A DNA stretch of 64,000 bases, taken from Scyliorhinus canicula. Lineage: Eukaryota. Positions 1 through 64,000 of the stretch are shown piece by piece (positions within the stretch are counted from its first letter, which is position 1; every line of letters begins with the position of its first letter). The stretch covers positions 143,075,875 to 143,139,874 of the forward strand of contig NC_052146.1 of the NCBI RefSeq assembly GCF_902713615.1, read 5' to 3'. A program made the translations under genes and the position numbers. The notes below the pieces were generated by a model that was not told the DNA's origin, made no database searches, and saw only the letters and a list, made by a program, of their open reading frames with translations.

Positions 1-12510: not shown

Positions 12511-13817
12511 ACCTACCTCAGTTGCTTTATTCGCTCTTATTTGAATGTGCTTACCATTTTTATGAGCCCATGGCAGAACACCAAATGATACATTCACCAA
12601 TGCCCTCATGAAATGCGGACCTGCTCCACATTTCCTTCTGAAGAGGTCACCACCTGGTGATGGCCCAATGGTGCAGAAATGAGCGCTTCAGCCAAAGCAA
12701 AAACTCACCTTTCATTTGACACATTGAGCCAAACATTTGACATGACCATCAGCATGTGAGATCCAATTGCAACCAGATTGTTTTATGTAAAGGCTTGTGG
12801 GTGTTCCTGTGCATATTATTTTCCTCCTGCGTTGGTTAATTTAGTGAGGAAAAGGAAAGTTGAATGACATTTTCATATTTGAATTTTTGTGTAGGAATCT
12901 ATCTGGTGTCAAAGTAACATCTGTACAGTGACGATGCCTGACTAAGGCTATCTCCCATTAAGCATGTCGTGGGAATTTTATATTTGCTTTTCACCATCAG
13001 GAAGATGTTGTATTTAACAGCATTGTCATGTTCTGCCAAGAAAACACAATGAAGTAGAGCATGGAATGAATATCTTTTCAGCTATGTTCTTCTGTTGACT
13101 TTAGTGTGACATCCTGATATTATATTTTAATTCCTTCGTACCCATGCAACTTCCCTTTATGGTCAAATAGCACCTATTCTCCACATTGGTCAGTGTAACC
13201 CATGTTAGGCTCAGTAGTGTAGAGTTGATAATTACAATATCTATATTTACGGTGAGAAATAATTCCCCTTTTCAAAGAAAATAATATTATGTGGTTATGG
13301 CAACAACTTTTGACCAGACAATAGTAGGGGAAAGCTATTTTTCAAGAAGACTTGGGAAAATAAGGTAGACTTTTGGAATTAAACCAGCACCAACTTGATC
13401 ATTACCACCTTACAAATATCTGTCTCCTTGTGTGGTTTTTATAGTGCCAGCTTACTATCTCAACTTCTATACCTCCGTTGGCAAATTTCACTGAGATTAC
13501 ATAAACAGCTCACTTACGCAGTAGTTTGGGTTGGCATTGATCCATTTTACTATCTTGGAAATGGAAAAATAGATTAACCTGAACAATATTAAGAAAGATA
13601 AATGATGAGACAAAATATTATCCCCCACGTCAGTCAGTCATTCTAATCACACAAAAACCACACTGCACTCTCACATGATACAATGGCATATACACACCAG
13701 CTCCATTTAGCTGAATGGATGTGTAAAATGCTAACTAAGTAAACCAATTATTACATACAGAACATAGGAAGTTGTAAACTGCACGAAAGCTGCCACAGCC
13801 ACTTTGAAATGCGATGC

Positions 13818-14283
13818 AGGACATGATCGAACGGCCACGTTGCGCCCGAAAAGCTGCGCACAGTGGTGCAACGTGGCCCATAGACGCTGGGAGACCCTGC
13901 TCCCGGGATCTACACAGCACAAAATGCCTCAGGAGATCTAACATGATCTTACGAGACGTTGCAATGTAAATCCCGCCCATTGAGGACGGGTCACTTTTTG
14001 GCAAATCTGCAAGATGCAGTTTTCCCGAGACACGCAAGGCGCTGGGATCTATCCTGATCGCGTCGGAGATATCGGGTGAGCGACGTTCAATCCCGATCTC
14101 CACAAATGGGGACCAGATGGAACATGCAGAAAATGGGGCTATGTGTGGCTTCTGCTGCACGTTCCCCGCTGAGGCCCCCTAAATGATCCAAGTGACGTTT
14201 ATTAATGTTGCATTTCTTGGCACTGTGAGCATCAGGAAACACAGGGCCAAACATGCCCGCTATGAGACCTTGTTCCTAGTTAT
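13818..14283 (+). mobile_element. Internally deleted, older copy of the DNA element at 44013-44914
   Basis: Both ends align by eye with that element (GGCCACGTTGCGCCCGAAA...GTAAATCCCGCCCATTG...; ...TTCCCCGCTGAGGC...CTTGTTCCTAGTTA). Confidence 0.65.
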
Positions 14284-15841
14284 CTCATAATCTCATTTCA
14301 CAGAAGTAGCAAATCATCTTTGACCCTTTTAACCCTTATTTGGAACAATATTTATTTTCATAATTTCCATTTATAACCACCTCTCCCACTCCATCCTTGG
14401 TTTTAGTTTGTATAATTTTCACTTGGAATACATTGAAGTTTATAATTCTATTTTTAGCATTATACATTCATCCATTTGTGCTAGACACCAACATGCCTTC
14501 TACAAATCACAACCTGTCTCATCCATATAGATGGATGACATCACTGCCAGGTCCAATATTACAGGCTACGGTCATAAATTCCATCAAAATTAACCCATAT
14601 TATTTGCTTAAATTCCCTTGGGTACACTTTGTAAGCGTTTTCATGCATTCTAAAATATTGATGATCAAGAAACTAAGGAGAGATTTATATTTATGAAGAG
14701 AATGACAAGTTACTGTTTCAGGCATTACCCTTGATCCGAAGCAAGTCCAACTTTCTGATTTATTTCCAGCATTTCCATTTTTTTGTTTTCCTGTGGTATT
14801 TTGACTTTTGTCAAGGTTTACATTTAACTTCCCTGACTTCAACATCACTACTGTCAGGATAATAGTTCAGGAAACAGTTTTTCTTCATTTTCCTCCAGGC
14901 AAATTGACCATATTTCTTCCAATTCAATCCTTTGAAAAGATCCTCAAAATCCATTAACAAGTATTTGTTTTTCATAATTCCCCATTTCTGGGTGAGAGAA
15001 TGAAATAGCACCCATGGCAATAAATGTTGCCCATTACTGTCTTCTGATGGTTTCCTCCACATCTATTTTTCCGTTATCATGAACATTCAGAACAAAATTA
15101 ATCCTTATTAGTTTCAGATAGGAACGTGCAAAGAATAAAACAAATAGCGATTTTTCTTTCGATATAATTTTCTCACTGATTCTTCATATTGCCCCATACC
15201 ATGTAGCTTCCTGTTGAGGTGGGAGATAAGCTTTTTAAACCAGCCCTCAAGCAATGGTATCCCTTAATTGGTCCATGATAAAAGCCAAAATGACATACAA
15301 TATAGGTTTTCTTCCTCTCAACCGCTCAAAAAGTTTGCAACCAACTTTCAGCTGCAGCCTGCCTTGTCCTTCCCTCAACCATTCACCCCCAACAGCATCC
15401 GATGGCACAAAGACTCGCCTGATGTAGGAAATTCAAGAGTCGCTGCCACATTCTAGCACCCATGTTAAAGGACACTGGTGCAGCAAAATTTTGTTCCTTT
15501 CAGGCTTCACTATCAGAGGCAGTTTCAGTAATCAGGGGGGTAGATTTGTATTCTTTCATGGGGTGTGGGCATGACTGATTAGTTCAGCATTCACTATCCA
15601 TCACTAATTTGCCGAAAGAAGGTGGTGCTGAGCTATGATCTTGAACCGCTGCAGTTCATATGGTATAGGTCAATCGCAGTACGGCTTGGAAGGGAATTCC
15701 TTGATCTTGACCCAGCAACAATGAAGGGATGGCAATACAGTTCCAAGTCGGAATGGTGCCTATTTCAGAGGGGAACGTGCAGGTGGTGCTGTTCCCATGC
15801 ATCTGCTGCCCTTCTAAGTGGTAGAGATCACAGGTTTGGAA

Positions 15842-16050
15842 TGATATGGAGATGCTGGCGTTGGACTGGGGTGGGCACAGTAAGAAGTCTTACAATACCA
15901 GGTTAAAGTCCAACAGGGTTGTTTTGAATCACTAGCTTTTGGAGCGCAGCCCCTTAATCAGGTGACTCACCTGATGAAGGAGCTGCGCTCCAAAAGCTAG
16001 TGATTCGAAACAAACATGTTGGACTTTAATCTGGTGTTATATGACTTACC
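15842..16050. mobile_element. Palindromic Penelope-type mini-element with two hammerhead-like motifs in inverted orientation; 9-bp TSD GGTTTGGAA
   Basis: 15885-15965 is an imperfect reverse complement of 15967-16047 (1-nt centre at 15966); TCAC-CTGATGA-AGGAGC-TGC-GCTCC-AAAA-GC-TA-GTGA; TSD at 15833-15841 and 16051-16059. Confidence 0.85.
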
Positions 16051-16273
16051 GGTTTGGAAGGTATTGTTGATGAAGCCTTGGTGAGTTGCTGCAGTGTATC
16101 TTGTAGATGTTAGACATTGCTGCCACTGTGTGTCGGTGGTGGAGTGAGTAAATGTTTAAGGTGGTATGTTGGGTGTCAATCAAGTGGGCTGCTTAGTCCT
16201 CGATGGAGTCGAGCTCATTCTTGTTGGAGCTGCACTCATCCAGACAAGTGGAGAGTTTTCTATCGCACTCCTC

Positions 16274-16844
16274 GGGCGAAATTCTCCGACCCCTCCGCGC
16301 TGATTGGCAGGCCCCCCGCGCCGATCGGCATGCCCCCTACAACGATTCTCCGGCCCGCGATGGGCCGAAGTCCCGCCACTGAGAGGCCAATCCCGCCGAC
16401 GTGGTTTCAACCACCTCTGGTGGCGGCTGGATTGGCGGCGCGAGTGGGCCCCAGGGTCCTGGGGGGCGATCAAACCCTGGGGGGTGCCCCCACGGTGGCC
16501 TGGCCCGCGATCGGGGCCCACCGATCGGCGGGCGGGCCAGTGCCGCGGGGGCACTCTTTTTCTTCCGCCGCCGCCACGGCCTCCACCATGGGCGCTGATG
16601 CACCGGCGCATGCGTGAACCGGCGAAGGCCTTTCGTCCAGCCCCGACGCCGTGCGGCGGAACGTCAAAAGCCGTTGGCGCCAGTTTTGGCGCCAGTCAGT
16701 GTGGCGCCAACCACTCCGGCGCGGGCCTAGCCCCTAAAGGTGCGGAGAATTCCGCACCTTTGGGGAGGCCCAACGCCAGAGTGGTTGGCGCCACTGCGCT
16801 ACGTCAGGACCCCCCGCCCTGCCGGGTAGGGGAGAATCCCGGCC
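16274..16844. mobile_element. GC-rich Harbinger-type MITE
   Basis: TIRs GGGCGAAATTCTCC...GGAGAATCCCGGCC; flanks CTC/CTG; removing it restores the host LINE. Confidence 0.85.
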
Positions 16845-17160
16845 CTGATCTGTGCCGTGTAGGTGGTGGACAGACGTTTGGGAGTCATATGAGTTACGCA
16901 TTGCAAGAACCTCATCTGGTGTTATACGACTTACCGGTTTGGAAGGTAACTTCTCTAGTAGAGAACGTAACTTCTCTTGTAGCCACAATATTTATATGGC
17001 TGGTCCAGTTCAGCTTCTCATCAATTGGAACTCCCAGGATGTTGATAGTGAGGAATTCAGCGATGTTAACGCCATTGAACATCAAGGGCAGATGGTTTGA
17101 TTTTCACTTGTTGGAGATGATTACTGCCTGGTACTAGTGTGGCACACGCATTACCTGGCA

Positions 17161-17762
17161 CTGGTTTTTTGGCGGGAATCGCGCCGTGTTGGTCAGGGGC
17201 CGTTGGCAGCAGCCCCCCTCCTGGCTATTCCCCGCTCCGTGATGGGCCGGGCGGCTGCCCATTTTCGGCCAGTCCCGCCGGCATAAATTACACAAGGTTT
17301 GTACCGGCAGGACCTGGCTCTGCGGGCGGCCTGCGGAGTCCTTGGGGGAGTGCGGGGGGGGGGGGGGGGTTTTGGCCCCAGGGGGCCCCCCAAGGTGGCC
17401 TGACCCGCAGTCGGGACCCACCAATCTGCGGGCGGACCTATGCCGTGGGGGCACTCTTTCCCTCCGCACCAGCCGCTGTAAAGCTCCGCCATGGCCGGTG
17501 CAGAGAAGAAACCCACTACGCATGCGCAGGAATCACGGCAGCGGTTCTGGGAACACGCTGGCGCTCCTGCGCATGCACCAACACGCGCCGGCCGGCATAG
17601 GCCCTTCGGCGGCAGTTGGTGCGGCACCAATCACTCCAGCGTCGGCCTAACCCCCGAAGGTGCAGAGGATTCTGCACCTTCCGGGCGGCCCGACGCTGAG
17701 TGGTTCATGCCACTCTTTGGCGTTGGTATGTCCCGCCCGCTGGTTTCTGCAGAATCCCGCCC
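17161..17762. mobile_element. GC-rich Harbinger-type MITE, left end truncated
   Basis: Right TIR GCAGAATCCCGCCC; interior homologous to 31651-32357. Confidence 0.8.
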
Positions 17763-17836
17763 ATTGTTCTAATTGTTGTATATTTTGTTAATTGTTACAA
17801 CAAACCATAATAGTTGACTGTAAAGAAAGTAACTTA

Positions 17837-18142
<306 letters not shown>

Positions 18143-18867
18143 TTACGGAAGGAGAAAATTGTTAGGCTGAAAAACAGCTGAAGTAAAGCAAGCAAATGAC
18201 CAAACTATTGTTGCAAATGACAGGTACACAATAAGGAAATGGGGGATACGTGCAGGTTGGGAAGCTCATGTCTTGATTCAAACTGTACAAACCAAAGTAC
18301 TTCAGAAATGAAAGACTAAACAAAGAATTCGCTGATTTTCAAAAGTGGTATTTCACAAATTATTTGTTTTATTTTAGGAACTAAGTGCTCCAGCATGCTC
18401 TGGCATTTCACTTCTGTAATCTGTGTTCAGGCTTAGGCCGACATATAAATGTCTCTTTTCTTCCTGAAAGAGTGCCACATGAATGCAGCTTCAGTGGTTT
18501 TTACCAATTCTTACTGGATAAAGGCATTGTGCTACACAATTCAGTGCAAATGAGCAATATCCCACTCATTAGAATGGTCGTTGCAACTGGAATTAGAGAA
18601 GGGTGAGGGCAACTCACTGGTGTAATAAAGGATGTTCTTCTGAGCTTGAGTCTGCAAATTATTTACCAAACAGGATAGAGAAAGCTATACACTACTGGTG
18701 GGTGCCGTAAGACACTGGGCAGAAGTAGGCCATTCAGACCATCACGTCTGCTCTGCCAATCATGGTATACGCATTTACTTGTGTAAAAATGAACCATGGA
18801 CATTCACTGGTACTTGGGGAACTAATGATCAAAAGTGAGTTTGGAACCGATAAAGTGTACTGAAATC

Positions 18868-19694
<827 letters not shown>

Positions 19695-19802
19695 TCATCA
19701 GCTCTTAGGTACAACTGGGTTTGGGAATTACGAACACATACAACAAAGTTGAAAGTCATGAGGAAATCACACCAATATCTGTTTCCTCAAAAAACACAGG
19801 GA

Positions 19803-20020
19803 TGGCAGCACGGCGGCGCAGTGATTAGCATTGCTGCCTCACAGCGCCAAGGTCCCAGGTTCCAACCCGGCTCTGGGTCACTGTCCGTGTGGAGTTTGCA
19901 CATTCTCCCTGTGTTTGCGTGGGTTTCGCCCCCACAACCTAAAGATGTGGAGGTAGGTGAATTGGCCATGCTAAATTGCCCCTTAATTGGAAAATTGGGT
20001 ACTCTAAATATTAAAAAAAA
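19803..20020 (+). mobile_element. Short A-tailed HE1-type SINE with a ~13-bp TSD
   Basis: GGCAGCACGGCGGCGCAGTG...AATTGGGTACTCTAAATATTAAAAAAAA; AAAAAACACAGGG repeated on both sides. Confidence 0.88.
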
Positions 20021-20086
20021 ACACAGGGGGTTAACTTATTCTATTTTTGATCAGTGTATACGGTCATAACTATTATGGTGGACAGT

Positions 20087-20389
20087 GGGCAGCACGGTAG
20101 CACAGTGGGTAGCACTGTGGCTTCACAGCGCTAGGCTCCCAGATTAGAACCTTGGCTTGGGTCACTGTCTGTGCGGTGTCTGCACGTTCTCCCTGTGTGT
20201 GCATAGGTTTCCTCTGGGTGCTCCGGTTTCCTCCCACAAGTCCAGAAAGATCTGCTGTTAGGTAATTTGGGCATGCTGAATTTTCCCTCTGTGTACCTGA
20301 ACAGGCACCGGAACTAGGGGCTTTCCACAGTAACATAATTGCAGTGTTAATTGTGACACATTGTTACTTGTGACAATAAAGATTATTAT
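20087..20389 (+). mobile_element. V-SINE with the alternative (GAACAGG...CTAGGGGCTTT...GTGACAATAAAGATTATT) tail
   Basis: HE1-like head and core joined to the tail also seen at 6592-6760. Confidence 0.85.
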
Positions 20390-20642
20390 GAAAAAAAATC
20401 GTTGATGAACAATCATTTTTGGCCACCGTGGTTAACGATCGATTTTTATAATTTTACCAACTGCGGGAAAATTAATTGGAAATAAACTGACAGCAGCCAT
20501 CATAATGAAAATTCCACTTTCAAAGCAGAATTAGAAGATAACCTGGAGCCTGAGATATATCAAACGCATGTATATATCCAAGATATATTCATAGTGTTTC
20601 TGTTACCTGAAAGTGCAACTTAGATACTGTTTGATAACTACG

Positions 20643-21315
20643 GGGAGGGATTCTCCGACCCCCCCGCCGGGTTGGAGAATCCCCGGGGAGGGGCGGCGCG
20701 AATCACGCCCCGCCACCCCGACACCGGTTACGGTATTCGCCAGCGCCGGTTTTCGGGCGGGTGCGGGGTTCACGCCACGCCTGTCGTGGGCCGTTGGCAG
20801 CAGCCCCCCCCCCCCCGGCAATTCTCCGGGCCCCGATGGGCTGAGCGGCTGTCTATTTTTGGCCAGTCCCACTGGCGTGGGTGACGTATGGTCCCACATG
20901 GCAGGAACTGGCAGGTACGTCAGCGGGGACGGTTCTCGGGGGAGGAGTGGGGGGATCCAACCCCAGGGAGGGCCCCATGGTGGTCTGGCCCACGATCGGG
21001 GCCCACCGAACTGCGGGCGTGCCTGTGCCGTAGGGGCATTCCTTTCTTCCGCGCCGGCCCCTGTAGGGCTCCGCCATGGCCGACGCGGAGAAGAGAACAC
21101 CCCGCGCATGCGGCAAAATATGCTGGCCGGTCTGCGCATGCACGGAACCACACCGGGGATTCTGCGCATGCGCGAGATTATGCCATCCCTTCGGCACCAG
21201 CTCGAGCGGCGTCAACCCTTCCGGCGTCCACCTAGACCCGAAAGTGCTGAGAATTCTGCGCCGGTTCTCCTGCCGGCGTGGGGACTTAGTCCCCAGAAGG
21301 GAGAATCCCGCTGCA
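20643..21315. mobile_element. GC-rich Harbinger-type MITE
   Basis: TIRs GGGAGGGATTCTCC...GGAGAATCCCGC; several TGCGCATGC palindromes inside. Confidence 0.85.
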
Positions 21316-21349
21316 CATCTCTGAGCAGGTACAAAGCAGCCTAGAACGG

Positions 21350-21753
21350 TGTCATGATATACACAACAGTATATGATGGAGCAGAGACACACACTGACTG
21401 ACACACTGCAAGACCAATCAACACACACAACACAGCAGCCAATCACCAGTTAGGGCACAGTCACTATAAAGCCAGAGGACACTAGTTTTCCCGTTCATTC
21501 GGGATGCAGCCTCTGAGACAGACAGAGCCCGCAGTCAGTAGCACTAACATCCACCATGTGTTAGCAGTATAGGCTGGTCAGGTTAGGCATAGGTCTTCAG
21601 TCAACCTAACATAGTGTCGACCCACAGTGCAAATATGTTTAACAGCTCTTAGTTAAATAAAATCGAGTTGTACTATTACAAGTGTTGGTAGCCTGTCTAT
21701 GTTACTGCTAAGGTAAACGCAGTCTCCACAGATCCAGAGTACCCAACACATCA
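21350..21753 (+). mobile_element. Solo LTR (404 bp) with 5-bp TSD AACGG
   Basis: TGTCATG...AACACATCA; AACGG at 21345-21349 and 21754-21758; two CCAAT boxes, CTATAAAG at ~21464, AATAAA at ~21657. Confidence 0.88.
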
Positions 21754-23707
21754 AACGGGAGGGAAATCAGACAGAAATTATTGTCCACAGTGGCACGAAT
21801 GACATAGGTAGAAAGAGTAGCAAGGTCCTGCAATGGCAATTTAGGTGGAAGATTAAAAAGCAGGACCTCTAGGTTAGTAATCTCAGGATTACCCCCCATG
21901 CCACGTGCTAGCAAGGCTAGCAACAGGGACATAGTGCAGTTGAACACGTGGCTAAAGAACTGGTGCAGGAGCGAGGGCTTCAGTTTTTTGGATCACTGAG
22001 GTGTCATCCAGGGAGGGTGGGGCCTGTACAAGAAGGACGGTTTACACCTGAACTGGAGTGGCACCAATATCCTGTCTGGGAGGTTTGCTAGCATGGTTCA
22101 GATGGGTTTAAACTAATGTTGCAGGGGGGTAGGAATCAGAACAGTAAGTCAGCAAGTGTAGAGACTGGGGATGAGCATGGCACCAGGGTCAGGCTGGTTC
22201 AGAGGAAGGGCAGGCTGGGGGAGGCCGAATTCAGTGGGTCTGGAGGTCTAGAGTACATCTGCTTCAATGCATGGAGTATAAAAGGTAAGACAGATGAACT
22301 TAAAGCCTTGATTCATGTGCGGAACTTGGACGTGGTTGCTGTAATGGTGACTTGGTTAAAAAAGGGACAGGACTGGCAGTTAAATATTCCAGGATATAGA
22401 TGTTTAGGCGAGACAGGGAGGAAGGTAAAAGAGGTGGGCGAGTTGCAATACTGGTAACAGAACATATTACAGCTGCACAGAGTGAGGACACCATGGAAGA
22501 ATCAAGTAATGAGGCACTGTGGATAGAACTCAAAAACAAGAAGAGGGTGTCACTATGGTGGGGGAGTACTACAGGCCTCTCAACAGCCCATGGGAAGTTG
22601 AACAGATATGTAAGCAGATTCTGGATAGATGTAGCAATACATTGTTGTAGTGGGGGATTTTAATTTTCCTCATATTGACTGGAAATCCCTTAGGGCTAGG
22701 GGTCTGGATGGTGAGGAATTCATTATGTGTGTCCAAGAATGTTTTTTGGAAAAATATGTGGATAGTCCGACTAGAGAGGGGGCTATACTGGATCTAGTAC
22801 TAGGGAACGATCCCTGCCAGGTATTCAAAGTTACAGTGACGGAGCATGTGGCGAACTGGAACCACAATTTTGCAAGATTTCAGGTACTCCTGGAAAAGGA
22901 AAATGTTGTCCTCGGGTTAAGGTGCTAAATTGGGGGAAGGCTAACTACAACCACATTAGGCAAAATTTGGAGGCTGTTGTTTGTGAGAGGCTGGTAGTGG
23001 GTAAATCCACATTTGGCAAGTAGGAGTCTTTTAAGGAGCAGTTGATGGGAGTGTAGGACAGGCTTGTGCCAGTAAAAAGGAAAGAAAGGAAAGGCAGGAT
23101 TCAGGAACTGTGGATGACCAGGGAAATTGTGAGTCTAGTCAAAAAGAAAAAGGATACATACGTGAGGTCTAGGCAACTAAAAACAGATGAAGCACTTGAA
23201 GAATACAAGGAAGGTAGAAATGAGCTCAAGCAGGGAGCTACAAGGGCAAAAAGGGGTCACAAAATATCCTAGGCAGACAGGATTAAGGAGAATTCCAAGG
23301 CATTGTACACGTATATTTGGAACAAGAGGGTAGCTAGAGAGTTGGTCCACTCTCGGACAACGGAGGGAAATTATGTGTCGAACCGAAGGAAGTAGGTGAG
23401 ACCCTCAGTGAATATTTTGCATCGGTATTCACAAAGGAGAGGGACGTGTTGCTTGGGGGTGTCTCAGACAGATGTGTAAACAGTTTAGAACAGGTCGTTA
23501 TTATGAGGAAGTGTCAGGTGTGTTAAAAAGCATTAAGATAGACAAATCTCCAGCGCCAGATGGCATCTATCCCAGATTACGGAGGGAGACAAGAGATGAA
23601 ATCGCTGGACCTCCAACAGAGACCTTTGTGTCTTGGTGGGCCACAGGGGAAATCCCAGCAGATTGGAGAACAGCCAATGTTGTACCATTGTTTAAGAATA
23701 GATTATT

Positions 23708-24037
23708 TGGGCATCACGGTAGCATAGTGGTTAGCACAGTTGCTTCACAGCTCCAGGGTCCCAGGTTCCATTCCCGACTTGGGTTACTGTGCGGAGTCTA
23801 CACGTTCTCCCCGTGTGCGTGGGTTTCCTCCGGGTGCTCAGGTTTCCTCCCACAGTCCAAAGATGTGCGGGTTAGGTGGATTGGCCATGCTAAATTCCCC
23901 TTAGTGTCCAAAACGTTTAAATGGGGTTACTGGGTTACGGGGATAGGGTGCAGGTGCGGGCTTGGGTGGGGTGCTCTTTCCAAGGGCCAGTGCAGACCCG
24001 ATGGGCCGAATGGCCTCCTTCAGCACTGTAAATTCTG
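23708..24037 (+). mobile_element. HE1-type V-SINE inserted in CR1
   Basis: GGGCATCACGGTAGCATAGTGG...GGGCCGAATGGCCTCCTTCAGCACTGT. Confidence 0.88.
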
Positions 24038-24914
24038 TAAGGGTTGCATTTGACATCAGTGATAGTGAAATTTTGAAAAAGATTCTCAGGGATAGGATCT
24101 ATGTGCATTTGGAAGTGAATGGTCTTATTAGCGACAGGCAGCATGGTTTGGTACAAGGGCGGTCATGTCTCACTAATTTAATTGAGTTTTTGAGGAGGTG
24201 ACAATAATGATTGACGAGGGAAGGGCTGAGGATGTTATCTGCATGTACTTTTAGTAAAGCATTTGATGAGGTCCCTCATGGCAGACTGGTGCAAAAGATT
24301 AAATTACATAGGGTCAGGGGTGAACTAGCTGGATGGATTCAGAACTGGCTTGGCCATAGACGACAGAGGGTAGCAGTGGAAGGGTGTTTTTCCGAATGGA
24401 GGTTTATAACTGGCGTTGTTCTGCATGGATCGGAACTGGGACCTCTGCTGTTTGTAATATATATAAATGACTTGGAAGAAAATGTAGCTGATCTGATTAG
24501 CAAGTTTGCAGATGATACTAAGATTGCAGGGGTTGCGGATAGTGACGAAGATTGTCAGAGAATACAACAGGATATAGATAGGCTACAAAATTGGGCGGAG
24601 AAATGGCAGATGGAATTTAACCCGGACAAATGCGAGATGGTGCACTTTGATAGATCCAATTCAGGTGGGAGCAATAAAATAAATGGCAGAACCATCAGGA
24701 GCATAAAGGCACAGAGAGATCTGGGCGCGCAGGTCCTCAGATCCTTAAAAGTGGCAGCATAGGTGGAAATGGAGGTAAAGAAAGCATATGGCATGCTTAC
24801 CTTCATAGAACGGGGTATTGAGTTTCAAAGCTCGTAAATTATGTTACAGTTATATAGAATGTTGGTTAGGCGACATTTGGAACATTGTGTCCAATTCTGG
24901 TCTACCAGAAGGAC

Positions 24915-25082
24915 ATGAAATGAAATTAAAATGAAAATCGCTTATTGTCACGAGTAGGCTTCAATGAAGTTACTGTGAAAAGCCCCTAGTCGCCACATTC
25001 CGGCGCCTGTCCGGGGAGGCTGGTCCGGGAATCAGACCGTGCTGCTGGCCTGCTTGGTCTGCTTTAAAAGCCAGCGATTTAG
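24915..25082 (-). mobile_element. Short tRNA-derived SINE (second head type) with (TTTCA)n tail, inserted in CR1
   Basis: Homologous to 58156-58334 and 36548-36735. Confidence 0.8.
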
Positions 25083-36892: not shown

Positions 36893-38124
36893 TTTATATA
36901 ATTGGCAGCAAACATCACAAAGCTGTCCCCATAGCAGTACTTCAGTCAGACCTATGTTTATTGTTTGAACCTATGTGGCAATGTCTGAGGATGTAAATCT
37001 TCGTTATTTTTGGCCGAGTTCACTTGACCTGCACAGGGGGAGAGGAGTTTGGGGTACAACCCATTTTCACCCTTTGCTGACTGCATGCAGAAATTGTGAC
37101 GTGACAAGCAGGCAATTCATCAGATACCTTGCCCCCTGTTGTGGCATCCCAGTTGGAAGCAGCGTTGGCAGCATATCAAACTCTTCCATAAATTATGCAA
37201 GTTCAGCTTTGCAGCAAATCCGCTAGCATACTGGAGCATTTGACTTACTGTACAATGCCCTAAATAAAAATTGCAAATTGCATTGCACCAGATATCCAAG
37301 GGAACATGGATCAGCCAGAATTGTTCCATTTACACTTTCATTAACAGACTGTCCTGTTCTTCCTAAACAAAATGACAAGTGTCGGTCCCAAATATTGTTG
37401 ACCCAACGGAGCAGCACCCCAGCAGTACTATTACTGACTCTGGCCCATCTCAGGGTGGAAGTCTCAGTTTGCCACATTTCCAGTGGTGGAGTGGACCTTC
37501 TGGAATTCCTGGGCCACTGATATCCAGATATGGACAATATCGACACAAGTATATTCACAGTGAAACCTCATCATAACAAACTACGAAAATATACAATCCT
37601 TTTCACCCAGGAATTCAGAGGTAGACATTTTTATGATCAGCGAGGGCCACCCGCCACTGCAATCAGTCTCAAAAATTGAGAATTCCACCCTATGTTGCCA
37701 CAGAAATCTGCTATGTTGCCAGAGACGTGACCACCAGGAAAAGGTTTTCCTTTAGTTTATATATAATTACACATCACTCTTCAAGTTTGCTGATGCCGTA
37801 ACATTGATGATTCAATGCTTTTAACGGTTCTTCACTGGTTATCAATGCTCCTTTAAGGATTTGTTGCCTCTTTTATAGCCCCGTGAAATTTTAACTACAC
37901 AATCTCAAGACAGAACAATTGTCTTATACCATATTTAGTTTGCCTGCCAAATAGATCTTGTGTAATATTGTTTGCTCTCCCCGAAGCAGTAAAGGAAAAT
38001 CTTTTATTGTAATAACTGTTGCTGAGTACCACTGCCCTCTTAGGAAACACACAAATCTGCAGCACTTTCTCCAAAATGGATCTGTCAGCAACTACGTGCG
38101 ATACTCTTGATCACAGGATGGAAC

Positions 38125-38452
38125 TATGTTATTCTCCAAGTATGAATAAAGATTGTAGCCTTCCAGTAAACATAAATACTTAATTCAGTAGGTTTGTTCT
38201 GTTTCCAGAGCTTAACTAGATATAATACAGCCAAGAGGTATGGCCAGTGAAGCTAAGGTAAGCTGCCTATGCTGAGCTGTCTGTCTGCTGCTGCTGCTCC
38301 CTAGCTCTGTGCCTCTGAAAGAGGTGGATCCTCCCTTGAGCTGGACCCTTTATACCCGTCTCTGATGCCCTCTAGTGATTATGTGGCTGTTACATCTGTC
38401 TGCAGTCCCTGGTGTATGTGCAGATGTATGTACAGATGTACAGATCACTACA
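38125..38452 (-). mobile_element. Solo LTR (328 bp) with 5-bp TSD GGAAC
   Basis: Minus strand starts TGTAGTGATCTG, has TATAAAGG, and ends ...AATAACATA (CA mutated); GGAAC at 38120-38124 and 38453-38457. Confidence 0.75.
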
Positions 38453-38702
38453 GGAACAGATGGTTATTTTGATGAATCTGTTATTTTCTCCCTGTTAATT
38501 GTAGCCACAGAGCAAGAGTGCATTGGTCTTTCCCAAAACTTCAATAAGAGAGATGGTCTAGCATTACATTCACGTTCTGAAGGCTAAACTTTGAATCCCA
38601 TTTGAGGGCATCTCTCCAACACAACTAACACAGCACAACCATCTTTTCAACATTGCCTATTGAGAGAAGGAGTGTAAGATAGAAGACTGATATATTGCAT
38701 GA

Positions 38703-39686
38703 GGTACGGGTCAGGTACATTTTGGCGCCGCCCTTTTGGCGCCGACCTTTTGGCGCCCATCTGTTTTGGCGCTCATCTGTTTTGGCGCTGGCATTTTTGG
38801 CGCTGGCCTTTTTGGCGCCGCCAACAGGAATCCAACAGTCCGGGAGCTGGTTTGTTTACTGAGTTCATTTCCCTCAGTTTGTTGCTGACTTTCTTATCCC
38901 GTGAGTAGTTTTTATTGTCCAAGTCTCTCACCATCCGGCAAGTTCCCGCAAACTCATACACTGCTCTGTTACAGACGTCATGATCTGTCTGATATTAACT
39001 CTGTTACATAATGCTTATTTTAACACATTAATCAGATGAGACAGATGTTAAGGAGACCACTATTACAGTTAGCATTAAGATGAAATATGAGGAGGCAAGA
39101 GGTCACACACAGCACTCGTATGCCGCCGTGCTAATTGTAACTGCAGGGTCGGGCAAATTATAAAATAAGAGAAAGCTTGTCTGATGAGGTATAGTAGTAA
39201 ACCAGCCACTGCAGCCCCTGTCCGGGAACTTGCCGGATGGTGAGAGACTTGCTTAGGTACAGAACCTTTAGTTTGGGCATTTTGTTATTTTTCCCGAATC
39301 TAGTCTTATCTGCTGCTTTACTATTTGATCCGTACTCTGCATATTAACGTATGTACATCACCGCTATACGTATGGCAAATAATGACACACTTAGTAAACG
39401 TTATACGATTGAACCCGAGGGCTAAAGATAATAGCAAATTCGTAAGGAAACAATATCAGACAGATCATGACGTCTGTAACAGAGCAGTGTATGAGTTTGC
39501 GGGAACTTGCCGGATGGTGAGAGACAGTCAGCAACAAACTGAGAGAAATGAACTCAGTAAACAAACCAGCTCCCGGACTGTTGGATTCCTGTTGGCGGCG
39601 CCAAAAGGCCAAAAAGGCCAGCGTCAAAAAGGCCAGCGCCAAAACAGATGAGCGCCAAAAGGTCGGCGCCAAATAGTCCCATTCCC
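38703..39686. mobile_element. Non-autonomous foldback DNA transposon (MULE- or Merlin-like) with long TIRs, TTTTGGCGC tandem arrays and a 9-bp TSD
   Basis: ATTGCATGA at 38694-38702 and 39687-39695; GG...CC ends; arms ~38720-38996 and ~39452-39673 are reverse complements. Confidence 0.88.
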
Positions 39687-40203
39687 ATTGCATGAAAACC
39701 CATGCTCTTGATGCATCGGTTTGTACAGCCCGCAACAATTCAGTCATGAATTTATTGGGTTTCACCGAGGCAGGAAATCCATTTGCACTGGGTCTTTTCA
39801 ACTTTCCCCCTTTTCTAGTCTCCTCCAAATTTTCTGTCATTGGCAGTCAATTCTACCATTTACACTTGGATAAGTGCAGCTAGAAGAGGCTTTTTGACAT
39901 GGACCATGGTCCGGTTGAGAGTGTTGTTCATGGGAGATGTTTAACCACGGCCTTGTCTTGGCTCATACAAGATCCCATGCTACTATTTCAAGTGTCATGC
40001 CTGTGTTCTTGTGCAGTCTGTTCTTCTGTGTTCTTCTGGAACTGCTAAGGTGGTTGCCAGGAGTCAGGTTTAGTTAACATGCGTACCTCAAGCTTCTGGA
40101 AATCTCTAATTGAATCACCCTGGAATGGACATCCCTAGACAGCACCACTTAGTGGAATTCACACTCAGCATTGTTCAAAGTTCACGCCAAACACAGAATC
40201 AAT

Positions 40204-40881
40204 TGCCTGGATTCTCCGAAATCCCGACCAAGTGTTGACGCTGGCATAAACACCGGAGTGGTGCACGCCAGCATCAACGGGCCTCCTGGCCCAGCGATCC
40301 GGCAGCCCTCAGGGGGCCAGCACGGCGCTGGAGCGCTGCGCGCTGTTCAGACGCCGTAAGGCAGCCCTGCACTGCCAGCGCGGGTCTGCGCATGCACACG
40401 ACGACCGTTTCCTTGCCGCATGCGTGCGACGTCTGTCGCCGCACTGGCGCTGTGCAATATAGTGGAGCCCTACAGCGGGCCCACACGGAAGGAGGTAGGC
40501 CCCCTCCAGATCGCGGGCGCCCACCAATCGATAGCTCCCGATCGCGGGCCTGGACACCGTGGAGCCCCCCAGAGTTGGATACCCCGCCAGCCCCCCACTA
40601 GGATGGCCACTGCGGCCGCGGGTCCGAGCTCCCACCGGGTGGTACAAGGTTGGAACCACGGTGGTGGTACTCGCCGGGAATTCGGCTGGGCGACCGCAGA
40701 GAATCGCCGTGGTGGCCTCTTTCAGCGGCCCCCGACCGGCGCCATGTCGACTGCGCGGGCGCGATTGGCGCCGATTCTCCGATCGCCGGAGAATTGCGTC
40801 CCGGCGTCGAAGCAGCGTGACAGGAATTTCCCGCATCACCGCCAATTCTCCGACCCGGCACAGGCTCGGAGAATCCCGGCC
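40204..40881. mobile_element. GC-rich Harbinger-type MITE
   Basis: TIRs TGCCTGGATTCTCC...GGAGAATCCCGGCC; interior is the reverse orientation of 52678-53297. Confidence 0.82.
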
Positions 40882-41359
40882 CCTATACCTCTTAGTGCCT
40901 CCAAGGTCACTGCTTCACAAAGGGTAGTTAAACAGACAAGTTATCCACAAAGTGAGTGTGAAAGACCACCATCCAGCTTCCATTGTGTAGTGATTTATTT
41001 GGACTTACAAGCCATTCAATATCAGTATTGCTCACCCAAAGTACCAAAACTAACTGGTTTTGATCTCACTCATAGAAAAGTGAACAACCTTATTAGATGT
41101 ATCTTTCTCGAGTATGTGCTGTCTGACTGATGTGGCATTTAGTTTTGGGGTGGGTGTGTGAACAAGTAATAATCTTTATGTTTAAATGCACAAAAGTCTG
41201 CTGCTGGTTCTTTAGTTTTACTGCAGACTTTAGGGGGGCTTAGAAACGCACAGACCTACTTTTTCAAAAATAACCACACTGAATGCGGACAGTGAGGCAA
41301 GAGAATTCAGGTTTTCAGTTTATCTCTCCTATCCTATCCATAACACAACAAAGAACAAA

Positions 41360-41592
41360 GCGTTCTCCCTAAAGTCCAGCCAATATTTATCCCTCAGTCG
41401 ACATGAAAGATATACATCTAGAATCACCTCATTGCTCCCTGCGCTTTAAGCATCAAGCTTGAATGTTTCAATTGTCTGCTGCATTTCCTGTGTTACAACA
41501 GTAACGACACTTCAAAAGTACCTCGATGATTGTGAAACGTTGTGGGAATGAAGTTGCAAAAGGCATTTGATAAATGCAAGTTCTTTTTCTTT
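41360..41592 (+). mobile_element. DeuSINE (SacSINE1-like) 3' half
   Basis: CCAGCCAATATTTATCCCTCA...TTACAACAGTAACGACACTTCAAAAGTAC...ATAAATGCAAGTTCTTTTTCTT; same tail as 1760-1882. Confidence 0.6.
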
Positions 41593-41889
41593 TGATCAGT
41601 TGAGACAGCAGTGAAGCGCAATTGTAAAATATTAAAGAACCTTTCACAAAGCTCAAGCTCTGATCTTTGAGGAAGAAATACAGGAAGGAAGTTAAAGAAG
41701 CAAAGATCAAGTAAACAAAACAAATTCCCGGATGCAAATAAAAATAATTGAATAACATTTATAACTAAAGTTTATTGTAACCACCTCTGGGCATGGGCTT
41801 GCAATATATCTGCAGGGAAAGGATCTTAATTACATTGTTTGCAGGTTTACTTTCGGTAGCAACCTTGCAAAAGGTAACTATTCTAATTG

Positions 41890-42275
41890 TCAGCGCCATC
41901 AGAGGGACCGAGACTCATGTCTTCAAGTCAACAATAGTCTTGGCGCTAACCTGTTGGAGAACAAAGTTGAAAAGGCCATTCAACAAGTGAAAAATAGCAA
42001 AGCCTCTGCAGCAGGTGGAAATCGTTTTCCAATCCTGAAACGTGGCAGGGATACACTCCTGGCACGGCTGAGTAACTTTCATCTCTCATCTGGGAGGGAG
42101 GATGCTGCCAGGGATATCAGGAACGCTGTGATCATAAATATATTCAAAATTGAAACAAGTCTACCTGCGGTATCTACAGAGAAGACTCCCTGCTGTCTGC
42201 AGAAGGCAGGATTATTAAAAGGATCCTCCTTAATCACCGCCTCCCAGTGGCTGATGAACTCCTTCCCGAGACACA
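41890..42275 (+). mobile_element. RTE-clade LINE RT fragment
   Basis: KVEKAIQQVKNSKA...DIRNAVIINIFK... and RILLNHRLPVADELLPETQ motifs. Confidence 0.7.
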
Positions 42276-43359
42276 GGGGGCGATGCTCTGGTCATATTGC
42301 GCCCAGCACAAATCCTGTTGTAGGAGAACAAGTGAGCCCCCAAATCATGGGCTGGATTTGCCGATTCTGAGACTAAGTTCTGACGCTGACGTGGGAGGGG
42401 TGGTCTTTTATGACCGAGAAAACGCCGCAAAACGGCCACCGATGCCCCGATTGGTGGGGGGCTAGCAGGCACGCAGCGTAGAGCACCCGGCTTTAGCTGC
42501 CGATATGTCCCGAGACTTGCCGGGTCTGTGGCCGCGAATGCGCACGGCGGCAGTGTGCAGCGGCCGCGCCGTGCAACATGGCACCGGCCGCACGCAGACC
42601 AGCCTGCCAAATAGTGCCCCCCACCAATGCCCCCAGCCCCTGTCAAAGCCCCCCCCCCCCCGACCGCTGATCGACTCTCCCCCAACTGTGACGGTGCTGG
42701 ACTCAGGCCGCAGCCACCACGCCGAGTTCCCGACAAAAAGAGATTCACGCCGTCGGGAATTCGGCCCGTTAAGGGCTGAGCATCGGTGGGAGGGCCTCAG
42801 GTAACTCCTAGAGTATGCTGTTTTAGAGGGGCAGGAGCATCGTGAAAGCGGCGCGGCCCCCGATTTTGGCACTAACATTGATTCTCCGGCCGATCGCCGA
42901 ACGCAATTTCTCCCCATCCCCCCAGCGCAGTGCGAAGCCGGCAAGAATCACTACTAGTCTCTACCACCGGAGATGTGTGTTGACCACCCTGGGGGGGCTC
43001 AGAGGATATTGGGGATGTAGCATAGCACTGCCTCCTGATGCCTTGGCAGTGACAACCTGAAAGAAAGTGGGGCCTGAAAGAGGCAGGGCATGAAGGGTGG
43101 CATTCAGCGACTCCATAGCGGGCTGTCACTCACCTGGGGCTTCACACAGCACCGGTGTGGTGGAGAATACCAGGAACCAGGAGAATCCAGCTTCAAACAG
43201 TCCTGGAATGTCCTGACGATTTAAATATGCTAAATCTGTTCATGCCCAGCATTATGCACAGTTTGGTGCCCGGCACAAATCCCATTTAGGGTCGCTTCCG
43301 GTATCCTTCCAACAGAGCAGGATTTGCATCGGGCAAAACGCAGCCAGAAAATTGCCTCC
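42276..43359. mobile_element. Older TIR-bounded element with a younger GC-rich MITE (~42349-42950) nested inside
   Basis: GGGGGCGATGCTCTGG...GCCCAGCACAAATCCTG versus CAGGATTTGCATCGGGC...CCAGAAAATTGCCTCC; the nested copy starts GGGCTGGATTTGCC and resembles 55988-56644 in reverse. Confidence 0.65.
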
Positions 43360-43864
43360 TGTGTCACTGGAAGGAGTTCTTTGACCACTAGGAGGAGGCG
43401 ATTAAAGAGTTTCTTTGTAATAAACTTCCCTGCACCACATGCTGACACCAGCGATTGAGAGGTGTGGAGATCCTGGGAGAGGGGGGCACGAGGGGATTAA
43501 TGCAAGCGAGGATGGTGGGGGCAGGTGCAATGTGTGGGGCTGCTTAGCACCCTCAGTGTCTAAAGAAGCTGGTGATTCCCCCAGAATGAGACCACACCCA
43601 TGATCTCCACACTGAACCCTTGACCGCTCTCACTGGGACCAACCTCACTGACCCCAGTGAGGCCACCCCACTTGCCTGCACATCAGTGATTGCAATAGTT
43701 GCTCCTCTTCCTCGTCTCCTGGAGTACCAGCAGTGACCACTGCTGCCAGGACTGAAAGACTGCTGGCCATCTGATTGGCTCAAATATCTTCGAGGCAGAA
43801 TCCCCATCCTGAAAAGCCTGCCAACCCCAGCCGCAGGAAGATGCGGCATTATATTCCACATAAT

Positions 43865-45092
43865 CTATCTCTACTTGGAGAGGCAAGGCTTGATCGGGGA
43901 CGGTAGGCGTGACTTTGTGAGAGGGAGGCAATGCCGAACAAATTTGATTAAAGTTTTTGAGGAGGTGAACAGGTGTGTTGATGAGGGTAGTGCAGTTGAT
44001 GTAGCTAATCTGGGGCGTGATCCAATGGCCATGCTGCGCCCAAAAAACAGTTTGTCACAGCACAATGTGGCCGATAAAAGCCGGGATCCCCCGTCCCTGG
44101 GATCTACCCGGCTCACAACACCTCGGGGAAATCCAATGCGATCCTGCGTGATGTTGCGATGTAAATCCTGCCCATTGTGGGCAGGATCACTTTATGGCAA
44201 ATCTACAAGAGTGAGACAGCTAGTCTGACTCTAAAGTGCAGCTTCCAAGGTATCTGTGGATTTGGGATTTATCCCCTTCACCTGGGAGACTTTGGGTGAG
44301 TGCCATTCAGCACTGGTCCCCCCAAACGGGGACCAGACAGAATGGCACTCCTGAGGCTCTCCCAGGGGATTGGAGGCCCCCGAACTGCCCGGCCTTTGGG
44401 CAGGATGGTGCCCTGGTACTACTCATGTCATCTGGGCAGCAGTGCCAGCCTGTCACCTTGTCAATGCAACCTGGGTTCCAGCCTGGCACTACCAAGGTTC
44501 CCAAGTGACACTGCCAGCTGGCAGGGCCACTGCTTGGGAGCCAGGTTGGCACTGCCAAGATGCCAAACTGGGATTTTTTTGTGTGTGCATGATCAGGCGG
44601 GGGGTGCCCTGCATGGGTTTTGGGAGGGGATGGAGGGCTGGGTAGGTATCCCATAGTGAGTTTGGGCTGGGGGGTTTGGGGTTGATTTGGGGGCCTCAGA
44701 GTTCTCTTGCTTCACTGAGGAGTTCCGGTGAGCAGAATTCAGTGTACAAAACGGGGCTCTGTGCGGCCTCGGCTGCGCATTCCCCACTGAGGCTCTGTAT
44801 ACAACACAAGTCGTGTTGTATAGCCATGTGTTTCATGGCGCTGCGAGCACCGGGAAACACGCAGCTAAATGAGCCCGCTCTGGGACTTTGTTCCCAATTA
44901 GTTGAATTGCACCGATGGATTTCAGCAAGCGTTTGACACGGTCCAGCATGGGAGACTTCTCAAGAAGGCAAATGCACATGGGTTACATGTAATTTAATAT
45001 GGTGGATTCCAAATTGACTTTGTTGTAGGAGACACAGGGTGATGACAGAAGGCTGCTTTAGTGATTAGAAGCCAGTGTCCAGTGACGTGCCA
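43865..45092 (+). mobile_element. CR1 RT fragment split by a DNA element
   Basis: FVRGRQCRTNLIKVFEEV...VDV | MDFSKRLTRSSMG (frameshifted MDFSKAFD.V.H). Confidence 0.75.
44013..44914. mobile_element. 902-bp non-autonomous DNA element (Harbinger-like, second family)
   Basis: TIRs GGGCGTGATCCAA...TTGAATTGCACCG; flanks CTG/ATG; interrupts the CR1 RT frame. Confidence 0.75.
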
Positions 45093-45094
45093 TA

Positions 45095-45850
45095 GGGATA
45101 AAAGCAAATTACTGCGGATGCTGGAATCTGAAACGAAAGAGAAAATGTTGGAAAATCTCAGCAGGTCTGGCAGCATCTGTAGGGAGAGAAAAGAGCTAAC
45201 GTTTTGAGTCCAATGACTCTTTGTCAAAGCTAACAGACAGAGAAAGTAGGAAATATTTATACTGTGAAGTGAGAACAAAAGATGAGTCATAGCCACAGAA
45301 ACCCAGGGAAACCGGGTGCTAATGGTCACTGAAACCAAGGGTAAAGAATGCTAATGGCAGTCCCCAGAGAGAACAAAAGATGTGAAAGGCCAAACAGCAG
45401 AGAAACTAACATCAGAGGATGAACTGTGGATGGGGGGGGGGGGGGGGGGGGGGGGAGGGGAAGGGGAAGCAAAGAGGAGAAAGGGTAAGGGAAGTTGGAT
45501 AAGATTGGAGGGGAGGGGTTTAAATATATATTAACAAAGACAAGAAAGAAAGAAATGGTAAAAGACAGTTCAAATGAAATGAGATGAAAACAAATGGGTC
45601 GAGGTGGGGTAGAGTTAATCATCTGAAGTTGTTGAATTCGATGTTGAGACCGGAAGGCGGTAGCGTGCCTAACCTGAAGATGAGATGTTCCTCCAGTTTG
45701 CGTTGCACTTCACTGGAACATTGCAGCAGGCCAAGAACAGACATGTGGGCATGGGAGCAGGGTCCTTTGTTAAAATGGCAAGCAACAGGAAGATCAGGGT
45801 CCTGAATGGGAACAGACCGAAGATGCTCAGCAAAGCATCTTGTCATTTGT
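45095..45850 (-). mobile_element. Penelope-like retroelement 3' part (GIY-YIG endonuclease C-terminus, degenerate hammerhead, terminus)
   Basis: ORF 45619-45858 RCFAEHLRSV...LPVACHFN...HMSVLGL...RKLEEHLIFRLGTLPPSGLNIEFNNF; terminus matches 9459-9588. Confidence 0.85.
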
Positions 45851-45921
45851 AGCCTCAATATCCTGCAGGATGTTGGCTTAGAAAATTGAGTCCAGCCTTC
45901 TTTATTTATATAGATTTCCTA

Positions 45922-46101
<180 letters not shown>

Positions 46102-46454
46102 TCACAGCATTCCATAATTAAGAGCTGAGAAACTACAGAAATGTTCTGCACTGGTGATAATGTTAACTTAAAGTGTATACTTTAACTGCATTTACTCAAT
46201 GTGTCAATTCAAGTTGTCATTCAAACTTGCAAACCAGCACATTCTCTGAAAAAGGCATTCCTGCAAAGACGTATCACAGATTGTACCCAAAGTGACAATA
46301 AATCAAATTCAAACAGGTAATAGAAAAAAAATTACAGAGTAATCAAACCCAAATGATGCATTCAGCACCAATATTTGTTCAAATCTTTATATTTTTGACA
46401 TGACAAGCACATCAGCACCTTTCTTTTTAGCTAAACCCTTGGGCAACAATGTTT

Positions 46455-46827
46455 ATATTCTTTCATGGGATGTGGGCATTGCTGCCAAACCAACTATTTG
46501 TTGGCCATCCTTAATTGCTCTTTAACAAGTGGCTTAAAGGCCGTAGGGCATGTTAAGAAACAGCCACATTAACATGGGTCTGGAGTCACATGTAGGCCAG
46601 TTGAGGTAAGGACGGCAGATTTCCTTCCCGTAGTGAACCAGATAAGCTTTTCCAACAATCAATGATATTTGTGATAGCACTAAGACTACCTTCATATTCC
46701 AGATTAATTAATTGAATTAAAGTTCAAACAGGTGCCATGGTGGGATTTGAACCCATATTCCCAGAGCCTTAGTCTGGGCCTCTGGATTACCAGTCCAGTG
46801 ATATTACTATTACGCCATCATCTCCCC
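46455..46827 (-). mobile_element. tRNA-derived SINE of a third family
   Basis: Minus strand GGGGAGATGATGGCGTAATAG...GGTTCAAATCCC, central CCTTACC...GGCCTACATGTGACTCCAGACCC domain, tail GCCCACATCCCATGAAAGAAT shared with the LINE at 15548. Confidence 0.75.
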
Positions 46828-47569
46828 AAACGGTGTTCATCAAAATGTGGCCAATCATCAGTGGTAAAACTATTTAAAGGTACAGAACACCCTCACCAAT
46901 GAGCAAATTAGGGAGAGCAAATGAAAGCTGAATAGAACCAAATTTAAAGATACAAATTTTAACCCAATGCAAAAATCAACATTACTCAGCACCTCCCTCC
47001 GCATCATCACAACTGTTTCACCATTAGCAGAAAGGAATTATATGCAAACCTGTGCCCCTGATAATTGCAAAGCCATAAACAACTGTTTAAAGGTGCGCTT
47101 CAGGACTGTGGAAAATGTCCTCAGTCAAAAAGTTGGTTGGCAAGTTTGTATGTTCCTATTTCGGCTCGAAAATATGGAAATTTATAAACTCACACACAAC
47201 ACAGTTTTAACTCTGCTTCTTATTGCACCACAAGATATAATTTTAGATCAGTAATGCACAAAGAATTGTTAAAAATCATTATAATTCCAGATTATTAATA
47301 GCCATGTCGCCCTTATTCTCTCCTCTGCTCCCAACCCCAGCAAATTATTTCACAGAGCCAAGCGGGTGGAAGGAGAATGAGGGAGTGTACAGTCCTGTCT
47401 GTAACTGACTGACTGTCTGCCTGTTGTCAACATCACTGTGTTGTCTGCTTCGCAGGTGATGAATTGAAGTGACAAGGGACCTTTCCTTCTCAGTTCATTT
47501 TCCTTCCCTCTTTCCTCGCAACCAGGTTAAGAATGACAAGGGGCAAATGAGGACTTTCATGGACATTCA

Positions 47570-47869
<300 letters not shown>

Positions 47870-48729
47870 CTAATTAATTGGAAATTACCTGGAATTAAAC
47901 AGGTACCAATATATTGAACAGGACACACAGATAATTGTGAACAAAATGCTGCCATCTCTTTACAGTCTAAGTTGAAAATGGACAAAGGGGCAAAAGTAAG
48001 GTTTTGTTAAACCTGAAAAATTTTATTCATACCTAGTTGCTGATGAACAATTCTGATTGAAATTAATTCAGTGCCAACAGAATATCATCATGAATTAATG
48101 CTTTAGATTTGTGCTTTTGAACAGGTCAATATCATCATTTGCAGAAAATCTTTTGTTCGGTAAACACTTGAGATGAAGATTAAAATCTTGTCCCATTATG
48201 TTTGCGATTAAAAAATGTTCAATGTAACCAAAATTAAAATAGGCAGTGTTCCGGTCTTTGAAGCAGTTCCCATCAATCTGGCTACTGATTTGGTTCAATT
48301 AACAAGATGATATAAAGTGTGAACATATTGAAAGAATGGGAGGCAGCAATGAAAGAATCAAAATAAATGCTGCATCGACATTCCACAGGGAGTACTTTCA
48401 GTTACAATATTTAAAACTCCTCATGACAGTCTTTCAGATTCTTGTAAGACCATATTTAATTATAGAATAACATGAGGGGAGATGACATTATTGCTGTATG
48501 TCAAGATTATACTTTTTCTTTGAAATGCAGTTCTGGCAAACAAAATTGACACTTAAAACAGATATTTCATTAGACTCTGATATCTGTAAAGCTGTAGGGG
48601 GGTTGGTCACTAAATCAGCTCAGAGTTGGAAAGAAGGGAAAAATGGTTCCACTATTCTCGAGTTTGTTCCATCAACTTGTGCATTGGAGAAAGATATCAG
48701 TTTAACAAGATTCTTATTATGAAAGAGGA

Positions 48730-49331
48730 AGGAGGGGTGCTGAACACCTAGCCTTCGCCTTCCTGATTACCCGCCTCCTCACTGGCCATCAGCAGCGCCA
48801 ACCAAAGTTGCAGGCTGGCTGTCCGACCTGGCGGAACTTCTCAGGCTGGAGAAGATAAAGTTCGCCACCCTCCGGTCAGATGAAGGCTTTCACAGGATGT
48901 GGAAGCCATCCACCAACTTGTTCCAAGACCTGTTTGTGGCCAGCAACCAATAAAGTAGGGAGGGGGAGGAGTGGGGGGAGGGGAGTGCGGGGAGACACAG
49001 AGCAAGTCCCGGAAAAAATAAGAGAAAGAAAGGGGGGACGAATGCACCCAAGAGAAACACGGGAGACAGACCAAAGGGAGGGAAACTATAAGAGATCAGT
49101 TGGCAGGCAAATTAATGCCTGAACCATAATGTACATGAACAACTGTAAATACATATTCTGGTGAAGTCTGGCAATGCAAAGTCTGCAAGAGAAATATTTT
49201 TATTAAGAAGGGTTATTGCTGCAGCTGTCAGTTTGAACTACTTCTTTTGTTGATATATTTGTTGGTCTTATTTGGCCCTGTGAATTTGTGATATAAAATG
49301 TTAAAAGCTCAATAAAAATATTTTAAAAAAA
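48730..49331 (+). mobile_element. L1-clade LINE 3' end
   Basis: GWLSDLAELLRLEKIKF...EGFHRMW is homologous to the ORF2 end at ~61100-61290; G-rich 3'UTR, AATAAA and A-tail. Confidence 0.7.
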
Positions 49332-49537
49332 TGGAATTTTGATAGGACAACTGTGATTTAAAAATTGTCTTCCGCCAGTTAAACATTTAAGAGCATCTCT
49401 TGGCCTGCAGAGTACACAAAAAGTGAAACTGATTCATCTACAGTGTCAATTACTTGGTTTGAACTTTGATGTGGTCATGGCCTATGCACATAATCTAATT
49501 AAGTCAGAATTTGCCTTATGGCTGGGGCAGCTCTCGT

Positions 49538-49822
49538 TGGGCAGCACGGTGGTGATCACTGCTTCCTCACAGCGCCAGAGACCCAAGTTCGATTCCGATC
49601 TTGGGTGACTGTCCATGTGGAGTTTGCACATTCTTCCTGTGTCTGCACAGGTTTACTCTGAGTGCTCCGGTTTCCTCCCAAAGTCCAAAGATGTGCAGGT
49701 TCGGTGAATTAGCCATGCTACATTGCCCCCAGGTGGGGTTATGGGGATAGGGTGCTCTTTTAGAGAGGCGGTGCAGGCTCGATGGGCCGTATTGCATCCT
49801 TCTGCACTGTAGGGATTCTATG
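49538..49822 (+). mobile_element. HE1-type V-SINE (internal deletions)
   Basis: GGGCAGCACGGTGG head, core, GATGGGCCGTATTGCATCCTTCTGCACTGT tail. Confidence 0.85.
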
Positions 49823-51039
49823 AAATGCGAATGAAGGAGAATCTACAGCCAAAGAGCAGCAGATGAATCTATCACCTATATGGCTCACCCAGGTTAAAAT
49901 AGAGAATGGCTGTTGCCTCATATTCACTGCTGCAGCCTAAAAGGCTTCTTTTAGTGAAGGTCATTGGTGAAGTTGAGTTCCATGATTCTGCAATTTGACG
50001 TACAGGGCACGTTATGTTGCCAATACCATTAGATGAGAAACCTAGGGGTCATAAACTTTAAATTGCAAAATTGCACACATAAAATATAGTAATTTGTCAG
50101 AAGGACCAGCAATAAATGGCCCGAAAGCTGATGAATTGTTGTGGGAAACTAATTGGCTTACCAATGTCCTTCAGAAAAGAGAGACTACCCACCTATACAA
50201 CTGAGCAAGCTGCATGCAGCATCATACCAGAACTCTTGATTTGTGATGCCCTCTTTACTGTTGAAACAATTGCGAACAGAAGTCAAACCATCTTCTCAGG
50301 ACATTGGGGATGTCCAATTGTGCCTTTACCAATGTTGTTCACATTCTCAGCTCAAATAACAAAATAAACTGCTCACATATATCATTAGATTCAAAAGTCG
50401 AAAGAAGTCTCTTTTTGCCCAGTCAGTCTTGCAGCTAATGATACCGTGCAAGCAGCATTTTGAGAAAGGATATATTGACTGACTCTTGTACTGAGTTTAT
50501 TTGTATTGTACCATTGATAACTTGAGTGTCTCATGTAATTTAAGCATATTATCCAGCTTCTCAATTAATGTGACTTCCAGTGTGCAAGTTGCTGAGTTTC
50601 ATCTATAAACTGTCTCTGTACACTGAGTACATTAAAAATCTTGGGAAGCCTAACCATTAACGGGATCATAAACATGTCAAAATTGGCAACTGCCTTTCAT
50701 CAGCTATTTTTCTTTTACCTGAACTGCATATGAATGAATTTAACAAGGATCACAGCATCAGTCCTCACAAGCTCGCATGTGTGACAAGTCGACAGAGAAA
50801 GAGTTGAACATTTTCTATCTATTCCATACAGAGAGAAAAAACACAGATATATTGTGGTATGGTCAGCTCAGGATGGCTATTCATGGATATTAAAGTAACT
50901 TGGCAAGGATGTGGGAGCCTGGCGGTAATATCAGAGAATGACACCAAGTTGTAAAGAATATTAGGTGAGACAAATAATATGAGATTAGGAAATAGGAAGG
51001 TAACTTGGTAGGTTCAGTCTAAGTTCGGAAAGTAATAAA

Positions 51040-53585
51040 GTTATTAGGGTTGCAGTGCTTGAATGTGAGTTCCACATGGAAAGATGGTGTTGTGGCAAGA
51101 ACAGAGATCTGGCTCAAAGAAGGGCAAATATTCCTGGCTACAAGTTGTTCAAGAAAGATAGGAAAGGAAAGAAAGGAGGAGGGAGGTAGTATCGAGAAAG
51201 GAGGACATTGCAATGCTGGAGAGTGAGAGGATATCCCACGAGGGGCACGAATAGAATCTATGTGGCTTGGGCAGCTGGCACAGTGGTTAGCACTGCTGCA
51301 TCACAGCACCAGGGACCCGGGTTCAATTTCGGCCTTGGATCACTGTCGTGTGGAGTTTGCACATTCTCCCCTTGTCTGTGTGGGTTTCCTCCGGGTGCTC
51401 CAATTACCTTCCCAGCCCAAAGCTGTACAGGTTAGGCTGATTGATCATATTAAATTGTCCCTTTGTGTCCAGGAATGTGCAGGTTAGCTGATGGGGTTAC
51501 TGGGTTAAGGCGGAGTGGATGGGTGAGTGGACAGGGGAGAGTGGTCTTTCGAAGGGTCGGTGCAGACCTGATGGGCCGAATTGCCTCCTTCTGCATTGCA
51601 GGGATTCTTTGTGTAACTGAGGAACAAAAATGGTGCAATTTACATTGCTCAGTGTAATCTGTAGGCCAACAAATAATGGGAAAGATGTTGAGTAACAAAT
51701 GTGCAAGGACATTACAGAGAATTGCAAGAAGCGGTTATAAGAGGGTCTTTATTTATTCAAATATAGACTGGTACAGGAGTAGCAAAAAGGGCAGAGTGGG
51801 GCAAATGTTCCGAGAGTGTGTTCAGGAGAACTTTCTACAGCAGTATGTTTCCAGTCCAATGAGAAAGGAGGCATTGCTGACCTGGTTCTTGGGAATGAGG
51901 TAGACCAAGTGGATCAAATGTCAGATGGAGAATTTTTAGGAGACAGTGATCATTGCATCATAATGCTTAGGTTGGTTATAGAAAGGAACAAGGAATTTGC
52001 TCTTCCTGATATATATATATATTACTGTCCTAGACTTTGGTGTACAGGACACAATTTCAAGATTTGCAGCTGATGCAACACTTCTGAACTGTGTTAAACC
52101 AAGAGGAAGATTGTGTAAAACTTCAGAAGGACATAGACACATTGGTAAAATGGGCAGACAAGTAGCATGACACGATTCATGTTGGTAGGAAGAATGTGGA
52201 GAGACAATATACAGAAGGGTACAACTGAAAAGAAGGTGGCAGGAGCAGAGCGATCTGGGTGTGTCTCTGCATAAAATATTGAAGGCGGCAGGACAGGTTG
52301 AGAAAACTGTTAATAAAGCATATGCCATCCTGGGCTTTATCAATAAAGGCATAGAGTACAAAAGCAAGGAAGTTACGTTAGTTCTGTATAAAATCCTGGC
52401 TTGGCCCTAACTCGAGCATTGCATCCAGTCTAGGCACTACACATCACAAAGAATGAGAAGGCATGAGAGAGGATGTAGAAAATAACCCACTAGAATGGTT
52501 CTAGTGATCAAGAGCTTCAGTTGCATGCAAAGACTGGAGAAGTTGGCACTGTTCTCCACGAAGGTGAGAGAAGGTTTGATCGAGATATTTAAAATCATGA
52601 GGGGTCTAGTCAGAATAGACAGGGAGAGACTATTCCAATTAGTGGATGGGTTGAGAAGCAGAGGGCACAGATTTAAGGTGTGGGATTCTCCCAGCCCTCC
52701 GCCGGGCCGGAGAATCCCCGCGAACGGGCTATGCCACCCCAACACTGTCACACAATTCTCCGCAGTGCTGGCCCGCCGATTCTCCGGCCGGAAGGGCCGT
52801 AGGAAAAGACCTGAGTCCCACTGGCGCCGTTCTAACCTGATCTGCGCCGGTGGGACCTCGGCGTGTAAGGGTCGGGTGGCGGCCGTGGGGGTGGAGGGGG
52901 GGCCCGACCCCGGTGGGGCCTCCGATGTGACCTGACCCGCAATCGGGACCCACTGATCGGCAGGCCGGCCTCTGTGGCTAGGGTCCTCCTTTCCTACACG
53001 CCGGCCCCTGTAGCCCTGTGCCATGTTGCGTCGGGGCCGGCACGTTGAAGGAGGCCACGGCGCATGGGCGTGTTGGTGCCGGCACCACTGCGCATGTCCT
53101 CGTTGCCGCCGGCACAACTGCGCATGCGTGGATCCCGCGGCGCACAGTTCACGCCGGGATCTGCAGCTGGAGCGGCGCGAACCGCTCCAGCGCTGTACTG
53201 GCCCCTGGAGGGGCCAGAATTTGACGTGGCAGAGTGTCCACGCGACGGTGTTTACGACGGTATGGACACTCTGCTGCGGGATTGGAGAATCCCGCCCAAG
53301 GTACTTGCCAAAAGAAGAAATGATGAAATAAGGAAAAGAATATTCAGGCAAAGAGTGATTAGTATCTGGAATGCACTGTCTAAGTTTCTGCTGGACGCAG
53401 AGTTAATTGATGCTTTGAAAAGGAAATTGGATATTCACCTGAAAAGGAAATAACTGCAGGGCTATGGGGAAAAGGCAAGGGAGAGTTGAGAGAGGTGAAT
53501 TGCTCATTCTGGGGGCCAGCACAACATGATGGACTGAATGACCTCCTTCTGTCTGTGCTATAAAAAGCATTCCATGATTTTATTC
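51040..53585 (+). mobile_element. Fragmented CR1 LINE with a nested SINE (51268-51612) and MITE (52678-53297)
   Basis: Endonuclease motifs (CLNV, DLVLGNE, LGDSDH), RT C-terminus (KAYAILGFI, IWNAL) and CR1 tail. Confidence 0.8.
52678..53297. mobile_element. GC-rich Harbinger-type MITE with perfect 3-bp TSD AAG
   Basis: GTGTGGGATTCTCC...GGAGAATCCCGCCC; removal restores CR1 GGGCACAGATTTAAGGT. Confidence 0.9.
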
Positions 53586-53722
53586 TGAAATACAGGCACA
53601 GCAATGTTCCCACGGGTAAAATATAAAGCATTGATCGGTCCTTGAGGTATTATCTTTGACATCCACCCCTGTGATAACTGGAACTTTGAAGAAAATAGAC
53701 GAGAATCTGCTGGCTGCAGTCA

Positions 53723-54085
<363 letters not shown>

Positions 54086-54177
54086 TCACCCCTCCGCGCC
54101 CCCGCCGGTGCAGCGGGTTCCCCAGGGTGCAAACAATTGGAAACTCTGTTGACAGTGGCAGGACCGGAAGATCATTT

Positions 54178-55399
54178 TTTATCATAGAGTCACCACAACG
54201 CAGAAGGAGGCCATTTGGCCAATTGCGTCTCCACCGACCATCTCCGAAAGAGCACCTGACTCAGGCCCACTGCCGCCCTATTCCTGTAACTCCTCATAAC
54301 CTTTTTGTGGTGTAGCCACCTGGGGTGGCCACTGCCCAACACAAAATGGAAGATTGCAAGGAATGCAGGGAAAATGGGCATGTTGTAAAGCAAGCAGCTT
54401 GCAAAGCGATTGTATATTGGGACGACTGCAGAAACCAGTTTTGACTGTTGTAGAAACCAGACAGCACTGTGAAAAGAAACCAGTTAACATACTAATGAGG
54501 TGATACCGGGCGATCCCCAGATACAATGGAAACAAGTTAAACACAGATCGATACATTCTATGGAAGGCCAGACCCTGTGACGCCAGAGAAGCCCAAAACA
54601 ATAAGTCCCAAGAACCGCCCCAGTGACCGAGGAACTGCCGCATGATTGAGGGGTTCAAACATAATCGATTGGGAAGAGACCCAATCGATTCCAAGCAGGT
54701 AAGGGAGTCCGCCCAAAGGGGTGCGGATCCCCTGGGACCTATAAAAGAAAGGTCCCACACATGGTTCAGTCTCCTGTCTCCTGTCTCCTGGCTCCTATTC
54801 CAGCCTTCGGACAGCAGCCACCAACAAGTAAGTGCCTCCCAACGACCGCTACCAGAGATAGGCACTCCCGACCCCCTTTTCAATTGATACCAATCTGAAG
54901 TCTGCAGACCAGAGCAGAGCAAGAGGCCTTGTTCCCTGACCCAGCAGTTCCTTCGAGGTAAGTATTAGTTATTTAGTGGTAGGAATAAGTTTAATCCTTT
55001 TAGCGTGTGCATGGGTAGTTATTATAATTGTATTATAATAAACTCTAGTTGTTTGGACTTACTAATTGGTGTACGGTTTTATTGCTTTGAACTTCTCCTT
55101 GAAGCTTGTGGCAGTGTCTTAACGACACCTGGCGACTCCAGAGCTTAGACAAGAAACAGAGCCAAATTGAGCGTTCAGCACACTCACACAGAAGTCACAA
55201 CAGTGGATACTAAGAGGCAATTTGACATGACCAATCCACCTAACCTACATATCTTTGGACTGTGGGAGGAACAGGAGTAACCGACGGAAACCCACGCAGA
55301 CACGGGGAGAACGTACAGACTCCACACAGACACCTGAGGCCTGAATCAAACCCGGGCCACTGGCGCTGTGAGGCAGCCGTGCTAACCACTGTACCACCC
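54178..55399 (-). mobile_element. HE1-type V-SINE split by a solo LTR
   Basis: Tail half at 54178-54310, head half at 55203-55399. Confidence 0.8.
54311..55202 (+). mobile_element. Solo LTR (892 bp) with 4-bp TSD GTGG
   Basis: TGTAGCC...CACAACA; GTGG at 54307-54310 and 55203-55206; CTATAAAAG at ~54739, AATAAA at ~55037. Confidence 0.88.
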
Positions 55400-55987
55400 C
55401 ATATGTTATTATCTTCTCTGCTCAGCCATGGTCAGAAACCAAATACAAGGCAACTATTGCTGCAAACTAAGGTCCTAACAATTCTTCACAGTTGTGCTGG
55501 TACTAAGCACTGATATGCCCCTCAAAGCTAATTCTGTGTTTGAAACAGTACATCTCAAGAAGCAAAAATCCCAATCAGCGGTTGATACAAAAGAGCTCAG
55601 AAATATTTGCTTTGTACATTGAGTGCATGGCCAAATGGTGGTCCTACAACTTCACTTTTATCCTTCCTCAACACTCCAACAGCATGAAACATTAAATATT
55701 TCATATCATGCAATCAGAGCAAGGAGCATTAAGACCAGGGATGTCTATCTTTTCAGAATATTGGGCATGATGTAGTTAGGAAAACTCTCAATTGGCCATA
55801 ATTTAACACCGTATGCAACTTTTTTTGTCATGCGCTGGTGGGGAGTAAACCTTTCCATGTAATGAGAACTAGATGACAATTTATAACAGGTACAGCATAT
55901 ATAATTTAATGGCATGTTTATGTGACAGTTATTATAATTTAGATGGAGTGAAAGTATTTGCAGTTTATTTCTGTTTTCAAATCTAGT

Positions 55988-56501
55988 GGCTGGGATTCTC
56001 CGCTCTCCGACCGTGAAATCGCGTTTGGCAATTGGCTGGAGAATCCCCGTTTTCACCGAAATCGGTGACGGCACCGCTTTTGCGATGCCCCACCCCTAAA
56101 AAAACAGAGTACGCCGCATGCCGTCAGGACGGCCTCAGGATGCCCCGTTGCTCTGCCCCCGTTGGGCTGAGTTCCCAAAGGCGTGGGTCACTCATGCTAT
56201 TTATTTTCGTGAACCGGCGTGGCGGCTGCGGACGGAGTCCAGCACCGCCAGTCAGGTGGGAGCCGTTCCGCGGGCAGGGGGGGCTTTGATGGGGGCTGGG
56301 GCATTGGTGGGGGGTGGTCCGGGGTGGCGAGCCTGGTCAAAGAGGGGAAGTCTTTGGCAGACTGGGTTCGCGTGCGGCCGGCGTCATGTTGCACGGCGCG
56401 GCCGCTGCAGGCTGCCGCCGTGCGCATGCTCGGCCACAGACTCGGAAATTCTCGGGCCGTATCCGTAGCTAAAGCCGGGAGCTTTACGCTGCGTGGCTGC
56501 T

Positions 56502-56538
<37 letters not shown>

Positions 56539-56644
56539 ACCAGACAGAGGATCGGTGCAGCTTTTGCGCCGTTGTTTTTGGTGTAAAACAGCACTGTCCC
56601 ACGCTGGCGTCAGCACTTGGTCTTCAAATTGGAGAATCCAGCCC
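55988..56644. mobile_element. GC-rich Harbinger-type MITE with perfect 3-bp TSD AGT
   Basis: GGCTGGGATTCTCC...GGAGAATCCAGCCC; AGT at 55985-55987 and 56645-56647. Confidence 0.9.
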
Positions 56645-57099
56645 AGTGTACTGTACGGTTGTGGGATCAGAACAGGCAATGGGACATTTGCATAATTTAT
56701 TAGAAGATTAAATGTCCATGCTTTTAAAAGGAATATCCTCTGTCCTAAAAGGGAAACCCCTAATTTTAAAACAGTGCCCCTTGGTTTTGGAGTCACCCAC
56801 AAGAGGAAACGTCCACCTTATCAAGACTATTCAGGATCTTATATACTTCAATAATGTCACCCCTCACCCTACTAAACTCCAGTGGAAACAAGCACGGTCA
56901 GTCGAACCTTTCCTCATGAAGAAGTGTTGGACAATACATTTTGTGAATTCCATGCATTTTCCTGTTAGATCCAGCTGATAATACGTAGCAAAGAGTTGAA
57001 GACTCTAATTTAAAATTAGACATAATAGCAGTGATCCAATAAAATAAACACAGATGGCCAGAAATGGTCACAGATGGCTACAAGGACATTGGAGAGGAT

Positions 57100-57715
57100 G
57101 GGACGTTCATGATAGCAAAGGATTTTTATTTGTTGCAAGCCAAAAATAGGAGCGATAGGTTTGAGAGGCAGCAAAGCAAAGCAGACAGTGAAGAAAATCA
57201 GGAGATAGAGAAAGCATGTAAAAAAGGCACGATCACAATAATCAATATGCAGGTGGACAGGGAAAATCAGATTGGTAGTGGATCCCAAGAAAGGGAATTT
57301 GTGGAATGTTTAAGAGATGGGTTTTTGGAGAGATTGTGGTAGAGCCCACGAGGGAACAGGCAATTCTGGATTTGGTGATGTGTAATGAAGCAAACTTGAT
57401 TAGGGATCTGAAGGTGAAGTAACCCTTCGGGAGCAGTGACCACAATATGATAGAATTCACCCTGCAGTTTGAGAGGGAGAAGCTAGAATCCAATGTAACG
57501 GTATTACAATTGGACGAGGGTAACTACAAAGACACGAGGGTGGAGCTGGCCAGAGTTGATTAAAAAGGAGCCGAGCAGGGAAGACAGTGGAACAGCAATA
57601 GCAGGTATTTTGGGGGGTTATTCAGGAGGCACAGCATAAATTCATCCCAAGGAGGAGGAAAAATGCTATGGGGAGGATAAGGCATCTCTGGTTGATGAGG
57701 GAAGTCAAGGACAGC
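57100..57715 (+). mobile_element. CR1 ORF2 endonuclease/tether fragment
   Basis: QEREFVECLRDGF..., PTREQAILDLVMCNE, GSSDHNMIEF; followed by an inverted CR1 tail fragment at 57716-57865. Confidence 0.8.
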
Positions 57716-57867
57716 ATAAGAACATAAGAACTAGGAGCAGGAGTAGGCCATCTGGCCCCTCGAGCCTGCTCCGCCATTCAATGAGATCATGGCTGATCTT
57801 TTGTCGACTCAGCTCCACTTTCCTGCCGGAACACCATAACCTTAATCCCTTTATTCTTCAAAAAAAC

Positions 57868-60709
57868 TAGCGCAGAGGCCGGGGTGGAAACTGGATGTGG
57901 GGCTTTTGGGGAACCAAGTGTTCTGTGAGAAAATTGAAAAGGTAATTAAGGAATATGTAGTTTTCAACTGTATGGGTGAGATGTCGAAGGCAGTTGTCTG
58001 GGAGGCTCAAAATGCGGTGGTGAGGGGTGAGGTAATTTCGTTTAAGGCCAGGGTGGACAAAGAGGAGAGGTTGGAGTGGGAGAGGGTAACAGATGAGATG
58101 TTGGAGGTAGATAGGAGTTATGCGGAAGATGGAGACCCAGCGAAGCTGGAAAAGAAATGAAAAATGAAATGAAATGAAAACCGCTTATTGTCACGAGTAG
58201 GCTTCAATGAAGTTACTGTGAAAAGCCCCTAGTCGCCACATTCCGGCACCTGTCTGGGGAGGCTGGTACGGGAATCGATCCGTGCTGCTGGCCTGCTTAG
58301 TCTGCTTTAAGAGCCAGTGAGCTAAACCAGCCCCAGCTGGGGAAGAGAAAGGAACTACAGGCGAGCTTCGACCGACTGTCTACCAGGAAGGCGGTGCGCC
58401 AACTGAGACGAGCTAGGGGTGCAGTTTATAAACATGGAGATAAGTATGTTAGCAGGTCAGCTCTGGAGGGAAGCAGCAGCAAGGGAAATTCTTCAGGTGA
58501 GGGATAGGGCAGGGAAGTTGGTGGTGGCTCCAGAGCTGATTAGCAAGGTTTTTGAGGAGTTTTATGAGAGGTTGTACACGTCAGAGCTACCCGGGGGAGA
58601 CCGTGAAATGCAGGAATTTTGAGATGGGTTGGAGCACCCGAGGCTAGGGGAGGGGGACAGGGCTACATTAGAAGGAGCAATAGTGGGGCAGGAGATAAAG
58701 GATGCGATTGGGAGAATGCAGTCGGGGAAGGTGGCAGGGCCGGATGGGTTTCTGGTGGAATATTATAAAAAATTCAAGTATAAGCTGGCACCCCTGATGG
58801 TGGGGATGTTTGAAGAGGCGATAGGGAAGGGGGTGTTGCCACAAACTTTGGGGCAGGCATCAATTTCACTGTTGCTAAAAAAAGATAAGGATCCGACGGA
58901 GTGTGGGTTGTATAGGCCCATATCACTTCTGAATGTGGACGCAAAAGTATTGGCGAAGGTACTGGCGGGTAGGCTGGAGGAGTGCCTCCCGAAGGTGATA
59001 GGTGAGGATCAGATGGGGTTTGTGAGAGCGAGGCAGCTTTTTGAGAACATTAGGAGGGTTTTGAACGTCGTTATGGCACCGGCGGAAGGGAATGAAACAG
59101 AAGCGGTTCTGGCATTGGACGGCGAGAAGGCGTTTGACCCGGTAGAATGGGGGTACTTGATGGCAGTTCTGGAGCAGTTTGGGATTGGACCAATATTTGT
59201 GAACTGGGTAAAGCTACTATATAAGGAGCCAAAGGCGAATGTCCGCACAAACAACATCAGCTTGAGATACTTTTCTCTCCACTGAGGGACGAGGCAGGGA
59301 TGTCCTATGTCCCCTCTGCTGTTTGCACTTGCGATTGAGCCATTGGCCATTGCATTAAGAAGTTCAGGAGCATGGAAAGGAATAGTGCGAGGGGGTTGGG
59401 GGATAGAGCATAGGGTGTCCTTATATGCCGATGACTTGCTGTTATATGTGTCGGAACCGAGTGTGGTGATAGGGGGAATATTGGAGCTACTGCGGGTATT
59501 TGGGTCTTTCTCGGGGTACAAGCTGAACCGAGACAAGAGTGAGTATTTTGTGGTATCTTGGCCGGGGGGTGGGGGGGGGGGGGCTGCCATTCTGTAGGGC
59601 AGGGACTCACTTTAGGTATCTGGGGCTGCAGGTTGCCCAGGAGTGGGGGAGGCTTCGCAGATACAACATTAGTTTGGTGGAAAGAGTGAAAGCCGATATG
59701 GCAAGGTGGGATGGTCTCCCTCTGTCACTGGCGGGTTGGGTACAGGAGGTTAAAATGAACGTGTTGCCGCAATTTCTGTTTATCTTCAAATGCCTACCGA
59801 TTTTCCTGCCAAAGGCTTTTTTCAGGGAGATTGAGGGAAGGATTACCTCATTCTTATGGAGAGGGAAGGTGGTCAGAGTGAGAAAGATGCTGCTACAGAG
59901 AGGAAGACAGGCAGGGGGTTTCGGTCTTCCGAACCTGATGTATTACTACTGGGCGGCGAATGTGGAGAAGGTGCGGTGCTGGGTCAGAGGGGTTGATTCC
60001 CAATGGGTCAGAATGGAGGAGAGTTTGTGCAGGGGGTCGGGATTGAAAGCACTAGCAACAGCGCCGCTCCCGATAGCTCCGGGGAAATATTCAGGGAGTC
60101 CGGTAATAATAGCTTCATTGAAAATCTGGAGGCAGTTTCGCCAACACTTCGGGTTGGGGGCAGGGTCAAGGGAAATGCCGATTCAGGGGAACCACAGATT
60201 TGAGCCAGGGAGGTTGGATGGAAATTTCCGGAAATGGGAAGAGAAGGGGATTAAGACGCTAAAAGACTTGTTTCTTAGGGGTCGGTTTGCAGGATTGAAG
60301 GAGCAGGGAGCAAAGTATGGGCTGGAGCAGGGAGAAATATTTAGATACATGCCAGGTTTGAGATTTTGCCAGAAAGGAGATACAGAGCTTCCCGGAGGAA
60401 CCGGCCTCCACATTGCTGGAGGAGGTGCTGACGACAAGGAGACAGGAGAAGGGGGTAGTGTGAGCGGTATACGGAGCTATTTTGGAAGAGGATAAGGCAC
60501 CACTGGAAAGGATCAAAGCAAAGTGAGAGGAAGAGTTGGGAGAGGTCATAGAGGAGGGGTTCTGGTATGAGGTGCTCTGGAGAGTGAATGCCTCCACCTC
60601 ATGTGCGAGGTTGGGGCTGATACAGCTGACGGTGGTATACAGAGCACACCTCATGAGGGCGAGGATGAGCCGATTCTTTGAAGGAGTGGAATATGTGTGT
60701 GAGCGTTGT

Positions 60710-60740
<31 letters not shown>

Positions 60741-61567
60741 GGCTAATCACGTTCATATGTTTTGGTCCAAAGCTAGAGTCCAAAGATGTGCAGGTTAAGT
60801 GGATTGGCCAGGCTAAATTGCCCTGTGTCCAAAATTGCCCTTAGTGTTGGGTGGGGTTACTGGGTTATGGGGATAGGGTGGAGGCGTGGGCTTGGGTAGC
60901 GTGCTCTTTCCAAGAGCCGGTGCAGACTCGATGGGCCGAATGGCCTCCTTCTGCACTGTAAATGCTATGAAATTACTGGAAGGAGGTTTTTTGGGTAATT
61001 TTCAAGGTGATGCATGTGAAACTGGACCCGGGTCCACAGGAGGCCATATTCGTGGTGTCGGACAAGCCAGGGTTGGAAACGGGTTGGAATCTGCGGAGGC
61101 AGATATCATAGTCTTTGCCTCGTTGATCGCCCGAAGACGGATCCTGTTGGGATGGAGAGCAGCCTCTCCATCCTTTGCCCTGGCGTGGCAGGGGGACCTG
61201 TTGGAATTCTTGACTCTTGAGAAGGTTAAGTTTGAACTAAGGGGAAGGACGGAGGGGTTCTACAAGTCATGAGCATTATTCATTATGCACTTTCAAGAAC
61301 TGGATAACATCGAACATTAGTTGGGGGGGGATGGGTGGGAGGGGGGCTGTGCATATTAAGGATGACTATGGGTAATCCCTGATTCCTTTTTGTCATTTGT
61401 TTATGTAAACATGCGGGCTAATGTTTGGGGGTTGGTGGGAGGATGGGATCGTTGTTATTGTTATGGGGATTGACATATTTGCTGCCGATTATTGTTTATT
61501 GTTGGTGGGTGTAAATTTGGGAGAAAATGGGAAAAATGAGGAGAATAAAAATAATTTTTTAAAAAAA
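57868..61567 (+). mobile_element. 5'-truncated L1-clade LINE (ORF2 RT plus C-terminal Cys-rich region, A-tail), disabled
   Basis: GKVAGPDGF, YRPISLLNVDAKVLAKVLA, LDGEKAFD, GTRQGCPMSPLLF, SLYADD, FRYLG, CERC; AATAAA and A-rich end. SINEs inserted at 58156-58334 and 60778-60970. Confidence 0.93.
58156..58334 (-). mobile_element. Short tRNA-derived SINE (second head type), (TTTCA)n tail, ~12-bp imperfect TSD
   Basis: Flanks AGCTGGAAAAGA / AGCTGGGGAAGA; interrupts L1 ORF2. Confidence 0.85.
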
Positions 61568-62790
61568 GAGTTATTTGAGGAAGTAACAAGGAAGTTAGAC
61601 AAAGGGGAACCAGTAAACATGATTTATTTAGATTTCCAGAAGGCCTTTGACAAGGTGCCGCATAATGTGCCGTTAAATAATTTAAGAGCCCATGGTGTTA
61701 AGGGTAAGATCCTGGTATGGATAGAGGATTGGCTGACTGGCAGAATGCAGGGGGTGGGGATAAAGGGGTCTTTTTCAGGGTGGCAGCCGGTGACTAGTGG
61801 TGTGCCTCAGGGGTATGTGCTAGGGCGACAACTTTTCACAATATACATGAAAAAAGGAACTGAAGGCACTGTTGCTAAGTTTGTAGATGATAAAAGATCT
61901 GCAGAAGGACAGGTAGTGCTGAGAAGCAAGGGGACTGCAGAAGGATTTTGACAGGCTAGGAGAGTGGGCAATGAATTGGCAGATGAAATACAATGTGGAA
62001 AAATGTGACGTTATGCACTTTGGAAGGAGGAATTTAGACATAGATTATTTTCTAAATGGGGAAATGCTGAGGAAATCGGAAACATAAAGGGAGTCCTTGG
62101 TCGCGATTCTCTTAAGGTTAACGTGCAGGTTCAGTCGGCAGTTAGGAAGACAAATGCAATGTTAGCATTCATGTCAAGAGAGCTAGAGTACAAGACCAGG
62201 GATGTACTTCTGAGGCTTTACAAGGTTCTGGTCAGACCCCATTTGGAGTATTGTGAGCAGTTTTGGGCCCCGTATCTAAGGAAGGATGCGTTGGGCTTAG
62301 AAAGAGTCCAGAGGAGGTTCACAAGAATGATCCCTTGAATGAACAGCCTGTTGTATGAGGAACGGTTGAGGACTCTGGGCCTGTACTCAGAGTTTAGAAG
62401 CATGAGGGGAGATGTTATTGAAACTTACAGGATACTGCGAGGCCTGGATAGAGTGGACGTGGAGAGGATGTTTCCACTTGTAGGAAAAACTTGAACCAGA
62501 GGACACAATCTCAGACTAAAGGGATGATCCTTCAAAACAGAGATGAGGAGGAATGTCTTCAGCCAGAGGGTGGTAAATCTGTGGAAATCTTTGCCGCAGA
62601 AGGCTGTGGAGGCCAAATCATTGAGTGTCTTTAAGACAGAGATAGATAGGTTCTTGATTAATAAGGGGGTCAGGGATTATGGGGAGGAGGCAGGAGAATG
62701 GGGATGAGAAAAATATCAGCCATGATTGAATGGCGGAGCAGACTCAATGCGCCAAGTGGCCTAAATCTGCTTCTACGTCTTATGATCTGA
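61568..62790 (+). mobile_element. CR1 LINE RT plus 3' tail
   Basis: FEEVTRKLDKG...YLDFQKAFDKVPH, SGVPQG, RPHLEYCEQFWAP; CR1 tail ending TCTTATG. Confidence 0.9.
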
Positions 62791-64000
62791 TGGTTTAAAA
62801 TGGAGAGGGTCCAAGAGTTTCCATCAACAATAGAGGATAGAGTCTTTCTGATTGCTTCAAGGTGAAAATCTAAAATACTCAAATTAGGATGAGGATAACA
62901 CTTTCTCACCTTCACGTTAGTATGCAAAAAATTAGCGCAATCCGCAAAGTCTTCCATATCCTTTCAATCAGCCCCTCTTTCAGCTCTCACACATACATGT
63001 GCCTCGAAGAAACAGTTTAATAAACTCCACCTGAACAAAGGTTTTGAAATTTGTCCTCTAGCTATTCTTCAATTAATTTTGAGAACCAAATGAGAAACAA
63101 AATGTGAAAAGAAAAATATTCAAGTTGTTAAATTGGTGAAAAAATACCGATGCATTATTGGAAAATGGATACGCTACAAATCCTCAGGCTGTACAATCTG
63201 CATTTAACGAACAAAGACACATCTCTGAGCAGAAATAAAAGTTTCATGTCCAGCTCTTTGAAGAGTTTCAAATTCAAATCAATAAAATCATTAGTAGGCA
63301 CTAAATGTAATTCAATGGACAAATGCAATCATGTTATTGTGAAATCAGTTATAGATGCCATTTTTAGTTTGTTCAAAATATTATTTTTGATACCAGAAAT
63401 TTCAGTTATTGAGAAAAACTACATTATTATCTCAGGAAACAGTCTAAGAGATTGTGGAGAAAAGATAATACATCATCACTGACTGACATTTTAGGCAATC
63501 GATCCTTAAGGTTTTGGTATTTAACGTTTTGACGCCATAACATTTGAAAGTAAATGGCAATGGGCTATCACAGAAATTAGACATGCGACTTCACATAGAG
63601 AATTCTGGCAAAGTCAGCTTCAATGAGCCCATGACCTATGTAAGGATTATATATTCTAGATTTTAGGCAAATGCTTGCAAGAGTGTAACTTAATGTAATT
63701 TGTTGATAACATGGCAGCGTTGAATCTGTTTGTGGAGACTAACTACCGAGTAAGAATGGACTGAAGGTGGGAAACAACTTAACAGCTTTTAAAAGACAAT
63801 GCAGGACTGATTGGCTCCCGTTTTCCCATGATGTTAACATTCAAGTCATAACTTGCCTGTTATACACAGTAAAAATATTGAACCTTTTATTGTATCGCTG
63901 TTTAGAAATTGTTTTTATAGGTAAAAAGTACATCTTCTTGCTGCTGGGAAGAATATTCACAACACTTCAAACTATATTCATTAATTCTCAGCCCTTCGTA

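Follow-up and report, generated by a model that had tools for sequence, protein, structure and literature searches.

The window analysed here comprises 64,000 nt of Scyliorhinus canicula DNA (assembly GCF_902713615.1, NC_052146.1:143,075,875-143,139,874, forward strand). It contains a 984-bp element at positions 38703-39686, lying between perfect 9-bp direct copies of ATTGCATGA at 38694-38702 and 39687-39695. The length of this TSD agrees with the range of the MULE superfamily, which is 8-10 bp and usually 9 bp. The outermost ends of the element are dissimilar: the left one reads GGTACGGGTCAGGTACA, the right one GGGAATGGGACTA (reverse complement, read inwards). A first-pass annotation of the same DNA had described an insertion of this length with a perfect 9-bp TSD and unlike termini, and the sequence bears out all three points. 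The element has no ORF of note, and a Pfam search of the long ORFs of the window found one reverse-transcriptase fragment only and no gene context. No further copies of the element were detected in the 64-kb window by blastn.

Structure of the foldback element

The left end begins with an A-type terminal motif, GGTAC-GGGTCAGGTAC-A, at 38703-38719 (+ strand), which was recognised by alignment to the relatives described below. It is followed by a subterminal array of seven units of 14-16 bp with the core TTTTGGCGC (38720-38827, + strand), and then by a non-repetitive left inner arm (38828-38996, + strand). The right inner arm (39452-39593, - strand) is an inverted copy of the left one, which carries 32 extra bases around 38895-38922. 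Next comes the right subterminal array (39594-39673, - strand) in which four units match TTTGGCGC while another is degenerate (TTTTTGACGC) and a further one truncated, and the element ends with the B-type terminal motif GGGAATGGGACTA, as read on the - strand, at 39674-39686. This motif was also placed by alignment to the relatives. The terminal motifs are thus 13-17 nt long and are followed by seven units on the left and about six on the right. Phantom-, Muta1- and Tm1-type elements likewise open each end with a short terminal motif and continue into an array of subterminal tandem repeats of about 13-16 bp, whose number is not the same at the two ends.

The inverted arms measure 294 bp (left) and 235 bp (right), both above the 100 bp that serves as the TIR criterion for MULEs. 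The segments 38810-38894 and 39522-39606 pair at 98%, while 38923-38996 and 39452-39525 pair at 100%. The arms had been described as nearly identical apart from an indel of about 35 bp, which is corrected here to 32 bp. As single-stranded DNA the element folds back on itself with a minimum free energy of -322 kcal/mol, compared with -120 +/- 7 kcal/mol in shuffled sequences. Between the arms lies a middle part (38997-39451) that is non-coding and, as judged from contig joints, differs between family copies; by tblastn no transposase remnant was found inside the shark element. The middle part contains a third copy of a piece of the arm (39223-39251, + strand), which is inverted relative to the left arm and identical to 38920-38948 at 29 of 29 positions. 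It includes a CAA present only in the left-arm version. This third copy had been proposed before, and it is confirmed at a length of 26-29 bp. The possibility that an arm piece, which has a TATA-like alternative context, represents a known RNA gene was rejected, as it gave no Rfam match; across the whole window no Rfam family reached its gathering score.

The core TTTTGGCGC occurs seven times on the + strand at 38720-38818, with spacings of 14, 14, 16, 16, 15, and 15 bp, and three times on the - strand at 39598-39660. The whole 64-kb window contains 11 matches, ten of them inside the element, while about 0.41 would be expected, and none of 100 shuffled sequences reached 11. The looser consensus TTTSSCGC is found in the element seven times on the + strand and four times on the - strand. 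Both arrays thus have the composition first ascribed to them, namely seven copies at 14-16-bp spacing on the left, and about four intact and two degenerate ones on the right. The observed/expected ratio of CpG is 0.81 in the element and 0.48 in the window, so that the element can be called CpG-intact in a relative sense, as had been suggested.

Empty site, age, and copy number

Logan contigs of four public runs (X1, X5, X13, and X14), which represent three organisms, were aligned to positions 38203-40186. Run X14 stems from a related species (organism C) and yielded an 809-nt contig in which 38511-38693 is directly followed by 39687-40186. The contig jumps exactly 993 bases (from 38693 to 39687), with nine ambiguous letters, and it has one ATTGCATGA where the shark window has two. 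Compared with the window, its flanks carry about 40 differences in 683 positions. This contig is the orthologous empty site, and a single copy of the 9-mer in a related species is what the first-pass annotation had proposed to look for. The insertion is thereby shown to postdate the split of the shark lineage from organism C, and the earlier description of the element as young holds in this relative sense.

Both junctions of the element are spanned by exact contigs in run X1 (organism A). In X1 and X5, which are two samples of organism A, the word depth of the element is 40-415 per bin, compared with 4-6 in the unique flanks, and in two individuals pieces of the element reach 10-80 times the depth of the flanks, although word depth is not a calibrated copy number. 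The element is thus shown to be a member of a multicopy family that occurs in at least two organisms, and the other genomic copies that had been anticipated do exist. Members of the family also differ in structure. Organism B has an array-plus-arm piece that is one 15-bp unit shorter, together with an internal piece. One shorter variant in the contigs lacks 38979-39254, another has its arms connected via a 35-nt loop, and a contig of organism C contains a palindromic joint that has no loop.

The stretch 38828-38931 is found in a second repeat context in the three organisms, as seen from loose ends at 38828 and 38931 in all four runs (X1, X5, X13, and X14). Together with GTGAGT it could be a candidate first exon, captured in the manner of Pack-MULEs; the other context is known from 30-nt loose ends.

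Related elements and their transposase

Metagenome contigs were scanned for three TTTGGCGC units at the observed spacing, which gave at least 120 loci. When the shark element was compared with these loci by BLAST, the matches reached beyond the arrays to its outermost bases on both sides. Among the matches listed, about ten contigs have an array that is preceded by terminal motif A or B; these include L006, L032, L082 (= L121), L115, L022, L028, L069, L071, and L104. The A motif GGGTCRGGTAC is common to L006, L104, L082, L022, L115, and L032, while the B motif GGGAATGGGACTA, or a close variant of it, is common to L115, L032, L069, L006, L082, L028, and L071. Five bases (GGTAC) of the shark A end are absent from the relatives. 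The homology between the shark element and the metagenome loci is limited to the outer 80-120 bp of each end, and the repeats inflate the BLAST statistics. The terminal motifs nevertheless constitute independent evidence, since they were not contained in the search pattern.

Complete elements, which like the shark element pair an A end with a B end, are found in L006 (9964-10926), L032, L082 (= L121), and L115. The element in L006 is flanked by a 9-bp duplication with eight of nine positions matching. Exact duplications were not recognised around those in L032, L082, and L115, which are taken as older copies. The order of the units is partly common as well, with TTTGGCGCCGCCG as the first and TTTTGGCGACGAC as the second unit in several A ends. 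At each end a specific terminal motif (A, GGGTCRGGTAC; B, GGGAATGGGACTA) is shown to precede an array of repeats of about 15 bp with the core TTTGGCGC. The contigs contain few ORFs and some LINE fragments, and they look like eukaryotic host DNA.

Two other sets of sequences gave unrelated matches. In viral contigs the array pattern was found four times, in each case as 15-bp tandem repeats on one strand that lack the terminal motifs, and two patterns for terminal motifs had no match there. The B-terminal motif gave 62 matches in bacterial and archaeal genomes, mostly at one conserved Collinsella or Rhodobacterales locus; these are regarded as chance or unrelated matches, since none of them is followed by an array.

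Positions 2000-2636 of contig L104 encode the C-terminal half of a transposase, with one frameshift; this stretch ends about 270 bp before the A end. Pfam found no match directly on the C-terminal ORFs of L104, and family membership was therefore established via relatives. A protein atlas search gave a weak MULE lead only. A word search retrieved close fragments, among them P0008, which is 68% identical to the L104 remnant and scores 31.1 bits against the MULE domain PF10551 (cut-off 27.6), while the P0002 remnant has a weak FLYWCH start (E = 0.16). A full HMMER search then returned 2238 relatives at E ≤ 0.001, and the full-length ones are 450-520 aa long. All nine full-length relatives that were tested (466-521 aa) combine an N-terminal FLYWCH domain with a MULE domain, and PF10551 scored above its cut-off in eight of them. 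The named relatives are insect proteins, from firefly and aphid. FLYWCH fingers, which occur in MULE transposases, have a DNA-binding fold that belongs to the WRKY-GCM1 class (PMC1702500).

Remnants of the L104-type protein also lie between the ends in L006, L082, L025, L110, and L010, with the B end upstream and the A end downstream, so that these short elements are internal-deletion derivatives. The orientation relative to the transposase was taken from L006 and L104, and the shark element, in which the A end is on the left, was therefore assigned to the - strand. By homology the shark ends are shown to correspond to the ends of elements that hold FLYWCH-MULE transposase remnants. The earlier proposal of a mobile DNA transposon of the MULE/Foldback type is thus supported by the TSD, the arms, and the homologous ends.

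It is likely that the shark element as a whole (38703-39686) is a non-autonomous, internally rearranged foldback MULE derivative that belongs to a FLYWCH-MULE lineage of the Phantom/Muta1/Tm1 type. Since the shark copy is itself non-coding, and an autonomous partner sharing its exact termini was not seen in the shark genome, the assignment relies on its termini and arrays, both of which are homologous to ends enclosing MULE transposase remnants. The probable placement with the Phantom type rests on the domain build and length of the relatives and their presence in insects, together with the end architecture.

Role of the subterminal repeats and comparison with known systems

The TTTGGCGC/TTTTGGCGC repeats most likely serve the transposase as docking sites. 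They are best explained in this way because of what is known from Muta1, Tm1, and Galileo, and the E2F-like sequence of the repeat core would then be incidental. A transposase supplied in trans would recognise the terminal motif and bind the subterminal repeats cooperatively, as an oligomer, with the N-terminal FLYWCH zinc finger, by analogy, as the probable repeat-binding part. It would pair the two ends, cut at the termini, and join the cut ends to a target cleaved with a 9-bp stagger; the duplication of 9 bp that accompanied insertion at ATTGCATGA would have arisen in this way. The first-pass annotation mentioned transposase binding as a fallback to its proposal concerning E2F, and it is this fallback that the termini, the lineage, and the analogy to Muta1 favour.

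According to the proposal itself, the TTTGGCGC arrays may be working E2F/DP sites, which would either time expression or transposition of the element to S phase or, when spread as clusters, alter host chromatin or genes nearby. There are 11 exact matches to TTTSSCGC, the in vitro consensus, in 984 bp, and the specificity of E2F is conserved across animals. A promoter role is also conceivable, as in the relatives the transposase ORF is preceded by the B-end array. There is a precedent in plants: the E2F sites of Brassica MITEs are described in PMC5950925, with reference to Henaff 2014, as bound by E2F in vivo. The E2F-site MITEs of Brassica and Arabidopsis resemble the present family in being small, non-autonomous, and able to multiply E2F-consensus sequences (PMC5950925). 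They differ from it in that binding in vivo is reported for Brassica, while the shark motif is a subterminal repeat of a MULE and a match in sequence only.

Several observations speak against working E2F sites. Among the metagenome contigs the motif, its place beside the cleavage ends, the order of the units, and both of the unlike termini travel with the FLYWCH-MULE lineage. Arrays are present at both ends, including the one downstream of the gene. Of 72 repeat cores in 15 ends, among the matches listed, 60 are TTTGGCGC and none is TTTCGCGC or TTTGCCGC, the other one-mismatch cores that E2F would accept equally; TTTCCCGC was undetectable, as the search tolerated one mismatch. The core thus nearly always has GG, and in the same 72 cores the bases after it are constrained as well, being Y and then G. 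A variant outside the E2F consensus, TTTGGCGA, is conserved as the second unit in several A ends. The CpG in each site would probably be methylated in an intergenic transposon of a vertebrate, and methylation blocks binding of most E2Fs. Tm1 and Muta1 keep the array architecture with repeats of unrelated sequence. Finally, TTTSSCGC matches are poor predictors of occupancy in vivo; the motif is present in 12% of E2F1 ChIP peaks, which equals its share in random promoters (PMC3069401). Working E2F sites therefore seem improbable as an account of the arrays, and the more specific suggestion that these recruit E2F, or tie transposition or local chromatin to S phase, is unsupported and unlikely.

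The two functions might also be combined. The repeats would then bind the transposase and at the same time be true E2F/DP sites, which would activate the element where germline or embryonic cells proliferate. As E2F specificity is conserved across animals, they would also make the lineage workable right after jumps between distant hosts, including the shark. If this were true, non-autonomous copies would be spreading clustered E2F sites in the genome of a vertebrate. Such a dual role must be considered quite improbable.

It is very improbable that the element belongs to another superfamily of DNA transposons with an 8-9-bp TSD, such as Merlin, hAT, or a P/Galileo-like foldback element, and that its likeness to MULE ends is convergent. 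Merlin elements make duplications of 8-9 bp, and the shark copy encodes nothing. The inverted repeats of Galileo, a member of the P superfamily, are likewise long and internally repetitive (PMC3688188). However, MULE-domain transposase remnants lie between ends to which both terminal motifs and the arrays are homologous, and the duplication is 9 bp both in the shark and in L006 (eight of nine matching). Galileo makes duplications of 7 bp and hAT elements of 8 bp. Merlin becomes unnecessary as an explanation, since the termini are tied to a MULE transposase. That the locus is a local palindrome or a segmental rearrangement which is not mobile is hardly credible: it is single-copy in the 64-kb window, but a related organism, in which the site is exactly empty and the 9-mer stands once, refutes this reading, and the multicopy depth, the structural variants in the reads, and the homologous elements elsewhere argue against it as well.

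MULEs have been regarded as doubtful or absent in vertebrates (PMC6446971). The present locus is a clean and checkable MULE-type cut-and-paste insertion in a shark lineage, with a 9-bp TSD, an empty site, and a multicopy foldback family. Within one FLYWCH-MULE lineage the terminal motif and the TTTGGCGC array are conserved across hosts, and together they offer a concrete DNA target for asking what the FLYWCH domain of the transposase binds.

Among the known systems, Galileo and the Drosophila Foldback element (FB) share with the shark element their long, internally repetitive inverted repeats and their structural plasticity, FB being compared by architecture only. In Galileo the THAP domain of the transposase binds several sites in the tandem repeats of the long inverted repeats (PMC3688188), which parallels the docking sites proposed here, but Galileo differs in belonging to the P superfamily and in having a THAP domain.

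Muta1 from Aedes aegypti is a MULE that has been placed with Phantom and described as a "type 2 foldback element" (PMC5499845). In its inverted repeat of about 145 bp, a 10-bp terminal motif is followed by nine subterminal repeats. More repeats give stronger transposase binding and oligomeric complexes, and cleavage requires the terminal motif plus a repeat (PMC5499845). The shark element resembles it in belonging to the MULE superfamily and at the level of architecture, in having a terminal motif followed by subterminal tandem repeats. The relatives of the L104-type protein have the same FLYWCH plus MULE build as the mosquito proteins of the Muta1 group (PMC3169594, Table 1). Unlike Muta1, the shark element lacks a transposase, has dissimilar A and B termini, and resides in a vertebrate; it also adds an inner inverted repeat of about 170 bp that is not tandemly repetitive.

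Tm1 of root-knot nematodes is a Mutator/Foldback element of the Phantom subclass with a 9-bp TSD and asymmetric outer motifs, A1 and A2 (PMC3169594). These motifs are followed by a variable number of 13-15-bp tandem repeats, which differ in count between the arms, and then by an inner conserved part. Tm1 encodes a 496-aa transposase with FLYWCH and MULE domains, and MITE-like non-coding derivatives exist (PMC3169594). The shark element shares with it the 9-bp TSD, the asymmetric ends, the repeats of 14-16 bp in unequal numbers, and the status of a non-coding derivative. The repeat unit of Tm1 is CGATTCAGTATCCGC, compared with TTTTGGCGCYG... in the shark; the terminal motifs differ as well, and the histone-hairpin motif of Tm1 is absent from the shark element. 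The architecture of a terminal motif, subterminal repeats of about 15 bp, and a 9-bp TSD is thus already known from Muta1 and Tm1.

Transposase lineage in metagenome contigs

A second group of metagenome contigs combines TTTGGCGC arrays with remnants of the same transposase as in L104, a contig retrieved by its three-unit array-core pattern. The group includes L017, L025, L110, L122, and L123 from metagenome Ga0081606, and L013, L028, and L111 from Ga0126325/28/33. These contigs keep the transposase remnants, but their terminal motifs are different or unrecognised; the transposase lineage therefore comprises several subfamilies, in several hosts.

The MULE transposase remnant in L104 is truncated, and immediately upstream of it lies an ORF of 174 amino acids (L104 1431-1952). 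Pfam gave no match for this ORF. On visual inspection its sequence looks like the C-terminal tail of ORF2 from a non-LTR retrotransposon, and this likeness suggests that the MULE copy was cut off by a LINE insertion.

Tandem repeats of 15 bp with a TTTTGGCGC core, all on one strand, are also found in two contigs binned as giant viruses (L003 5073-5141 and L004 324-450), an example of the unit being TTTTGGCGCATTCCA, present five times. Both contigs lack the MULE terminal motifs, and their repeats appear unrelated to the MULE.

Other features of the window

Outside the element, TTTTGGCGC occurs only once in the window, at 16684-16692. This copy lies within the G+C-rich segment 16001-18000 (GC 0.585), possibly a CpG island. 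The ORF fragment at 58629-59282 encodes a Pfam reverse-transcriptase domain (RVT_1, E = 2e-17) and is therefore a decayed retroelement. Seven further long ORFs in the window gave no match to Pfam. An Rfam scan of the whole window, including 36756-36904, returned no family at gathering thresholds, and thus no hammerhead.

Repeats adjoining and shared with the element

The segment immediately left of the MULE insertion, 38203-38470, belongs to a highly abundant interspersed repeat that may be SINE-like and has no relation to the MULE. Each of the four runs, under three organism labels, shows word depths in the thousands here, and loose contig ends are numerous at 38280-38452.

A 104-bp piece of the inner left arm, 38828-38931, is also found between other sequences in run contigs of organisms A, B, and C, with ...GGGTATTTAAATGCCGCTCACTGGGACCC upstream and TGTTACTGTCTCAGTGTTAGTCTCTCTCTG... 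downstream. In organism C, the related species with an empty site, its depth in this alternative context is about 35 times that of single-copy sequence. The MULE arm therefore has DNA in common with another repeat, and this sharing could be explained either by a sister family or by capture in the manner of Pack-MULEs.
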